Shown: positions 1 through 64,000 of the stretch, piece after piece
Position numbering within the stretch: position 1 is the first letter of the stretch
Layout of the letters: the number at the start of each line of letters is the position of its first letter
Origin: a virus
Virus record (IMG/VR): IMGVR_UViG_3300028559_001021
Location: 2,746-66,745 of that record
Reading direction: 5' to 3' (one strand)
Length of the DNA stretch: 64,000 nt
Translations under genes and position numbers: made by a program
Notes under the pieces: generated by a model
Databases searched by the model: none
What the model was told of the DNA's origin: nothing
The model's input: only the letters and a program-made list of their open reading frames with translations

Positions 1-360
1 TCAAAGGCTCAAAGACAATACGCTGTTGATCAATTCCAAGATAATGAAAAGATATCTGTATTCGTTGGTAATATTCAAGCAGCAGGAGTTGGTATTACAT
101 TAACCGCAGGAGAAGCAGTTATATTCAATGACTTATCGTTTGTTCCCGCACATCACCAACAGGCTGAAGATAGAGCTTATAGATATGGGCAGAAAAATTG
201 TGTTTCAGTTTATTACCCAATCTTTGATAATACTATTGAGGGTGTTATATATGATATGTTAATTAATAAAAAGAATATCATTGATACTGTTATGGGCGAT
301 AATATTGATAAGGCTGAATTTATAGAACAGATAATGAATAAGATTAACGTATCACATTGA
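1..360 (+). CDS. SNF2/SF2 helicase, C-terminal part (5' truncated by window)
   Basis: Frame 1 reads ...AAGVGITLTAGEAVIFNDLSFVPAHHQQAEDRAYRYGQ... (helicase motifs V/VI), with TGA at 358-360. Confidence 0.9.
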   Translation, partial: SKAQRQYAVDQFQDNEKISVFVGNIQAAGVGITLTAGEAVIFNDLSFVPAHHQQAEDRAYRYGQKNCVSVYYPIFDNTIEGVIYDMLINKKNIIDTVMGDNIDKAEFIEQIMNKINVSH

Positions 361-383
361 TATTTATAGGATATTTATATCTT

Positions 384-3005
384 ATGATGATACTTGAAAA
401 CAAAATCAATTTATTAACAGAAAAAATCAATGCTGGTGAGTTTCTATTATTGGAAATGAAAAAGATTGGGATTGAGAAATTACCTTATTCGAAATCCTCA
501 CTTAAAAGATTTATTGATGGTAAAACTATGGATGTTCATTATAACGGACATTATAAAACATATGTAAAGAAACTAAACGACGTGTTATCTAAAAAAAATT
601 ACGGTGATTTAGAATTAGAAGATATTATTAAATCAATTAGTAAATTCCCGAAAACTGTCAGAAACAATGCGGGTGGGGCATTTAACCATGTTTTATTTTG
701 GAAAATGTTATCACCCCAAAAAAAAGAAATCCCATCAGAATTAAAATCAAGAATTATAAAAGATTTTGGATCAATAAATGAATTTAAAAATAAATTCAAC
801 GAAGAATCTAAAGATAGATTCGGATCTGGATGGTGTTGGTTGGTTCTAACAAAAAATGGTAGGTTAAAAATTATGTCAACACCAAATCAAGACAATCCAT
901 TAATGAATGTTATTGAGGGAGGTGGGTTTCCAATATTAGGTTTGGACTTATGGGAACATGCGTATTATCTAAAGTATCAAAACAAAAGAGATGAATATAT
1001 TAAAAACTTTTGGCATGTAGTTAATTGGGACTTTGTAAATGACTTGTATTTGAAAAAACAAAAATCTAAATTAATGGAATCAATTAGGATTATTAAAGAA
1101 GAAACTAGTAATGACGGATTACCTGAAAGTGAATACATCGTTAATGGAAGAATTAATCCCAAATTAACCCAAGAATTATTAAAAAAAGTATATCCAGAAT
1201 GTAGTCCTAAAATAATAAAAGATTATGACTTAAATAAACGTATACCAAATGCCTGTTATGGTAAAATAGAATCAGATACTTGCAAAACTGGTTATGGTGT
1301 TATTGGTGGTAAATATGCGATGAGTCAAAGGGGTGGTTTAGGTGAATGGTCAGTTTTGAATTGGTTTGACGGTCATAAAGATATTAGTAAAAAGATTTTA
1401 GAGTTTTATGGATTTCTAAATAGTGAAAAAAGTTCGTTTAAGTCTTGGATGAATAAAATGAAAAATGCTTTATTTGCTGAAGACAGAAAATTAGTCCAAC
1501 AATTATTACCATTAATTTCTAATCCTGAAACAAAAAAAGGATCATTAGACCTTGGTATTACTAGAGAAAATACTGCGGTAGATATTTTAAATTCCTTATA
1601 TAGTCAATCAAAAATAACAAGATTTTGTGATGGAGACCTTCGTGATAAATTTAAAGGTCAAGATATGATATGGAATGAAGACAATGTTGATAAGTTCGTT
1701 CAGGTTAAACCAACACATGATTTATTTAAAGGTGATGAGAATGGACAACCAATATATGTATTCAAAAGTAAAAACAAATATGAAGTTAAGAATATTCAAA
1801 TATTTGTTTTCATATATAATCGTAACAATTATATATTATTCAATAATAACGCAACCCCAACCCCAATTGAAAACGATTCTAATTTCAAATATTCATATAC
1901 ATTCAAAGAAGATGAGATAATGAAAAAAGATGGCAATGTTTTCTTAAAAAAATTAACTGAATCAACACGTAAAAACAGACTATTACTTGAGGGTAGTAAT
2001 TTCCCATTCTCCAAAAAAAGAATGAGGGATTTAATGTTTAATCAATACCCAAGTTGTGATGATGATAAGTCAGGTAATGGTTGTATTGGTAAAATTAATG
2101 AACCAAATTGCGAAACAAACATTGGGATTATTGGAGGTTATTACACAGAAGAAGAATATGGTGGAAGTGGTAATTGGTCATTAATTAATCGTTGGGATGC
2201 CAATACAAATATTCATAGTGCAATTATTAACATATATAAAAGAGAAAAAAAGAAAACAAAACGTAATTTAAATCTTGAGGATTGGATTTTAGAAAACGTA
2301 TATGACTTGTTCTCAAATGATGGAATTTACACAGAAGAACTAGTTGATATTGCTAAAGATTATTTTGATAAAGGTATTAAAAATGAATCTTTTGCCAAAA
2401 ATATTATTGAGAAAATATATGATTTAGATAAGAAAAAAGAAAATATTGACTATAAGTTATATAACTATTGTGGTGGAGCAATCAATGATACACTTTATGG
2501 TCAAGATATTGTTTTAGAACTAGAAAACAATGAACCAATTTACTTCCAAGTAAAACCATTCAAGCCAGACGATATTGGTTATTTTGAAGACGATGATAGA
2601 GGGTTTTATTATGGGGTTAAATCATATAACCAACATAATAAATATAAAATGGATTATGTTGATATTATAATATATGTTAATACATCAACAGATGAATATG
2701 TTATGTTCAGAAATGATTATAATAAAATAATAACAACAAGTAGTACCAATTACGGTGGTCTTAAATTTATAATCAATTATTATGAAGAACCATTAAAAAC
2801 AAATATATTATTTGAATTAAAGAAAGGAACAACATTAAGTTCAGAAAAAAAATTATTACGAAGAGACAAAGAAAAATTAGTTAAGTATTACCAAGATAGA
2901 ATACAATTCTTTCAAGATAAACTAAAAGATTTGGGAATTTCAGAAGAATTAAGTGAAGGTATTAAACAATGTAAAATTCAATTGTTGAAATTATTAACAC
3001 AATAA
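384..3005 (+). CDS. Fe/Mn superoxide dismutase fused to two tandem PD-(D/E)xK-like domains
   Basis: LPYS, HYNGHY, GGAFNH, FGSGWCWL, NQD and DLWEHAYY motifs; the C-terminal ~640 aa has two homologous repeats with GQD...QVKP. ATG 384 preferred over TTG 357, which overlaps the upstream stop. Confidence 0.85.
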   Translation: MMILENKINLLTEKINAGEFLLLEMKKIGIEKLPYSKSSLKRFIDGKTMDVHYNGHYKTYVKKLNDVLSKKNYGDLELEDIIKSISKFPKTVRNNAGGAFNHVLFWKMLSPQKKEIPSELKSRIIKDFGSINEFKNKFNEESKDRFGSGWCWLVLTKNGRLKIMSTPNQDNPLMNVIEGGGFPILGLDLWEHAYYLKYQNKRDEYIKNFWHVVNWDFVNDLYLKKQKSKLMESIRIIKEETSNDGLPESEYIVNGRINPKLTQELLKKVYPECSPKIIKDYDLNKRIPNACYGKIESDTCKTGYGVIGGKYAMSQRGGLGEWSVLNWFDGHKDISKKILEFYGFLNSEKSSFKSWMNKMKNALFAEDRKLVQQLLPLISNPETKKGSLDLGITRENTAVDILNSLYSQSKITRFCDGDLRDKFKGQDMIWNEDNVDKFVQVKPTHDLFKGDENGQPIYVFKSKNKYEVKNIQIFVFIYNRNNYILFNNNATPTPIENDSNFKYSYTFKEDEIMKKDGNVFLKKLTESTRKNRLLLEGSNFPFSKKRMRDLMFNQYPSCDDDKSGNGCIGKINEPNCETNIGIIGGYYTEEEYGGSGNWSLINRWDANTNIHSAIINIYKREKKKTKRNLNLEDWILENVYDLFSNDGIYTEELVDIAKDYFDKGIKNESFAKNIIEKIYDLDKKKENIDYKLYNYCGGAINDTLYGQDIVLELENNEPIYFQVKPFKPDDIGYFEDDDRGFYYGVKSYNQHNKYKMDYVDIIIYVNTSTDEYVMFRNDYNKIITTSSTNYGGLKFIINYYEEPLKTNILFELKKGTTLSSEKKLLRRDKEKLVKYYQDRIQFFQDKLKDLGISEELSEGIKQCKIQLLKLLTQ

Positions 3006-3029
3006 TTTGATATTTATAAATAAAAAACT

Positions 3030-4151
3030 ATGTCAATAATACCCGAACCAGAAAGAACACAGCTCTACACAAAATTAAGACACTCATTGGGTGCTCCACT
3101 AAGAAGTATTGAGCTGGAAGATGAACAACTAGATTCCTTATTACAATTGGCAATTGAGGATTATTCACAATACATACAAGATTGGTTAATTGAATCTCAA
3201 TGGTCTTCCTTATATGGATTGAACTTGGATACCCAATCATTATCAAAAGCCTTCATAACAAAAGGTTTTGACTTTGAGAATAGATATTCTTATGCCTATT
3301 CTAAAATTGTTGGATTACAAGCTGGTGGTGACAGTGTATTAAAGAAAGATTATATACAACTTATACCCCACCAACAGATATATGAAATACCAGCAGGTCG
3401 TGAGTTAAACGAACTTCTATGGTTTACTCCAGCAACTCTTAATAATTTATTATTTGACCCATTTTCGTTTGGTGCTATGGGTGGTGTTGGATTGGGTGGT
3501 CCTGGTGGTTTTACTCAAATGGGTAATAGTGGTTCATATTTTATGATGCCAGTATTTGATATGTTATTAAGAATGCAGGAAATTAATATCCAAAGAAGAA
3601 TTATTGGTGGGGAAATGACTTATCGTGTTACCGCACTACCTGAAGGCAAAAAAGCTGTTCACTTAATGCAAACACCTGGGGGTAAATTTGACTTTGGTAA
3701 TGCAACATTGATGAATGGTAAGGTTTGGTATTGGTATTATGAAGTTGACGGTCCAGATAGAGATGACTGTTTAAAAAAGAATCCTGATATAATAAAATTA
3801 CCTTCCGATGTCCCATTTGATAAACTAAGTTGGATTGATTTAAATAACCCCGCTCAAATATGGGTTCGTAAGTGGTTCTTTGCGTCCGCCAAGGAAACAT
3901 TATCAAAAGTAAGGGGTAAGTTCAGTGGTAACATTAAAACTCCTGACAGCGAGCTTACAATGGATTATCAGAGTTTAGCCACAGAAGGTAAAGATGAAAA
4001 AACAAAATTGATTGAAGAATTAACTGGGGCTGAAGGAAGATTATCAAGACTTAGACCAGAAAAGGTAATGGAAAGAGAAGCGTTGATTGCTGAAAACCTA
4101 AATAAGGTTAAAAAATTCCAAGCAATGCCAAGACAAATATATGTAATATAA
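3030..4151 (+). CDS. Neck protein (T4 gp13-like)
   Basis: N-terminal LGAP..IELEDEQLD..L..A pattern and a C-terminal KETL..VRGKF motif; T4-like context. Confidence 0.7.
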   Translation: MSIIPEPERTQLYTKLRHSLGAPLRSIELEDEQLDSLLQLAIEDYSQYIQDWLIESQWSSLYGLNLDTQSLSKAFITKGFDFENRYSYAYSKIVGLQAGGDSVLKKDYIQLIPHQQIYEIPAGRELNELLWFTPATLNNLLFDPFSFGAMGGVGLGGPGGFTQMGNSGSYFMMPVFDMLLRMQEINIQRRIIGGEMTYRVTALPEGKKAVHLMQTPGGKFDFGNATLMNGKVWYWYYEVDGPDRDDCLKKNPDIIKLPSDVPFDKLSWIDLNNPAQIWVRKWFFASAKETLSKVRGKFSGNIKTPDSELTMDYQSLATEGKDEKTKLIEELTGAEGRLSRLRPEKVMEREALIAENLNKVKKFQAMPRQIYVI

Positions 4152-4495
4152 TGGAACAAAAGAAAAAAATTGGTGAAATAACCAAAACATTAAAATACGG
4201 ACAACAAACTCAACCAACTAAATTAAAGAAGATTGTAAATGTCCCAACCTATACCACAAATGGTGAATACCTTTTGATTATTAAAGATGTTGATAAATGT
4301 GAAATAACTTTGGATGGTGAAACAACCGAATCAGTTAAAATAAAAGTTTTAACCAAGACAATTATATTACCAAAGAATTCTTTGATTGATGAGCAATATG
4401 AGGAAATTGAAATTGATAATGGAGCTTGTGTTGAACTTGAATATTATATGGGGGGTTGGTACATAATATCCTCAGATGGAATGAAACTAAATTAA
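4151..4495 (+). CDS. Hypothetical small beta-rich protein
   Basis: 114-aa ORF translationally coupled to the neck gene. Confidence 0.65.
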   Translation: MEQKKKIGEITKTLKYGQQTQPTKLKKIVNVPTYTTNGEYLLIIKDVDKCEITLDGETTESVKIKVLTKTIILPKNSLIDEQYEEIEIDNGACVELEYYMGGWYIISSDGMKLN

Positions 4496-4501
4496 ATAAT
4501 T

Positions 4502-4530
4502 AACCCCACCTTTTGAGTGGGGTTTTTTTT
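4502..4530. terminator. Intrinsic terminator between convergent genes
   Basis: AACCCCAC-cttttga-GTGGGGTT followed by a T run. Confidence 0.8.
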
Positions 4531-7331
4531 TAACCATTATTAAATTGTTCCCATCCTTCTTCAGCTAAATCGTAAATATAGTTGGGATTAATTCCTCTTT
4601 TGTTCCAGTATTCAATTTCCTTTTGTTCTAAATCCAATACATCCTCCTTTAGTCTGTCTTGATCTTTTTCCTCAAATGGAACTCCATTTATTAGTTCACA
4701 TTGTTGTTGTGTATAGAATTGTCTTTTCACAGGATTATCAATAATAAGAGTATCTCTCACATCTTGTTTGAAGACAACTAATAAAGGTTCAATACGATTA
4801 TTAAATGTTGTGATTGTTCTCGCTACATTGTATTCTCCTGTCATGTTGGGATTGTTTTCTAAATCGTTTGGGTCTAACATATAACAATTAAGTTGTGTAT
4901 AAGAATCAACAGAATCTAGTGGTATTTGTCCATAACCTTCCATAAAATTATCTAAATCTTGTTGAGTCCAACCTTTTTTTGGTTTATTAATTTTTTGTAC
5001 ATCCCCATGACTTGCTTTTGTTCCGTTATTAACATAATAAATTACATCACCCAAATTAATTTTTAGATTATGTTTGATTGCTAATTCTAAATGAGCCATT
5101 CTCGACATTGCCCCACCTGATTTGGTTGTTTGTTTTGACCTCTCAATATAATCCTTGATACTCAGTTTAACCTTAGCTCTTTGAGCCACTTTCATCAATG
5201 GTATTTCTTTGTTATAGATTTTAGTTAAGTATTCATAATACCACTCAACAAACTTTTGACCCTCACCTTCCAATAACAATCTAATTGCTTTATCCAAATA
5301 TTCCTCAATGTATAGTGGAAGTTTTTTTGATTTAATTGAGTTACCTGTAAGTTTTACCTTTCCATTGTGTTCCATCGTTGCGTAATTCTTACGAGCAAGA
5401 TTAATACATGATTTCCAAGTTCCATCACAATCTAGAGCCATTTCACCTCTCATAAAAATATCGTTAAACTCCGCAACATCAGCATCATATCCTTTATACT
5501 CCTTACCCTTTTTAACCTTCCAATTAAGACCTTTCCCAATATAAACTCTATCATCCACTCCACCTTTAGGTAGTGAGAAATTCACACCATCCGTATCCAT
5601 TACAAGTGCGGTATAACCTTTTCCCATAAAAAACTTAATCATCTGACGAAGATATTGTCTTCCAGTACAAGTTATCTGTTCACCCATATACATATCACCC
5701 CATGCAAACACATGAGGGGCTGATAAAGCACCAAACATTGAGTTGATGAATATCTTGATTGGTAATTGTTTTCTATCATATGATAATGATTTCTTCTTGT
5801 CTTTATCATACCATTCAGCCGCCAAGTTCTTGTACATAATACGAGCACTTCTAAAATATGATAACATACCTTTCATCGCACCTGTAATATCACAATCAGG
5901 GAATACATCGTGAACCAATTGAATTGATGGATATAGAGATGAGTAGTCAAGTTTTAAAACATCCTTGGAATAACCCACTCTTAATAGTCTTGATAAACCA
6001 CCAACAAAATCAGTTTTCTTTTCTTTTTGGGGAATTGCAAGTTTATGTTTATAAGACCAAGCCATCATCAACATTTTCCATAATGTTGCAGTTCCAATGG
6101 TGGAAACTCTTTCATAAGTTGTTGGAATCATTGAGGCCAACATAAATGTACCTTGATTGAATTCATCATCCACCTTCAAGGTTTCCTCCAAGTCATCATC
6201 CAAATATCTCTCAACAATATTGTCCCCAGTTGTTTTAATATAAACACCAGGATGTTTTTTATCTAGGTTATTGAATTGTGGATTATCAGCTTTCTTATAT
6301 TTTCCATTTTGGACATTCAACCAATACTCTTCTTTATTAGCGTACATTGACCCAATTTTATTATGGTCAATATAAACACGATCAGGAGCTTCAACATTAA
6401 TATACTGAGTAATGTATTTAAGACCTGCAGATTTAATACTCGAATTGATTGCTTGAGCTCTTCTAACTGAGTGTAGGATATCAATAACATTATATCCCCA
6501 TATTCCAATCTGTTTAAATTCCTCTACTTCATTTGCGAGTTTCAACATACCCTTAGTTTGTTTAAATTTATATTCTGGATGTAAGGTCTTACATATACGT
6601 TTAATGTCAAGATGTAAAGTTTTACACCTTTCCATAATCCAATACCAGTCAAAGTTGGATGAATTATATCCACCAATGATTGATGGTTTAACTTCGTCAA
6701 TAATTCTGAAAAACTCAACAAGCCCTGCTCGTTCTTGGTCTTCAGTTGCACATTCAATTACTTTCTCTAATCCTTTGTTTGTTTTAATTCCAATCATAAA
6801 TATTCTACCATCTTTAGGTTCTAAAGAGGTAGTCTCTAAGTCGAATACCAATCTTGTAATGTCATTATAATCATCGTACCCTTTGAATAACCTCTTTTCC
6901 TTTTGGATTAGATATTGTTCAACTGGGGAAGGTATTAAGAAGTATTCTTTGGTTTTTTCGCCATAAGGGTCAATTCCTCCTTCTTTAAAGAATTGCATTA
7001 AACTTCTGTAACCCTTTAAAGATTTGACCATATACTTAAGACCTTTCTCAAGTCTTTCATTACCACCAGTCTCCAATTTCTCAATTAGGATTCCGTGTTT
7101 GGTCATTGCTTCTTTTTGATTTGCTTTGGACGATTTGTAGAAATTAAGTCCGTGTAGGTCACCAACCCAAGCAAATGGGGTGAATGTATCCTTTCTAATT
7201 TCTTTTCCTTTACCGGGGATTTCTTTAATCTTAAAGATGTTTTCTGAAGCCCAATCATATTCTATTGCGACTATGTGTTCTTCGGGGTCGTTTCCGTGGA
7301 GGAAACTTTCGATTTCTTCTGGTGTTATCAT
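4530..7331 (-). CDS. Family B DNA polymerase
   Basis: ExoI DLETT, ExoII YNSSNFD, motif A LDYSSLYPS, motif B KIFINSMFG, motif C MDTDG. Confidence 0.97.
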   Translation of the reverse strand: MITPEEIESFLHGNDPEEHIVAIEYDWASENIFKIKEIPGKGKEIRKDTFTPFAWVGDLHGLNFYKSSKANQKEAMTKHGILIEKLETGGNERLEKGLKYMVKSLKGYRSLMQFFKEGGIDPYGEKTKEYFLIPSPVEQYLIQKEKRLFKGYDDYNDITRLVFDLETTSLEPKDGRIFMIGIKTNKGLEKVIECATEDQERAGLVEFFRIIDEVKPSIIGGYNSSNFDWYWIMERCKTLHLDIKRICKTLHPEYKFKQTKGMLKLANEVEEFKQIGIWGYNVIDILHSVRRAQAINSSIKSAGLKYITQYINVEAPDRVYIDHNKIGSMYANKEEYWLNVQNGKYKKADNPQFNNLDKKHPGVYIKTTGDNIVERYLDDDLEETLKVDDEFNQGTFMLASMIPTTYERVSTIGTATLWKMLMMAWSYKHKLAIPQKEKKTDFVGGLSRLLRVGYSKDVLKLDYSSLYPSIQLVHDVFPDCDITGAMKGMLSYFRSARIMYKNLAAEWYDKDKKKSLSYDRKQLPIKIFINSMFGALSAPHVFAWGDMYMGEQITCTGRQYLRQMIKFFMGKGYTALVMDTDGVNFSLPKGGVDDRVYIGKGLNWKVKKGKEYKGYDADVAEFNDIFMRGEMALDCDGTWKSCINLARKNYATMEHNGKVKLTGNSIKSKKLPLYIEEYLDKAIRLLLEGEGQKFVEWYYEYLTKIYNKEIPLMKVAQRAKVKLSIKDYIERSKQTTKSGGAMSRMAHLELAIKHNLKINLGDVIYYVNNGTKASHGDVQKINKPKKGWTQQDLDNFMEGYGQIPLDSVDSYTQLNCYMLDPNDLENNPNMTGEYNVARTITTFNNRIEPLLVVFKQDVRDTLIIDNPVKRQFYTQQQCELINGVPFEEKDQDRLKEDVLDLEQKEIEYWNKRGINPNYIYDLAEEGWEQFNNG

Positions 7332-7360
7332 TTTTATATTTTTAAGTTTAGTATATTAGC

Positions 7361-7377
7361 TGTCATACAAGATGACA
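7361..7377 (-). promoter_or_regulatory. Hairpin in the polymerase 5' leader (possible translational operator)
   Basis: Perfect 6-bp stem TGTCAT-N5-ATGACA about 30 nt upstream of the pol ATG, downstream of a TATTTATA motif (7391-7398). Confidence 0.4.
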
Positions 7378-7425
7378 TTTACCTTATCCTTATAAATATA
7401 GTATGACGATGGGGTTAAGTCAATA

Positions 7426-7459
7426 AAAAGTTGGTGATAAATTAATACCACCAACTCTT
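7426..7459 (-). terminator. Probable terminator
   Basis: AGTTGGTG...CACCAACT inverted repeat with an adjacent A run (U run on minus strand). Confidence 0.6.
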
Positions 7460-7476
7460 AATATTGAATAAATTAT

Positions 7477-9162
7477 TTAAGCGGTTATTGAAACATATGT
7501 AGGTGTTGTTGCCGACAAATATTCCAAGTATAAATTAGAATCATCCGATTTTATAATTTTACAATTATAATCAGCATATACATGTGTTGCAGTTAAAAAA
7601 TCAGTATAAGACACTGGGTATAATATTTGATTGTATCTAAAATCGTTACCTATTTTGTTTGAAACGAAACTATCCCCAATTATGTTGTCAAAACAAGACC
7701 CTATAATAGTATTATTATCAAAGTTGTTATCTATAATATTACTGTCAAAACTATAACTTCCAATATTTAAAGAATCACCAATTGTATTATTGTTAAAATC
7801 GTCTAAAATTTGATTGTCAGAAAATAAATTATAAATTTGATTGTTATTAAATTCATTTCCTATTTTATTTTTATAAACTTCGTCCCAAGTATTATTATCC
7901 ATATAATCATTCAGAATAACATTATCGTTGAATGATTTGTAAATTACATTATCATTAAAATAATCACCGATTTGATTTTTTTCAAAATAAAATCCCCAAT
8001 CTCCATCTAACCAATTATTATTAAAGTCATTTCTAATTTGGTTGTCATAGAAACCACTGCAAAGAATTACATTATCTCTAAACCTGTTACCAATATGATT
8101 GTCTTCAAATTCAGTGGTAATGATATTATTTTCAAAGAAATTTCCAATTACATTATCATCAAAGTCATCATCGGTGATGTTATTTCTAAAAGCATAACCG
8201 ATTTGATTAGCGGTACAGTCATCATTAAAAGTATTATTATAAGAACTATCACCAATAGTATTATTTTCATAACGGCCATCTTTGAGAACATTATTTGCTA
8301 ATAAGAAATCTCCGATACCTTCATTTAAATAATATTTTGAATAGTCTCCTATATAAGTGTTAATGCAACCATCATCATCTATCGCTTCAAATGTATTGTA
8401 AAGATTAAAATCACTTTGACCATCAATATTATTTGGATAATAACTATCATAACTATGGGAATTTGCATTAAAAAATTCATAGCCACCATTACCTGTTGCA
8501 GTAACAGTTTCTCCTTTTACAATCATTGAAGTATCACCTGAAATGCTAACAATTTCGTAAAATGTTTCATAGCTATTTCTGATAGCTATAATTTGTCCTG
8601 GACTAAGTGAAGTAAAGGTAGTTCCTGTTGAACCTGTTACTATTCCATCAGCCAATATTTCCACAGTTCCAGTATACGGATTTAATTTATTATAACTTCT
8701 TAAACGGTATCTTTTGAAAGTAATATTTTTATGGTCATAATCAGTTCTATTACCAAATTTGTCAATTCTTTCAGTAATTCTACCAAAAGCAGGATTACCT
8801 GATTCAGTTGTAGAGTATGTTACATCATACTTAATCTTATCATTCGGATAACTTGGTTGGTAAGCGTCAACCGCTAAAGTATTACTTGATGTTGCTAAAA
8901 CAATGATTGGTTCAGTTACACCTGTTACATATGAAGAACTAGATACCGCAATTGGATTTTTGTATTTGTCATAATCTGGTCTATCGTAACAAGTTTGATT
9001 ATCGGTAATTGAATAATAAGAACCGCAAGTTAAATCGCTTATACTAATTAAATTATTTAATTCGTTAAATGTTATTGGAATACAAGATAATGGGAGTCCA
9101 TTTTTCTCATATTTTAAAGCATCAACAATACCCGCAATTAATCTATCTACTTTTAATGGCAT
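7477..9162 (-). CDS. Beta-helix repeat protein, putative receptor-binding/fibre
   Basis: Many ~11-aa NxIG..F.. repeats; located in the fibre region. Confidence 0.65.
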   Translation of the reverse strand: MPLKVDRLIAGIVDALKYEKNGLPLSCIPITFNELNNLISISDLTCGSYYSITDNQTCYDRPDYDKYKNPIAVSSSSYVTGVTEPIIVLATSSNTLAVDAYQPSYPNDKIKYDVTYSTTESGNPAFGRITERIDKFGNRTDYDHKNITFKRYRLRSYNKLNPYTGTVEILADGIVTGSTGTTFTSLSPGQIIAIRNSYETFYEIVSISGDTSMIVKGETVTATGNGGYEFFNANSHSYDSYYPNNIDGQSDFNLYNTFEAIDDDGCINTYIGDYSKYYLNEGIGDFLLANNVLKDGRYENNTIGDSSYNNTFNDDCTANQIGYAFRNNITDDDFDDNVIGNFFENNIITTEFEDNHIGNRFRDNVILCSGFYDNQIRNDFNNNWLDGDWGFYFEKNQIGDYFNDNVIYKSFNDNVILNDYMDNNTWDEVYKNKIGNEFNNNQIYNLFSDNQILDDFNNNTIGDSLNIGSYSFDSNIIDNNFDNNTIIGSCFDNIIGDSFVSNKIGNDFRYNQILYPVSYTDFLTATHVYADYNCKIIKSDDSNLYLEYLSATTPTYVSITA

Positions 9163-9185
9163 ATTTAATTTTTTTTATTTTATGT
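9130..9185. repeat. 56-bp direct repeat, copy 1 (5' region plus MPLKVDRLIAG codons)
   Basis: Identical to 9541-9596 except one mismatch. Confidence 0.95.
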
Positions 9186-9189
9186 TTAT

Positions 9190-9573
9190 TTAAGAATATA
9201 CTCTAATCTCAATTGGAGTGTCATCTAATACGTCATCAGTTGGAGCTCCAGTTGCTATTGTGATTATATCATCATTCGTTATTGAAACACTAACAATATC
9301 TTTAGAACCATTAAAAAAATATGAAAATAAAATTTTAGAACTATCAGAAAAAGCCCCAATTAGAGTCCCCCTATAAGTTCCAGTTGATTGTCTAGTCCAA
9401 ACTAATTCTCCACCCAATGTATTGTCTAACACAACTGCGGTTGGGTTAGATGTTCCGGTTTGTGTTAATTTTGCGGTATAAACCTTATAGGGTAACCCCA
9501 ATGAACCACCATTTATGTTTAATGAATCAGTATCTATTGAACCCGCAATTAATCTATCTACTTTTAATGGCAT
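9190..9573 (-). CDS. Small fibre-tip-like protein
   Basis: YKVYTAKLTQTGT..P...VLDNTLGG..WTR..TG.Y pattern; shares its N-terminus with 7477..9162. Confidence 0.6.
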   Translation of the reverse strand: MPLKVDRLIAGSIDTDSLNINGGSLGLPYKVYTAKLTQTGTSNPTAVVLDNTLGGELVWTRQSTGTYRGTLIGAFSDSSKILFSYFFNGSKDIVSVSITNDDIITIATGAPTDDVLDDTPIEIRVYS

Positions 9574-9596
9574 ATTTAGTTTTTTTTATTTTATGT
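9541..9596. repeat. 56-bp direct repeat, copy 2
   Basis: Matches 9130-9185. Confidence 0.95.
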
Positions 9597-9652
9597 ATAT
9601 CACATATAAGTATTTACATTTACAAAAAAAACTTTAAATTAACATTTTTTTA

Positions 9653-10138
9653 TTATGGAGTTGTCGTTGTTGTACTTGTACATGGACAACATTCGGTAGT
9701 AGTTGTTGTGGTATAAGGTCCATTAACACAACAAGGGAAATCAGACACATAACAACTATTATATTCCAAGTCATCAGCAATAAAAGATTCTTGGACATTT
9801 ATATATAACTTTTCTCTAATTGGTAATATTAAAACCCCATCATTACTCCTTAACATAAATTGTCCTTCATATCTACCAACTCTACTTGTATCTCTATTTT
9901 GGAATTGATAATATAAATAATATTCTGGTTCAGCATTTGGGTCAACATCTGTTTTCTCAACAAACCCAGCAGGTCTTGAGACAATCTTTGGGACACCAGT
10001 GTCAGCATCAACCATTGAAAAGAATAATGCCGATTGTTCAATCAATGACATAAAGTTATTGTAATCTAATCTACCATTCTTAACCACTTGAAGCTTAAGG
10101 AGGGGAAGTGTCGCATTCTTCTTAATATAAAATTCCAT
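9653..10138 (-). CDS. BppU-N-like baseplate/adaptor protein with Cys/Thr-rich tail
   Basis: F.IK.N.TLP.L and YQF...DT...G.YEGQF patterns; C-terminal CC/TTTTT segments. Confidence 0.55.
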   Translation of the reverse strand: MEFYIKKNATLPLLKLQVVKNGRLDYNNFMSLIEQSALFFSMVDADTGVPKIVSRPAGFVEKTDVDPNAEPEYYLYYQFQNRDTSRVGRYEGQFMLRSNDGVLILPIREKLYINVQESFIADDLEYNSCYVSDFPCCVNGPYTTTTTTECCPCTSTTTTTP

Positions 10139-10150
10139 TAGATTTTTATA

Positions 10151-10179
10151 TATAAATACTAAGTTTAATAGTATTTATA
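10151..10179. promoter_or_regulatory. Back-to-back TATTTATA promoter-like motifs
   Basis: TATAAATA at 10151-10158 (sense for the minus-strand gene at 10138) and TATTTATA at 10172-10179 (before ATG 10185). Confidence 0.6.
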
Positions 10180-10184
10180 TTATT

Positions 10185-10769
10185 ATGAGAAACCTTATTA
10201 AAAAAATATTGTTTGAAGAATTTCATAATCCAAAAATTTTTTTGGAAGAAATATCATTACGTGAACTTAATAGTTATTTAATTCTATCTGAGGGTAAAAC
10301 TACAGTATCTATTGATCCTAGTAAAAAAGATGCGGTATTTGATTTGATTGAACGATATTATAATGTAACAAATTATACAACAGGTGATAGAGCTCACCGA
10401 GACAAACAAACATCAATTACTTTTGAAATTAACCCTACTGACCATTGGTTAGAAAGATTAGATAGAACCAAGGAAGATGATTATAAAAATCACCCAACTA
10501 TAGTTGATCCAACAACAAACGAGGGGGTTGATTTAATTTTTATATTAAAAGATGATATAATTAAAAAAATATTAAATTTTGATTGGGGGAAACGAACTCT
10601 ATGTTTAAAATTAATCACCATAAATAATGGTAAAATATATACCAATTTAATTAAAATAGAAAAGGATACCTATATAAAAGACCATTATATCATAAATATG
10701 ATTACACATATGAAAGGAGAACCGTTAAAAAATCAAGAATTTAGTAAATGTACCGTTATAAAAAAATAA
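10185..10769 (+). CDS. Hypothetical protein with LIKKILFEE leader; possible nuclease fold
   Basis: Leader shared with other ORFs; TDHWLERLDR motif. Confidence 0.55.
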   Translation: MRNLIKKILFEEFHNPKIFLEEISLRELNSYLILSEGKTTVSIDPSKKDAVFDLIERYYNVTNYTTGDRAHRDKQTSITFEINPTDHWLERLDRTKEDDYKNHPTIVDPTTNEGVDLIFILKDDIIKKILNFDWGKRTLCLKLITINNGKIYTNLIKIEKDTYIKDHYIINMITHMKGEPLKNQEFSKCTVIKK

Positions 10770-10794
10770 AAGGGATACATTTAGTATCCCTTTT
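10768..10794. terminator. Bidirectional intrinsic terminator
   Basis: AAAAGGGATAC-attta-GTATCCCTTTT. Confidence 0.9.
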
Positions 10795-10955
10795 AACCCT
10801 ACTTCTCGATTAAGACACGCCAGTCAGCCTTAGTACTGGAGAGGCAATAGTCACCATCCTTTCAGATGTATTCAGCATAGCTTTCATTTTCGACTACCAA
10901 GGTTTTTTCGACCCCATAACTTTCAAAGGTAAGTCACCAACCATAAAACACTATT
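10768..10955 (-). ncRNA. Putative structured non-coding RNA
   Basis: GC-elevated stretch with no long ORF; GATATTTATA motif at 10963-10972 upstream on the minus strand, terminator downstream; several G-U-containing stems and a GAAA tetraloop. Confidence 0.6.
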
Positions 10956-11071
10956 ATAAACCTATAAATATCCTATTTAGTTCCCAAACTTATTATTTTT
11001 TTCACTAAATATTTTTTCATCAAATCTTATATAAATATAACCACCAACATCATAATAAAGTTCCAAGGTTA

Positions 11072-12745
11072 TCAATTTTCTTTTCTTAATTTTGAATCGT
11101 AATGTTCATATCGGTTATGTTCGGTGGGGGTGATTAATAATAAACCTGGTTTAATATTACCCTTTATTGTTTCTTGGTAACAATAACTCATTAAAGTCTG
11201 TTCAAATGCTTTTTGCCACCTTGTCTCCAAGTAACATTTGTAATTACCCTCCTTACTCAATACAATAGGCCAATTACATAAATAAATCTCACCACTAACA
11301 TAAGGAATACCTTTATGTGATTTTATATATTTAAACTCAGTTCTTGGGGCGTCTATATCGTAACCAAATTTTGGTAACTTTGTTTTGTTCGGCCAATGTT
11401 TTTGTCTGAAATCTTGAGGAACATTATACCATGACCATTGTGTCCCATTGTCACCAAAGAATTCTGTATAGTTTAATTTTAAAAAATCAAAGTTTTCTTT
11501 TTGAATGATTTCCAAACTTTTTCTATATAAACCTTTAACATATCTATTAAAACCATTTTTACAAGTTTCATTTTTTGGATAAAAAAACATATCATCCTCA
11601 AACCAAAAATAATAGTTTAAATCAGTATCGTTAAAATGTTCAGCAACAAATACCCTTCCACCCATTATACCCAAGTTGTCTTTCTTAATATGTTCAAATC
11701 CGTATTGGTCACATAACTCTTTATACCTTGGAGTTGTTGTTAAATCAGTTGAGTTATCCAATAAGAACTTTTTTGGTTTGTTAATAAAATCCTTATCGTA
11801 TTCCAGCATTGATTTAATCAAGGTTTCAAACTGACTTGGGGAATTAAATGATATAACATATAACCCAACCTTATCAATTGATTGATTTGTTATTTTAGGT
11901 AATTCTTTTGTTTCTTTTTTTGGTACTAACTTATCATTCTTTAAATCCTCAAAAAATTTACCCATTAATCCATTTCCCTCAATATCAAAATAAGTTATCA
12001 TATTTGGATACAGATAAGTCATAAGGGTAAAAATACTTTCCTCAGTTCCCATATATCCTTTGGATAATGTATCAACAAGAAGATGATAATATAATGTATT
12101 AATTTCACTTATTGTTTCCTTTTTACCGCCAAAGAAACCACCTCTTGCGACCTTATCTATTTTTGAATTGGTCAAACGATTCATTTCATTGTAATTGAAT
12201 CCGTGAATTTCAGTTGATGCTTCGTAGGGAAAACAAACAAAGTTAAAATCACCCAAATATTTTGGTAACTTATTTAATACTTTATCGTGGGTGAAATAAC
12301 CTGGATGAATTGTATTACATAGACCAGCATCAATCCAAAACATATATTCTGAATCAAATGAGTCATATATCTTTGCATCGTGCAATAAAAACACTTTGGA
12401 CATAACTAGGGGGTTATATAACTCAAGTTTAGCTTGGGTTGAATCTGTTAACCAACCAACTTGATTATACCAATTTGGATTTGTTCTAATGTTTTGTATT
12501 TTATCAAAGTATTCATTATTCTTAAACCAATCTAAATTTCTTAAAATAAATCTTGTGTTGGTTTTATTTCTTTTTTTGAATACAAATTCTTGTAATTCTT
12601 GGTCACCAAAAATTATCATATTTTCCTCAACCTCTAATAGTCTGGAAAACTTATCCAAATAGTGTTGATATGAACGAGACCAACCTTCATTGAGGTTTCC
12701 TCTCCCAATATCCCAAAGTCCTGTTACTAATGTAATTTTACTCAT
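11072..12745 (-). CDS. HtrL/YibB-family domain fused to a GT-A glycosyltransferase-like domain
   Basis: ITLVTGLWDIGR, WIDAG, GGFFGG and TEE motifs; C-terminal FEDD motif. Confidence 0.7.
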   Translation of the reverse strand: MSKITLVTGLWDIGRGNLNEGWSRSYQHYLDKFSRLLEVEENMIIFGDQELQEFVFKKRNKTNTRFILRNLDWFKNNEYFDKIQNIRTNPNWYNQVGWLTDSTQAKLELYNPLVMSKVFLLHDAKIYDSFDSEYMFWIDAGLCNTIHPGYFTHDKVLNKLPKYLGDFNFVCFPYEASTEIHGFNYNEMNRLTNSKIDKVARGGFFGGKKETISEINTLYYHLLVDTLSKGYMGTEESIFTLMTYLYPNMITYFDIEGNGLMGKFFEDLKNDKLVPKKETKELPKITNQSIDKVGLYVISFNSPSQFETLIKSMLEYDKDFINKPKKFLLDNSTDLTTTPRYKELCDQYGFEHIKKDNLGIMGGRVFVAEHFNDTDLNYYFWFEDDMFFYPKNETCKNGFNRYVKGLYRKSLEIIQKENFDFLKLNYTEFFGDNGTQWSWYNVPQDFRQKHWPNKTKLPKFGYDIDAPRTEFKYIKSHKGIPYVSGEIYLCNWPIVLSKEGNYKCYLETRWQKAFEQTLMSYCYQETIKGNIKPGLLLITPTEHNRYEHYDSKLRKEN

Positions 12746-13620
12746 TATTGTTTTATTTCTTCTAAAATCTTATAGAAACTTTTATTTAGTTCTAAATAAT
12801 TTATTGGATAATCGCTTGTTAAATTATCTTCGTGTAACCAAACATCAAAAGAATGTAAATTAAACAAGTTATTATTATCACTAAAAATTAATGACATAAA
12901 TTGTTCTTCTGAATATAATTTATGTTCTGCGTTTGTTACTACTAAAAATAATCTTTCAAATTCAGTTACAAGTTCTTTTAACCTTTCTTGTTTACCTCCA
13001 AATAATCCACCAATAATGTGTAATGAACTATCGTAATTTTTATAAAACTTACTTGGGATTGTATTAGACCAATAGTTAGAACCAATATTTGATTTACCAA
13101 TCAAAAATAATTTATCCTTACTTTTATCTATTAAATTAGATAAAAATTTATTATCAAATAAATTAGAATTAAAATATCTTTGATAACTATGATTGTTAAT
13201 TAAATGTTTATCTGGCAATATACCAGTATGACTTATTCCAGCATCAATCCAAAAACAATAATCGTAGTCAAACTTATTTTGTAAAAACCAAAAGAATTTA
13301 TTATATTGTATCTCAAAACATCTATCACCATTTATTACACTTTCGACATCCTTAAATTTTGATATTACATCAAAGTGTTTGGTACTTTTTAAATCAAACA
13401 CAACAAATTCCAATCTATTTTTAGGGATTTTATTTTGGTTATAAAAAAAATCTTCCAATACTTTTTTTTCCTCAAAACTAGTATAACAAACAAAATCAGC
13501 GTCAGACATTCTTAATAACGACAATAAACTAAATTTATATTGTTCAAATCTACTAGGTCTTCCACCAAATTCACTTCCATATAAATTTCCGTATATACAA
13601 GTCAAGAATAATATTTTCAT
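12745..13620 (-). CDS. HtrL/YibB-like protein
   Basis: WIDAG, IGGLFGG and SEEQ motifs; paralogous to its neighbour. Confidence 0.65.
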   Translation of the reverse strand: MKILFLTCIYGNLYGSEFGGRPSRFEQYKFSLLSLLRMSDADFVCYTSFEEKKVLEDFFYNQNKIPKNRLEFVVFDLKSTKHFDVISKFKDVESVINGDRCFEIQYNKFFWFLQNKFDYDYCFWIDAGISHTGILPDKHLINNHSYQRYFNSNLFDNKFLSNLIDKSKDKLFLIGKSNIGSNYWSNTIPSKFYKNYDSSLHIIGGLFGGKQERLKELVTEFERLFLVVTNAEHKLYSEEQFMSLIFSDNNNLFNLHSFDVWLHEDNLTSDYPINYLELNKSFYKILEEIKQ

Positions 13621-13663
13621 TTTTTGTTCACAAATTTTATATGTTCACGCTCCGTGAACAAGA

Positions 13664-14908
13664 TTATAAATTACCAACTATTCTATCACACCACCCCTTT
13701 GATTTTGAATGAGGCCAAACAACCCAATATGATGGTTTCTCAACGGTTTGGAATTCTCTCCATACCTTACAATACCCCTCATCATTTAACATTCTATTAA
13801 CTTCATTCTCATCTGCGTCTTGTCTGAATAATGTTTCATCTTTTTTATTGTGGAAAGCCACCACCCAAAAATCATAATCCTTTTCTTGTACTTGACTAAA
13901 ATGAATATCAATACAATGTTTGAATATACTTGAAAAACTTTTGACATAATCTTCATCATTATCATAACTTAGATTGGGGGGATATTTCTTATCCAAGGTA
14001 TATTGTTGTACTCCCCTTATATTAAATTTAATTCCAGCGTATTTCTCAAAGTCTTCCAATGTCCTTTCAGTTCCAAAACCATAAATCCCAAAATCATTTG
14101 GATTAAATACTTCACCATCCATACCAAATAACTTTCTGTTTCTTAGATGGGATGCTTCATTTTTCTTAAACCATACCTTATCATCATCCCATTGTTTAAC
14201 TCTGTTTTTTCTTTGATATTCATGCCAAATTACAACTTTATGTGGATGAAACAAATCATATCCGTGAGTATACGCTCTTACACCAACTGAAATTTCCTCC
14301 CCGTGAAAATAATAATTGGGGTCGTGTTGAACTTCTTTACTGAATTGTCCTAATGTAAAACAGAAATGAGCAGAATAGAATCTGGCTTTTATTGGTTTTG
14401 TCATTTCTCTCCATCCTGGAATTACTTCAGGTAAAAAGAAAACAGCACCTTCAGGTATAAATCTATCAAATGTCATTCTCCAAGGTTCAGTAACCCTACC
14501 TTGTGGGTCATTGTCTGGGTCAAATGATGAAACATATCCTGTTAGTAATGGTTTGGGATATCCTTTAGATTGTAAGTCCTTAATCATATTAATTAAGGTT
14601 TCATCCCAATCTTGTTCAAATCTCATATGAGAATCTAGTTGGAGTGTATATTCTTCATTGTTATATAATTGTTGTATTTTATTTCTAGCCCAACAAGCCC
14701 CCATACTTTCATCACATAGAACATTAATTATTCTAAATCGTTTATCACTTTCAAACTCCTTTATATTAAATTCATCACTCGGATGATATTGGTTACAAAT
14801 ACCAAAAATTAAATTATTTGGGTATTTTGAATTATCTATACAATCTTTAATTGTTATACTGAGTTGGGGGTCTCGGTAACTAGCAATCTGTATGAAAATT
14901 TTATCCAT
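13664..14908 (-). CDS. GT60-like polypeptide/hydroxyproline alpha-GlcNAc transferase
   Basis: IFIQIASYRD, GACWAR, QLDSHMRF..WD and FHGEE motifs typical of the Gnt1/GT60 family. Confidence 0.8.
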   Translation of the reverse strand: MDKIFIQIASYRDPQLSITIKDCIDNSKYPNNLIFGICNQYHPSDEFNIKEFESDKRFRIINVLCDESMGACWARNKIQQLYNNEEYTLQLDSHMRFEQDWDETLINMIKDLQSKGYPKPLLTGYVSSFDPDNDPQGRVTEPWRMTFDRFIPEGAVFFLPEVIPGWREMTKPIKARFYSAHFCFTLGQFSKEVQHDPNYYFHGEEISVGVRAYTHGYDLFHPHKVVIWHEYQRKNRVKQWDDDKVWFKKNEASHLRNRKLFGMDGEVFNPNDFGIYGFGTERTLEDFEKYAGIKFNIRGVQQYTLDKKYPPNLSYDNDEDYVKSFSSIFKHCIDIHFSQVQEKDYDFWVVAFHNKKDETLFRQDADENEVNRMLNDEGYCKVWREFQTVEKPSYWVVWPHSKSKGWCDRIVGNL

Positions 14909-14952
14909 ATTTTTTTAATTAAAAATATGAAAAATTAAAATTAAGGAAACTA

Positions 14953-15745
14953 TCAAGTAATTATTTTACTACCTTTACTGATATTATCAAAAGGCCACAA
15001 AGGTTGTAAATTAGAATGGTGACAAAGTTTAATTAACTCTTGTTCGTCTTTAGCTGATGATAGTGGAATAATGTGGTCAATATGCCAACCATGAACACCA
15101 TAATTTTCCCAAGTCATACCATCAGTAAATTTGGATTCAATATATTCTTTTAGTTCAATGGCAGATAAGCCTACTATGTGTATAGTGTGTGTATTTTCAG
15201 ACGACTTGTTATATCTTAAATAATTTTTAACTCTACATCTGTAGTTAGCCATCAATTTTAGATGTGGATTCTCCTTAAATCTATTTCTTTCATTTTCTCT
15301 AACTAATTCCTTATTTGACTCTCTTTTCTCTCGTCTTTTTCTATTTATTTCTTCTCTATTTTTTTCTCTATATTCTTTACCTAATTCTAAAAGTCGTTCT
15401 CTATTTTTTTCTCTATATTCTTTTTTATTAAGATTAGTAATATCCTTATGTTTTTCATAAGTTTTCTTCTTAGATTCTTTTACTTTTTCCTTATTCTTTT
15501 CTTTCCACAACTTATCATAATTTGGATTAATTTTTCTCCATTCTTTATTTTTCTCTAAAAGTAATTCTTTGTTTTTTAACCTATATTCTTTAATTCTATT
15601 ATAATTCTTTTCTTTATCTTCTTTAGATTCTATTTTTCTACACTCTTTACATCTACTTTGTAAACCATCTTTATTGGTTATTATTTTTACCAAAATAAAC
15701 TAAATCCTTTTCAATGTGACATTTACTACAAATCTTTTTTTCCAT
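14953..15745 (-). pseudogene. HNH homing endonuclease with a frameshifted N-terminus
   Basis: GMTWENYG..WHIDHIIPLSSA..LCHHSNLQPLW; the first CxxC (MEKKICSKC, ATG 15745) is one base out of frame with CKEC. Confidence 0.75.
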
Positions 15746-15769
15746 AAATAATGTTTATTATAAATATCA

Positions 15770-16303
15770 CTATGGACTACTCGGAGTTGGTGTCATTGTT
15801 GGTGTTGTGGATATTGTTGGAGTAATTGCAATACAACTATTTGATATACAATTATCACCAATATAAATGTCACAATCTGAAACATTAATTGGATTTGTTC
15901 CACAATAATATAATGTTGTTCCGGTATTAATTGGTAACACACTTGTAACCGTTCCATCACATTGTGTAAAATAAAATGAACCGATTGTTACTCCTGTATT
16001 TGTAATCTGAATACATCTACAAGTCCCAGTTGGTGTTGGTGTTGGAGTAGGTGTAAATGATGGTGTTGGTGTTGGAGTTGGGGGGCAACTATAAGGATAA
16101 AATATTTGACATCCATTACTATCAGTAACCTTAACAATAACACTATCGGCGACATCTAATGGTGGTGGAACATCAAATATAAATGTTGGAGGAATGGTTG
16201 TTGAACCTGTGACTAAATAACAATATGTTAGTGTCACATCACATACTGTGATTGAATATGGGGGTGTTCCGGTAACCGCTGATATTGATATTTGATGTGG
16301 CAT
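15770..16303 (-). CDS. Virion-associated protein with Pro/Thr linkers and a Cys-rich domain
   Basis: PTPTPTPSFTPTPTPT linker; multiple Cys. Confidence 0.65.
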   Translation of the reverse strand: MPHQISISAVTGTPPYSITVCDVTLTYCYLVTGSTTIPPTFIFDVPPPLDVADSVIVKVTDSNGCQIFYPYSCPPTPTPTPSFTPTPTPTPTGTCRCIQITNTGVTIGSFYFTQCDGTVTSVLPINTGTTLYYCGTNPINVSDCDIYIGDNCISNSCIAITPTISTTPTMTPTPSSP

Positions 16304-16309
16304 TAAATT

Positions 16310-16525
16310 TTAATGTAAAGGTGGTGATGGTTTTGGATTATATGTTATTAATGGTAAATCTTTTACCCACATAAATTCTGGATTTATATTATATTCCATT
16401 TCTTCAATAGATATAATCCAATTATCATCAATATCTTGTATAGGATTAAAATAACTATCAGTGTCATATGTTTGTCCCACCAATTGATTTTTTTCTGTTT
16501 CTGTTAATAGTCCTACTTGTGTCAT
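16310..16525 (-). CDS. Small hypothetical protein, possible fibre partner
   Basis: 71 aa, ATGA-coupled to 16522..17298. Confidence 0.7.
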   Translation of the reverse strand: MTQVGLLTETEKNQLVGQTYDTDSYFNPIQDIDDNWIISIEEMEYNINPEFMWVKDLPLITYNPKPSPPLH

Positions 16526-17298
16526 ACTTGTCGGCTTAAAGTTGTTTGATATGTTTGTACTGCTGTGTAAAAATTTGCAGCTTCGGTATCTGTAAGACCG
16601 TCACCCAAACTTGCAAAAGCGCATTGTTTTGAAGTTGGATAATCAATCCCTGTATTATTAAAATTTCTTGCACCAATATAAATAGGGTAAATAGAAAAAC
16701 CAGTCGCATCATTTACAGTACTTGTTGCTTGACTTACTCCATTTCTATAACCTTCTCTATCATTATTTGCTCTTTGTGTACCTAACCAAAAACCTCTTGC
16801 ATCTGTTGTTGTTGTAAATGATACCGTAGAAACTGTATCTCCTAAAATATAATTAACAGCTGGTCTGATTTGCAATAATTTATTTGGCGGATATTGAAAT
16901 ACACCCATTTCAATTTGTGTATTTACGGCTAAAGTTCTTGAATAAAAACAAAAATGATTTGTTGTAAATGCAGTTCCATTTAAAAAAGTATTTGCATATC
17001 CATTAATACCATTTGGCAACGCCCCTGTACTACTATGTGTCCAACCACCATTAAACACCAGCCTAAACGCTGCATTTGTATCTAAAGGATTTTTAAGATT
17101 AAATTTATGTGTTGTTGATGTTCCTCCAACAAAAGGATACACTGCCTTCATCTTAACCCAAATATTAAAACCTTTTAAACTAATAACAAGATTATTAATA
17201 GCATTTTGTTGTGTACTATTTGTAATACCAGCCGCAGTAATAAAGGCTTGAGCATCTGCATCAAACCCTGATACAAACACAAATGAATTAATTATCAT
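16522..17298 (-). CDS. Concanavalin/LamG-like lectin-fold protein
   Basis: Beta-rich; YRNG, IYIGARN and GLTDTEA.N patterns. Confidence 0.55.
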   Translation of the reverse strand: MIINSFVFVSGFDADAQAFITAAGITNSTQQNAINNLVISLKGFNIWVKMKAVYPFVGGTSTTHKFNLKNPLDTNAAFRLVFNGGWTHSSTGALPNGINGYANTFLNGTAFTTNHFCFYSRTLAVNTQIEMGVFQYPPNKLLQIRPAVNYILGDTVSTVSFTTTTDARGFWLGTQRANNDREGYRNGVSQATSTVNDATGFSIYPIYIGARNFNNTGIDYPTSKQCAFASLGDGLTDTEAANFYTAVQTYQTTLSRQV

Positions 17299-19520
17299 AC
17301 TCTTATACCGATTAAAGTTACTTTTAGTCCTGTTGCCGTACCATTCCCCACTAAATCTACATCAATTGTTATTTCAGAGTCATCAGTCAAAGATGTGGTT
17401 GATATTACAGCTGGGGTTGCCGCAGTTGTTGATGTTTTTTCTGTATTATCAATAGTTAATTTTGTTGATAACACTGAACTACCATTTTGATTAATATCAA
17501 CAGTAAATGTACTCCCCGATGATTGTGCCGTTGTTAATGACGCCCTAACCGCAGTTAAAGTAACACCACAAGGCATTCTAAATGTTGTCTTAGTATTCCC
17601 AGTCGTGATAGGAGTTGTTTCATCAGAAGCAGCCGCTGTTAGATTAAATGGGAGATTATTATATGTAGTTGCAGATATTGTATTTGAGGTTACCCCATTT
17701 GTAAAATTAGTACTACCAGTCACAGTCCCTCCAGTAAATAAAGGTATTTGTTGCCAAGTACCATTACCACTAACATCTGAAGTTAAAACATATCCATTTG
17801 TCGCTCCTGATGTTATTTGAATACTTGTTGTCTTTGTTTTACCGGCAATGTCCAATTTTTCAGATGGTGAACTAGTACCAATACCAACATTACCAAGATT
17901 ATCAATCCTCATCCTTTCTGAATTATCTCCAACATTCAAGGTATTAAAAACTAAAACACCAGTCTCTGCACCTATGGTACTTGATATACCTAAACCTACA
18001 ATGGAAGCTCTGTCAATATATACCGAACCATTATTTGATACTGTAAACGCTAATCCACGTTGATTGACAGGATCAAATGAATATCTGTGAAAATTAGCAC
18101 CAGCCCCCTCAACACCAAATGAACCTCTAGGCGATAAATTACTACCACCTAAACTTGTTCTATATGTCGGACTAGTAGCACTTGTACCACCCAAGGAAAC
18201 AAATTGACCTCCAACAATTGTATTTCCTGATGAAAATATTGTTACACCAGTTATAGTTGTGGCGGAAAATGTGTTTGCCGATAAACCATTTGTAAAATCA
18301 GTAGCCCCGCTAACAGTTCCTCCCGTGAATGTACCTGAACCTCCTCCAGTACTAAATCCTGTTACATTGAATGTTCCCCCACTATTATTTGTAAATGTGG
18401 CAGTACCGGCAGAATAAGTTCCTCCCGTAACAAAAACATCCAAAGGCAAATTCTGATATGTTCCAGCTGATATTGTTGTTGCCGTCAATCCTTCTAATAA
18501 TGTATTACCTGTTACACTTAAATCACCATTGATAGTTAATCCTGTAACATCATTAAATGTAGTATCAAAGGTACTACCTGAGTTATCCCCAATTGTAAAT
18601 GTATTGTTATTATAACTAAAACCAGTAATATATGTATCAGGGTCTATTGGAAGATTTTGATATGTTGTAGCGGATATGACTTCACTATAAGTTGTACCCG
18701 TAACATTCAAGTCACCATTAATTGTCAATCCAGTGAAAGTATCAACCAATACCGAAAATGAATTTCCACTATTTTGGAAGATTGTTAATGTATTATCTCC
18801 GTAAGTAAAACCTGTAATAAATGTATCAAAGGATGATATTCCTGACACCCCAAATGTTCCACCACTATTATTAATAAATGTAATTACACCCCCACTAAAT
18901 GTCCCTCCTGTGACAAAAATATCCAAGGGTAAGTTCTGATATGTTCCTGCAGATATTGTTGTTGCAGTTAACCCATTTAATGTTGTATCCCCAGTGACAC
19001 TTAAATCGCCATTGACAGTTAACCCAGTGACATCATTTATTGTTACGGTTAAGTTTGGATTACCAAAACTTCTCTCAATTGTAAATGTATTGTTTGAATA
19101 TGAATATCCTGAGACATAAACATCAGATGGTAACCCCAAATACGTGGAAGCTGAAAATGTATTTGCGGTTAAACCATTTGTAAATATTGTATCACCAGTT
19201 ACAGTACCACCTGATAATGATAGATAATCACCACTTATAGTTCCACCACTATTTCCGGTATTAAATAAACTCCAATCCGTTATTGTACCATTCCAAGGGG
19301 GGATATTTAGTTTATAATAAGTAGTCCCACCACTTACACCCACAACCATACCTGCTCTTCTTCTTAATGTTGGTATATTATTTAAATCGGTTAATGTATT
19401 AACATTTCTAAAACCATCAATACCATATAATGGGTCAATAACTGGGTATTGATCCGTAGTATCACTTGGAGAAATAAATCCAAAAACTTGCACACCACCT
19501 GATAAACTAAATGAACTCAT
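17295..19520 (-). CDS. Tail fibre protein with TGGT/ISATTY repeats
   Basis: Repeated ISA.TYQNLP.D.FVTGGT units; ERMRI...GNVGIGT fibre motif. Confidence 0.75.
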   Translation of the reverse strand: MSSFSLSGGVQVFGFISPSDTTDQYPVIDPLYGIDGFRNVNTLTDLNNIPTLRRRAGMVVGVSGGTTYYKLNIPPWNGTITDWSLFNTGNSGGTISGDYLSLSGGTVTGDTIFTNGLTANTFSASTYLGLPSDVYVSGYSYSNNTFTIERSFGNPNLTVTINDVTGLTVNGDLSVTGDTTLNGLTATTISAGTYQNLPLDIFVTGGTFSGGVITFINNSGGTFGVSGISSFDTFITGFTYGDNTLTIFQNSGNSFSVLVDTFTGLTINGDLNVTGTTYSEVISATTYQNLPIDPDTYITGFSYNNNTFTIGDNSGSTFDTTFNDVTGLTINGDLSVTGNTLLEGLTATTISAGTYQNLPLDVFVTGGTYSAGTATFTNNSGGTFNVTGFSTGGGSGTFTGGTVSGATDFTNGLSANTFSATTITGVTIFSSGNTIVGGQFVSLGGTSATSPTYRTSLGGSNLSPRGSFGVEGAGANFHRYSFDPVNQRGLAFTVSNNGSVYIDRASIVGLGISSTIGAETGVLVFNTLNVGDNSERMRIDNLGNVGIGTSSPSEKLDIAGKTKTTSIQITSGATNGYVLTSDVSGNGTWQQIPLFTGGTVTGSTNFTNGVTSNTISATTYNNLPFNLTAAASDETTPITTGNTKTTFRMPCGVTLTAVRASLTTAQSSGSTFTVDINQNGSSVLSTKLTIDNTEKTSTTAATPAVISTTSLTDDSEITIDVDLVGNGTATGLKVTLIGIRV

Positions 19521-19538
19521 TATTCTTTTTTTATTTTA

Positions 19539-20249
19539 TTAACACATCCATACATTTACTGAACCAACAAATGGAATAGATGTTCTATATATATTGTATG
19601 TTATGCTAAAACCATTAGCGTCTATTATAAATATCGTCCCAATATTATTAAATGGAACGTTGAATCCAAAACATCCACCACTACTATCTCTAAATTCAAT
19701 TGGTTGAGTTAATCCTGTTGGTATTAGTATATAACCATACTCCGGTGTCAAACCAGTTGGTAATATACGATAACTATTAGTTGGATTTGTAGTATAACCG
19801 CTACTCAATAAATTAGTATCACCAGATGTAATTGATGTCCCACTAAATTTACCCCAATATATTTTTGAATTTTCTGGAGTTGGTGATGATGATGGTGTTG
19901 GTGTATGCGTTGGCGTTGGTGTTGGACTAATACTACAAGGGTTAAATGACGGACTAGGTGTTGGTGTTTGAGTCGGTGTTGGTGTAACCGTTCTAGTTGG
20001 TGTTACAGTTGGTGTTGGAGTTGGTGTTGGTCTTGGTACTGTTAAAATACTTGGACAATCTCCACTCACAACCAATATTGTATAAGTCCCATATACTTCC
20101 AATGGGGGTGTTAATAAACTTGGTTGGAATGAGAATGGTAATGTAACTGCACCTAAGTTTATTACATTCTCAGTTCCTTGTGGTGTAAATACAACACTCG
20201 CTAATTCCCCATCATAGTTAATACTACTAATTACAATTGATTGACTCAT
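19539..20249 (-). CDS. Virion-associated protein with a long Pro/Thr linker
   Basis: ~50-aa PTPTPT/PSPS tract between two beta domains. Confidence 0.65.
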   Translation of the reverse strand: MSQSIVISSINYDGELASVVFTPQGTENVINLGAVTLPFSFQPSLLTPPLEVYGTYTILVVSGDCPSILTVPRPTPTPTPTVTPTRTVTPTPTQTPTPSPSFNPCSISPTPTPTHTPTPSSSPTPENSKIYWGKFSGTSITSGDTNLLSSGYTTNPTNSYRILPTGLTPEYGYILIPTGLTQPIEFRDSSGGCFGFNVPFNNIGTIFIIDANGFSITYNIYRTSIPFVGSVNVWMC

Positions 20250-20252
20250 ATA

Positions 20253-20561
20253 TTAAACCCCCAAATGTGTATTTATCCATCCCATATATTTATCTTTTCT
20301 GTCTTTCGTAAATAATCTATTGTCCACAACAATACCATTTAACAAAATCTTAACTGATTTAATATCACCCAATCTAGAAAGTTTTTCTATATTACTAAAT
20401 TCAGATAATAGCTGAAGACTTTCTGATGGTGTTACAATTGGAGTGATTAATCTATTGTCAAGTAAAAAAGATTCAATGAGATAATTACCAAATTCAATAT
20501 CAATTTGTAATTTTTCTTTTTGGGTTAAACCCTCGGTTGGGGTGTATATAACATTACTCAT
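20253..20561 (-). CDS. Hypothetical protein, possible fibre chaperone
   Basis: 102-aa helical ORF immediately downstream of a fibre gene. Confidence 0.55.
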   Translation of the reverse strand: MSNVIYTPTEGLTQKEKLQIDIEFGNYLIESFLLDNRLITPIVTPSESLQLLSEFSNIEKLSRLGDIKSVKILLNGIVVDNRLFTKDRKDKYMGWINTHLGV

Positions 20562-20577
20562 ATTTATTTATTTTTTT

Positions 20578-21597
20578 TTAAATTAATTCGGTTTCAAAAA
20601 TTACAAGTGGTACAGAACTAAAATAATCTGTTTGACTAATTGGGTATGGATTTGGAATTAGATTTACAATCCCAGCCGATTTTCCTGTAATATATGGTGT
20701 AGCGCCTAAAGTTGGAACTAAACCAAAAATATTATCATTTCCTAAGTTTATACTCCTATATCCTTGTATTATTGTTTGATTTGTGGCATAAGCATAATTA
20801 CCTGGGGCTAAATCCAATGTTATTCCTGTAAATGTATAAATCCCAGTCCCAACAATATTATATTGTTCTTGCCATAATCTTTCAGTTATAATTCCATTTT
20901 CTACTTTATGTATTGATAAATAACCATCACAAACAACACTAAATAATGAAATTTCTAATTTTGCTGACTTAATTCTAGTATTGACAGGTACATTAAACCC
21001 AACCCCAATACTTGAATTTGACCCAAAATTAGTACTATTAGTAGCTCTATATGTATTTTGGAACGATGTCCAAAGTGAGTTTGCATAATATGGTATTGGT
21101 TCTGGTATATTTTCATATGTTGTTGCGGATATTGTTGTTGCGGTCAAATCACCAATTGTTCCCCCAGTAAATAAAGGTAAATTTATTAAATTACTACCAT
21201 CACCATATAATGTCCCACCACTTATAGTTGTTGCAGATAATGTGTCAATAGTACCTCCAGTAAAAGGTGTTGTTAAACCACTAACAACAAAGGTATTTCC
21301 ACTATTATTTGTGAATGTGATAACCCCATCATTATAAGTTCCTCCAGTCACAAAAACATCAATTGGTAAGTTATTATATGTGGTTGCCGAAATTGTATTA
21401 GAAATCAATCCATTTGTAAATTCAGTTAATCCACTTATAGTTCCCCCAGTAAATGTTGTTTCAAAATATGTTTTTAAATCACCAATCAATACCTTTGATG
21501 TTGTATTTAAATTAACATCCACAATAGGTATAACATCATTATTTGTTATACTTGAGAAAATTAATTGTGGTAATTCTGAAATTTTAATATTTGCCAT
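20578..21597 (-). CDS. Fibre protein with TGGT repeats
   Basis: MANIKISELP..D.IPIVD anchor; FTGGTI and ISATTY repeats. Confidence 0.7.
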   Translation of the reverse strand: MANIKISELPQLIFSSITNNDVIPIVDVNLNTTSKVLIGDLKTYFETTFTGGTISGLTEFTNGLISNTISATTYNNLPIDVFVTGGTYNDGVITFTNNSGNTFVVSGLTTPFTGGTIDTLSATTISGGTLYGDGSNLINLPLFTGGTIGDLTATTISATTYENIPEPIPYYANSLWTSFQNTYRATNSTNFGSNSSIGVGFNVPVNTRIKSAKLEISLFSVVCDGYLSIHKVENGIITERLWQEQYNIVGTGIYTFTGITLDLAPGNYAYATNQTIIQGYRSINLGNDNIFGLVPTLGATPYITGKSAGIVNLIPNPYPISQTDYFSSVPLVIFETELI

Positions 21598-21609
21598 ATT
21601 GTGTTTTAT

Positions 21610-23877
21610 TTATTCTATAATTATATTGTCCCCACCTTCGGTTACCAAGAAATCATCATTTTCTGTTAATAAAGTATCGTTAATAATTGGTACTAAGGTC
21701 GTTGTCGTTGTTGTTGGATTTATGGTTGTTGTTGTATCAATAATTTGAAATGTGAAATCATCTGGTTCACAAACAATTGTTGTGCAATCAGGACAATCAG
21801 GATTAAACATCCTAAATGTATTCTTTAACAAACCAAAATTATGTTTAACTTCTGGCGCCGACAATGGAGTTACATACATTCTGAATTGAGATATTCCACC
21901 CTCAAATGTTCCCGCAAAATTCTGTTCAATCAATATGTTTGTATTCAAACCACTCAATGTTGTTCCACTCAAATCATTATTTGGAAAACATTCTGGGTCT
22001 TGAACATACAATCCCCCAGTCATTGAAGAAAATGTTAAATTCTCTCTCAATCCTTGAGTTCCACCACCCCAAGATATATTAAATGGAACACCAACTTGTT
22101 TTTCCTTATCAGTATTCAATCCCCTTGGAATAATTTCTTCAAAATCCTCAATAGTATCAATTAACTTTCCATTAACATAAATCTTTAATCTCCCCTTTCT
22201 ATATTTTCCATTCTTTAACCACAATTCATTTAAATTAATAATATCAACTTTCAAAATCTCATCACCCCTTGTATATGGTGGTGCAATCAATGATGCTGAA
22301 TTATTCGCTAATCCCTCTAATGTTTTATTCTCAACAATATCTCCCAATCCACCTTTCCAATATAAATCACACTCATCTAAGAAATTATATCTTTCCCAAA
22401 CAACATTAACTTGAAACCAATGTTCCAAATTCAACCAAGCGGGATTAATTTTTTGACAATCAGGATAAATTGGTGGTGTACATATCTCAGTTATGGTATA
22501 ACCTGTTGTATAAGTTATCCCAGTCGCACAAGTTCCAGTTGTTTCACAACCTCCAGTAAATCTTAAAAATCTAATACCAATACCTGGATTCTTGGGGTCG
22601 CCACATAACTTAAACGCTAACGCATTGCTAAGAGTATCTAGTAATGGATTCTTCTCACAAGTATCCTCAATTGAAGTAAAACCAGTTGATGAGCAATCAT
22701 CACAATCTTTACACTCGACACAATCAGTACAAGTTGGAGTACAAGTTGTCTGAGGCGGGAATGGGTCACAAGATGGTGTTGGACTTGGTGTAGGTGTTGG
22801 AGTTGGGGTTAATGGAATAATAGTCCCACAAGTATGAGTTTGACATTCCCACCCACAAGTTTGACAAGGAATATCATTACAATCACAACCACAAGTTAAT
22901 TTTATATTTTTATCCCCACCACATTTATCACAACCATAATTAATATGAGGGTCGTGAGCACCATTAATAGAACGAGGGGAATAAACATAGATACATCTAC
23001 TCTTAATATTCTCATCACAACAAGCACAAGTTGATAACGTTGTAAGTCCTGATGTTATTCTAGTATAACCTGTATTACATCTTGGACTACCATCAGCGTG
23101 ATGATAAAATTTATTCTCAGCCCTTGTTCCAATATAAAAGAATATGTTTTTATTGTTGGGATATATTTCATTCAGTGTTGTTTCACCAGTTGTACCAGAA
23201 TATTCATTAACCAACCTTGGTTTTAATAACATCTCAACAGCCCAACCCTTATTCATTCTCTCAGGGAATATTTCATAATCATAACCAAATAACTTATAAA
23301 ACCCTTGATAAAACCCACCATATAATTCGTGATATCTACCCTCAAATGGACTAGACTTACTTACAACCTCATATAATACATTTTTATTAAATCCTGAGAA
23401 TCTAACATTAGAAGATGTAAACCCAGTAACTTGATGTAACTTTAATCGTCTATCAAAATATAATCTATTGAATTTTAAACTATTTGGTAATAATCCTTCC
23501 GTAAAAACAATTGTTTCACCAGTCATACTACTAACCAACCCATTGTCAATACCGGTTAACCCAATGTCACAAGATGAACCTGACAACTCACAACTTAAAA
23601 TTTCTTCCTTTGGATTATAGTAATTTTGAGAAACAAATATATTGTTAAAATTATAATTCTTATAGATTAATGGCATGTTCTGAACCGATACGGGGTTGTT
23701 AATGTCAAAGTTAAATGGCAATCTGTTACCAAATGTTTGAGCAATTAAATATGGGGAAAAAACAACCTCTTGATTGAAATTCAATTCATCAGAAGTTAAA
23801 GACATATCAAAAGACTCCAAACTCAATTGGAGGATATTATTATTGGATACAAATTGTCTTATATTTTGATAGGACAT
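21610..23877 (-). CDS. Cys-rich structural protein with LamG-like domain and PT/T-rich linkers
   Basis: KIYVNG and F.GGISQFRMY..PLS..EV LamG-like end; dense CxxC cluster; LLTENDDFLVTEGGD tail. Confidence 0.65.
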   Translation of the reverse strand: MSYQNIRQFVSNNNILQLSLESFDMSLTSDELNFNQEVVFSPYLIAQTFGNRLPFNFDINNPVSVQNMPLIYKNYNFNNIFVSQNYYNPKEEILSCELSGSSCDIGLTGIDNGLVSSMTGETIVFTEGLLPNSLKFNRLYFDRRLKLHQVTGFTSSNVRFSGFNKNVLYEVVSKSSPFEGRYHELYGGFYQGFYKLFGYDYEIFPERMNKGWAVEMLLKPRLVNEYSGTTGETTLNEIYPNNKNIFFYIGTRAENKFYHHADGSPRCNTGYTRITSGLTTLSTCACCDENIKSRCIYVYSPRSINGAHDPHINYGCDKCGGDKNIKLTCGCDCNDIPCQTCGWECQTHTCGTIIPLTPTPTPTPSPTPSCDPFPPQTTCTPTCTDCVECKDCDDCSSTGFTSIEDTCEKNPLLDTLSNALAFKLCGDPKNPGIGIRFLRFTGGCETTGTCATGITYTTGYTITEICTPPIYPDCQKINPAWLNLEHWFQVNVVWERYNFLDECDLYWKGGLGDIVENKTLEGLANNSASLIAPPYTRGDEILKVDIINLNELWLKNGKYRKGRLKIYVNGKLIDTIEDFEEIIPRGLNTDKEKQVGVPFNISWGGGTQGLRENLTFSSMTGGLYVQDPECFPNNDLSGTTLSGLNTNILIEQNFAGTFEGGISQFRMYVTPLSAPEVKHNFGLLKNTFRMFNPDCPDCTTIVCEPDDFTFQIIDTTTTINPTTTTTTLVPIINDTLLTENDDFLVTEGGDNIIIE

Positions 23878-23888
23878 CTTTTTTTATG

Positions 23889-23915
23889 ATAAATACTCTG
23901 AAACGAAGTATTTAT
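23889..23915. promoter_or_regulatory. Divergent pair of TATTTAT motifs
   Basis: ATAAATA at 23889-23895 and TATTTAT at 23909-23915 between divergent genes. Confidence 0.55.
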
Positions 23916-23927
23916 TAAGAAAATTTA

Positions 23928-24782
23928 ATGATGAATAAATTCAGTAAAGAATACTTTAATGACAATTGTTATTTTCTTATAGAAGGAAATGGGAATGACT
24001 TTGTATTAAGTTATTCTGTTTATGGTACTATATCAGAGTCAAAGAAGAATGAGGGGAAGAAAAAATTTAATAAGAAAAGTTATAACAAAATAAAAAAAGT
24101 AATTGACAAACATATTAATTCAAAAAACAAATCATCAAAAAAAGAAATTGAAACTGATTTGGATTCCGTTGAACTTGATGAATATGTTGATTCTGATGGA
24201 ACATTATTATCATCTAAGACACCCATATATAATATGTGGACACACCCCAAGAAAACTACTGACCAAATTGTTCCTGCAACTAGGATGCCTGGTTATTCAA
24301 TATTAAGAGGTTATCGTGTTTATTATGGTGAAGGTGAAGAGAAAGATGGTAATTTGATTGACGAAATAGATATGTCAGATGCTTTTGGTTATGACGAAAC
24401 AAAAAACAAAGATTTTAATGCCACATTAAAAATATTCAAAAAAATGGGGGTTGAAGACCCTGAAGAAAGATTAGATAGGGCAAAGAAATTTGGAAAACTA
24501 CCCAATCAAAAAGTTATGAAAACCAAAACAGGAAAAAAGGTTTTAAAACAAAGATTGGTTGAAAAAGAATATCTTGATGAAATCAAAAAACAAAGAATGA
24601 TTAAAATGGTTGAGGATATCCTTGCAAAGAAAGGAGGTGACCACGAAATTATGGAAAAAGAAAATGAAGAGGGTGGGTTAAATAAAATTATAACCAAGAA
24701 CTTAGAAGCGATTAAAAACTTGGCAAAGAAAGAAGGAATAAGTATTAATAAACTAATTAATATTCTAAAAAAAGGTGAATAA
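23928..24782 (+). CDS. Hypothetical protein
   Basis: 284-aa ORF starting a coupled operon. Confidence 0.75.
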   Translation: MMNKFSKEYFNDNCYFLIEGNGNDFVLSYSVYGTISESKKNEGKKKFNKKSYNKIKKVIDKHINSKNKSSKKEIETDLDSVELDEYVDSDGTLLSSKTPIYNMWTHPKKTTDQIVPATRMPGYSILRGYRVYYGEGEEKDGNLIDEIDMSDAFGYDETKNKDFNATLKIFKKMGVEDPEERLDRAKKFGKLPNQKVMKTKTGKKVLKQRLVEKEYLDEIKKQRMIKMVEDILAKKGGDHEIMEKENEEGGLNKIITKNLEAIKNLAKKEGISINKLINILKKGE

Positions 24783-25248
24783 GGATTTATACGGAGAAAG
24801 AGTTGAGTTACCAGAACAAATCGTTGTTTATTTAAAACAATGTAGCGACTCTATCCCCAATGCTAATGATAAAACCGAAGGTTATAGAAGAAATAAAGAA
24901 TTAAGGGATTCTGGATTTGTAACTTATCAACAATTAAAAAGAATGAAAAATTTCTTTGATAGTTATAATGGAGATAAAACTGATATGCCTTTTATATTAA
25001 ATGGGGCGGATTATGTTAAAACTTGGGTTGACAATACATTAACATCAATGAGGGACAATGTTTATATGTCAAAAGATATTAAATCAACCGTCCTCCCAAA
25101 CCAATTTATCCAACCCCACCAAAAAAATGTAAATTTATCATATGATAATAGACCGAGTCAACAACATAAAGACACTCTATCTACTTATGATTTAAGAGTG
25201 ACAGAAAGTCTAAAAAGAATAAACGAAATAATAAAAACAATAATTTAA
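24775..25248 (+). CDS. Hypothetical protein
   Basis: 157-aa ORF overlapping the upstream stop; LKRMKNFF motif. Confidence 0.7.
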   Translation: MNKDLYGERVELPEQIVVYLKQCSDSIPNANDKTEGYRRNKELRDSGFVTYQQLKRMKNFFDSYNGDKTDMPFILNGADYVKTWVDNTLTSMRDNVYMSKDIKSTVLPNQFIQPHQKNVNLSYDNRPSQQHKDTLSTYDLRVTESLKRINEIIKTII

Positions 25249-25249
25249 T

Positions 25250-25546
25250 ATGCCAGTTACAGAACCATTAAATTTTGACCAACCAAGTAATGAACTTTCT
25301 AGTATTGCTGATATTGAAAGAAGAAAACTTTTACCAAAAAACGATTATACAAAAACATCATTTGAATACTCAACAGTTAATCCTAACGCATTGGCCGATG
25401 GTGATGGACAAGGTAAAGGAACTGGAGACTTCTTGGATGTTTATAACCAAGCCGCAGGGGCAATACAAGATATCGTTGAAAGACGTACTCAAAAAGTAAT
25501 CAATGAATACCAACCAGACAAACCTTATACAACACCAAGTGCATAA
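25250..25546 (+). CDS. Hypothetical protein
   Basis: 98-aa ORF, ALADGD..GKGTG motif, coupled. Confidence 0.7.
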   Translation: MPVTEPLNFDQPSNELSSIADIERRKLLPKNDYTKTSFEYSTVNPNALADGDGQGKGTGDFLDVYNQAAGAIQDIVERRTQKVINEYQPDKPYTTPSA

Positions 25547-25935
25547 TGAAACTTTACAACATAACTAAATCTCTTATCTTAGAAATGGCTTCAATTGACA
25601 GTGTCATTGATGCCATCAAAAAGAAAAATAGGATTATCATCTACTATGATGGTGATGAACCAGGAGGTCGTGGATTACGTGAAATTGAACCAGTTTGTTT
25701 TGGTTATAGTAAAGCAGGTAATCCAGTGTTAAGAGCTTGGGACATTGAAGGTTCATCTCATAGAGATTATATTGGTAAAAAACCTCTCCCAAGTTGGAGA
25801 TTGTTTAGATTAGATAAAGTATTATCTTTTAGACCATCTGGGGAGAAATTTGATACACCTAGACCAAACTATAATACAAGTGGTGATAAAGGTATGAGTA
25901 GAGTAATAATAAACACAAAATTTGATACAATTTAA
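25546..25935 (+). CDS. Stand-alone WYL-domain protein
   Basis: I.YY....R.IEP......LRAW....WRLFRLDK pattern. Confidence 0.8.
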   Translation: MKLYNITKSLILEMASIDSVIDAIKKKNRIIIYYDGDEPGGRGLREIEPVCFGYSKAGNPVLRAWDIEGSSHRDYIGKKPLPSWRLFRLDKVLSFRPSGEKFDTPRPNYNTSGDKGMSRVIINTKFDTI

Positions 25936-25938
25936 AAT

Positions 25939-26535
25939 ATGGCAAAAGAAGATGAATTAATGAGGAAACTTATGATTTCCAAAAAAATAATGGATGCCCA
26001 CAATACAACACCAAGAGGTCAAGTTAGTGGTAATTATCCAAGTACACCTGAATTACAAGAATTCCAAGTACCACAAGCAAATTATAATATACCTCAAGAT
26101 ATTATGATGGAATCATCCGTACAACAACAACCACAAAAATTTGCCAATTCAAAAGACAGAATATTATCATCAAAACTTCCCAATGAAATTAAACGTCTTA
26201 TGATTGAACATCCTATTCAACAACCAAGTAGTATGGGTGGAGGTTCAGTATTGAGTAATGAATTGGTTGAGAAAGCAGCAAGACTTATGAAGAATGATGT
26301 TGCCAATAATGCGAATCCATACCAACCAAAAAAACAATCAATACAAGAATATTCAAGACCACAAGATACAAACTCAAGTTTAGACAGAGATACACTTAAA
26401 GAAGTTATTAAGGAAGTTTTAAGTGAAAATGGTTTGTTGGTTGAAAGTACATCCAAATCAAATGATATGTTCCAATTTAGAGTAGGAAGTCATATCTTTG
26501 AAGGTAAAGTAACCAAAATTAAAAAAGTACGTTAA
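25939..26535 (+). CDS. Hypothetical protein
   Basis: 198-aa ORF ending the operon. Confidence 0.75.
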   Translation: MAKEDELMRKLMISKKIMDAHNTTPRGQVSGNYPSTPELQEFQVPQANYNIPQDIMMESSVQQQPQKFANSKDRILSSKLPNEIKRLMIEHPIQQPSSMGGGSVLSNELVEKAARLMKNDVANNANPYQPKKQSIQEYSRPQDTNSSLDRDTLKEVIKEVLSENGLLVESTSKSNDMFQFRVGSHIFEGKVTKIKKVR

Positions 26536-26557
26536 TCTAACTATAATTTATCTTATT

Positions 26558-26603
26558 CCCCACATCCCCTGAAGAAATTCAAGTTGTGGGGTTTCGTTTT
26601 TTT
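26558..26603 (+). terminator. Probable terminator
   Basis: CCCCACA...TGTGGGG followed by a T-rich run. Confidence 0.6.
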
Positions 26604-26665
26604 AATTATTTTACTAACCCTTTAGACAATACTGATGTTGGGTATATTTATAATAAAAACTAAAT

Positions 26666-27571
26666 ATGAAAGAAGAAATAATTAAATTGATTATTACCGA
26701 ATATAAAAAAGGTTTGGGTTCTACAACCATATCAAAAAAATACAATATCCCAAAACAAAAAATATTAAAGGTAATTAAAGATAAAAATTTAACAAGAATT
26801 AAAGATAGGTGTAAAAAATTGAATATAATACAAGAGGGCGAGTATTTTAAAACTGAAAAGATTTGTCCAATATGTAATACAAAAACATTTATAAAAACTA
26901 AAGAAAGTACCACAACTTGTAGAAATTATTATAATGCGATAAAAAGAGGTGGAAATTGTAAAAAATGTAGTTTGGAATTACAAAAAGGTGAGGGTAATCC
27001 ATTTTTCGGAAAAAAACATTCGGATAAAACAAAATCAACAATATCAAAAAATAGAAAAGGAAAAGCTATTGGTGAAAACAATTCTATGTCAAAGTATGAA
27101 CATAGAAAAAAATTATCCGATAGTTTAAAAAAAAGTTGGGAGAGTGGTAAGTTAGAGGAAACAAGGAAGAAGATGAGTGAAGTATTAAAAAGCACGAGAA
27201 GAAGTGGTAAAATTAAATCGGTGAACAAATCTAAAAAAGAAACTGAAATCTGTAATGATATAAAAAAAATGGGTTATAAAGTTCAGTCTTCTTACAAAGT
27301 TGACACAAAAATATGTGATGTATTCATACCAAAACTAAATTTGATTATTGAATATTTTGGAGATTATTGGCATTGTAATCCTAACAAATATTCAGCCGAA
27401 TATATTAATAAAAAAAAGAATCTTACAGCAAAAGAAATTTGGGAATATGATACCTCAAAACTTGAATTAATCAAAAGTTATGGTTATAATTTGGAAGTAA
27501 TTTGGGAGAGTGAACTCAAATTAAATAATGATAAATTATTAAACATAATTAAAAAATATGATACAAAATGA
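26666..27571 (+). mobile_element. Free-standing homing endonuclease (NUMOD3 repeats plus Vsr/DUF559-like nuclease)
   Basis: HTH-like N-terminus, CxxC pairs, GEGNPFFGKKHS (NUMOD3), D....LIIEYFGDYWH...IWE. Confidence 0.85.
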
Positions 27572-28814
27572 TAATCAACCTCGGTTGGATCACAGAGAGA
27601 GAATAAGAGTACTTGTTCTGCCCTCAGATACAACCGGGGTTGGCTGAGGTAAATTCCGAAGCGTAGACCCCCATGTAATGTTACAAAATATGTATCCAGA
27701 TGATTTTCATGTGGACATAGATTACCAACCAAGGATTAATGATGTTAATTATTGGAAACAATATCAGATTGTTCATGTACATAGAAACATTGGACAATCA
27801 TATGAACAAACCCCAACCATAATCAATTTCTTAAAATCAATAGGCATTATTGTTGTTGTTGATTTGGATGACTATTGGTTACCAGGAAAGGAACACCCAA
27901 TACACACCTTGATTGTTCAAGACAAAATCCACGAAAAGATTATGGCGAACTTGAAGGTAGCCAGTTATGTTATTACAACAACAAACATCTTTGCCGATGA
28001 GATTAGAAAATTAAATAGGAATGTTGTTATATTACCCAATGCCATCAATCCTGACGAATTACAATTCAAACAACCAAACGAAGAATCGAATAGAGTTAGA
28101 GTTGGATGGTTGGGTGGATCGTCACACTTTCACGACTTAAAATTACTACAAGGTTTTGTTGGAAAGAATAGTGGATTACAAGACAAACTCCAATATGTTT
28201 TATGTGGATTTGATATTAGAGGAACTGTAACTGAAATCAATCAACAAACTGGGGAAAGGAAACAAAGAAACATTAAACCTGAAGAAACTGTATGGTCTCG
28301 TTATGAGGAAATCTTTACTAACAATTATAGTATTATCCCCCCTGACTACCATAAGTTCTTAATGACCTTTAAAGAAGAAGAATATCCTAACGAAAAAGAT
28401 TTTGGTTATAGAAGGGTGTGGACAAAACATATTAACACATACGCTACAAATTATTCAAAGTTTGATATATCTTTGGCTCCAATCAAAAACCACATCTTTA
28501 ATAGGGTTAAATCACAATTAAAAGTTATTGAAGCTGGATTTTATAAAAAAGCAATAATAGCATCTGAAGTTGGTCCCTATACAATTGACTTGAAACATTC
28601 AATGGAATTTGGTAAGTTTGTTGATGGAAATGCCTTGTTGGTTAAAGAAGAAAGAAATCATAGTGATTGGGCTAAACACATTAAAACTTTAGCATACAAT
28701 CCAAATATGGTTATTGATTTGGGTGAAAGATTATATGAGTCAGTTAAGGACAAATATGATTTGAGAAACGTAACTAGAGATAGGGCATCATGGTATAAAT
28801 CACTAATAAAATAA
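27558..28814 (+). CDS. GT4-like (GT-B) glycosyltransferase with an in-frame TGA at 27645-27647
   Basis: ATG 27558 is in frame with the 27678 ORF: RIRVLVLPSDTTGVG*GKFRSVDPH...; downstream DLDDYW, VGWLGGSSH, DISLAP..FNRVKSQLKVIEAG. Confidence 0.8.
27575..27650 (+). promoter_or_regulatory. Putative translational bypass (stop-hop) element
   Basis: Gly codons flank the stop (GGC TGA GGT); long hairpin 27575-27643 and alternative hairpin CCTCAG(27622-27)/CTGAGG(27644-49). Confidence 0.55.
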
Positions 28815-28820
28815 TAATAT

Positions 28821-29534
28821 ATGTTAATCAAACAACCCCTCACCAAGATTTTATTTATGGATATTGAAACCGTTGGATGTTGTCCAAACTATGATGTTTG
28901 TTCAAATTTAAATCCAACGGTATCAGAACAATTTGACAAATACTTTGATTGGTTTTTAAAAAGATTTCCTGAAGACGAATTAGTTGGGGAGGATATTAAG
29001 AATTATGTTTTTACCAAAAGAACGGCATTAGTGCCGGAGTTTGCAAAGATTGTTTGTGTTAGTTTTGCCTTTGTCTTAGATGATGGTTCAGTTAGAAAAC
29101 AAACCTTCTCTGACGAGGACGAATTCAAATTGTTAAAGAATGTCCAAGGATTATTAAATAAGGTTGGGAAATTGGATTTTTGGTTATGTGGTCATAACTT
29201 AAAGAACTTTGATATTCCAATGTTAGCAAAACGTATGATTGTTAATGGTTTGATTCCACCAACAATGTTACCAACCTATGATACCAAACCTTGGGACATT
29301 AAAGCAATTGACACCAAAGAGATTTGGCAATATGGCGCATATACCTCCATTGGATCGTTGGATTTGTTATGTTCAAGCTTGGGTATTCAGACACCAAAAG
29401 ATGGTGAGGTGGTTGGAGAAAAAGTTCATAACGAGTATTGGGAAAAACAAAACTTGAAAGGTATTTCCGAATATTGTGAAAAAGATGTAAATGTATTAAT
29501 AGAAATAATTAAAAAATTAAAAGAATTACAATGA
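28821..29534 (+). CDS. DnaQ/PolB-related 3'-5' exonuclease
   Basis: DIET, GHN...FDIP and YCEKDV motifs. Confidence 0.9.
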   Translation: MLIKQPLTKILFMDIETVGCCPNYDVCSNLNPTVSEQFDKYFDWFLKRFPEDELVGEDIKNYVFTKRTALVPEFAKIVCVSFAFVLDDGSVRKQTFSDEDEFKLLKNVQGLLNKVGKLDFWLCGHNLKNFDIPMLAKRMIVNGLIPPTMLPTYDTKPWDIKAIDTKEIWQYGAYTSIGSLDLLCSSLGIQTPKDGEVVGEKVHNEYWEKQNLKGISEYCEKDVNVLIEIIKKLKELQ

Positions 29535-30133
29535 GTTTAGACAATTTAGAAAACATTAGCGAATACGCCATTAAGATACAACAATTACTTGAAGCCAATG
29601 AAAATGGGGAAGAAATTGATTATAACACATTATTTGATGAGTTTGGATTGAATCTTGAAGAACTTGAACATGATATGATGAATTATTCGCCAAAATTGGA
29701 TTTGGGTTATGTTAAATTAAACGATGATGCGGTTGAACCAAAATATAATTATGATGGTGATTCTGGATTTGATTTATATTCAACTGAGGATGTTACAATA
29801 CCCCCATTTGGTAGAGTATTAATTCCAACTGGTTTATCTTTTGACATTAAAGATGGATATGAAATTCAAGTTAGGTCAAAGAGTGGATTGGCTCTAAACC
29901 AAGGATTGATGGTATTAAATTCTCCCGGAACAGTAGACAATTCTTTTGCAGGAGAGGTTAAGGTAATACTATTCAATGTTAATAACCACCAAGTAAAAAT
30001 TAATAAGGGTATGAAGATTGCTCAAGCCGTATTAACATCTGTTGTTAATGGAAAGTGGGTTCAATTGAATAAGCTTAATGGAATAAACGATAAGGATAGA
30101 GGAGATAAAGGATTTGGTTCAACTGGAGTATGA
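29531..30133 (+). CDS. dut: Trimeric dUTPase
   Basis: SGFDL, RSKSGLA, GTVD..F.GE, IAQ and RGDKGFGSTG motifs. Confidence 0.95.
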   Translation: MSLDNLENISEYAIKIQQLLEANENGEEIDYNTLFDEFGLNLEELEHDMMNYSPKLDLGYVKLNDDAVEPKYNYDGDSGFDLYSTEDVTIPPFGRVLIPTGLSFDIKDGYEIQVRSKSGLALNQGLMVLNSPGTVDNSFAGEVKVILFNVNNHQVKINKGMKIAQAVLTSVVNGKWVQLNKLNGINDKDRGDKGFGSTGV

Positions 30134-30312
30134 TTACAATAATATATTCAACACATAAAGACAAAGACTATAACGAAAAATTTAAGACCCATCTGATTAA
30201 TTCGGTGGGTCTTAATGACGTTCAGATATTAGAATATCAAAACAACAACCAATACTCATTAGCTCAAGTTTATAATAGTGGAATTTTTAAAATGTATTAT
30301 TTATTAATCTAA
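30130..30312 (+). pseudogene. Orphaned original N-terminus of the downstream glycosyltransferase
   Basis: MITIIYSTH...NSVGL..V.I.E..NN...SL...YN parallels the start of the 30518 ORF. Confidence 0.75.
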
Positions 30313-30424
30313 TTTTATTATAAATTGAATATAATTTTTTATTTAATATTCTTGAACATTCTTTAGCACCAATTATTTTGTAATTTTCGATTAAAAATTT
30401 AACTTCACTTTCTATCCATCTCAT
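30287..30424 (-). pseudogene. Remnant of a homing endonuclease N-terminal HTH
   Basis: MRWIESEVKFLIENYKIIGAKECSRILNKKLYSIYNKI (W...E...L..NY pattern); TATTTAT motif upstream. Confidence 0.55.
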
Positions 30425-30517
30425 TTTGTTAATTGTTTACATTAATAAATATAAATAAAACAATAAAAACTAATTACAATTAAGAATTATTGTTTTATTT
30501 TTAAAAAAAATATTGAT

Positions 30518-32017
30518 ATGATAACAATAGGATATTCTAGTCGAAATCATAATCAAAAACATTATGAACACTTGTCAAATAGTGTAGGTCTTAAAAATGT
30601 TGAGATTATTGAAATAATAAATAACGGTAATCTATCATTATCAGAATGCTATAATGAAATATTAAAAAAATCAAAATTTAATATCAATGTTTATGTCCAT
30701 GATGATATTAAACTTGAGAAAAATTGGGGTGTAAAACTATTGGAGGATTTCAATAATAATTCCGACTTTGGTATTATCGGTAAAGCTGGTTCTTGTTATT
30801 TTCCAAAGTCTGGAATATATTGGGAACGAATGCAACAAACAATGGTTGGTCAAGTTTGGCATCACCCTATTGGACATAAAAAATGGATTAACAATTATTG
30901 CAGTAAATTACCATTTATAATACCCGTTGTAACAATTGATGGTTTATTTATATCATTTGATAAGACAAAAATTAAACATCAGTTTGATGAAACAATTGGT
31001 AAATTCCATTTTTACGATCACGGATTTTCTGTTCCAAATTATTTGGATGGGGTTAAAATTGGTGTGACATCTTCCTTTGAAATTACTCATGAATCTATTG
31101 GACAACCAAATCAAGAATTTTTTGAAAGCAAAGATAAGTTTTTGGAAAAATATGGGGATAAATTTCCATTGGATTTAAGACCAAAAGATGTTTATGTTCC
31201 AAACTTAAAAATAAAAGAAAATAAAAATAAGGTTGCGGTAATCATTTCGACCAAAAGTAAATTGGATTTATTATTCCAATGTATTGAATCTTTTTATGAA
31301 CATTGTAATCCAAAACAATATGATATATTTATTGCCGACACCGGTTCAGATGAAGAAGAATTAAAATCAATTAAAGAATTGGTAAATAAGGTTGATAATA
31401 TCAAACTAATAAAATATCAATATTATAACTTTGCTAAGATTAACAATCATATTGTTAAAAATTACATTGGTAGAGAATATACATATGTGTTATTCTGTAA
31501 CAACGATATTAAACTAATGAGTGATGTAATTGGTGGAATGTTAAATGTATTTAAAGAAAATTCAAAAGTTGGTACTGTAGGATGTAGACTTCATTATGAA
31601 GATAATACAATCCAACATAATGGAGCTATGATTGGTATTAGTGACAAATATCAAGTAATACTTAAACACTTAGATGAAAAAATATATTACCCATCAATTA
31701 TGGGATTAAACAAAGTTGCAATTAATACTGCTGGTTTAATGATGATGACAAGATTTTTATTTGATAAAATTGGTGGGTTTAATGAACAATATTCAACTTC
31801 TTTTGAAGACGTTGAATTAAACATTAAATGTATATTACTAGGTTTTGATAATTTTTGTGATAGCAATCTAGTTGCTTATCATTATGAAAGTCAAACAAGA
31901 AAAACAAATGTTAATGATAAGGATGGACAATTTTATGATTATAAAAATGTTCTTTTACCATTCATAAATAAACATATTCAAACAATTATAAACAGAACAA
32001 AAATATATAAAGTATGA
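30518..32017 (+). CDS. Two-domain GT2-type glycosyltransferase
   Basis: VHDD, IDGLF, FHFYD; second domain IADTGS, FCNND, GGFNE..EDVE. Confidence 0.9.
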   Translation: MITIGYSSRNHNQKHYEHLSNSVGLKNVEIIEIINNGNLSLSECYNEILKKSKFNINVYVHDDIKLEKNWGVKLLEDFNNNSDFGIIGKAGSCYFPKSGIYWERMQQTMVGQVWHHPIGHKKWINNYCSKLPFIIPVVTIDGLFISFDKTKIKHQFDETIGKFHFYDHGFSVPNYLDGVKIGVTSSFEITHESIGQPNQEFFESKDKFLEKYGDKFPLDLRPKDVYVPNLKIKENKNKVAVIISTKSKLDLLFQCIESFYEHCNPKQYDIFIADTGSDEEELKSIKELVNKVDNIKLIKYQYYNFAKINNHIVKNYIGREYTYVLFCNNDIKLMSDVIGGMLNVFKENSKVGTVGCRLHYEDNTIQHNGAMIGISDKYQVILKHLDEKIYYPSIMGLNKVAINTAGLMMMTRFLFDKIGGFNEQYSTSFEDVELNIKCILLGFDNFCDSNLVAYHYESQTRKTNVNDKDGQFYDYKNVLLPFINKHIQTIINRTKIYKV

Positions 32018-32568
32018 TAACATTTATAATTCCATCTTTAAATAGACCAACAATTAAAAGAACTATTGAATCATTATTAAGTCAAACTTCTGAAAAATGG
32101 AAAGCTATTGTAATTTATGATGGTGTTGATGGTGAACTTTTTGAAGATGAAAGAATAAAAACAATTAAGATAGATAAAACTGGTTTGGTTGGACCTAAAA
32201 ATGGTCAATCTGGATTGGTTAGGAATGAAGGTATTAAACTAGTTGAAACAGATTGGATTGGATTTTTGGATGACGATGACACAATAGATTCCAATTATGT
32301 TAAAACATTGATTGAAAAATACACTAAATATGATTTTGTTGTATGGAGAATGAAATATGAAAATGGTATGGTTCTTCCACCATTTTCATTGAATGATTTA
32401 GTTTTTGCAAGAGTTGGTATTTCTTTTTGTTACAAAAAAAGTATATTTAAAGAGTTATTGTTTAGTCAGAATAGAGATGGTGAAGACTTTGATTTTCTGA
32501 TGGAACTTAAAAAACAATCCAATAAATTTATTATTACCCCAGAGGTAATGTACAATGTTAGACACTAA
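32014..32568 (+). CDS. GT2 glycosyltransferase
   Basis: FIIP..R, RNEG, FLDDDD and GED motifs. Confidence 0.88.
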   Translation: MITFIIPSLNRPTIKRTIESLLSQTSEKWKAIVIYDGVDGELFEDERIKTIKIDKTGLVGPKNGQSGLVRNEGIKLVETDWIGFLDDDDTIDSNYVKTLIEKYTKYDFVVWRMKYENGMVLPPFSLNDLVFARVGISFCYKKSIFKELLFSQNRDGEDFDFLMELKKQSNKFIITPEVMYNVRH

Positions 32569-33198
32569 ATGAAACTATTCGAAAGATTTGATAAAGTTTA
32601 TTGTATCAATCTTAAAAGAAGACCTGAAAGATTAGAAGAATTCAGAAAAGAAGTTGAAAAATATGACTTGGGTAACTTTGAAGTTTTTGAAGCTGTTGAT
32701 GGAAATACAATAAAAAATAGAAGAAGTAATAAATTAAAACCAAGTGAACAAGGTTTAATTGAAAGTAATTTATTAATCATTAAAGAATGTATTAAAAACA
32801 ATTATGATAATGTTTTAATTCTTGAAGATGATTGTACTTTTACAGATGAAGTTTTAAACTTGGATGACTATTTTAATAAGTTACCAACTGATTGGGATAT
32901 GTTGTATATGGGGGGCAATCATAATACACATATGAATATTAAAGTGCCTGAAGTAATCAACGATAAGATATGTCAACTACATCACACCTACTCAACACAT
33001 TTTGTCACAATAAAAAGTACATTGTTCGATGAATTAGAATTTTTATTGAGTATAACTAATGAACCATTAGATGTGACATATACAAATTTACAAAAAAATA
33101 AAAATGTATATTCTTTTTATCCTGCCATAGCAAAACAAAGAATTGGGTTTTCTGATATACAACAAAGAACAATGGATTATAATTGGTTGATAAAATGA
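32569..33198 (+). CDS. GT25 glycosyltransferase
   Basis: YCINLKRRPER, AVDG, LILEDD and WDMLYMG motifs. Confidence 0.88.
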   Translation: MKLFERFDKVYCINLKRRPERLEEFRKEVEKYDLGNFEVFEAVDGNTIKNRRSNKLKPSEQGLIESNLLIIKECIKNNYDNVLILEDDCTFTDEVLNLDDYFNKLPTDWDMLYMGGNHNTHMNIKVPEVINDKICQLHHTYSTHFVTIKSTLFDELEFLLSITNEPLDVTYTNLQKNKNVYSFYPAIAKQRIGFSDIQQRTMDYNWLIK

Positions 33199-33904
33199 AA
33201 AAAATATTTTTTACAGCAGATTTAATTGGTGGATTGGGGAATCAAATGTTTCAAATACCCAATTACAGGGTTTTGACACATCAAAATATGTAAATAATGT
33301 GTATTGTAAATTATCATTTAACAATGATATAAAAGTAGATTCAGTAATTAATTCTGGGTGGGTGTTTACTCCAATTTTAGTCAATCCAAATTATTCAACA
33401 GAATTTAGGGGTTATTATCAAAGTAGTAAAAATTTTTATGGATATGATAATGAAATTATTGATATGTTTTCACCTAATGAAAATGTTTTAGAAATAATTT
33501 CTAAAATATATGAAGATAAAAATGTTTGGATGACTAGTGGTTCTTTTATGTATCACGATGGTAGAAAAGGATTCGCTAATCCACCCAAGAATTTTACAAA
33601 TATTAGAAATCAAGTTTTTACTTTATCTCATCTCAGAACTTGGAAATCTTGGTTATGGAAAAAAATAAAAGTTGAGGATTTAAAAGATGAAAATGGTAAA
33701 TATTGGAGTGTTGCTGGTGACTTATCGTTTATGTTTCCTATGTTAGAAATGTCAGGTGAAAAACATTTTAAATATATCCCTAATATTCTCTACATATATA
33801 ACGAATCAAACCCTCTTAACGACCACAAAGTCAACCTCCAAGAAGTAGGAAAAATTGTTAATAAAATTAGAAATAAGATTGATTATAAAAAAATTGACGA
33901 TTAA
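33195..33904 (+). pseudogene. Deleted/frameshifted GT11 fused to a GT2 C-terminus
   Basis: MKKIFFTADLIGGLGNQMFQI is out of frame with QLQGFDTSKYVNNV...GYYQSSKNF; switches near PNENVL to a GT2-type tail (SHLRTWK, AGDLSFMFPMLEM). Confidence 0.7.
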
Positions 33905-34698
33905 TGATTTATTGTTATTTGAAAGGAGGATTAGGTAATATGTTGTTCCAAATTGCGGCAACAAAGTCGTTTTCTATTGATATGAAAACCGATTGTTCTT
34001 TCCCAAATTTAACTAATCATCTAAAATTCCTAAATGAAGACCAAACATATAACCCAAAATTAAATTATGCTTTCGAGTATGAATCATTATTAACTAAACT
34101 AAATTCTACATCACCAACTAAACCGTTATCAACCTATAATTTTCCTTTTCATTACGTTAATCCAATAATGAAAGATGAAATAATAATTGATGGATTTTTT
34201 CAAAGTGAAAAATATTTCAAACATAACAGAGAGTCTATTTTAAATTTTTTAAATTTTGAGGTAATTTCACAATTAGTGAAAGAAAAATATAATAACATTA
34301 TAAATAATAATTCAACATCTGTACACATCAGACGTGGAGACTATGTTAGATTACCTAGTCATCATCCACTACAAACAAAAGAATATTTCAACAGCTCAAT
34401 CAATTTGTTGAAAAACAAAACAGACAATTTTGTTATTTTTAGTGATGATATAGATTGGTGTAAAAAAAATATAGAAATAGATAATTGTATCTTTATTGAA
34501 AATGAAAAAGATTATATTGAATTATATTTGATGTCTCAGTGTAAAAATAATATAATTTCTAATTCCTCATTTTCATGGTGGGGCGCGTGGTTAAATAACA
34601 AAGATGACAAGGTAGTAATCGCACCTAAAATATGGTTTGGTCAAAAAATAACACATAAAACTGAAGATATAATACCAAATTCATGGACAAAACTTTAA
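33904..34698 (+). CDS. GT11 alpha-1,2-fucosyltransferase-like
   Basis: GGLGNMLFQ, GFFQSEKYF, HIRRGDY, FSDD and NSSFSWW motifs. Confidence 0.92.
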   Translation: MIYCYLKGGLGNMLFQIAATKSFSIDMKTDCSFPNLTNHLKFLNEDQTYNPKLNYAFEYESLLTKLNSTSPTKPLSTYNFPFHYVNPIMKDEIIIDGFFQSEKYFKHNRESILNFLNFEVISQLVKEKYNNIINNNSTSVHIRRGDYVRLPSHHPLQTKEYFNSSINLLKNKTDNFVIFSDDIDWCKKNIEIDNCIFIENEKDYIELYLMSQCKNNIISNSSFSWWGAWLNNKDDKVVIAPKIWFGQKITHKTEDIIPNSWTKL

Positions 34699-34704
34699 AA
34701 TAAT

Positions 34705-35112
34705 ATGGAAAAAATTTACTCAAAAATAGATGGAAGACTACTTCATCTTGTCAACAGATTATCTGAAGTTGAAAACAGACAAGATATAATACCGCCAAAT
34801 AATTTCATACAATGTGCCACATTAAGAATGGAAAAAGGTAAAACATTTCCACCACATAAACACATTGAAAAAGAAAGATTGTATACTAATCAAATAGCTC
34901 AAGAATCTTGGATTGTAATCAAAGGTAGAGTTAAGTGTAAATTTTATGATTTAAACGATGAACTTATTGCTGAACCTATATTAGGTGTTGGTGATGCCAG
35001 TTTTACATTGTATGGTGGGCATACTTATGAAATTTTAGAAGATGATACAATAGTATATGAATATAAAACTGGTCCATACGAAGGACAATCATTAGATAAA
35101 AAATTTTTATAA
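34705..35112 (+). CDS. Cupin (WbuC-like) protein
   Basis: PHKH..E....G and GGH motifs within a sugar cluster. Confidence 0.75.
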   Translation: MEKIYSKIDGRLLHLVNRLSEVENRQDIIPPNNFIQCATLRMEKGKTFPPHKHIEKERLYTNQIAQESWIVIKGRVKCKFYDLNDELIAEPILGVGDASFTLYGGHTYEILEDDTIVYEYKTGPYEGQSLDKKFL

Positions 35113-35117
35113 AATAT

Positions 35118-35810
35118 ATGAGATTTTCTATTGTAATACCTACTTGGGAACAGTATGGTAAAGGTTATTTTTTTTTAACTCAATTATTAGATTCAATTAA
35201 AAATCAATCATTCAATGATTATGAAATTGTAATCTCAGACCATAGTATTAATAATGAAATAGAAAACATATGTAAAAAGTATGATTTCTTAAAAATTTCA
35301 TATCTAAGAAATCAAAATAAAAGGGGAAATAGTCCTCATAATTTGAATTTTGGTTTACGCCAAGCGAAAGGTGAAATAATCAAAGTTATGTTTCAGGATG
35401 ATTTTTTTATAAATCCGAATTCATTAAAGTTAATTAGTAACGAGTTTGAAATAAATGATTGTAAATGGTTAGTAAATGGCTGTTGTCATACAACAGATTC
35501 TATTAATTTTTTCAGATATATGATACCAAAATGGAACGATAGAATAAATGAAGGGGTTAATACAATTAGTTCACCATCAGTTTTATCATTTATAAATAAA
35601 GATATACTATATTTTGATGAAAATCTAACTATGCTTATGGACTGTGATTATTATTATTCACTTCACAAAAAATATGGGTTACCTTCAATATTAAAAGAAT
35701 ATTTGATAGCAAATACTTTTCATGAATATCAAATAAGTAAAATGTATGATAAAAATCTTCAGGAAGAAATAAACTTAGTAAAACAAAAAAAATATGAATT
35801 TAGAAAATGA
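35118..35810 (+). CDS. GT2 glycosyltransferase
   Basis: SIVIP, ISDHS, MFQDD and SSPSV motifs. Confidence 0.88.
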   Translation: MRFSIVIPTWEQYGKGYFFLTQLLDSIKNQSFNDYEIVISDHSINNEIENICKKYDFLKISYLRNQNKRGNSPHNLNFGLRQAKGEIIKVMFQDDFFINPNSLKLISNEFEINDCKWLVNGCCHTTDSINFFRYMIPKWNDRINEGVNTISSPSVLSFINKDILYFDENLTMLMDCDYYYSLHKKYGLPSILKEYLIANTFHEYQISKMYDKNLQEEINLVKQKKYEFRK

Positions 35811-36444
35811 TGGAGAAAGAATGGACATAAATTATTATGACATAAACTATGATAGATTTGATATGTATCAAAAATCACATTATAAAAGATATGAAATGGC
35901 AAAAACACTAGTTAAAGAAGATTATATCGTTGCAGATATGGCTTGTGGTTCAGGTTATGGTTCGTTGATGTTATCAGAAAATTGTAAGGAAGTTCATAGT
36001 GTTGATATTGACAAAATAACAATAGATGAAATCTCTAAAAGATATAATAAAGAAAGTAAGGTAAAATTTTATAACAAAAATCTTTTGGACATTGATTTTG
36101 AAAATAAATTTGACATGATAGTTTCTTTTGAAACAGTTGAACATTTTAAAGAAGAAGAATTAGATATACTTTTTTATAAATTTCATAAATCCTTAAAATC
36201 TGATGGGGTATTTTTATTTTCAACTCCGTATAATCAAGATAAAAACATTCATTCTATGAAATGGCATAGAACATTTTATATAACGGAAGAAAAGATTAAT
36301 AAATTATTAGAGTCGTATTTTTATATTGAAAAAACTTGGTATCAAGATTATCATTCACATAATTTGAATGAAGAAGGATATATAAAACATTTCATAATTT
36401 GTAAAACAAAAAAAAATAACTCATGTATAAAGAAGATATTATAA
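35794..36444 (+). CDS. Class I SAM-dependent methyltransferase
   Basis: DMACGSGYG, FETVEH and STP motifs. Confidence 0.9.
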   Translation: MNLENDGERMDINYYDINYDRFDMYQKSHYKRYEMAKTLVKEDYIVADMACGSGYGSLMLSENCKEVHSVDIDKITIDEISKRYNKESKVKFYNKNLLDIDFENKFDMIVSFETVEHFKEEELDILFYKFHKSLKSDGVFLFSTPYNQDKNIHSMKWHRTFYITEEKINKLLESYFYIEKTWYQDYHSHNLNEEGYIKHFIICKTKKNNSCIKKIL

Positions 36445-37103
36445 CAACAATGGCAAGCACTGAATTTATGACAGACCCTAAATTTGTAAGTGCATATAAT
36501 AAATGTGAACAATCTGATAACAATAGATTAATAAGTAGTTCGTATACAATTAGATGGAGAATACATACTTTAATTTGGGCAGCAAAATACGCTTCTAAAC
36601 TTGAAGGGGATTTTGTTGAGTTCGGTGGTGGTTTTGGTTTATTTTCATCAGCAATTTATGAATATTTAAATTTTAATAATATTGATAAAAAATATTATTT
36701 ACTTGATAGCTTCGAAGGATTAAAAGACAAAAACCTATTTCCTGAAGAAATTAGTTCACTAAATAATTACAAGAGATTTGGTAATTGGTATGAAGAAGTT
36801 AAACAAAAATTTAATTCTTTTGACAATATGGTTATTATACCTGGTTATGTCCCTGATACTTTAACAGAAATAAAAACAGATAAAGTATGCTTTGTTTCAA
36901 TAGATTTTAATTGTATGGAACCAGAAAAAGACGCACTTAAATTTATATGGGATAAACTAGTAAAGGGAGGGATTATAATTTTTGATGACTATGCCTTTCC
37001 AGGTCATCACAATCAAAAAAAATCTCACGATAAATTTGCTGAAGAAAATAATTGTTTAATTTATACTTGTCCAACAGGACAAGGTATTTTAATTAAATCA
37101 TAA
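36423..37103 (+). CDS. TylF/MycF-family sugar O-methyltransferase
   Basis: EGDFVEFG, DSFEG, G.VPDTL and GGIIIFDDY motifs. Confidence 0.85.
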   Translation: MYKEDIITTMASTEFMTDPKFVSAYNKCEQSDNNRLISSSYTIRWRIHTLIWAAKYASKLEGDFVEFGGGFGLFSSAIYEYLNFNNIDKKYYLLDSFEGLKDKNLFPEEISSLNNYKRFGNWYEEVKQKFNSFDNMVIIPGYVPDTLTEIKTDKVCFVSIDFNCMEPEKDALKFIWDKLVKGGIIIFDDYAFPGHHNQKKSHDKFAEENNCLIYTCPTGQGILIKS

Positions 37104-37120
37104 CTTTTAATAAACTAAAT

Positions 37121-37648
37121 ATGAAATCAATAAAAGAAAAAGATATCGTAATTAATGATGATGTATTTTTCAAGCATGAACCGTATTATGTTGGGGAACA
37201 TATTGCAATAGATAAAGGATTTTATTGTACCACAAATATATCAATTGGTAGTTATGTCCACATAAGTCCTTATGTGACAATAATCGGAGGGTCTGATGCG
37301 AGTTTTATATCAAAGGGAATAAATAATATTATGGCTGGAGCAAGAATTATATGTGCCAGTGATCGCTTTGACGAGTCCGGACTATTTGGTTCTATGATAC
37401 CAAAAGAACTTAAAGGTAAACAAATAAATGAAGAAATAATTATGGAAGAATTTTCAAACATAGGAACTAATTCTATAGTTTTACCAGGTACTATATTAAG
37501 AAAAGGAGTATTATTAACCGCAGGCAGTTTATTGATGGGGGATACTGAAGAATGGGGGGTTTATAAAGGTAATCCCGCAAAATTGGTGAAAAAAATTAAT
37601 CCCCATATAATATTGGAAAACGCAAAAAAATTAGGTTTATATCAATGA
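37121..37648 (+). CDS. Hexapeptide-repeat acyltransferase
   Basis: Left-handed beta-helix repeats, IGTNSIVLPG, GNPAK. Confidence 0.85.
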   Translation: MKSIKEKDIVINDDVFFKHEPYYVGEHIAIDKGFYCTTNISIGSYVHISPYVTIIGGSDASFISKGINNIMAGARIICASDRFDESGLFGSMIPKELKGKQINEEIIMEEFSNIGTNSIVLPGTILRKGVLLTAGSLLMGDTEEWGVYKGNPAKLVKKINPHIILENAKKLGLYQ

Positions 37649-38447
37649 TACAACAAAAGAAAAAATTAGTTTTATATGGTGGTGGATTTAAACACGCGAT
37701 TAAGGAAATAAATAACTTGACAAAATATGTTGAGTGGACATTAAATGATGAAGACTCAAAGGTATGTTTATATGTTGACCAAGGATTAATGAGTCCAACA
37801 AATCCAACAAAACAAAACTATGGATGGTTACGTGAATCCAAAACAATAATACCAAATTATTATAGTTGGTGTAAAAATAATATAGATTTATTAAAAAAAA
37901 ATTTATAAAAGTTTTTACTCATGATAAAGAATTAACAAAAAAATCAGATATATTCCAAATCATTCAATGTGCTGTTAAATCCGTTTTAAGTGATGGTAAA
38001 ATATCCCCTAAGACTAAATTAGTTTCTATGATAACCTCTAATAAAAATATGTGTAGTGAACATAGATTTAGGTTACAAATTTTAGAAAAGTATCGAAATA
38101 AATGTGATGTTTTTGGAAAAGGTATAAATTTTATAAAAAATATAGAAGATGGGCTTAGAGATTATTGTTTTTCTATTACTGTAGAAAATGCTAATTATCC
38201 AAATATGGTTACAGAAAAAATTACAAATTGTTTTATGACTGGCACAATACCAATATATTACGGTATTGATAACATAGGTGATTTTTTCAACAAAAATGGT
38301 ATTATTATTTTAAATAACGATTTCAAAATAGAAGACCTAAGTTTTGATTTTTATTACTCCAAAATCCAATATATCGAAGAAAATTATGAAATATCAAAAA
38401 ATTTAATGTTACCAGAAGACTTAATCTATTTAAATTATTTGAAATAA
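37645..38447 (+). CDS. GT10-like fucosyltransferase split by a frameshift at an A9 tract
   Basis: ORF 37645-37908 continues in the -1 frame (FIKVFTHDK...) into 38028-38447 with YCFSITVEN...TEKI..CF.TGTIPIYYG. Confidence 0.75.
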
Positions 38448-38507
38448 AGAATTATTTTTTTTATTTATTTAATTTTAAATTAAATTTTTTTTTTTAAAAA
38501 TTAACTT

Positions 38508-39107
38508 ATGTCATTTGAAATCGTAAAAGAATTTGAATCCGCAATATCTAAATTTTTCGGATCAAAATATGCGGTAGCCGTTGATAGTTGTACTCATGGT
38601 TTAGAATTAGCTTTAAGATACACTAAAGAAAAAAAAATAAATGTTCCATATAGAACATACCTTTCAGTACCAATGTTAGCTAATAAATTAGGATTAGAAC
38701 TAATATGGAGAGATGAAGAATGGGAGGATTACTACACAATTAATTATGGTGAAACTAAAATCATAGATGCCGCAGTTTTATGGAAAAAAAACAGTTACAT
38801 ATCAAACACTATAATGTGTTTAAGTTTCCAATATCAAAAACATCTAAGTATTGGTCGAGGTGGTATGATTCTTTGTGATAATGAAAAATTGGCTAGTGAT
38901 TTAAAAAAAATGTCATACGATGGTAGATTACCAAATATACCTTGGAGAGAACAAAATATTGATACTTTTGGATATCATTATTATATGACACCAGAATTGG
39001 CTAAAATTGGATTGGATAAATTACAAACAGCCATTGAAACCCCCCCACGAAAATGGGTTTATACTGATTGGCCTAACTTAACCCAAATGGAAATATTCAA
39101 AAAATGA
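38508..39107 (+). CDS. Short DegT/DnrJ/EryC1/StrS PLP aminotransferase
   Basis: AVAVDSCTHGLEL, IIDAA, SFQ..KHL..G.GGM. Confidence 0.85.
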   Translation: MSFEIVKEFESAISKFFGSKYAVAVDSCTHGLELALRYTKEKKINVPYRTYLSVPMLANKLGLELIWRDEEWEDYYTINYGETKIIDAAVLWKKNSYISNTIMCLSFQYQKHLSIGRGGMILCDNEKLASDLKKMSYDGRLPNIPWREQNIDTFGYHYYMTPELAKIGLDKLQTAIETPPRKWVYTDWPNLTQMEIFKK

Positions 39108-39277
39108 AATACCAATTGTGGGACATGATTAGTTATAGTGATTATGAACCAATGGTTCCATTTACTTTATTATTAGAGTGTGATAATTTTGAAGAAATTT
39201 ATTATGAATTTATAAAAAAAAATACACAAAAAATACCTTGTGTTATTATATTAAATGAAAAAAAAAATAATTTATGA
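39104..39277 (+). CDS. 57-aa hypothetical protein (not in ORF track)
   Basis: MKYQLWDMISYSDYEP...; ATGA overlaps at both ends. Confidence 0.5.
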   Translation: MKYQLWDMISYSDYEPMVPFTLLLECDNFEEIYYEFIKKNTQKIPCVIILNEKKNNL

Positions 39278-40260
39278 AAAAAGCTTTTATTACTGGTATT
39301 GGTGGTCAAGATGGAAGTTATTTAGCCGAATATCTTTTAGAATTAGGGTACGAAGTACATGGAATGATTAGAAGACAATCAACCTCAGAAAATCAATCAA
39401 GTAGATTAAATAATATTATAACTAAAATACATACATATTATGGTGATTTATTAGACCAAACATCAATTGAACGTTTATTATCTGAAATAAAACCAGATGA
39501 AATATATAATATAGGAGCTCAATCACATGTAAGAATATCATTTGATATCCCACAATTTACAGTTCAAACAAATTCTGTTGGAGTTGTTAATATATTAGAA
39601 GCCTACAAACGAATTTGTCCTAATGCTAAATTCTATCAAGCAAGTTCTTCAGAAATGTTTGGACTAACAATTGAAAGTGATGGTTTTCAACGAGAAACAA
39701 CAATCATGAATCCTGTTTCACCATATGGGTGTTCTAAAGTATTTGCATATAATATGGTGCGACATTATCGAAGAGCATATGGATTACACGCAGTAAATGG
39801 AATTTTATTTAATCACGAATCACCACGAAGAGGTTCTAATTTTGTTACAACAAAAGTCGTGAAAGCGGCATGTTCAATTAAACTTGGGCTACAAGATAAA
39901 TTAGAATTAGGTAATATGGATTCATACCGAGACTGGGGACATTCAAAGGATTATGTCAAAGCAATGCACATGATTTTAAATCATTCCACACCTGACGATT
40001 TTGTTGTATCAACTATGGAAACACATTCAGTTAGAGAAATGTGTGAAGTTGTTTTTTCATATCTAGGATTAGATTATAAAAAATATGTTATCCAAAATGA
40101 CAAATATTTAAGACCTGAAGAATTACCTTATTTAAAAGGTGATTCCACTAAAATTAGAAAAACTTTAGGATGGAAACCCACCTACACATTCAAACAATTA
40201 ATGGAAGAAATGTGCGACCATTGGATGGATGTATTACAAAACAAACCATCATATAGATAA
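39274..40260 (+). CDS. gmd: GDP-mannose 4,6-dehydratase
   Basis: ITGIGGQDGSYL, AQSHV, YQASSSE, SPYG.SK, NHESPRR and RDWGH motifs. Confidence 0.97.
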   Translation: MKKAFITGIGGQDGSYLAEYLLELGYEVHGMIRRQSTSENQSSRLNNIITKIHTYYGDLLDQTSIERLLSEIKPDEIYNIGAQSHVRISFDIPQFTVQTNSVGVVNILEAYKRICPNAKFYQASSSEMFGLTIESDGFQRETTIMNPVSPYGCSKVFAYNMVRHYRRAYGLHAVNGILFNHESPRRGSNFVTTKVVKAACSIKLGLQDKLELGNMDSYRDWGHSKDYVKAMHMILNHSTPDDFVVSTMETHSVREMCEVVFSYLGLDYKKYVIQNDKYLRPEELPYLKGDSTKIRKTLGWKPTYTFKQLMEEMCDHWMDVLQNKPSYR

Positions 40261-40283
40261 TATAATACAATTAATTAAATTAA

Positions 40284-41006
40284 ATGGCACCAAGAAAAAA
40301 ACCAACACAAGGTCAAGTAAGTGATGAACCGAAAAAAACCAAAAAAGAACTCATAAGTGAGATTATCAAAAAGAAATCCAAGGACAAATTCTTATCAGAT
40401 AATCAAAAAATATATTATGATATTCTGAAAAAAAACCAAATAACAATATGTTCAGGACCAGCTGGAACTGGTAAAAGTTATATATCACTAAAGACCGCAA
40501 TTGATTTAATTTCTGACCCAACAACACCATATGAGAAAATAATCATACTAAGACCTGCTGTAGAAAGTAGTGACTCAACTATTGGATTGCTACCTGGAGA
40601 TGTTAGAGAAAAAATGGATCCCTATGTATACGCTTCATTCTATCTCCTAAAGAAAATAATTGGACAAGAAACAACAAAAAAACTTGAAGAACTTGGTATT
40701 ATTGAGGTTATGGCAATTTCATTCATACGAGGACTTAATATTGATAACGCCATATTAGTTGGTGAGGAATTCCAAAATACCACCCCTAATGAAATGAAAA
40801 CAATTTTAACTAGGATAGGTTTTAACAGTAAATTCTTTCTTAGTGGTGATATGGATCAAACTGACAAATTTAAACAAATTGAAAAATCAGGTTTATATGA
40901 CGCAATACATAGATTAGTGGATTTGGAAGACATTGGTATTTTTAAATTTACACTAAATGATGTCGTTAGAAATCCATTAATCACAAAAATTTTACAAAGA
41001 TATTAA
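40284..41006 (+). CDS. phoH: PhoH-family ATPase
   Basis: GPAGTGKS, RPAVE, LPG, RG, E.QN, LTRIG, GD..Q and VRN motifs. Confidence 0.93.
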   Translation: MAPRKKPTQGQVSDEPKKTKKELISEIIKKKSKDKFLSDNQKIYYDILKKNQITICSGPAGTGKSYISLKTAIDLISDPTTPYEKIIILRPAVESSDSTIGLLPGDVREKMDPYVYASFYLLKKIIGQETTKKLEELGIIEVMAISFIRGLNIDNAILVGEEFQNTTPNEMKTILTRIGFNSKFFLSGDMDQTDKFKQIEKSGLYDAIHRLVDLEDIGIFKFTLNDVVRNPLITKILQRY

Positions 41007-41007
41007 C

Positions 41008-41652
41008 ATGAGAATAGCAATAGATGTAAATGGCGTATTGAGAGATACAATTGGTAAATTCAAACAATTATATGAAAAACATTTAATTGAAAATCCACAA
41101 AACGAATATCAAACTTATCTAATTGACTCAGAAGGCAATACAGAGTTAGATACATTACCAACCCCATTTGAATACAAAATATTATCCCCAGTCACAAGTT
41201 TAGATTTAAAACAACATTTTGCATTTCAGAATGAAGAAGAATATTATTCATTTTTATATGAAGAATATTGTATGGAATTATTTGGACATACCCCCTCAGT
41301 TGAAATGACAACATTTGTTGATTTAAATGAGGTCTATATCAACAATAGAAAACAATGGGACTTTATGGTATTGTCGGATGAAATTGGCAAATCAAAACCA
41401 GCAACATTATTTTTCTTATCAAAGTTTGGGTGTGAATTAGAAAAAATATTTTTTTATTCAAATATTACATTGAATTCAATATGGAATGAATTTGATGTTT
41501 TACTTACGGCAAATCCTAACTTATTATTGTATCATCCTAAAGATAAAATTGTAATTAAGTTTGAAACCGAATACAATAAGGATATAAAAAAAGAATACTC
41601 AATAACAAAACTTAAAGAGTTAGAAGATATCTTAAAACAAATATTATGTTAA
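41008..41652 (+). CDS. HAD-fold 5'-nucleotidase-like protein (DxN variant)
   Basis: IAIDVNGVLRD N-terminal motif; YN near the C-terminus. Confidence 0.6.
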   Translation: MRIAIDVNGVLRDTIGKFKQLYEKHLIENPQNEYQTYLIDSEGNTELDTLPTPFEYKILSPVTSLDLKQHFAFQNEEEYYSFLYEEYCMELFGHTPSVEMTTFVDLNEVYINNRKQWDFMVLSDEIGKSKPATLFFLSKFGCELEKIFFYSNITLNSIWNEFDVLLTANPNLLLYHPKDKIVIKFETEYNKDIKKEYSITKLKELEDILKQILC

Positions 41653-41915
41653 AAATACTTGGAGAAAATTTCTATTTTGATATTGATGCGATTGAAGAAT
41701 ACATCAATGTTGAACCCCCAACCGACTATACCGGAATCCCACAAAATCATATTAGTGTTGTAAAATATGATATGGTTAAAATGATGGTTGAAACATTAAT
41801 TGTTGAAAATGAGGAAGCCGATGAAGCGTTGGGAATGAGAACCTCTGAATTGTCAATACCATTTAGAATGGCATTTAATTCATTAATGTATAAAAAATTA
41901 ATTAATAAAATATGA
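41646..41915 (+). CDS. Hypothetical protein
   Basis: 89-aa coupled ORF. Confidence 0.7.
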   Translation: MLKILGENFYFDIDAIEEYINVEPPTDYTGIPQNHISVVKYDMVKMMVETLIVENEEADEALGMRTSELSIPFRMAFNSLMYKKLINKI

Positions 41916-42970
41916 ATCAGGAACAATTATCAAAAGTTGAAAATTCAATAAAAAATCTTAAAGACAAAAAATCAAAAGTTTATTTTTTGATTCAAGACAC
42001 CAAAGGTAACGCAAAAGCATCAGTTGCTTACATCTATCGTATGGCTTATGTCCTTTCAGAAGGTGGATATAATGTTGTTATGTTACACGAGAAGAATGAT
42101 TATGTTGGTATATCAAGTTGGTTAGATTCAAAATATATGGAACTCCAACACCAATCAATTGATGGTCAGAAATTACAAGTCGCCCCAGAAGATTTCATTA
42201 TCATTCCGGAATTATATGGTTTCGTTATGGGTCAAATTAGTAATCTACCTTGTGGTAAAATTGTTTTATCTCAAGCGTATGACCACATATTGGAAACCCT
42301 ACAACCAGGTCAATCTTGGTCACAACTTGGGTTTATGAAATGTATCACAACCTCTGAACAACAAAAGGAGTATATTTCAAATCTAATGAAAAACGTATCA
42401 ATTGATGTCATTGAACCATATATCTCAGATGAGTTCAAACCATCAGAATATCCAGCAAACCCAATCATTGCAATCCACTCTAGAGAACAACGTGAAGCGT
42501 TAAATGTAATCAAGAATTTCTATCTTAAATTCCCCCAATATAGATGGGTTACCTTTAGAGATATGAGAGGAATGAGTGAAAAAGAATTTGCAAATGTTTT
42601 GCAAAAATCATTTATGTCAGTTTGGATTGATGAAACAAGTGCTTATGGTACATTCCCATTGGAATCAATGAAATGTGGTGTTCCTTGTTTGGGTATTGGT
42701 CCAAGAATGATTCCACAATGGATGTCCGAGGATAACGGAATATGGATTAGTAATAAAAATGATTTATCTGACTATGTTGCCGATTTCTTACAGAATTGGT
42801 TGGAGGATAATATTAGTGATACTTTGTTAAATGAAATGAAAAAGATGGTTGAGAACTTACCAACATCAGAAACATTCAAAGACAATGTATTAAATAAATT
42901 TGAAGGGTATCTGGACGTAAGACTTAAATCCTTTGAGGAACAATATAATAAATTACAAACTGCCGAATAA
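41912..42970 (+). CDS. GT-B glycosyltransferase-like protein
   Basis: IIIPE and YGTFPLESMKCG motifs. Confidence 0.75.
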   Translation: MNQEQLSKVENSIKNLKDKKSKVYFLIQDTKGNAKASVAYIYRMAYVLSEGGYNVVMLHEKNDYVGISSWLDSKYMELQHQSIDGQKLQVAPEDFIIIPELYGFVMGQISNLPCGKIVLSQAYDHILETLQPGQSWSQLGFMKCITTSEQQKEYISNLMKNVSIDVIEPYISDEFKPSEYPANPIIAIHSREQREALNVIKNFYLKFPQYRWVTFRDMRGMSEKEFANVLQKSFMSVWIDETSAYGTFPLESMKCGVPCLGIGPRMIPQWMSEDNGIWISNKNDLSDYVADFLQNWLEDNISDTLLNEMKKMVENLPTSETFKDNVLNKFEGYLDVRLKSFEEQYNKLQTAE

Positions 42971-42971
42971 T

Positions 42972-43766
42972 ATGGAAAAATTTGATTTATCAGTAATATT
43001 ACCACTTAAATCTTCATCACACCCTTGGTTTGAAGATTATTTTAACAAAGCTATAACATCAATCAAAGTTCAAGAAGTTGAAATCAATGAGTTGGTTATT
43101 GTTCATACCGATGAAACAAAATTGGTTGAATTTTTGGATGGATATGATTTTAGTGGGATTAATGTAACTAGAGAAGTATGGACTAAAAAACCTGGTTTTG
43201 CTGAACAGGTAAATCACGGAGCAAGGGTCGCAAAATCAAAATGGATATCAATTTTTGAATTTGATGATGAGTATTCTAAAATTTGGTTTAAAAATGTTGA
43301 CAAGTATTCTAAAATCTATAAGGATGTTGATTGTTTCCTACCAATTGTTGTTGATGTAACCGAGAATGGACAATTTGCGGGATTTACAAATGAGGCAACA
43401 TTTGCGGTTAACATTTCTAGTGAAATGGGGATTCTAACCAATGAAACACTTTTGACTTATCAGAATTTCCAAATGTCTGGATTGGTAATTAAAAGGTCAT
43501 CATTTGTTGATTTTGGACTACTTAAGCCTTCGTTCAAACTCACATTCGGTTATGAATTATTTTTGCGTCTAACACACAATTCTGTGAAGATTATGACCAT
43601 TCCAAGAATTGGATATAAGCATACAAATCTCAGACAAGGTTCTATTTTTTGGGATTATAAAAATGGTGATGAAGTTCTTGGTAAAGAAGAAATCCAATTT
43701 TGGATTGATTCCGCAAAAAAGGAATCTTTTTTCATTGTTGATAGATCCATAAAATACCAATCCTAA
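42972..43766 (+). CDS. GT2 glycosyltransferase
   Basis: SVILP, N.G and EFDD motifs; ATG 42972 follows the upstream stop. Confidence 0.75.
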   Translation: MEKFDLSVILPLKSSSHPWFEDYFNKAITSIKVQEVEINELVIVHTDETKLVEFLDGYDFSGINVTREVWTKKPGFAEQVNHGARVAKSKWISIFEFDDEYSKIWFKNVDKYSKIYKDVDCFLPIVVDVTENGQFAGFTNEATFAVNISSEMGILTNETLLTYQNFQMSGLVIKRSSFVDFGLLKPSFKLTFGYELFLRLTHNSVKIMTIPRIGYKHTNLRQGSIFWDYKNGDEVLGKEEIQFWIDSAKKESFFIVDRSIKYQS

Positions 43767-43774
43767 AAAATATA

Positions 43775-44527
43775 ATGACAGATGAAACAAGTTTACCGGA
43801 TAATACAAGTTTAGAGTCAAAAAAGAAAGGGAGAAAACCCAAGAAAGATAAATTTTATTTTGGTGAAAAAGAGGAATTGGCAGTTAGAAATTTTTTAATT
43901 GCCGATTCTTTTGAGGAAAAAAACAAAATCTATAACGATATCTTAAGACATCCAATAGATAAAATGATTTCCTCAATTATAAGGACTTACAAACTATATC
44001 GTAAAGACGTTGAATTTGAAGAAATTCACAACGATACTCACTCCTTTTTGATGACAAAAATTGAAAAATTTAAACCATCAAAAGAAAAGAAAGCATATTC
44101 CTATTTTGGAACAATATGTAAAAATTATTTAATGGGTCAGATTCAAAAAGACCAAAAAGAAACAAATCGTAAAATATCATATGAAGACATTTCTACTGAC
44201 TTGGAAAATAATGAGAATTATTCGTACAACATAGACGATGAACCAATTGAAGCTGATTTTATAATTAAAAAATTTTTATTTGAATTAGATAAAGTGTTCA
44301 CTCAAAATTCTTTAAATGAAAATGAAACAAAATTGGGTGAGGCGTTATATGAAATATTTGAAAATCACGACAAAATTTTCATAAGTACTTCAAATAATAA
44401 ATTCAATAAAAATATAATTCTATTATCATTAAGAGAAATGACTAATTTGAACACAAAAGAAATACGTTTATCACTTAAAAAGTTCAAATTCTTATATGTT
44501 AATATGATTGAAAAAATGGTGAGATAA
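43775..44527 (+). CDS. Phage late sigma factor (T4 gp55-like)
   Basis: N-terminal K-rich YF, KF.PSK..KAYSYF.TI.KNYL (sigma region 2). Confidence 0.65.
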   Translation: MTDETSLPDNTSLESKKKGRKPKKDKFYFGEKEELAVRNFLIADSFEEKNKIYNDILRHPIDKMISSIIRTYKLYRKDVEFEEIHNDTHSFLMTKIEKFKPSKEKKAYSYFGTICKNYLMGQIQKDQKETNRKISYEDISTDLENNENYSYNIDDEPIEADFIIKKFLFELDKVFTQNSLNENETKLGEALYEIFENHDKIFISTSNNKFNKNIILLSLREMTNLNTKEIRLSLKKFKFLYVNMIEKMVR

Positions 44528-44539
44528 ATATTTACTATT

Positions 44540-44908
44540 ATGGCAAGACCTTTAAAAAAAGAAATTAATTTATCCAAGGAATCGATTTTAGCATTGATGC
44601 AGGAAATTTACAATGAACTTGTAGAACAAAGAAATACAGCTATGAGAATCCAAAACAAAATGTTGACAATGATGAAAGAACCTGAAGACATGACACTAAT
44701 AGGTCCGGTCATTGAAAAACAACAGAAAATAATTAATGATTGTGTGGAGAAAAAATTATCCCTCTCCAAACTCCAAGCATCAATTTGGGAAAAAACAAAT
44801 AGCACAAAAGAGTCTTTCTCAATTGCGGATATGGATGATGAGATAATTAAAGACTTATTGGAACGAGATATTTCAAACTCGGATAATCAATACAAAATGA
44901 AAAAATAA
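44540..44908 (+). CDS. Hypothetical coiled-coil protein
   Basis: 122-aa ORF. Confidence 0.7.
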   Translation: MARPLKKEINLSKESILALMQEIYNELVEQRNTAMRIQNKMLTMMKEPEDMTLIGPVIEKQQKIINDCVEKKLSLSKLQASIWEKTNSTKESFSIADMDDEIIKDLLERDISNSDNQYKMKK

Positions 44909-47022
44909 TGGGGTTAGATTTAAAATCTGATTATAAACAACTCAAAGACAAAATATCCGCAACACAATCCTATAATGAGCTTAAAAAAGAATATAATAGT
45001 GTAACAAAAAGTGTTGGGGAAAGTTTTGATGATTTAAAAGAATCAACATCAAATAAATTATCTGAACTAAAAGGTAAGGTAAAAAAATTTGAGAAAGACA
45101 CACAAGGTCAACTTGATAGACTATTAGATGTTGCAACAATATCTAGTAATGGAAATACTGGGACAATTAGTTTTATTAAAAAATTACTCCTAAAAGTAAT
45201 TAAAAAGATTGAACCAATCCTTTCCGAAATATTATTTGATGAAACAATTAAAGCAATTGGTTGTGACCAACAACAAAGATATCAACCAGGTCAAGTACTT
45301 TATATAAAAGTATCAGCATTGGATTTATTGGGGTTATTAAAAATTGACCCCAATGATGGTATTGGTAAATTTTTATATGAAACCAACCCCATCTCTATTC
45401 AGGATAATCCGTTCTCAATGAATAGACAATTATACGAGTTAACACAAACAAATATATCATATTCAGGATTAACTGGACAATTATATAAAGGACAATCAGG
45501 TCAAGATTTATTTGATATTGAGTACACTGAAACAAATAACTTAAATCAACCTGGTCCTTGGTTTAAAATTACATTAGCCCCAAGATTTAATAACGCTACA
45601 ACAGTTGTACAATTTTTACTTGATTACTACAAATCAATTAGGGTTGTTGAATTTAACAATATTATTGCAAATGTTATGAATATCTTAACAGGAGCATTAG
45701 ACATCGGTTTAAATACTGGAACTAATCAACTTGAAGTTAATTCTAAATTTCAAGTCTTATTATTAAGGATATTAGGAATTTGTTTTGATAATAGAAAAGA
45801 AATTGATGTTAGTGGTGTTGCGAAAATACCTCAAGATGACCCTATTGATGATTCGTTTTTTGAATTCAGTGCAATTGATTTAAGAAATATTGAAATCAGA
45901 ATTAGTAATATTAAAAAAGGTGTCGTACAATATGTTGATTGTGGTAATGTAGAATTACCTGTTGATGTTGATAGTATTGTTGGTGCATTGGATGCTTTAA
46001 GATTTGTTCCTGATGAAGACCAAGTTAATGCCGCTAGTCAGATAACTCAATCATTAACAAATAACCCAAATTGGAATATCAATATACCTGGTGGTAATAT
46101 CACCGCAGCCGTTGATGCTAACTTCATTAAATTAATGGGACAATCGGTTGTTGTTTCGTTATTAAGCCCAAAGGTTTTATTACCATTTTACACAATGTTA
46201 TTGTCTCTAGGACAACAAGATATTAATCTGAGTGAAAACTTAATTGAATTTACAAAAAAATTCAAAAAGTTTATGATTAATTTGATTTCAAGAGTTGGGG
46301 CTCAGTTTATTGAGAAACTATACAATCAAATTAAAAAAGATTTGTTAAAGTTAATTGACTCAACAATCCAAGATATTGAAGATGAAAAAAAGAGAAAGAC
46401 AAATGTTATCATCTTAAAATTGATTCAGATTTTATTATTGGTCGGACAACTCATAACTGATTGGCGAAAATGTAAAAGTATTGTTGATGAACTTTTAAAA
46501 ATTGTTAGTTTAAGTCTCCAATTTCCTGGTGTTGCAAAAGGATTAAGTTCCGCAGCCAAAGCTGTAACCAAAGGTATTGAGACCGCCTCAGATGCCACAA
46601 CTAATTTTATTGATGGTATTGGAGGTAAAGAAGGAAACCGTGATGGTGGAACATTTGGAGGTGGTGGTAATGATGATGACGAAGAAGATTCAAATGGTAG
46701 TTCTGGAGGTGTATTAGGTTCGTTGGGAGCTTTATTAAATCAAATCCCACTCCCATTATTATTTGCTTCAGAGTTTTTGGATGGATATTCGGAATCAAGG
46801 GCGTTTATTAATGCTATTGAAGAAATGCAGAAATTGGGTATTCCAACAGGACCAATGCCAGATGGTTCTCCAAACTTAACCGTTCTATCAATGTTTGGTA
46901 ATATTAAAGCTGCGGAAAAGGAAAAAACTGAAAATGGTAAAGTTAGTATTGCAATAAAACCTACGGCAGTAACACCAGCGGGTTTAACTGTACCAAATAT
47001 CGCATCTGGAAAATATTTTTAA
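44908..47022 (+). CDS. Large hypothetical protein, probably structural
   Basis: 704-aa ORF upstream of the gp5-like gene; Gly/Asp-rich insert near the C-terminus. Confidence 0.7.
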   Translation: MGLDLKSDYKQLKDKISATQSYNELKKEYNSVTKSVGESFDDLKESTSNKLSELKGKVKKFEKDTQGQLDRLLDVATISSNGNTGTISFIKKLLLKVIKKIEPILSEILFDETIKAIGCDQQQRYQPGQVLYIKVSALDLLGLLKIDPNDGIGKFLYETNPISIQDNPFSMNRQLYELTQTNISYSGLTGQLYKGQSGQDLFDIEYTETNNLNQPGPWFKITLAPRFNNATTVVQFLLDYYKSIRVVEFNNIIANVMNILTGALDIGLNTGTNQLEVNSKFQVLLLRILGICFDNRKEIDVSGVAKIPQDDPIDDSFFEFSAIDLRNIEIRISNIKKGVVQYVDCGNVELPVDVDSIVGALDALRFVPDEDQVNAASQITQSLTNNPNWNINIPGGNITAAVDANFIKLMGQSVVVSLLSPKVLLPFYTMLLSLGQQDINLSENLIEFTKKFKKFMINLISRVGAQFIEKLYNQIKKDLLKLIDSTIQDIEDEKKRKTNVIILKLIQILLLVGQLITDWRKCKSIVDELLKIVSLSLQFPGVAKGLSSAAKAVTKGIETASDATTNFIDGIGGKEGNRDGGTFGGGGNDDDEEDSNGSSGGVLGSLGALLNQIPLPLLFASEFLDGYSESRAFINAIEEMQKLGIPTGPMPDGSPNLTVLSMFGNIKAAEKEKTENGKVSIAIKPTAVTPAGLTVPNIASGKYF

Positions 47023-47025
47023 ATT

Positions 47026-47238
47026 ATGGATAAAAAAGAACAAGCTGAAAAAGCATTGAAGGTAATAAAGGATTATAAATCCTCACCAAATAGAGATTTA
47101 ACATTTGCTATGGATTTTATCCAAGAAGATTTTAAATTCACTAAAGAAACCCTTATCAAATTAACCGAACATATAGATAAGTTAGAGTTGACCTATAATA
47201 CAATTTTAAAAGAATACGAAAGTAGAGTTAACAAATGA
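47026..47238 (+). CDS. Small coiled-coil protein
   Basis: 70-aa coupled ORF. Confidence 0.65.
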   Translation: MDKKEQAEKALKVIKDYKSSPNRDLTFAMDFIQEDFKFTKETLIKLTEHIDKLELTYNTILKEYESRVNK

Positions 47239-48794
47239 GTGAACATCAAATATTATTCCCTGGTACTGTTATTGACAATCAAGACCCAATGATGTTGGGT
47301 AGATTGCGTGTTATACCAGAAACTGAAGATTACACGGCAATTATATCAGCAATACCAAATTGGAATGAAGAAAAAATGAAATGGACTAGTAAAGACCCTG
47401 TTTTATTTTTACCATTGTTACCATTTTTTGTTAGTCAAACACCACAAGTTAATGAATACGTTCATATCATCTATATGAACAAAGATTATAGGAGAGAAAA
47501 TCAATTTTACGTTCAGGGACCATTTTCAAGTCCATTATTAAGTCCTTTTGAAAATTATCAAGGGGCTACAAAATTTATGGCGAAAGGGACAAGATATGCA
47601 CAAGGATTGTCATTACGTAATCCAGATGGATCTTATTTATCTTCAAGTGGGGGAAGTACTGAGGGTATTTTCCCAAAACCAGAGGATGTTGGTATTCTAG
47701 GTAGAGGTACTGCCGATTTAGTACTAAAAGAAAATGAAGTTTTATTACGTGCGGGCAAAACACCAGAATTAAAATATAACAAACTACCAACGCCAAATAA
47801 CAATAGGGCTTTCTTGCAATTGTCTTATTTCCCAATTCAAGAAACGGCTAAACCACCACAAAAGATTAATTCATTAAAAGAAGTTATCACTAAGGTTAAA
47901 AAAGTTATTGTTTGGCATATAGAAAATCTTGAAAATACACAAAATGTCTATAATGGGTTTGTTCAACTATACAACTACAATGAAAATGATTTGAGATTTG
48001 ATGTTAGTAATTTTAATTCTCAAGCAATATTAGAATTAGAAATAGATACTACATTATTACCAACTGATGCAAAAATTGAAATTGGTGGGAAAAGTTTTGA
48101 TGAAACTGTCTACATTATCAATACCTTCATCAAAGGTGTTTTTGATGGGTTCTTAACTTATAGCGGGTACAATTCTACAAATCAAACCGTATTCCAAAAC
48201 GTCCTTCCATTTGTTGTTACACCATCAAAAACAACGTATGAAAAAGGAAATAATTTTAACACATTAGTCACCAATCCAGAAGTTTCAAATTTTATAAAGT
48301 TTAGTTCAAAAATTCTTTTGGATTATGGTTCACAACAAAGTGGTTATTTCTTGGTGTCAGGTAGAAATGGTGAAAGACCAATATATGGTAAACAATATGA
48401 TGTTGTGACTGAAACCATATTTCCAACCTCATTCAAATCCGAACCAATAAGTTATGGTGTAATGGGAGCACAAAAGATTTATTTGTTGTCACAAGACGCA
48501 ACTAGTACAAAACAAAAAATTGACTTACAAGACACTATCTATGGTATCCCACAGAATTCCTTTGTTAGAGGCGAAACATCCTTACAGAACCTCACATATT
48601 CAACCGTGAGGGGTGAGGTTATTATTGAGTTATTAAGAAAGATGTATGCCTTCTTGGAAGGACATGTTCATCCAATTGCAATTATTAAACCATCCAAACG
48701 TGCAAGTGGGAATGGTCAAAGACTTGAGGATATTGAAACTTTATTGAATAATGCCGAAAGTTTAATCCTAAATCAAAATATTAGAATTAATTGA
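47235..48794 (+). CDS. Baseplate hub/spike (gp5-like)
   Basis: GTVIDNQDP..LGRLRV OB-fold start; C-terminal RGE...HVHP. Confidence 0.75.
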   Translation: MSEHQILFPGTVIDNQDPMMLGRLRVIPETEDYTAIISAIPNWNEEKMKWTSKDPVLFLPLLPFFVSQTPQVNEYVHIIYMNKDYRRENQFYVQGPFSSPLLSPFENYQGATKFMAKGTRYAQGLSLRNPDGSYLSSSGGSTEGIFPKPEDVGILGRGTADLVLKENEVLLRAGKTPELKYNKLPTPNNNRAFLQLSYFPIQETAKPPQKINSLKEVITKVKKVIVWHIENLENTQNVYNGFVQLYNYNENDLRFDVSNFNSQAILELEIDTTLLPTDAKIEIGGKSFDETVYIINTFIKGVFDGFLTYSGYNSTNQTVFQNVLPFVVTPSKTTYEKGNNFNTLVTNPEVSNFIKFSSKILLDYGSQQSGYFLVSGRNGERPIYGKQYDVVTETIFPTSFKSEPISYGVMGAQKIYLLSQDATSTKQKIDLQDTIYGIPQNSFVRGETSLQNLTYSTVRGEVIIELLRKMYAFLEGHVHPIAIIKPSKRASGNGQRLEDIETLLNNAESLILNQNIRIN

Positions 48795-48816
48795 TATTTA
48801 TGTATAAACAACATAA

Positions 48817-50280
48817 ATGTCAATCCACAAATCATATTTCAGTAGAAATAATACATTAATATATAATAGTTTTACCAATACTGGTAGAAACCCAGTAACT
48901 GAACTATTTTTTGGAACTACAGCAATATCACAATATCCTATAGGTTATAGTAGATTTATTTTTGATTTAGATTTGGATTCACTTAAATCCAAATTAAGTG
49001 AAGGTGTTATATCAACAACTTGTTCAACAATGAAACATACATTGAGAATGACAAACACCTCCAACTTTGATATTGAATTACTAAACACATTTACATCACA
49101 AGGTAGATTAAGAGCGACATCATTTGATTTACTCTTATTAAGAATTCCCCCAATTGATTTTGACCCAAGTTTACCACAAGTTTGGGATGAAGGTGTTGGT
49201 TATGATTTTGCCGATTTACAATATGAATATCAAATAGCTGATAGAAATTATTCAACAAGACCATCCAATTGGTTTGAAACTACAACAATTGGTGTATGGG
49301 AAGAAAATGGAATTTATAATAATAGAAATCTTTCTCAAGTTCCATTCTCAGCATTAACATTGGTTGCTGAACAACATTTTGAATTTGGGGATGAGAATAT
49401 TGAATTTGATATGACCGATGAAATCAATGGTGTGTTAAACAATACAACATCCGGTGTAACTGGTTGGGTTGTCGCATATAGACCCCAAATTGAATTGTTA
49501 TCAGGTTTAACTGACACATATGAAGTTCAGTTCTTTACAAGACATACCCAAACATTTTATGAACCATATTTGGAAACATCATATAATGATTTGATTGAGG
49601 ATGATAGAAATTTATTTTCATTGGGAAAGGTAAATAAATTATATCTTTATTTATATGAAGATGGTAATCCAATTAACTTGGACTTTCCTCCATCCGTGGC
49701 AATATTGGATAATTCTGGGGATGTTATTCCTGGATTGTCGGCATTAACTGGATGTCAAAAAACAATTGGTGTTTATGAGGTTACAATTCCACCATTGATG
49801 GGGTACAAAACACCTTGTACTTTTTCCGATAAATGGTTCAATTTAAGTTTAAATACATTTCCATTGAATCCAATTATTAATGATTTTGTATTACAACCAA
49901 TGAAAAACTCAATCCAAATTGGAACAAATAGTCAAGATCCAAAAATATATGGATTTGATTATTATGGTATTAAACAAGATGAAAAGATTTTTAATACAGA
50001 TTTGAGAAAGGTTGGGGTGATAATTAAACAAGCCTATACCACTAATAAAAATTTAATAAAAGTTAACGCTTATTATCGTGTATATGTAAGAGAAGGACAA
50101 ACTGAAGTTCAAGTTCAAGATTGGACAAAAATAAATAGAACTCCAAATGAGTATTATTTCATATTTGATACTAGAGATAAAATACCAAATGAATATTTTA
50201 TTGATATAAAAGTGGAAAGTAGTGGAGAAGTAAATACTTATAAGAGACAAATAAAATTTCAAATTATAAATTACAAATAA
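48817..50280 (+). CDS. Hypothetical beta-rich structural protein
   Basis: 487-aa ORF with GATATTTAT upstream; SRFIFD and W.EG.GYD motifs. Confidence 0.7.
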   Translation: MSIHKSYFSRNNTLIYNSFTNTGRNPVTELFFGTTAISQYPIGYSRFIFDLDLDSLKSKLSEGVISTTCSTMKHTLRMTNTSNFDIELLNTFTSQGRLRATSFDLLLLRIPPIDFDPSLPQVWDEGVGYDFADLQYEYQIADRNYSTRPSNWFETTTIGVWEENGIYNNRNLSQVPFSALTLVAEQHFEFGDENIEFDMTDEINGVLNNTTSGVTGWVVAYRPQIELLSGLTDTYEVQFFTRHTQTFYEPYLETSYNDLIEDDRNLFSLGKVNKLYLYLYEDGNPINLDFPPSVAILDNSGDVIPGLSALTGCQKTIGVYEVTIPPLMGYKTPCTFSDKWFNLSLNTFPLNPIINDFVLQPMKNSIQIGTNSQDPKIYGFDYYGIKQDEKIFNTDLRKVGVIIKQAYTTNKNLIKVNAYYRVYVREGQTEVQVQDWTKINRTPNEYYFIFDTRDKIPNEYFIDIKVESSGEVNTYKRQIKFQIINYK

Positions 50281-50289
50281 AAAAAAACT

Positions 50290-50475
50290 ATGTCAAATTA
50301 CAATTACCCAGCCAGTGCTACTAGTGCAAATACTGAAGTATTAATATGTGAAGTTTGTTCAGGTAGCACATTCACAGTTGAACCACCTCACGCGGTTTGG
50401 ACTGATGCACAAAATAAACCAATCATCCTAATGAACACAGTTGTATTGGGGGGTGTGAATGGATTAAATGCTTAA
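50290..50475 (+). CDS. Small hypothetical protein
   Basis: 61 aa; A-rich start context; CxxC. Confidence 0.6.
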   Translation: MSNYNYPASATSANTEVLICEVCSGSTFTVEPPHAVWTDAQNKPIILMNTVVLGGVNGLNA

Positions 50476-50481
50476 AGCATT

Positions 50482-50976
50482 ATGAAAAGAATTGTTAAAT
50501 TAACTGAACAAGATTTGGTTAAAATTGTTAAAAAAATTGTAAACGAAAAGGATTACGGACAAGTTCAAAACTATATGTTCTTTTCAAACCTTGAACAAAT
50601 GATTAGTCAAGCACAACAACTATTGGAACTTGACCCAATGAAAGTTGAAAAAATTCTCCAAGACGGTCACGATTGGGCTGATGACCATATAACCGTAGCA
50701 AAAGAAAATCTTGACCAAGTATTTGATTTTATGATGAATGAATCACAATTTGCTAGATCTGTTGATTATAATAGAATGGAAGACAATGAAGATATGGTTA
50801 TGATGGAATCAGAATTAAATGAAAAGAAGAAAAAGAATACCCCAACAAACCCAAAACTATGGCAATCTGCACTATCTTGGGCTAAAAGTAGATATAAAGT
50901 TTGTCCCTCGGCTTATTGTAATGGTGCAGCTGTCAAACGATACAATAGTCAAGGTGGAAAATGGAAGAAAAAATAA
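50482..50976 (+). CDS. Putative head-internal protein with KLTEQDL leader
   Basis: MKRIVKLTEQDLVKIVKKIVNE leader; C-terminal PSAY.NG..K.Y...GG.W domain. Confidence 0.65.
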   Translation: MKRIVKLTEQDLVKIVKKIVNEKDYGQVQNYMFFSNLEQMISQAQQLLELDPMKVEKILQDGHDWADDHITVAKENLDQVFDFMMNESQFARSVDYNRMEDNEDMVMMESELNEKKKKNTPTNPKLWQSALSWAKSRYKVCPSAYCNGAAVKRYNSQGGKWKKK

Positions 50977-51000
50977 AAGGGGATTTATTCCTCTTTTTTT
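50976..51000 (+). terminator. Terminator
   Basis: AAAAGGGGA-tttat-TCCTCTTTTTT. Confidence 0.7.
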
Positions 51001-51033
51001 AGTTTTTTTATGTTTATCCGATATTTATAATAT

Positions 51034-51531
51034 ATGGATAAACAAAAATTATGTTCAGTTTGTGGTATACTAAAAGATATATCAGAATATTATGAGTCAC
51101 AAAGGGGAACTAAGTGTAAAGAATGTGTATTGACAATAACTAGAAATTACAAAAGAGAAAAAAGAAAAGATATTGAATTTAAAAAGGTTGAGAGTGTTAA
51201 ACAAAAAGAACGAAGATTTAGATTGTGGATTAATTATCTATTTCACGATTCAAAAAGGAGAAATATAGAACATACAATTACAAAAGAAGAAATTGAAGAC
51301 ATTTATAATAATCAGAATGGTTTATGTTATTGGTTTGGTGTTCCTCTAACCCCATCAACAAAACACAAATACCCATTACAACCATCTTTAGATAGATTAG
51401 ATAGAAATAAAGGATACACTAAAGATAATATCGTGATTTGTTGTTATACAGCAAATATTGGTAGAAATGAAAATGATTTGGAAACTTGGTTAGAATTTTT
51501 AGATATTCTTAAAGTCACAATGAAATTCTAA
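51034..51531 (+). mobile_element. HNH-type homing endonuclease
   Basis: CxxC...CKEC zinc finger; SLDRLD..KGY...N....C..AN..RN. Confidence 0.8.
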
Positions 51532-51545
51532 TATTGTTAAAATAT

Positions 51546-51577
51546 AAAAAGGTAGAAAAATTATTTCTACCTTTTTT
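51546..51577. terminator. Terminator
   Basis: AAAAAGGTAGAAA-aatta-TTTCTACCTTTTT. Confidence 0.85.
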
Positions 51578-51626
51578 GTTTTAGTGGAATTTTATTTAGA
51601 CCTTTGTGGTTATGATATAACAATCA

Positions 51627-51651
51627 AAATATAATCACAACAATGAAAAAA
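51627..51651 (+). repeat. 25-bp direct repeat, copy 1
   Basis: AAATATAATCACAACAATGAAAAAA, identical to 53069-53093. Confidence 0.95.
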
Positions 51652-51855
51652 CTAATTGGTCTAATTGTATTTACTATTTTCCTCATTTCTTGTTCCGCAC
51701 CAAAAACAGTCTTTAATGGAAAAGAGTATGTAACAGAAAAAAGATATTATAAAGATAACTTAAAATTAGTCAAAAAAACACTCAGACAAATGAGTAAAGA
51801 AGAACAAAAAATTATTCTTGGGGATGACATCATCTTCAAATACGAAGAGAAATAA
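51643..51855 (+). CDS. Small lipoprotein
   Basis: MKKLIGLIVFTIFLISC signal with lipobox. Confidence 0.75.
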   Translation: MKKLIGLIVFTIFLISCSAPKTVFNGKEYVTEKRYYKDNLKLVKKTLRQMSKEEQKIILGDDIIFKYEEK

Positions 51856-51858
51856 ACT

Positions 51859-53052
51859 TTACACTACTTTCAAAGTGCATGCGTCAATTGTTAACACAAG
51901 TTTTGGTTCATCAACCTCTTCTGGTGTGGCAACATTAAATGAAGAAGTTTCTCCTTTTTCATTTGTAAATTCTATACCACCAACACCTCTATGACATTTA
52001 TATCCCCATTGAGCTGAATGAAACCATTTATGTTCAGAATTTTCGATATATGTAAATTGAGTACCATTATATTCAAGTCCACCCAAATTCGGTTTATTAG
52101 TTGTAAACCATTGTGTTAAATCAGTTATTTTTGGATAAGCATTAAGTAAGTCAGTTGGGGTTGGATAATAACTAACTAAATTTTTACATGTTAGTTGAAT
52201 TGAAAGTTCGTTATTAGCATCTTGGATGGCTTTCATTGTTGTATCATCAACAGTAAATAGATTTTCTCTTGGTCCTCCAGGATTATTTGATAATGGATAC
52301 TTTTTAGTTTCGTACTCAACTTTACCCTTAGCGTTTCTAACAGCTATTTTTTTATCTTGTATTGAATACCCAGCGTTATCTATAACACTACCATTATTTA
52401 ACGAGGCGTATTTAGCACCATCACCATCCCTTTTCAATAGAATACCATTAACCGACACTTCAAAAACAGCCGAATTGCAATTATGACCACCATGTACATC
52501 TTCATTATAAAATACCCTTATCTTCATATTTTTAGCACAAGGTGGTTTTTTGGGTGGTGTTTTAGGTTCACTAATTACAGAAAAACTAATTTCAACGCGT
52601 CTATCATATTTTTGTTCTTCAGCCGTTGTACCTTTACCAACTATTATTTCAGGTTCTTCAAATGTTGGTATTGTTTTTATGTATCCTTCGTTTATTGCGT
52701 TTTGGAAAAAATTCGTTAAAAATTTTTTAATTGTTTCAGCTCTCAAGATTGCCAATTGTCTTGTTGGTATTTTTTTTGATGGGGATACCTCATTATCGTA
52801 ATTTTGATTTTTATCTTCGGATGCCAATATTTTAACAGATGTTGTTTTACCTTCATTTTTTCTTATAAAATCTAAGGCTTTTCCTAGTTCAATTGTTAAA
52901 TTTTTAGTACCTTGTGTACTCAATTTGGAGTGATAACCTGGATCAAAAAAATCTGAACTATTTATGTCTAATTTTTGTTCCTTAATTAATCCATACATTG
53001 ATAAGATATATTTTTACTCATCCTCAGTTATTAATAATCTATTTTTATACAT
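51859..53052 (-). CDS. OmpA-C-like domain protein; leader interrupted by TAA
   Basis: LAILRAETIKKFL...DRRVEISF; in-frame upstream MYKNRLLITEDE*KYILSMYGLIKEQ (TAA at 53014-53016). Confidence 0.6.
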
Positions 53053-53068
53053 TTTTCTCTTTTATCAT

Positions 53069-53093
53069 AAATATAATCACAACAATGAAAAAA
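53069..53093 (+). repeat. 25-bp direct repeat, copy 2
   Basis: Identical to 51627-51651. Confidence 0.95.
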
Positions 53094-53495
53094 GCAATTC
53101 TAAGATTCTTCAAAAGACTTTATGTCAAACTTACAATCCTCAACAGAAAATATTCTAGTGACTCAAGAGTACCTATTTCTCAAACCCAAAAAATGTGTAT
53201 GTCAATTGCAAGGAAATTAATTAGACATCCTGAATCTAAATTTCTTATTGCTCCAATATCAGATAAAAAATACATCACAAATACAGAGGTAGATTTGTTT
53301 ATCATATTTGATAAACGTGGCATCAGTATAACCAATCATGTATATCATTATGATGTTATATTGAGTGATAGAAATTGGTATAAAATAATCAAAATGTATG
53401 ATACCAAAGTTGAAGAAATCAGAGAAAAAGTTGAAATCCAAGTAATGTCTCAAATCGAACATTCTCTTGAGAATATTCTTCAAAAAGTAAAATAA
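53085..53495 (+). CDS. Hypothetical protein
   Basis: Likely start MKKAIL at 53085 within ORF 52998-53495. Confidence 0.7.
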   Translation: MKKAILRFFKRLYVKLTILNRKYSSDSRVPISQTQKMCMSIARKLIRHPESKFLIAPISDKKYITNTEVDLFIIFDKRGISITNHVYHYDVILSDRNWYKIIKMYDTKVEEIREKVEIQVMSQIEHSLENILQKVK

Positions 53496-53509
53496 GCTAC
53501 AATGAAACC

Positions 53510-53875
53510 TTACTTTTTAATTAAAGTTAAGGTTTTTTTATTTTTATTTCCATTTTTGTCAACGGTTTCAACCTCAAATTCAATCCTAGTCTTACCCTTA
53601 TTTTTTTCCGATTCAAGTTCTTTAAATTTTCTATTAGTTACAATACCTTCACCTGGATCAGTAAGCGAAGTATCATATTTCATATTTAAATCCCCATTAC
53701 TTAATTGTTTTAATGATAACACTTCAATTTTTACCCAACCAGCCCATAATTCCCAAACTTCACCATCAATAATTATGTTACCATTTTTAGCTGTAGGTGA
53801 TTCAAGGTCTTCTTTGATTATTCGTTTAACTAAACGTACTAAATCTGATTCTGTTAATCTTACTATCTTTTTCAT
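53510..53875 (-). CDS. Putative head-internal protein with RLTESDL leader
   Basis: MKKIVRLTESDLVRLVKRIIKE. Confidence 0.65.
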   Translation of the reverse strand: MKKIVRLTESDLVRLVKRIIKEDLESPTAKNGNIIIDGEVWELWAGWVKIEVLSLKQLSNGDLNMKYDTSLTDPGEGIVTNRKFKELESEKNKGKTRIEFEVETVDKNGNKNKKTLTLIKK

Positions 53876-54771
53876 TTTGGTTTGTATGACACCATTGTCG
53901 GTTTATTTCCTGTACCAATCTTGGGGTCTTTCTTCTCTTCCCTACGTTTTTGAGTACATGCTGACTTCTTCTCAGAATCAGACATCTTACCCGCAACACC
54001 AGCAGCCCTACATTTAGGATACCCCTTTGTATCAGATTCACTTCTACCACAAGGGGGGTGTTTACCATCTACCTTTCTACATATATTAACCCAAGGACCC
54101 TTTGGTTGTTTACTACCCTTGGGTTTCTTTTTTGTCCCAAACCACACACCCAAATCTTCTTTAATCGTATGAACATCTCCAGTCTCAATTTCATATGAAC
54201 CATCCTCATCTTTCTCCCACATACCAACAACTTTCTTTATATTATTCTTCATTGTTGATTTTACCTTTTTACGATTAACTTCAGTATCAACAAATTCTGT
54301 AAATGGTGCTAAATTATTATGTTTCCATTTTCTTATACCCAATTCTTGAGGCCCATTATATAGTCCAGCCGATGTACTAGAATCCACTTCATTTATATTA
54401 TACCAAACATTAGTATCCTCAGTTAACATTGGAGCTTCCTCGTAATGCCACTCATTCAAATTTTTTGGGGTCTTGGTGACGTTTTTTGTCATTAACTTAG
54501 TGTTGGTATTAGTTGAAGATTTTATTGCCTTAGATTCAATTTTTTTGACATCCTTTTTTGGAGTACTCATTTTACCATCATAACTATCTGTGGTAAGTTC
54601 TTGACTATAATACAATGAAACAGATTTATTAAATGGGTCTAATTGTGTTTTTTCAAATACTCTTTTTCCTAGTTTAAGAGGGGGATTAAACGAACCCCTA
54701 CTACCACTAGCGTCAGTAGTTGCTTCTTTTAGTATTTCTTGTTTGATTTTTTTAATTAAATTCTGTATCAT
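53872..54771 (-). CDS. Multi-segment protein with LxE/IxE linkers and a C-terminal Cys domain
   Basis: ILKE, LNE, LTE, INE, IKE boundaries; EDLGVWF..GPWVNIC..HPPCGR..YPKCR; start MIQN follows TATTTATA at 54790-54797. Confidence 0.65.
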   Translation of the reverse strand: MIQNLIKKIKQEILKEATTDASGSRGSFNPPLKLGKRVFEKTQLDPFNKSVSLYYSQELTTDSYDGKMSTPKKDVKKIESKAIKSSTNTNTKLMTKNVTKTPKNLNEWHYEEAPMLTEDTNVWYNINEVDSSTSAGLYNGPQELGIRKWKHNNLAPFTEFVDTEVNRKKVKSTMKNNIKKVVGMWEKDEDGSYEIETGDVHTIKEDLGVWFGTKKKPKGSKQPKGPWVNICRKVDGKHPPCGRSESDTKGYPKCRAAGVAGKMSDSEKKSACTQKRREEKKDPKIGTGNKPTMVSYKPK

Positions 54772-54800
54772 TATAAATGAAATTATTAATATAAATATCA

Positions 54801-55025
54801 ATGGAACAAGAAAAAATTTACGGTAAATTATTTAATTCCGTACCCCTATTAACAGAAAATCATCTACAAACATTAATTGATGTAATGGATGAAGAACAAG
54901 CAATATTCTTAATTGTACAAGCGGTTAAATACGCTTACCATAATGGAATGTATTCACTTGGGGAATCTGAAATAATATCAAAAAGTATTAGAGTGTTATC
55001 GGAAAATAAAAATGGTGAAGATTAA
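54801..55025 (+). CDS. Small hypothetical protein
   Basis: 74-aa ORF. Confidence 0.65.
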   Translation: MEQEKIYGKLFNSVPLLTENHLQTLIDVMDEEQAIFLIVQAVKYAYHNGMYSLGESEIISKSIRVLSENKNGED

Positions 55026-55026
55026 C

Positions 55027-55446
55027 TTAATACTGAGTAGTCGCCGAGGAGTCCACCTCCCCCTCAGCAGCACCAGGAGTAGCAGCAACAGGAGGGTTTG
55101 ATGGTGGTGGGGTATTGTCCGCAGTAGGAGTAGCAGCAACAGGAGGGTTTGATGGTGGTGGGGTATTGTCCGCAGTAGGAGTAGCAGTAATGCCTAGTTT
55201 CGCAAGGATTGCCTTTGCTGTGTTAGTTCCTAATTTTCCATCAATAACAACACCTAATTTTTGTTGAAGTTGACTAATTGTAGTAGTAGCAACAGGAGGG
55301 TTTGATGGTGGTGTTGGGGTATTGACCTCAGTAGCAATAGCTTTTTCGTTACCACCACCCGTATTAGTAGGGTCTTCTAATAAAAAACTCTTATGTAATT
55401 TTAATATTCTGTTTTTTTCGCTTTCTAATATATATAAATTTTTCAT
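55027..55446 (-). CDS. PG_binding_1-like protein with ESEK.RIL.LH leader and Pro-rich repeats
   Basis: ISQLQQKLG...DGKLG..TAKAI motif. Confidence 0.65.
   Translation of the reverse strand: MKNLYILESEKNRILKLHKSFLLEDPTNTGGGNEKAIATEVNTPTPPSNPPVATTTISQLQQKLGVVIDGKLGTNTAKAILAKLGITATPTADNTPPPSNPPVAATPTADNTPPPSNPPVAATPGAAEGEVDSSATTQY
55075..55187. repeat. 51-bp tandem repeat (2.2 copies; TPTADNTPPPSNPPVAA)
   Basis: Exact duplication 55075-55125 / 55126-55176; partial third copy near 55286-55326. Confidence 0.9.
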
Positions 55447-55450
55447 ATTT

Positions 55451-56461
55451 TTATTTAAATTTTGAATTAATTAAGTTTATATCATTTTGGGTTAACTTTG
55501 GTCCAGTATCTCTACTACCTGTTTTAGCTCTTATCGCATCTAAGGTTGCCTTAGGCATTGCTGAGTTAAAGACATGTCCTTCAGCAACCGGATAAGTATC
55601 TCCGCCACCTCCGCCACCTTCAGCAGTAACAACATTTACATTTTTTGTTTTATCAATCGTATGGATTATTTTATTGTTTTCGTCACAAGTAAATTTATAA
55701 TATGTTTTTACTGTTTTGGGGTCTCTATTTTCTGTATTTGTATCAGTGCTATACCAATCCCCATCCACAGCATAGTTATATATTCTTCCCTGAACTGTGT
55801 AAGAATACCAAGGGGAGCCTTCTTTGTTTGTTAAATTTTTATTTACTTTCAAACAAGCGTCAAGATTAGTCGCGTCATCCACAATTACTTTTGTTTTACC
55901 TGCTAAATATTTTAAATTTTCAAGAATTGCATTTTTGTAACCATAATTACCTTCATTTGCATAAATTTCATCAAATGTATCAAATATATTTTCATAACCA
56001 GACACTACAGTACCACGTGTACTTATATTTGCAACTGAATAACATACATTTGCCATATTATTAAAAGCCTGCAAATTAGTTACAAATTCTTTAACTGCGT
56101 CTTCACTCATACCTCTACCATTAGTTACACCAAAAGTACTAATTGAACCTTTTCTTGCTGCACTAGTAATATTACTAGTTAATTTTTGAATATCTGATAA
56201 CTCTAAACTTGGTCCTTTTGGGAAAGATTTATCATATTCTTTTTTACAAAAATCAATAATCCCAGTTGTAAATGCTCCTCTTCCAGTACCAAAATTATTT
56301 AATTTAGCATTAAATTGGGTTTTAGCCGAATCTGTCCAACCACCACCGTCTTGTTGTATCTCATATGGTGCTTGTTCATTCAACAAATTTCCCTTATGTT
56401 TGTTATGTAAATTCAAAATCCTATCTTTTTCAGATTCATCTAAATAATATAATTTTTTCAT
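55451..56461 (-). CDS. Hypothetical protein with ESEK.RIL.LH leader
   Basis: MKKLYYLDESEKDRILNLHNKHKGNLLNEQ. Confidence 0.65.
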   Translation of the reverse strand: MKKLYYLDESEKDRILNLHNKHKGNLLNEQAPYEIQQDGGGWTDSAKTQFNAKLNNFGTGRGAFTTGIIDFCKKEYDKSFPKGPSLELSDIQKLTSNITSAARKGSISTFGVTNGRGMSEDAVKEFVTNLQAFNNMANVCYSVANISTRGTVVSGYENIFDTFDEIYANEGNYGYKNAILENLKYLAGKTKVIVDDATNLDACLKVNKNLTNKEGSPWYSYTVQGRIYNYAVDGDWYSTDTNTENRDPKTVKTYYKFTCDENNKIIHTIDKTKNVNVVTAEGGGGGGDTYPVAEGHVFNSAMPKATLDAIRAKTGSRDTGPKLTQNDINLINSKFK

Positions 56462-56494
56462 AGTAATTAATTTTTTATTATAAATATCTTAATT

Positions 56495-58198
56495 TCAATA
56501 AAAATTAATCCGATACTTAAATAAACCACAATCCCATATCTTGGAGTATCCCAACTCTTTTGTAAGTTCACTTTCACTTTTGGTAAAATCAATTTCATTA
56601 TATTTCTTTTTAAGACTATTCTTCCCAAAAGAAAATTTATGATATCTTTTATATCTATTCATCTTTGACGAATAATAAAAATATGTAGGTTTCAATATTG
56701 ATACCAATTCAAATCCTAATTTTGTATACATATTATTGTTTCCATTGGTAGTCCATCTTCTATCTGCAAAACTTATTATACTACTTGGAGAATAATCATT
56801 AATAAATTGTTTTAATATTTTAGAAGCCAATCCACTTATGACATATTCTTGTCTTGTTGAGAATCTACTTAATTCATATTCACCTTCAATATTCTTTGTC
56901 ATATTTCTTTGACTATTAAATGTCATAACACCAACCAAAATCTCATTATAATAAGCGCCATAAAATATGTCAGATTTATCATTCCCTTGAATATGACTCA
57001 CATCCAAAAAATATGATTTATCTTCTTTGGATATTTTATTCACTACAACTTTTCTTGCCCCAATTTTAATCCCATCACTTACACTAAGAATATGTTTTAG
57101 TTTTGATTTAGTCAATTCTTTATTCACAACCCACTCATCTTCAAAAATATGAATTAGTTTATAACCTAACTGATTACACGCTAAAGTTTTATTTAAATGA
57201 TAAACTGAATTCTTACCCATATTTTCAGTATGGTAATATAAACCATTATATTCTATTGCAACTTTAACTGAGGGTATAATTAAATCAATTTCTTTACCTT
57301 CCAATAGTTTTCTATTTTTACCCTTATATATCTCAAACCCTAAACCCTCAATAAACTCCTTAATTTCAGTTTCACCTTTTGATGTCCAAGTTGGTTGAAA
57401 ATTAATATTAGTTTCTTTAATAAGTTCACTCAAAATATTAGAGGTAGACTCAGATACAATTTTAGAGTTTGGAAATTTTAGTTTGTATTCTTCAACACTT
57501 ATGTTGTGTTTATTCTTTAGATGTGTATTTGATATACCCTTCATCTTTTCATTACACAATTGACATATTACGAAGTTTTCTTCCAACAATAACTCTTTCT
57601 CTCTATCAGTTCTTTTAATGTAATTGTGGTGGTACTGTATATCATTTGGGAATTGGAATAAATATTCATCAAGAGTAATCTTATGTTCATTTTCAATATG
57701 ATTGGTAAAACAACCTGATTTATTATATATGTCAGTTGTTCCCCAATCACATAAATTACATTTTCTTTTAACATCTTTGTCAACTTCTATAATATCAAAA
57801 TACTCCTCAAACCACTTTTTACCATTAATTTGTTCATATTTTTTTCTTTGATAAGTGTTTGTTGGAATATTAACATCACCATATATTTCTATGATGTGTT
57901 TTGTTAATTTACCTGATAAATTGTTGGGGTCATTTATAGTAATATCAGTTTTCTTACATTTAGCGATAAGTTCCTTATCCTCTGATGTGTATTTGTTTAC
58001 CTTAGATTTTTCTAAATTATTACTATTACCAATCTTAATTTGACCGCCCCTTTTTTTAATCTCAACATTATTATCTTTTAATATTTGACTAATTTTTCTA
58101 TGACCAACTTTATAAAGTTCTGCCAATTTATGAGTAGAATATCCTTGATTGGTATAGAGTTCTATAATGTTATCTATCTGTGGTATTGTTAATGACAT
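56495..58198 (-). mobile_element. Hef-like homing endonuclease with a C-terminal GNAT/Mom-like domain
   Basis: HTH, zinc fingers, EID...VAIEYNGLYYH..IFEDEW; then ELSRF...GLASK..ISFADRRW..IWDCG. Confidence 0.75.
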
Positions 58199-58258
58199 AG
58201 TTTTTATTTAATTATATATAAATAAATATCTAAGTCAATCCATTTAATTTTAACCCAT

Positions 58259-58290
58259 AAAAAAAAGAGGGACAAAAACTTGTCCCTCTC
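58259..58290 (-). terminator. Terminator after the major capsid gene
   Basis: AGAGGGACAA-aaac-TTGTCCCTCT with an adjacent A run (U run on minus strand). Confidence 0.85.
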
Positions 58291-58311
58291 ATCAATATTA
58301 ACTATGATTGA

Positions 58312-60165
58312 TTATCTCAATTCTTGTAAGTCAAATGTTCTAACACCATCAACTGTAATACGTCCATAAAATCTATTATTAACCATTTTCTTCGCGTATC
58401 TTGTCATAATACCCTTGATAGGAGTAAAGTTAAATGGATTATACATTGTAGGTGTCAATTGAAGTGGCACATACGGAGCATAGATATAACCAGTATCTAA
58501 CAATGATGTTCCTTTATGTCCGATTAACACTTGGTTAGGTGGGAAGTAAGGGTCACGATATACTTGGTATCTACCAGCCAATGTTCCTACTCTTTCAATA
58601 CCCATATTGTATTGGTCTTGTTCAGGAGAAGCATTTGATACGTGGAAGTATTCAAGGTCATCAAAGATTGCAGAAACCTCAGAAGAAACAACAATCCAGT
58701 TAGCACCACCTCTAAGAGTTGATTTGTGGATTTGAGCTGACAATTGGTTGATTGCTGTAATCAAAGTTTGATTCCAATCTTTTTGAGTGTAAGAAGTTGT
58801 TTGAGAAATTCTTCTCCATCCGTTGTAATCCCATCTTAAATTCCAAGCAGCACCTTTACGTAAATCACGAAGGATTTCACGGTCAATTTCAGCCGCAACT
58901 TGTTCAGATAACAATGCAGTCAATTCTGCTTCAGCGTCAATGTTGTGGAATGCCGCAACGTCTTGAGCTAATTCAGGTGACCATTGTGCTCTAAGTTTTC
59001 TTTCAGACACAGAAACAGTTACAGATTCAAGGTCAAAAGAAACTTCACCAATTTTATCTTCAAATTCAAGTTCTTGGTATCTTCTCCATACCGCAGTAAA
59101 TGAACTAGCTGATGATGCAGAAAGAATAGTTGTACCTGTGTAACCATCTAAAGTAGACGAATCACAATCAGCACAAACCGGACATGATAAATCAACTTCT
59201 AAATAGATACAACCTTCAGGGTCACAAACACTTTCAAAAGAACCACCATTTCCAGCACCAGAAGCTGTTCCTGTTGGAAAAGTTGTTTGAACTCTTCTTG
59301 ATGTTGGATTTACAATTGATTTACCATATTGTTGTGTTACAACACGGAATAAAAGTGGTTGACCGACCGTAATAGGACATGGCGATGCTTCAACAGAGAA
59401 ATTTGAAGTTGCAATAATTTTAAGGTCAGCTAAGAATGTTTCAGAATCAACTTCAGCACCATCAGGTCCGACAAGTTTACCCCATCCTTGATAAGAATTC
59501 CATCCACAAAGTTTCATCAAAATTTTTCTAATACCAACTTGAGTTTGAGTAATACCTGTCGATTCAACAAGTGAACCATTTGACCACTGAACTAGTTGAG
59601 TGTTTTGAGAAATTGCTGTCCATGCACCTTTTGAGTAATCAAAAAGACCAGCTGGTTCTAGACCAGGTTCACTACCTTCATAAAACAAATCATAAAGATT
59701 TTTTGCAAATGCTCCAGTGCCTTCGTAACCAGTATTAAATCCAACTCCTTGTCCAGGATAGTTACCTGGAGCTCCAAGAGGTGAATAGTGTTCAGCGTAA
59801 GTGTCCGAACCAGTTCCACCCGAAGCATAACCTTGGATTTTAGGTACGAAGTAGAACAATTTACCGATAGGTAAGTTCATTGCTTGTACAGATACGATAT
59901 CATTCGCCAATAATTTAGAGAATACACGTCTAAGGATTGGAAATACTACAGTTTCAAAAGAACCTGAGCTTGCGTCAGAAGTCGCCTCATTGATTAAGTA
60001 TGAAGCTTGGTTTTCATATAACTGAGCTACGTTTTCTTTTAGGTGACCTCTAAGGCCATCAAGGAATCCTAATCTATCCCATTTGTTAATTGTATCTTCT
60101 TTGATAACTTTAAGGTGTTTCAAACCAATATTACCAACAAGACCGCTTTCTAATAATGCTCCCAT
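58312..60165 (-). CDS. Major capsid protein (T4 gp23-like)
   Basis: LYENQ, RRVF..L.ANDIVSVQ.M..P.G..F, RKLRAQWSPELAQD..AFH.IDAE.EL, YAPYVPL, GIMTRY. Confidence 0.97.
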   Translation of the reverse strand: MGALLESGLVGNIGLKHLKVIKEDTINKWDRLGFLDGLRGHLKENVAQLYENQASYLINEATSDASSGSFETVVFPILRRVFSKLLANDIVSVQAMNLPIGKLFYFVPKIQGYASGGTGSDTYAEHYSPLGAPGNYPGQGVGFNTGYEGTGAFAKNLYDLFYEGSEPGLEPAGLFDYSKGAWTAISQNTQLVQWSNGSLVESTGITQTQVGIRKILMKLCGWNSYQGWGKLVGPDGAEVDSETFLADLKIIATSNFSVEASPCPITVGQPLLFRVVTQQYGKSIVNPTSRRVQTTFPTGTASGAGNGGSFESVCDPEGCIYLEVDLSCPVCADCDSSTLDGYTGTTILSASSASSFTAVWRRYQELEFEDKIGEVSFDLESVTVSVSERKLRAQWSPELAQDVAAFHNIDAEAELTALLSEQVAAEIDREILRDLRKGAAWNLRWDYNGWRRISQTTSYTQKDWNQTLITAINQLSAQIHKSTLRGGANWIVVSSEVSAIFDDLEYFHVSNASPEQDQYNMGIERVGTLAGRYQVYRDPYFPPNQVLIGHKGTSLLDTGYIYAPYVPLQLTPTMYNPFNFTPIKGIMTRYAKKMVNNRFYGRITVDGVRTFDLQELR

Positions 60166-60182
60166 TTTGTATTTGTTTTTGT

Positions 60183-61739
60183 TTATTTTAATTTAGACAT
60201 CAAATCCTTCATTCTTAGGAATTGGGGATTTTCGTATGTTTTTGATTCAATTAAGTTAATCGCTGAACCTGTTGAAGGTGATTTTTGAATTGTCCTTTCA
60301 ACTGATTCATTAACTTGTTGAGGTTTTGAACTTGTTAGTTCGTCTTTTAATACTTTGTATAGATTTTTTGATTCTTTAAGAGTTTCAACACCATCAAATC
60401 TTTGTAGAATATTAATTTTTTCTTGTTTTGAAGTTGAATGTTCTGTAAACAATCTAGTTGCGTACGCCAAATTAGAATTGAAGATTGCAACTTCATCAAG
60501 TTTAGTTCTAAAAATATTTAATGCTTTTCTATACTCTTCATTTTTTTCTCTAAGGATTTCAAGTTCAGAATTGTCAATAGATTCTTTTCTGATGTGACGT
60601 GGTGCGGCTTTTGGTTTCGGAAGACCTTCTCTACCCCAATATTTACCATTTCCTAAAGTACGTGACGCTTCCTTTGTTTCCATTTTTTTCATCATTGGTT
60701 TCATTGGTTTAGCCATATTTTCTTTTCTTGATGATGTTGGTTTCTTTGAAAACTCACCATCAAAACTTGGAGAATCAGATTTGTAAATATCTTTTTTAGG
60801 TTTACCCATACCTACACCTCTAGTGCCTTGTGGTTGTTTTTTAGTTGGGTAATCAGTAGTTTTACTAGAATACTTAAATTTAGATGCTGAGCCAAAACCC
60901 ATACCTTTTGGTTTTTTTGTGGATTTTTTTGATTCCGTCATAAATTCATTGTCTTCTTCCTCTTCAAAACCTTCAAAGAATTCCTCGTCTGAATAATTTT
61001 CTTCCTCTTCAAAATCTTCAAAGAATTCCTCGTCTGAATAATTTTCTTCTTCTTCAAAACCTTCTCCAAATTCATCTTCAAATGCTGATTCAACATCAGA
61101 GTCATCCATTTCAATTTCGTATAAAGTTTCTTCTTCTTCATCGTATTGATGATTCATACCATAACCCATATCGTCCATTTCCATCATATCCATGTCCATA
61201 TCGTCCATTTCCATCATATCCATGTCCATATCGTCCATTTCCATCATTTCATTAGAATGATACATTTCATCGTATTCATCGTATTCATCCATACCTTCGC
61301 TAACAATCATATACTCTTTATTTGTTTCATTGTCTTTTAAGTTTATGTTGCCCGCAGTATCTTTGGTTACAACGATTTCATCTTCAGGACTTAAAAGTTT
61401 GAATACTCTTAAAACTTCTGAAGCTGGTTGTTTTGTTAGGTCTATTGTATCAACCTCCATATTCGGTTCTGACATATCCATATCGTCTTCAATATCCATA
61501 TCATCGTCCTCTAAATCCATAGAGGCGTCATCAATGTCCACATCATCTTCTATGTCCATATCATCTTCTTCATCTTCAACCTCTTCATCGTCTTGTTCTT
61601 TGAGAGATTCTTTTACCAATTCTTTGATTTCTTGTCTCATTGTTGAGGCAAGTATTCCTTTTGCATTTTCAGTTACAACGTCTTCCAAATTTTTCATTTG
61701 TAGTATTGCTTCTTCAACTAATGATTTATTTTCAGCCAT
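60183..61739 (-). CDS. Prohead core/scaffold protein (gp22-like)
   Basis: Very acidic, many LxE sites, located between the protease and MCP genes. Confidence 0.8.
   Translation of the reverse strand: MAENKSLVEEAILQMKNLEDVVTENAKGILASTMRQEIKELVKESLKEQDDEEVEDEEDDMDIEDDVDIDDASMDLEDDDMDIEDDMDMSEPNMEVDTIDLTKQPASEVLRVFKLLSPEDEIVVTKDTAGNINLKDNETNKEYMIVSEGMDEYDEYDEMYHSNEMMEMDDMDMDMMEMDDMDMDMMEMDDMGYGMNHQYDEEEETLYEIEMDDSDVESAFEDEFGEGFEEEENYSDEEFFEDFEEEENYSDEEFFEGFEEEEDNEFMTESKKSTKKPKGMGFGSASKFKYSSKTTDYPTKKQPQGTRGVGMGKPKKDIYKSDSPSFDGEFSKKPTSSRKENMAKPMKPMMKKMETKEASRTLGNGKYWGREGLPKPKAAPRHIRKESIDNSELEILREKNEEYRKALNIFRTKLDEVAIFNSNLAYATRLFTEHSTSKQEKINILQRFDGVETLKESKNLYKVLKDELTSSKPQQVNESVERTIQKSPSTGSAINLIESKTYENPQFLRMKDLMSKLK
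60959..61250. repeat. Coding tandem repeats in the scaffold gene
   Basis: 45-nt EEEENYSDEEFFE(D/G)F duplication and 30-nt MMEMDDMDMD repeats. Confidence 0.85.
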
Positions 61740-61851
61740 TTCGTTTTTTATTATATAAATATGTTAATTTTTTAAAAAAATATTTTTTTGTAGATAATAC
61801 CATACAAAAAAGATTATTTTATATAACATAAATATTGTATATGGACAAAAA

Positions 61852-61886
61852 AAATAAGGATAACCCATTTTTTGGATTATCCTTAT
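61852..61886 (-). terminator. Terminator
   Basis: ATAAGGATAA...TTATCCTTAT inverted repeat with an adjacent A run. Confidence 0.7.
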
Positions 61887-61906
61887 CAAAATTATTGATG
61901 AATTAA

Positions 61907-62122
61907 TTATTCAATCACCTCATCAATTTTACTTTCAACAATTGCGGTAATACGCCAATCAGTTGTGTAATGTTCGTAAACCTTGGTTATTTTGGCCTCA
62001 ACATCAGTTGGGGTATATCCCATAACCAATTTTTCAAGTTTAATTTTCTTTACCTTTCCGGTTTCATCATCAACAAAATCTTCAGCAATTTTTGCAACAA
62101 AATATTTTTGTCCGTCTTCCAT
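61907..62122 (-). CDS. DUF4494-like small protein
   Basis: YF..KI.....GKVKK.....LV....TDVEAKI pattern. Confidence 0.5.
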   Translation of the reverse strand: MEDGQKYFVAKIAEDFVDDETGKVKKIKLEKLVMGYTPTDVEAKITKVYEHYTTDWRITAIVESKIDEVIE

Positions 62123-62151
62123 AGTTTTAGAATTTTTTTTTAAAATATTAA

Positions 62152-62871
62152 TTAATATCCCAAATAATCGTTTAATCTTTTCATTAAGTCAAGTGATTTA
62201 TTCCCACTTTGACCAACATTTCTCTCAACAGACATTTTTTTATCGTCATCCAAATTCTCATCCAAACTTGTTCTATCTTCTTTATTCAAGAAAAGATAAG
62301 CACCAGGTGTTGATGGAGAAGATACCAAGTCAAAACAAATTAATTCAAAGTCATCCTGAACTTCATTTTGTTCCCCAACCTTTTTAAGTGATCCTACACC
62401 ACGAGAAGAAATACCAAGAGTAACACCTTGTCTTAAGTAGTTTGCCGCTAAATCTCCTTTTGTGGATACAATTCCTCTCTCGTGAAATCCAGGACTTGTT
62501 AATAGTTTTAATTTACCCATTAAAACTGGTCCTTCCCACCACACTTCAGTAATTAAGTGGGAAGCTCTGTCTAAATCAATTAGAGACGATTCTGGGTGAT
62601 TTAATTCAGAAAGAGAAGTGCCTTTTTGAATCATCTTTTTGTAATTTTCAGATTCTCTTTTTAATATCCTTTCAGGATAAATTCTACCATTTCTATTTGG
62701 GGTATTATATTTTTGTAGAACGGCATAAAATTCAAAAGGTTTGGAGTGGTCTAAAAAGTTTCTAGTTTCCAATATATAAGAATTCATTGTTGTATTAGGC
62801 GAAACCCACCCATCATTCTCAATTAATATTCCTTTACCTAATTCACCAGGATTTAAAATTCTTAAGCTCAT
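62152..62871 (-). CDS. Prohead protease (T4 gp21-like)
   Basis: NRNGRIYP, ELNHP, GISSRGVGS and DLVSSPS motifs. Confidence 0.95.
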   Translation of the reverse strand: MSLRILNPGELGKGILIENDGWVSPNTTMNSYILETRNFLDHSKPFEFYAVLQKYNTPNRNGRIYPERILKRESENYKKMIQKGTSLSELNHPESSLIDLDRASHLITEVWWEGPVLMGKLKLLTSPGFHERGIVSTKGDLAANYLRQGVTLGISSRGVGSLKKVGEQNEVQDDFELICFDLVSSPSTPGAYLFLNKEDRTSLDENLDDDKKMSVERNVGQSGNKSLDLMKRLNDYLGY

Positions 62872-62895
62872 TTTGTGATTTTTATTAATAAATAT

Positions 62896-63354
62896 TTATG
62901 TTTTTATATTTATTAACTTATCACTCTTTTTAGTTAGACTAAAATTGAAATAATGATTGTTGGTAAGATTGTCTTGGATAATTTTTTTTGTTAGATTCTT
63001 TAAGATTTCTTTAACATTATTTGATTTAAAATCAATATCTTGTTGGTTAAGAAAAAAATTAATCTCAAGATTAAGGAAAGACTTTTTTTCCATTTGTAGC
63101 CCACTAGACCTTAAATCCAAATCAACAATAAACTTTTTTTCAAATAATTCAGTATTTATATTATTGTAAATTGTGTGTTTGACTTTTCTTGATAAATTCA
63201 ATATTACACGATTCCAATTTTCAAGTTCAAGTTGAGGTTCAACCCAAGTTTGTATGTTTAGATATATTGATTTCAGTTCAACTGAATCAACAGTTCCATA
63301 TAAAATCTTAGCGGTTTTAAATCCTTGGATTTTTGAAGTTTTTCCTTTTTTCAT
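62896..63354 (-). CDS. Hypothetical protein
   Basis: 152-aa ORF; YGTVD and FIVDLDLRSSG motifs. Confidence 0.7.
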   Translation of the reverse strand: MKKGKTSKIQGFKTAKILYGTVDSVELKSIYLNIQTWVEPQLELENWNRVILNLSRKVKHTIYNNINTELFEKKFIVDLDLRSSGLQMEKKSFLNLEINFFLNQQDIDFKSNNVKEILKNLTKKIIQDNLTNNHYFNFSLTKKSDKLINIKT

Positions 63355-63428
63355 TCATAAAATATTTCTTTGTTTATTTTTGAATAAAAAATAAGTAAAA
63401 TTTAAGTAAATGTCAAAAAAACCAAAAT

Positions 63429-63617
63429 ATGTTAATTGTAAAAGTAGATAACAAAACCCCAATTGAAAAAGCACTTAAACTCTTTAAGAGTAAAGTGATT
63501 AAAACTAAATTAATGACGGAGTTGAAACAAAGAAAAGAATTCACCAAAAACTCTATTAGACGCAGAGACAAAGTTAAAAAAGCGGTATATTCTCAAAAAA
63601 CAAAAAGAGAGGATTAA
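63429..63617 (+). CDS. rpsU: Ribosomal protein bS21
   Basis: IEKALK.FK.K......EL..RKEF.K.S..RR....KAVY, Bacteroidota-like with Tyr54. Confidence 0.9.
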   Translation: MLIVKVDNKTPIEKALKLFKSKVIKTKLMTELKQRKEFTKNSIRRRDKVKKAVYSQKTKRED

Positions 63618-64000
63618 AGACTTTCGTTCAGATTTTTTAATTTGAAATAAGTTAATTTATCAAACTTCTCCTCTTTTAATTTTAATATGGTTTCATCAAT
63701 TCTTACTGATGTATCGGAATCCGATTCCGATTTATGGTTATTTAATTTGTCAATTACTTTAAGTTTTGTCAACTCATAACTCTCTTTCATAATCTTTTCA
63801 TCCTGAGACAATAATTTCACCAACTCACTCTTATCACTTTCATTTAAATTTTCAATATAAGAAGCGATAGATTTATTAGCCATTTTAATCATTGAACTAA
63901 TTGGTAAGTTAATTACCTCCTTAGTCTCTTCTTTTTTAATTAGAGATTCCGCAATCATTTTTTTACTGATAACTTTATTTTCTAAAGTCAGTATATTGGT
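63614..64000 (-). CDS. Hypothetical protein (5' truncated by window)
   Basis: Frame of ORF 63614-63958 stays open to the window end. Confidence 0.7.
   Translation of the reverse strand, partial: TNILTLENKVISKKMIAESLIKKEETKEVINLPISSMIKMANKSIASYIENLNESDKSELVKLLSQDEKIMKESYELTKLKVIDKLNNHKSESDSDTSVRIDETILKLKEEKFDKLTYFKLKNLNESL

Follow-up and report, generated by a model that had tools for sequence, protein, structure and literature searches.

A pseudoknotted RNA gene of a lake phage and the convergent p194 gene linked to it

Type III toxin-antitoxin systems (ToxIN, CptIN and TenpIN) couple a pseudoknotted RNA genetically to a single small protein and have an intergenic terminator. Their antitoxin RNA comprises ~ 36-nt direct repeats in an array, located upstream of the toxin and co-directional with it, and mimicry of this antitoxin by a phage-borne ‘pseudo-ToxI’ has been described. 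The RNA gene presented here comes from a lake phage and resembles these systems in that a pseudoknotted RNA is genetically linked to a small protein (p194, 194 residues), with an intergenic terminator and sometimes with tandem RNA copies. The copies that occur as RNA only would parallel ‘pseudo-ToxI’, but phage and host would have exchanged roles. In contrast to type III systems, the RNA and p194 genes are convergent, not co-directional, both in the window (the whole 64,000-nt stretch of DNA that was analysed) and in 22/22 contigs retrieved via p194, and the RNA is a single ~ 160-nt unit with its own putative promoter instead of an array of ~ 36-nt repeats. Moreover, p194 matched none of the ToxN/AbiQ models in Pfam, PHROG and PADLOC.

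Very few structured RNAs encoded by phages have a known partner. According to passages of PMC3014915, T4 had no functionally characterised small trans-acting RNA or riboswitch, and the roles of its RNAC and RNAD, which originate from the tRNA region, were unexplained. The RNA studied here is similar to rnaC and rnaD, phage-encoded stable RNAs of unknown role, in that some copies (L127–L129) lie, like the T4 pair, where a tRNA cluster ends, but the tRNA-like T-arm sequence in which rnaC terminates is missing from our RNA. Homology with rnaC and rnaD was ruled out, as covariance model R1, run with filters off on T4 positions 66000–76000, reached at best 9.2 bits (E 0.34), and ≤ 7.6 bits on rnaC/rnaD themselves. 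Passages of 10.1101/2024.12.08.627333 present GOLLD and ROOL as ornate phage or prophage RNAs whose function is likewise unknown; they are often located near tRNA islands, and some were obtained from lake metagenomes. These passages describe no partner-protein gene. GOLLD and ROOL are 3–5 times larger than the RNA reported here and form RNA-only cages, and our RNA had no Rfam match to either family. A 2023 survey of IMG/VR (PMC10690425) compiled 8,495 candidate structured RNAs, among which the present motif may already be listed, undescribed.

Position and signals of the RNA gene

The RNA gene was located at window positions 10762–10972 on the minus strand, as a stand-alone gene for a structured non-coding RNA of ~ 185–200 nt. 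It was accompanied by the following features:

10788–10946, minus strand: conserved structured-RNA core of 159 nt, matched by covariance model
10963–10972, minus strand: GATATTTATA, promoter-like motif, repeated elsewhere in the window
10957–10964, minus strand: TAGGTTTA, −7-like box (TAnnTTTG type) whose end lies 14 nt ahead of GGTTG
10985–10988, minus strand: TTTG, read from the sequence, which may be a −33 element for the TAGGTTTA box 20 nt downstream
10757–10795, minus strand: intrinsic terminator, a 12-bp stem (10795–10767) followed by a T-run
10185–10769, plus strand: p194, the 194-aa gene, convergent companion of the RNA, with its stop codon at 10767–10769

The window core scored 153.3 bits (E 1.3e-32) with model R1 and, as L101, 143.6 bits with model R2. 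A preliminary description of this DNA had proposed a late-expressed phage ncRNA, formed by a GC-enriched segment with no long ORF between a recurrent motif and a strong terminator. G+C was indeed 0.38–0.43 across 10750–10949 vs 0.17–0.31 in the flanks, the longest ORFs inside the RNA had 25 and 16 codons, and the terminator stem and T-run were present. The RNA gene and the 194-aa gene share this terminator, back to back. The motif GATATTTATA was present in 9 copies in the window vs 0.88 expected, a number reached in 0/100 shuffles, and its ATATTTATA core in 13 copies, mostly a few to ~ 30 nt upstream of an ATG. The proposal stood as regards a stand-alone minus-strand structured RNA with its own promoter-like sequence and terminator, whereas late expression is conjectural: GATATTTATA itself preceded the RNA in only 10/20 homologues examined. 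A TAnnTTT(G/A) box, which we take to resemble the Bacteroidota housekeeping promoter consensus, was located 17–22 nt before the model start in 11/20 homologues examined; it was found at −35 in L007 and at −11 in L085. A terminator hairpin with a U-run, of different stem sequence, followed the RNA in 17/20 homologues; the terminator was weak in L127 and L129, and that of L100 lay ~ 110 nt further on. The RNA is presumably made. None of the runs listed with this stretch was RNA; the one labelled RNA-Seq (X20) was flagged as probably DNA and bears no information on expression.

The preliminary description had not recognised a tRNA, riboswitch or known ribozyme, and our searches agree with it. Rfam release 15 gave 0 matches at the gathering score over the whole window; at E ≤ 10, the 10600–11200 region yielded only terminator-type chance matches of ≤ 21 bits against cut-offs of 44–127, none of them placing the RNA in a riboswitch or ribozyme family. 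No family was matched in L099/L100 and L006 either. ARAGORN found 0 tRNA or tmRNA genes in the window, and in a scan of 13 loci none overlapped the RNA. The RNA is neither a tRNA nor a member of any Rfam 15 family.

Fold and covariation of the RNA

The fold consisted of hairpins P1 and P2, a three-way junction (P3, P3a and P3b), an H-type pseudoknot and a 3′ domain:

10917–10936, minus strand: P1 hairpin UGACUU/AAGUUA, arms 10931–10936/10917–10922, loop starting with ACC
10899–10915, minus strand: P2 hairpin GGGGU/ACCUU, arms 10911–10915/10899–10903
10846–10898, minus strand: P3 three-way junction with closing stem GGUAGUC/GACUAUU
10874–10882, minus strand: P3a, a small variable hairpin, read by eye only
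10855–10868, minus strand: P3b, CAUC-GAAA-GAUG
10820–10845, minus strand: H-type pseudoknot, PK1 interleaved with PK2
10842–10845/10827–10830, minus strand: PK1, GCCU/AGGC
10835–10839/10820–10824, minus strand: PK2, CCAGU/ACUGG
10796–10819, minus strand: 3′ domain with a conserved GCG...CGA motif; candidate pairings GUCUUA/UAGGGU or a short CG/CG stem

Among 25 distinct sequences, 93.9% of the helix cells paired vs 73.6% in shuffles, and both sides had changed in 30/35 pairs; 0/500 shuffles reached any of the five measures. When the partners were slid by 1–3 columns as a control, 23–45% of the cells paired and 6–15 pairs were changed on both sides. A set of 20 sequences gave a pairing picture that agrees with that of the 25. 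P1 was paired in 97.9% of cells (5/6 pairs changed on both sides), P2 in 91.9% (6/6 model pairs) and P3 in 95.4% (6/7 pairs), while P3b paired in 100%. Both pseudoknot helices covaried: PK2 was 100% paired with 5/5 pairs changed on both sides, and PK1 was 91% paired with 3/4 such pairs, although PK1 is in neither covariance model.

The hand-folded stems GUGACUU/AAGUUAU, GGUAGUC/GACUAUU, CAUC-GAAA-GAUG and CCAGU/ACUGG of the preliminary description correspond to P1, P3, P3b and PK2, respectively, each with compensatory changes in the homologues. Its closing stem AACCUU/AGGGUU must be abandoned, since ACCUU (10899–10903) pairs with GGGGU (10911–10915) as the covarying P2, and AGGGU belongs to the 3′ domain. 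The second pseudoknot helix, P2 and the link of the RNA with the 194-aa gene were absent from that account.

The single-sequence fold energy was unremarkable (z = −1.59, with 13/200 shuffles folding as well); the structure is supported by the comparison of homologues, not by thermodynamics. That comparison confirms the predicted structured RNA as real. The 3′ domain was less regular. Its modelled helix was only 72% paired, and two alternative hairpins (P6) each showed some compensatory changes by eye; by script, its best stems were no longer than those of shuffles (mean 5.0 vs 4.8). A pairing of the 5′ GGUUG with GUAAC was rejected because the 3′ side varies without compensation. RNAalifold paired the 5′ GUU with an RRY just before or inside the 3′ strand of PK2, which by eye fits 20/20 sequences, with one-sided, wobble-type changes only.

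Linkage with p194 and occurrence of RNA-only copies

We retrieved 80 related loci via the 557-aa gene. Twelve of them (L001–5, L007–11, L013 and L033) had both p194 and the full RNA; the other 68 contained neither p194 nor a full RNA, L006 having P1–P2 only. A tblastn search for p194 matched exactly the RNA-bearing phage loci. In viral contigs fetched via p194 profiles, an RNA match was located on the opposite strand, 19–100 nt past the p194 stop, in 22/22 cases, three of which (L150, L151 and L161) were weak (15–17 bits, E 0.001–0.03 under rough calibration); in L150 and L151, the P3b, PK1 and PK2 pairings were legible by eye. Because the phage loci are related, the counts of 12/80 and 22/22 do not represent independent events. 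The RNA was retained beside p194 down to ~ 26% protein identity. The surroundings varied: two tandem RNA copies were present in L154, L156 and L157, a 161-aa gene flanked the cassette at its p194 end in the window type and at its RNA end in L153–L156, and neither window neighbour was found within the 1.5-kb flanks of L139, L150, L151, L157 and L161. The RNA and the convergent p194 form a two-gene cassette, strictly linked in phages. The shared terminator could by itself, via transcription, keep the two convergent genes together.

Homologues of the RNA were found in related large lake phages, at the ends of phage tRNA arrays and on bacterial-looking MAG contigs, two of the MAGs being labelled Saprospira. 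In L001–L003, the RNA was ~ 1.7 kb from the 557-aa gene. The RNA is independent of its flanking genes, since it occurs apart from the 557-aa gene, near tRNA arrays and on MAG contigs. At the genus level, 4/12 genomes of one bacterial genus had an RNA match, and at the family level 1/151 genomes of the host family did, with 19 candidates scored per genome; a housekeeping RNA of the host family is unsupported by these counts. Tandem RNA copies, where present, were whole genes.

Partial forms were also encountered. L006 retained only the 5′ part of the RNA, and the 172-aa ORF that follows this variant had no similarity to p194 (E 0.4). The proteins beside the P1–P2 leaders in L088 and L092 had no family match. 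A blastn search of the RNA region against 50,697 phage records gave no match, and a second pattern scan of viral contigs returned the known members and five chance loci, of which 0/5 matched R1 at E ≤ 1.

Candidate roles of p194 and the RNA

p194 is a small basic phage protein from a family of 45 members, all ‘hypothetical’ or unnamed. Residues E36, H87, R91, R94, P109, G114, T174, K177 and G178 were invariant, and the H-x3-R-x2-R, P, G and K-G set was present throughout. The N-terminus, M(R/K)xLI(K/R)(K/Q)IL.E(E/Y), is conserved while the remainder diverges; this leader looks like a capsid-targeting signal, and its conservation suggests that p194 may be packaged. Sequence searches against Pfam, PHROG, PADLOC and the PDB gave no match. 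With the AF2 model (pLDDT 84.9), Foldseek found no PDB chain at E ≤ 0.001, and the rank 4 match in BFVD was a protein named ‘Site-specific RNA endonuclease’ (E 1.3e-3, TM 0.37/0.49, 116 columns). The ESM Atlas leads were all below 0.9 (unnamed viral clusters 0.89, DUF3228 0.80, DUF4258 0.78). The BFVD match invites a comparison with the T4 endoribonuclease RegB, also a small basic phage protein, and with the RelE/YoeB fold. According to passages of PMC3014915, RegB has two catalytic histidines, H48 and H68. In two hhalign runs (E 0.14 and 0.33, 18–24 columns), a p194 strand and the H-x3-R motif were placed over the RegB stretch that holds H48. Nevertheless, only H87 was an invariant histidine of p194, in 11 as well as in 18 sequences; RegB has neither the leader nor a partner RNA, and p194 has no significant sequence or PDB fold match. 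The resemblance of p194 to an RNase is faint.

We tentatively regard the RNA as a dedicated partner of p194, which it probably restrains. The RNA would bind p194 and control it, probably as an antitoxin or antidote that holds it in check. Copies without p194, found in the host genus and in other phages where tRNA arrays end, would supply the same RNA on its own. The binding of p194, the direction of control and the identity of p194 as an RNase are putative, and the arrangement suggests an RNA–protein pair of a new kind. Since copies exist with no p194 nearby, the RNA may have a function of its own.

Such a function is central to the reading in which the RNA is a stable RNA that acts autonomously in trans within the sphere of tRNA and translation, and its adjacency to p194 is an inherited gene order with no direct interaction. 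In L127/L128, the RNA starts 5 nt after a six-tRNA array that ends with tRNA-Gly, and in L129 it is ~ 260 nt downstream of same-strand tRNA genes, which recalls the tRNA-island surroundings of GOLLD and ROOL and the origin of RNAC and RNAD mentioned above. Four genomes of the host genus also carry the RNA, with no p194 match in any of them (0/4, incomplete MAGs). We consider this reading unlikely, as all 22 p194 contigs have the RNA despite differing flanks and neither T4 rnaC/rnaD homology nor a GOLLD or ROOL match was obtained.

The convergent arrangement in every cassette would also suit a cis-antisense, terminator-sharing regulator of p194 mRNA, comparable to type I toxin-antitoxin pairs with 3′ overlap, in which the 3′ ends of the two transcripts pair. 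The p194 frame passes through the terminator into the RNA 3′ end in L004 (p194 ORF end 7207, RNA model match 7060–7217), L005, L013, L126 and L130. In the window, however, the overlap is limited to the terminator (stop codon 10767–10769, stem 10767–10795), the overlapped part is the least conserved of the RNA, antisense action has no need of six covarying helices, and RNA-only copies exist, all of which makes this regulator quite improbable.

A ligand-sensing, riboswitch-like element acting on its own terminator, with read-through downstream that would include antisense transcription of p194, is very improbable. Its anatomy would be typical, with a junction and a pseudoknot with conserved joining nucleotides followed by a terminator. 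A truncated form (P1, P2, a P3-like stem and a U-run) precedes a same-strand 140-aa ORF in L106/L107, and a 91-aa same-strand ORF follows the RNA in L128. These are the only loci with a same-strand ORF downstream, whereas riboswitches lie in the 5′ leader of the genes they control; the window and all 22 p194 contigs have a convergent gene downstream of the RNA, the downstream genes have no common function, and we found neither an Rfam riboswitch match nor a covarying alternative anti-terminator pairing.

The start of the core is constant behind varied upstream sequences, with promoters at varying distances or a tRNA 5 nt away, and the compact pseudoknotted fold has invariant unpaired nucleotides, as might be expected of a self-processing or otherwise catalytic RNA that, for example, determines where its 5′ end lies, shortly before GGUUG. 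With no Rfam ribozyme match at E ≤ 10, and with a promoter or tRNA 3′ processing equally able to define the 5′ end, we regard catalysis as most improbable. It is scarcely credible that the region, which has ORFs of 25 and 16 codons and comes after the same-strand 557-aa gene, is a small protein gene or the 3′ UTR of that gene, since no ORF was conserved in position, frame or length across 20 homologues, the helix substitutions are compensatory and the element is found apart from the 557-aa gene.

The favoured reading of the RNA as a dedicated partner of p194 can be extended to a new conflict module, although the extension as a whole is distinctly unlikely. In such a module, leader-tagged p194 would be packaged in the head and injected, and may act on host RNA at entry as an RNase; the tail-to-tail pseudoknotted RNA would be its specific antidote and guard the phage transcripts. 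The RNA by itself would have been acquired by other phages and by bacteria of the host genus, in up to three tandem copies located beside a methylase-subunit gene of type I restriction-modification, and would give them RNA-only immunity against injected p194.

The comparative support for this RNA class, pseudoknot included, is unusually clean. Unlike GOLLD, ROOL and T4 RNA C/D, the RNA has an obvious candidate partner protein, the unannotated p194, and a direct test of its function therefore requires only two small genes. Should it restrain an injected effector, the RNA would be an antidote of a new type, and the copies in hosts a new form of RNA-based defence.

Locus and upstream signals

The virus record of the window spans 66.7 kb, with an estimated completeness of 23% (CheckV). 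The window is AT-rich, and a family B DNA polymerase and glycosyltransferases are among the encoded proteins. The RNA gene is located between the stop of a 557-aa gene and the stop of p194:

11072-12745, minus strand: 557-aa gene, HtrL_YibB domain
10762-10972, minus strand: structured RNA gene, conserved core 10788-10946
10185-10769, plus strand: p194 ORF, 194 aa, convergent with the RNA

The preliminary description placed a GATATTTATA motif, a GC-enriched segment and a strong terminator here, and all three were borne out. The motif lies at 10963-10972 and has nine copies in the window versus 0.88 expected, the G+C content reaches 0.38-0.43 at the RNA, and a 12-bp hairpin followed by a T-run occupies 10795-10757. 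It also did not recognise the RNA as a tRNA, in agreement with ARAGORN (0 tRNA or tmRNA). The Rfam search it called for (Rfam 15) gave 0 matches at gathering scores in the whole window, and at E ≤ 10 over 10600-11200 only terminator-like chance matches.

The conserved core started at GGUUG in every context. In 11 of 20 sequences, a TAnnTTT(G/A) box was found 17-22 nt ahead of the model start; in the phage loci L007 and L085 it stood at -35 and -11, respectively. The ATATTTATA motif preceded the RNA in 10 of 20 homologues and none of the four copies from the host genus, the bacterial genus with RNA copies. In the window, GATATTTATA overlaps a TAnnTTT(G/A)-type box (10957-10964), with TTTG 20 nt further upstream. 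This box and the TTTG would resemble the Bacteroidota -33/-7 promoter. There are 13 ATATTTATA sites in the window, including 360, 371, 3010, 7399, 15767, 19634, 26644, 51021, 54798, 56487 and 61762. Many start codons have the motif a few to ~30 nt upstream, and the DNA polymerase gene has it at ~60 nt; since it precedes that gene and many others, it is not confined to structural genes.

Structure of the RNA

The helices of the RNA have the following window coordinates:

10931-10936 / 10917-10922, minus strand: P1
10911-10915 / 10899-10903, minus strand: P2
10892-10898 / 10846-10852, minus strand: P3
10880-10882 / 10874-10876, minus strand: P3a
10865-10868 / 10855-10858, minus strand: P3b, GAAA loop
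10842-10845 / 10827-10830, minus strand: PK1
10835-10839 / 10820-10824, minus strand: PK2

Folded alone, the window sequence had an unexceptional energy (z = -1.59). The covariation among homologues that the preliminary description proposed to examine was found in A7, an alignment of 25 distinct sequences that favours the helices to which it was fitted (P1, P2, P3, P3b, PK2 and a 3-bp P6): standard pairs filled 93.9% of 849 cells (shuffles, 73.6%), and both sides had changed in 30 of 35 pairs. None of 500 shuffles equalled the alignment in any of its five measures. When the 3′ strands were shifted by 1-3 columns, pairing dropped to 23-45% and the both-side-changed pairs to 6-15. PK1, absent from both covariance models, was 91% paired, with three of its four pairs compensated. 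The closing stem drawn by hand in the preliminary description failed, its 5′ half being part of P2.

Because PK1 and PK2 interleave, the two helices make an H-type pseudoknot; a pair of hairpins that exclude each other would, in principle, also be possible. A GCG...CGA motif is conserved in the 3′ domain. Terminators followed 17 of 20 homologues, with stem sequences unrelated to one another; L127 and L129 have weak ones, and in L100 a ~110-nt 3′ extension lies ahead of the terminator. In all 20 sequences inspected, the invariant 5′ GUU (10938-10941, minus strand) was pairable with a purine-purine-pyrimidine triplet (10824-10826) where the PK2 3′ strand starts. The match may reflect a base triple or an alternative fold, or may have arisen by chance.

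Homologues and modular variants

Intergenic blastn among 80 related IMG/VR loci, retrieved with the 557-aa protein (contigs up to 322 kb), revealed a ~180-nt conserved stretch, equivalent to window 10762-10944, in 12 loci. The family was extended by pattern scans and two covariance models, R1 and R2, the E-values of which are rough. The full-length phage members are L001-5, L007-11, L013, L033, L081, L085, L116, L117, L122, L126, L130 and L133.

Two Saprospira-labelled MAG contigs also bear the RNA (L099 = G001:C58 and L100 = G002:C177), next to bacterial-looking genes with WD40, resolvase, HsdM, VIT-vWA and 5′-nucleotidase domains. L099 carries three tandem whole RNA genes (1898-2747, minus strand), all of which have an upstream region and a terminator of their own. 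The triplet adjoins the resolvase-domain and HsdM-domain genes (HsdM, type I methylase subunit), and its third copy has a weak match to the Rfam family L20_leader (27.6 bits, cut-off 58.7). The RNA was matched in 4 of 12 host-genus genomes, two of the four being truncated forms, and in 1 of 151 host-family genomes (19 candidates scored per genome), indicating an accessory element and not a housekeeping RNA.

P1 and P2 alone precede mRNAs of unannotated proteins in two viral contigs (L088 = L132, 5684-5761, and L092, 376-477, both minus strand). A shortened form, in which a P3-like stem and U-run follow P1 and P2, precedes a 140-aa ORF in two host-genus genomes (L106:1501-1600 and L107:388-507, both plus strand). 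In all four, P1-P2 may provide a common handle for protein binding or processing. L006 is otherwise syntenic with L001-L005; its RNA locus (7410-7600, plus strand) shares their promoter, P1 and P2 but has a different ~110-nt 3′ domain. Next to it, also on the plus strand, comes a 172-aa ORF (7599-8117) that showed no similarity to p194 (E 0.4). By reading, the end of this domain resembles that of the extra ~110 nt in the G002 copy (L100:6400-6675, minus strand), and the RNA family therefore looks modular.

Pairing with p194 and possible functions

The phage loci matched by tblastn with p194 were precisely those that bear the RNA. Both genes (full RNA and p194) were present in 12 of the 80 loci and both absent from 68, counts that are not independent since the phage loci are mutually related; L006 had only P1-P2. 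The p194 profiles A5 and A6 brought in 22 viral contigs. In each of them the RNA was matched 19-100 nt past the p194 stop, on the other strand, also in those encoding the most distant proteins (26-27% identity). L150, L151 and L161 matched weakly, at 15-17 bits; P3b, PK1 (GGGU/ACCC) and PK2 (UUGG/CCAA) were readable by eye in L150 and L151. Three contigs carry two tandem RNA copies behind one p194 gene (L154:2172-2534, L156:1899-2261 and L157:1899-2258, all minus strand); in these copies, from a distant cassette branch, P1 is CGGUUU/AAAUCG and the P3b loop UUAG. The neighbours of the cassette differ between contigs. No p194 match was found in the four RNA-bearing host-genus genomes, which are incomplete MAGs.

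All 45 p194 homologues are unnamed or called "hypothetical protein", and none has a Pfam domain. They share a conserved N-terminus (MRNLIKKILFEE in the window), and the body diverges; among the other window ORFs, one alone has a similar leader (53872-54771, minus strand, 299 aa, start MIQNLIKKIKQEILKE). The invariant residues are His87, Arg91 and Arg94, within one helix, and Thr174, Lys177 and Gly178. Foldseek with the AF2 model (pLDDT 84.9, pTM 0.75) retrieved nothing from the PDB, and from BFVD unnamed phage proteins (E 3e-5 to 1e-3), with a "Site-specific RNA endonuclease" at rank 4. Hhalign against T4 RegB aligned only a strand and the H-x3-R stretch, without significance. We regard p194 being an RNase as a lead, not a result.

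Among the rival explanations, an autonomous RNA of the tRNA sphere would suit L127/L128, where the RNA begins 5 nt past an array of six tRNA genes, and L129, where it lies ~260 nt downstream of same-strand tRNA genes. The array itself (L127:743-1239, plus strand; L128:888-1384, minus strand) is tight, encodes Asp, Glu, Ile-TAT, Ile-GAT, Met and Gly tRNAs, and sits on a phage-like contig. An antisense regulator, a riboswitch-like element and a ribozyme are further rivals. As for a coding region or UTR, including the short ORFs raised in the preliminary description, no ORF is conserved among the homologues.

The best-supported conclusion is a new structured RNA family, the phage members of which form a fixed pair with p194. 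Most likely, the RNA would bind p194 and restrain it; a cofactor role is less likely. Where the RNA occurs without p194, as in the host genus and beside tRNA arrays, it could be an antidote working without its protein, or it could have a function of its own.

What the first reader, a model, noticed from the sequence alone, without database searches (positions are those of the whole stretch)
27558..27680. Apparent programmed ribosomal stop-hop (GGC-TGA-GGT) coupled to a homing endonuclease, a T4 mobA/gene 60 analogue
Seen: the glycosyltransferase frame starts at ATG 27558, overlapping the endonuclease stop, and encodes a plausible GT-B first strand, RIRVLVLPSDTTGVG*GKFRSVDPH. A single TGA (27645-47) is flanked by two Gly codons read by the same tRNA. 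The stretch is GC-rich for this genome and folds two competing ways: a ~70-nt hairpin (CAACCUCGGUUG 27576-87 with CAACCGGGGUUG 27631-42; inner AGAAUAAG/CUUGUUCU) ending at the take-off codon, or a hairpin burying the stop (CCUCAG 27622-27 with CUGAGG 27644-49). Established: T4 gene 60 bypassing uses matched Gly codons, a stop and stem-loops, and that insertion lies next to the homing endonuclease MobA and protects against it. Inference: take-off at GGC and landing at GGT skips 6 nt to give DTTGVGKFR, fitting the DxxG[VC]GxxR spacing I recall for related enzymes; the 6-nt insert would destroy the endonuclease target while keeping the gene functional.
Basis: partly seen in the sequence, partly recalled or inferred. 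Interest (0 to 1): 0.92.

Follow-up and report, generated by a model that had tools for sequence, protein, structure and literature searches.

The report
Ribosome stop-hop cassette in phage glycosyltransferase
A selfish endonuclease cassette has rebuilt the start of a lake phage's sugar-transferase gene and left a stop codon between two glycine codons behind a strong RNA hairpin; many wild variants indicate that ribosomes hop over it, which would be a natural, very short counterpart of the phage T4 gene 60 bypass, still unconfirmed at the bench.

Summary
ATG 27558 opens a frame that reads ...RIRVLVLPSDTTGVG, then TGA (27645-47), then GKFRSVDPH... into the 378-codon glycosyltransferase ORF. Intact homologs read GVGKFR, so the window carries 6 extra bases (stop plus a second Gly codon).

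The break is conserved. With any codon allowed between the two Gly codons, 22 of 22 IMG/VR hits and 68 of 68 metagenome hits have a stop. Pooled over 98 places that is TGA 63, TAA 35, sense 0. Both flanks are under purifying selection in one frame (pN/pS 0.21 and 0.13).

All 64 distinct versions have an added N-terminal extension that pairs with a G-tract just 5' of the take-off codon. Compensatory changes include CCCC/GGGG to CUCC/GGAG.

All 59 insert alleles with enough upstream DNA have a NUMOD3/Vsr-like homing endonuclease (47) or its remnant (12).

Homologous cassettes with gaps of 5 and 11 bases (out of frame, body still open) rule out readthrough there.

Best reading: a programmed +6 stop-hop carried by a mobile endonuclease cassette (about 0.78). 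Nothing was tested at the bench.

This scan has noted the same cassette before on other DNA: 78 notes in at least 38 genomes.

The parts
26666..27571 (+). Free-standing homing endonuclease gene (301 aa; NUMOD3 motif plus Vsr/PD-(D/E)xK-like C-terminal half)
   Evidence: Pfam gives NUMOD3 at E 4e-6 (above its cut-off) and REase_MTES_1575 at E 1.7e-4 (below its cut-off). PHROGs gives phrog_3339 'homing endonuclease' at 3.3e-11. Homologs or remnants lie directly upstream of 59 of 59 insert alleles.
27558..27599 (+). N-terminal extension of the glycosyltransferase (about 12-14 codons, absent from intact alleles); it supplies the 5' arm of the hairpin
   Evidence: Intact alleles start MSKI(K/R)VLV. 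All 64 distinct insert versions carry an extension, in 5 sequence lineages.
27575..27643 (+). 5' hairpin (outer helix 27575-87 with 27631-43, inner helix around 27598-27619) ending on the first bases of the take-off codon
   Evidence: -33.9 kcal/mol, z = -4.65. The equivalent helix is the MFE in 64 of 64 distinct versions, against 126 of 1280 after shuffling the extension. Covariation is shown.
27636..27639 (+). G-tract (GGGG, from codons GGG GUU), shared by the 5' helix and the alternative 3' helix
   Evidence: The Gly codon here is GGG in 17 of 17 insert versions against 3 of 44 intact ones. It becomes GGAG only where the 5' arm is CUCC.
27642..27644 (+). Take-off codon GGC (Gly)
   Evidence: GGY in 64 of 64 distinct versions.
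27645..27647 (+). In-frame stop TGA (the A-site codon at take-off)
   Evidence: Stop in 98 of 98 places: TGA 63, TAA 35.
27648..27650 (+). Landing codon GGT (Gly); decoding would resume at AAA 27651
   Evidence: GGT or GGC in 56 and GGA in 8 of 64 distinct versions. Removing 6 nt gives the GVGKFR of intact homologs.
27666..27672 (+). Second C-tract (GACCCCC, Asp-Pro codons), which can pair with the G-tract to enclose the take-off, stop and landing codons
   Evidence: RNAalifold proposes this helix. In lineage 69 the 13-bp helix is paired in 98.1% of cells. Pro is CCC in 16 of 17 insert versions against 9 of 44 intact ones. Conservation is relaxed in the GGAG lineage (5 of 10 against 50 of 54).
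27648..28814 (+). Body of the GT-B (GT4-like) glycosyltransferase downstream of the stop
   Evidence: There are more than 7500 homologs. The body stays open in 50 of 50 insert alleles with enough sequence. The AF2 model of an intact homolog has pLDDT 86, and its best Foldseek matches are GlgM, PglA, MshA and BshA.
26666..27677 (+). Approximate extent of the mobile cassette: endonuclease, extension, and a re-coded copy of the first ~26 glycosyltransferase codons including the 6-nt insert
   Evidence: L014 (insert) and L002 (intact) differ densely only from GT codon 3 to about 30 nt past the stop. Beyond that they match at 27-30 of every 30 nt for the next ~500 nt. The pattern is the same in L039/L038 and L121/L056. 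The window coordinates are transferred from L014 by offset, so this extent is an inference.

Best explanation
The window carries a mobile cassette made of three parts. The first is a free-standing NUMOD3/Vsr-like homing endonuclease gene. The second is a short N-terminal extension of the neighbouring GT-B glycosyltransferase. The third is a re-coded copy of that gene's first ~26 codons, with 6 extra bases (a stop plus a second Gly codon) inside the conserved GVG|KFR loop.

The full-length enzyme is most likely made by a programmed +6 'stop-hop'. With GGC (27642-44) in the P site and UGA in the A site, peptidyl-tRNA-Gly lets go of GGC. The mRNA slips forward 6 nt, the tRNA re-pairs with GGU (27648-50), and decoding resumes at AAA. 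Nine nucleotides then specify one glycine, and the product equals that of intact alleles.

The hop is probably helped by the slow-to-decode stop and by the conserved hairpin. The 3' arm of that hairpin is the 12 nt just before, and touching, the take-off codon, so it must be melted at take-off. Its refolding behind the ribosome would pull the mRNA forward. An alternative helix between the same G-tract and a downstream C-tract puts the take-off and stop codons on the 5' side of a stem.

Shown here: the conservation of the break, selection on both flanks, covariation of the hairpin, linkage to the endonuclease, patchy distribution, and out-of-frame relatives. Inferred: the hop itself, the role of the hairpin, and protection of the cassette-bearing DNA from its own endonuclease.
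For: (a) Intact homologs lack exactly these 6 nt.

(b) With any codon allowed in the middle, 22 of 22 IMG/VR hits and 68 of 68 metagenome hits have a stop. Pooled over 98 places: TGA 63, TAA 35, sense 0.

(c) Both flanks are translated in the same frame. pN/pS is 0.21 for the 14 codons before the stop and 0.13 for the 10 codons after it (pS about 0.6), against 1.4-6.8 in the other frames. Ser switches between AGY and UCN on both sides.

(d) 50 of 50 insert alleles with enough sequence keep an open body of 369-394 codons.

(e) The take-off codon is GGY in 64 of 64 distinct versions, and the landing codon is GGY in 56 of 64.

(f) Homologous cassettes, with the same extension and hairpin, have other gap lengths. 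Three contigs have an 11-nt gap (L208, L211, L220) with the body open for 386 codons in the shifted frame. One has a 5-nt gap (L216). Readthrough cannot serve these.

(g) Hairpin. The G-tract pairs with the extension in the MFE of 64 of 64 versions, against 126 of 1280 after shuffling. Five lineages with different extensions all keep the helix. In lineage 69 the pair next to C4/G4 is AU 17, UG 9, CG 4, GC 3, paired in 33 of 33, and 0 of 500 shuffles reach the covariation score. The GGAG lineage has ACUCCGG/CCGGAGU. Cognate arms give -18.3 kcal/mol against -13.5 for arms swapped between lineages.

(h) No code change. In the window 60 ORFs cover 90% under table 11 and end in TAA 44, TGA 15, TAG 1. 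There is no suppressor among 49 tRNAs found in three relatives.

(i) Mobility. An endonuclease or its remnant lies upstream of 59 of 59 insert alleles, against 5 of 48 intact ones. The insert label needs 19 changes on the tree of 101 enzyme bodies, at least 12 of them forced by supported branches. The cassette-derived tract ends about 30 nt past the stop.

(j) Contigs from two RNA libraries keep the 6 nt.

(k) Literature. Synthetic stop-hops with 9 nt for one amino acid are established, and refolding of exiting mRNA is proposed as the forward driver in gene 60 (passages of PMC5009743; sections of bioRxiv 10.1101/2022.08.31.505936; passages of 10.1101/2024.12.09.627546).
Against: No protein, reporter or ribosome-profiling data exist, so everything is comparative.

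The landing codon is GGA in 8 of 64 distinct versions. That is not a standard wobble match for a tRNA reading GGY.

The only phage-encoded tRNA-Gly seen in relatives has anticodon UCC. The hopping tRNA would therefore be a host one, and the host is unknown.

Unstimulated stop-hops in synthetic constructs are called low-level (passage of 10.1101/2024.12.09.627546), so the yield might be small.

The hairpin could serve another purpose, such as control of initiation 17 nt upstream or mRNA stability. In 25 of 64 versions the full-context MFE prefers the 3' helix.

A paralogous endonuclease (38-47% identical) sits at the same site beside intact alleles, so the insert is not needed for an endonuclease to live there.

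The insert sample was enriched by my own patterns, which fixed GGN GTN GGN ... GGN AAR TTY.

Contigs in RNA libraries do not prove transcription.

It does not say which part.
Confidence: 0.78

Rival explanations
1. Stop-codon readthrough: a near-cognate or suppressor tRNA decodes the stop, giving a protein two residues longer (GVG-X-G-KFR) that still works.
For: In the window the stop is in frame and is UGA, the leakiest stop (this is recalled knowledge, not from a call). The review PMC5009743 notes that at the product level a stop-hop differs from readthrough only by two amino acids (passage).
Against: The stop is TAA at 35 of 98 places. No suppressor was found among 49 tRNAs in three relatives. 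Homologous cassettes with 5-nt and 11-nt gaps are out of frame yet keep an open body. The extra Gly codon is kept in all 64 versions, and readthrough has no need for it. The junction lies at the N-cap of the first helix, in a loop whose length is invariant in intact alleles.
Confidence: 0.07
2. The cassette has truncated or inactivated the enzyme. Either a 378-aa protein starts at ATG 27678, or a 29-aa peptide and a separate C-terminal piece are made, or the gene is dead and merely young.
For: Gene callers in public data report 378-aa and 374-aa products for many relatives. ATG 27678 exists in the window.
Against: That Met is not conserved: K, H, F or C replace it in many insert alleles. The 10 codons between the stop and the Met have pN/pS 0.13, and the 14 codons before the stop 0.21. 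No start codon follows the stop. 50 of 50 bodies stay open across sequences with pS about 0.6. In the AF2 model of an intact homolog, a start at that Met would remove strand 1, the Gly loop and most of helix 1.
Confidence: 0.1
3. The break is removed at the RNA or DNA level (editing, a tiny intron, transcriptional slippage), or it is a sequencing artefact.
For: None found.
Against: Two contigs from RNA libraries of two studies keep the 6 nt, with no indel reported. There is no homopolymer run for slippage. The same break occurs in 97 other loci from many samples.
Confidence: 0.02

Closest known systems
Phage T4 gene 60 50-nt translational bypass carried by the MobA homing-endonuclease element (Manning & Atkins, bioRxiv 10.1101/2022.08.31.505936; Introduction and Discussion read)
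   Same: The two systems share these features:
- A homing-endonuclease cassette that brings a non-coding insert into a conserved loop of an enzyme.
- A Gly take-off codon followed directly by a stop, and a matched Gly landing codon.
- An added N-terminal extension, and a cassette-derived re-coded stretch of the host gene (their 'homR').
- RNA helices 5' of, and around, the take-off codon.
- The insert persists after the endonuclease decays (here in 12 of 59).
- A patchy distribution.
   Different: The host gene differs (a GT-B glycosyltransferase, not the topoisomerase II large subunit), and the gene is not split in two. The gap is 6 nt here (5 and 11 in relatives), not 50. The endonuclease is NUMOD3/Vsr-like. 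No mini-SD is evident, and genes here lack SD sequences. The nascent chain is only 26-29 residues long at take-off. The 5' hairpin is strongly conserved with covariation, whereas the T4-family 5' stem-loop is reported as not conserved between clades. The cassettes share no sequence homology.
Synthetic 'stop-hops' in E. coli (matched codons flanking a stop; 9 nt specify one amino acid), as described in Atkins et al. 2016, PMC5009743 (passages read)
   Same: The codon geometry is the same: matched codon, stop, matched codon, with an in-frame +6 movement. A relative with a 5-nt gap corresponds to the +5 hop. I recall the +5 hop from the 1987 work cited there and did not read that paper.
   Different: The synthetic cases are artificial, unstimulated and low-level. 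This one is natural, conserved across 64 distinct versions, and accompanied by a dedicated hairpin. The review states of natural in-frame stop hopping that 'no occurences are known'.
Byp elements of Magnusiomyces capitatus mitochondria (27-55 nt), as summarised in the two papers above
   Same: [quoted passage not shown]
   Different: They are mitochondrial, have an unused sense codon in the A site, appear independent of context, and are not linked to an endonuclease.
prfB (RF2) +1 frameshift site
   Same: Both have a stop in the A site and a G-rich tract a few nucleotides 5' of the P-site codon. This comparison is recalled, not from a call.
   Different: Here the shift is +6 onto a non-overlapping codon. 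Genes of this phage show no SD sequences upstream of their starts, so a role for the anti-SD is doubtful.

Membership tests
T4 gene 60 / MobA bypass cassette (homologous family of Manning & Atkins) | Inserted in the topoisomerase II large-subunit gene, splitting it | tested here: not met
   The host gene is a GT-B glycosyltransferase and it is not split.
T4 gene 60 / MobA bypass cassette (homologous family of Manning & Atkins) | Coding gap of about 50 nt with a mini-SD 6 nt before the landing codon | tested here: not met
   The gap is 6 nt in the window and 5 or 11 nt in relatives. None of 31-60 nt was found with my pattern in IMG/VR.
T4 gene 60 / MobA bypass cassette (homologous family of Manning & Atkins) | Gly take-off codon, stop in the A site, matched landing codon | tested here: met
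   GGC-TGA-GGT in the window. Take-off is GGY in 64 of 64, a stop follows in 98 of 98, and landing is GGY in 56 of 64 and GGA in 8 of 64.
T4 gene 60 / MobA bypass cassette (homologous family of Manning & Atkins) | MobA-type endonuclease | tested here: inconclusive
   Pfam finds NUMOD3 plus a weak Vsr-like REase domain. The PHROGs hits are phrog_3339 'homing endonuclease' and a weaker 'HNH endonuclease' family. No direct comparison with MobA was made.
Programmed translational bypassing (mechanistic class) | Both ORF parts under purifying selection, with a single product implied | tested here: met
   pN/pS is 0.21 and 0.13 on the two sides. Bodies are open in 50 of 50.
Programmed translational bypassing (mechanistic class) | Frame-independent gap: homologs whose gaps are not multiples of three | tested here: met
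   Gap 11 in L208, L211 and L220, and gap 5 in L216, each with the body open in the shifted frame.
Programmed translational bypassing (mechanistic class) | Product lacking the gap-encoded residues shown by protein analysis | not testable with these tools
   No proteomic data are at hand.
Free-standing homing-endonuclease cassette | Patchy distribution against the host-gene tree, and a co-conversion tract in the neighbouring gene | tested here: met
   The insert label needs 19 changes on 101 bodies, at least 12 of them forced. The divergent tract ends about 30 nt past the stop in three close insert/intact pairs.
Free-standing homing-endonuclease cassette | Site-specific cleavage of cassette-free alleles, with immunity of cassette-bearing DNA | not testable with these tools
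   This needs a cleavage assay.
Stop-codon reassignment or programmed readthrough | One stop codon read as sense throughout, or a dedicated suppressor tRNA | tested here: not met
   TGA and TAA alternate at the site. Both end ordinary genes in the window: 15 TGA and 44 TAA of 60. 0 of 49 tRNAs in relatives is a suppressor. The contigs are 43-51% complete, so this search is not exhaustive.
GT-B fold, GT4-like glycosyltransferase | Two Rossmann-like domains, with closest folds among GT4 enzymes | tested here: met
   The AF2 model of intact homolog P0001 has pLDDT 86. Foldseek against the PDB gives GlgM 6tvp at E 4e-13, followed by PglA, MshA and BshA. Pfam Glyco_trans_1_4 is only below its cut-off.

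The most novel reading that the evidence does not exclude
This is a natural family of minimal translational-bypass cassettes, with gaps of 5, 6 and 11 nt, spread among large freshwater phages by a homing endonuclease. A single covarying hairpin that ends on the take-off codon, together with a stop in the A site, is enough to make ribosomes hop. No Shine-Dalgarno landing aid and no long nascent-peptide signal would be required. It would be the first utilised stop-hop in nature, and an origin of endonuclease-linked bypassing independent of T4 gene 60.
Probability: 0.6. Interest if true: 0.9.

Novelty: new variant of a known kind. Interest (0 to 1): 0.82.

Why it matters
Programmed bypassing in phages has rested on one homologous family, T4 gene 60 and its relatives. 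In-frame stop-hopping is known only from synthetic constructs, and the 2016 review says no natural case is known (PMC5009743, passage read). My searches of the held library for 'stop-hop', 'stop hopping' and 'stop hop', and for bypassing with glycosyltransferase, homing endonuclease or metagenomes, found no report of this cassette.

A second, unrelated cassette would matter in several ways:
- It is much simpler, and dozens of natural variants exist with different stops, Gly codons, gap lengths and stems.
- It gives a compact system for testing whether refolding of exiting mRNA drives forward slippage.
- It shows that homing endonucleases can repeatedly 'solve' insertion into conserved coding sequence by recoding.
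- It warns annotators that the 374/378-aa calls for this enzyme are truncations.

Tried and rejected
Nucleotide search of the phage collection found nothing. Protein searches there found only distant relatives, under 34% identity for the enzyme and under 44% for the endonuclease, so no cultured close relative is at hand.

The PDB sequence search with P0001 found nothing.

RNAalifold on the mixed alignment A1 missed the 5' helix, because its register differs by one base among lineages and MAFFT split the C-tract. I therefore analysed the lineages separately.

An SD-like role for the GGGG tract (as in prfB) was considered and set aside. Gene starts here are preceded by A-rich sequence without SD. 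This is an impression from a few starts, not a count.

Selenocysteine or Trp at UGA, and a Gly reassignment of UGA, were set aside because TAA replaces TGA at 35 of 98 places.

A group I intron with an upstream exon was rejected. The 130 nt upstream of the endonuclease hold a terminator-like hairpin and no enzyme-like coding sequence, and all N-terminal residues lie downstream of the endonuclease.

No gaps of 31-60 nt turned up with my pattern in IMG/VR. This does not contradict the earlier notes of gaps up to 45 nt, which I could not test further.

The small-share RNA runs were laid only as contigs. They show that the sequence, with the 6 nt, stands in RNA libraries. They do not show that it is transcribed, and they give no level of expression.

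An intact homolog was folded instead.

Supplementary files of papers were closed. Tables S1 and S2 of the 2022 preprint (its list of cassettes) might hold cases that I could not see.
Full report
**What is there.** The window is a densely coded, AT-rich piece of an uncultured phage: a 66.7-kb record held in lake-water metagenomes. Under table 11, 60 ORFs of at least 120 codons cover 90% of it, and they end in TAA 44, TGA 15 and TAG 1. An ORF at 26666-27571 encodes a 301-aa protein. It has a NUMOD3 motif, a weak Vsr/PD-(D/E)xK-like match, and a PHROGs 'homing endonuclease' hit.

Overlapping its last 14 nt, ATG 27558 opens a frame that reads MIQNDNQPRLDHRERIRVLVLPSDTTGVG. Next comes TGA (27645-47), and then GKFRSVDPHVMLQNM... 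runs in the same frame to 28814. That hairpin folds at -33.9 kcal/mol with z = -4.65, and 0 of 200 shuffles fold as well.

**The 6 extra bases.** A protein search returned more than 7500 homologs. All 10 full-length ones that I fetched (402-413 aa) read ...PSD(T/K)(T/S)GVGKFRSVDPH.... All 8 short ones (374-382 aa) begin at MLQNMYP or MYP, which is what a gene caller reports for an allele broken like the window's. Against intact alleles the window therefore carries exactly 6 extra bases: a stop and a second Gly codon.

An AlphaFold model of an intact homolog (24-sequence alignment, pLDDT 86) places the elements as follows:
- strand 1 at residues 4-9;
- a loop at residues 10-15;
- helix 1 from residue 16.

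The break therefore sits at the N-cap of the first helix of a GT-B enzyme. Its nearest solved folds are GT4-type transferases: GlgM, PglA, MshA and BshA.

**The break is conserved, and it is always a stop.**
- Of 80 IMG/VR loci fetched by homology, 8 have the same break.
- Two pattern scans left the middle codon free. They returned 22 of 22 (IMG/VR) and 68 of 68 (metagenome contigs) with a stop there.
- Pooled with the window that makes 98 places: TGA 63, TAA 35, no sense codon.
- These collapse to 64 distinct DNA versions.
- Take-off/stop/landing triplets among them are GGC-TGA-GGT 35, GGT-TAA-GGT 11, GGT-TAA-GGA 7, GGT-TGA-GGT 5, GGT-TAA-GGC 5 and GGT-TGA-GGA 1.

One caveat applies: my patterns fixed the Gly, Val, Lys and Phe codons around the site.

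**Both sides are translated in one frame.** Across the 64 versions synonymous divergence is high (pS about 0.6). The 14 codons before the stop have pN/pS 0.21, and the 10 codons just after it 0.13. The same bases read in the other frames give 1.4 to 6.8. Ser codons switch between AGY and UCN on both sides.

The Met at 27678 is not conserved. Many insert alleles have K, H, F or C there, so internal initiation does not explain the downstream selection. All 50 insert alleles with enough sequence keep an open body of 369-394 codons, the same range as 48 intact alleles.

**Out-of-frame relatives.** Earlier notes of this scan, made on other DNA, said that relatives carry gaps of other lengths. I tested this with a variable-gap scan of IMG/VR. 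The 20 new loci divide as follows:
- 11 are intact;
- 5 have the 6-nt gap;
- 3 have an 11-nt gap, TAACTAAAGGT (L208, L211, L220);
- 1 has a 5-nt gap, TAGGT (L216).

All of the broken ones keep the extension, the hairpin, a GGT take-off codon followed at once by a stop, and a GGT landing codon. In the 11-nt cases the enzyme body is open for 386 codons in the shifted frame. In the 5-nt case it is open for all 313 available codons. Readthrough cannot join these frames, whereas a hop from GGT to GGT can. By homology this favours hopping for the 6-nt form as well. No gap of 31-60 nt matched my pattern, and four loci of the GGAG lineage all have 6 nt.

**The hairpin.** Insert alleles always carry an N-terminal extension of about 9-13 codons that intact alleles lack. 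It occurs in five sequence lineages, with distances from the ATG to the G-tract of 69, 72, 75 (two kinds) and 78 nt. Each lineage, folded up to the take-off codon, gives a roughly 60-nt hairpin. Its outer helix joins a C-tract in the extension to the G-tract GGGG(U) formed by the Gly-Val codons just before the take-off codon.

The evidence that this helix is selected:
- The pairing is the MFE in 64 of 64 versions, against 126 of 1280 after shuffling the extension.
- The 3' arm ends on the first or second base of the take-off codon in 42 of 64 versions, and 1-2 nt before it in the other 22.
- In lineage 69 (33 sequences) the outer helix is paired in 99.6% of cells.
- In that lineage the pair next to C4/G4 is AU 17, UG 9, CG 4, GC 3. 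The inner helix has three pairs with double changes, and 0 of 500 shuffles reach the covariation score.
- In one lineage the G-tract is GGAG, and the 5' arm is then CUCC (ACUCCGG/CCGGAGU).
- Cognate arms bind at -18.3 kcal/mol on average, against -13.5 for arms swapped between lineages.
- The Gly codon of the G-tract is GGG in 17 of 17 insert versions but in only 3 of 44 intact ones.

The amino acids of the extension change (R, L, M, V) while the pairing is kept, so the RNA rather than the peptide seems to be what is selected.

A second, mutually exclusive helix joins the same G-tract to GACCCC (Asp-Pro codons, 27666-72). It encloses the take-off, stop and landing codons.
- In lineage 69 it has 13 bp, with 98.1% of cells paired.
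- It is the full-context MFE in 25 of 64 versions.
- The second C-tract is CCCC in 50 of 54 GGGG versions but in only 5 of 10 GGAG versions.

This helix puts the take-off codon on the 5' side of a stem, as described for the T4 take-off stem-loop (Introduction of 10.1101/2022.08.31.505936).

**A mobile cassette.** Among sequences with at least 1150 nt upstream and distinct upstream DNA:

| Allele type | Open full-length endonuclease homolog | Remnant only | None |
|---|---|---|---|
| Insert (59) | 47 | 12 | 0 |
| Intact (48) | 4 (under 50% identical, a paralogous clade) | 1 | 43 |

On a tree of 101 distinct enzyme bodies the insert label needs 19 changes. At least 12 are forced by supported branches, and 0 of 500 shuffles are as low. 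It is a FastTree tree and the sampling is biased toward insert alleles.

Near-identical bodies occur with and without the cassette (L014 with L002, L039 with L038, L121 with L056). In these pairs the dense differences run only from enzyme codon 3 to about 30 nt past the stop. The cassette therefore brings its own re-coded copy of the first ~26 codons, insert included. L001 and L002 keep a ~35-nt scrap of the endonuclease gene upstream of an intact allele.

**Other routes excluded.**
- There is no tRNA in the window.
- Two relatives carry 24 tRNAs each and a third carries one. None is a suppressor, and the only tRNA-Gly has anticodon UCC.
- Contigs from two RNA libraries span the site with the 6 nt in place.

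**Mechanism proposed.** With GGC in the P site and the stop in the A site, peptidyl-tRNA-Gly un-pairs. The mRNA moves 6 nt and the tRNA re-pairs at GGU.

At that moment the 3' arm of the hairpin lies inside the ribosome, while its partner and the inner helix are already outside. Refolding would draw the mRNA out of the exit side, in the forward direction. This is the 'driver' role argued for exiting mRNA in gene 60 (passages of 10.1101/2024.12.09.627546). All of this is inference. The efficiency, the tRNA and the host are unknown.

**Relation to what is known.** The logic matches the MobA/gene 60 element. Both have an endonuclease, an extension, a re-coded tract and a Gly-stop...Gly gap, and in both the gap persists after the endonuclease decays. 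The two are not homologous, however: the host gene, the endonuclease type and the gap length all differ, and here the 5' helix is conserved.

The codon geometry is that of the synthetic stop-hops. The 2016 review says that no natural occurrence of those is known. The 2022 preprint says that no similar bypassing had been reported in other phages. My library searches found no report of this cassette.

This scan itself has noted the same cassette repeatedly on other DNA. One of those notes records that part of the claim fell in a check elsewhere, without saying which part.

**Verdict.** I put a programmed stop-hop carried by a homing-endonuclease cassette at about 0.78. It is a new variant of a known kind, of high interest, and awaits a reporter or mass-spectrometry test.

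Noticed in passing
L003-L013, L038, L056/L057 (about 2180-3002 in each locus); remnant in L028: A paralogous endonuclease, 38-47% identical to the window's, sits at the same place directly upstream of intact enzyme alleles. These alleles have no extension and no insert. How these genomes avoid self-cleavage is open.
   Followed up: partly
L001 2945-2985 (and L002): A ~35-nt scrap matching the 3' part of the endonuclease gene lies between the upstream terminator and an intact enzyme gene. The body of that gene is almost identical to that of the insert-bearing L014, which suggests a recent clean loss (or gain) of the whole cassette.
   Followed up: partly
L211 and L220 (11-nt gap variants): No endonuclease homolog was found in the 1120 nt upstream of the extension, yet the extension, hairpin and gap are kept.
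   Followed up: no
L201 (G004:64800-83700) and L202 (G003:50700-66800): Relatives that carry the cassette encode arrays of 24 tRNAs. The only tRNA-Gly has anticodon UCC, which does not match the GGY take-off codon by standard wobble.
   Followed up: partly
window 30130-30520: A 60-aa ORF (30130-30312) begins MITIIYSTHKDKDY..., much like the start of the next GT2 gene (30518: MITIGYSSRNHNQKHY...). A 45-aa ORF lies on the opposite strand between them. This may be a duplicated gene start left by another insertion.
   Followed up: no
window 26568-26610: A terminator-like hairpin (CCCCACA...UGUGGGG followed by a T-run) ends the gene upstream of the endonuclease. It is conserved in L001 just before the cassette-free enzyme gene, so it marks the left edge of the insertion site.
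   Followed up: no
I did not check it. If it holds, it bears on which ribosome performs the hop.
   Followed up: no
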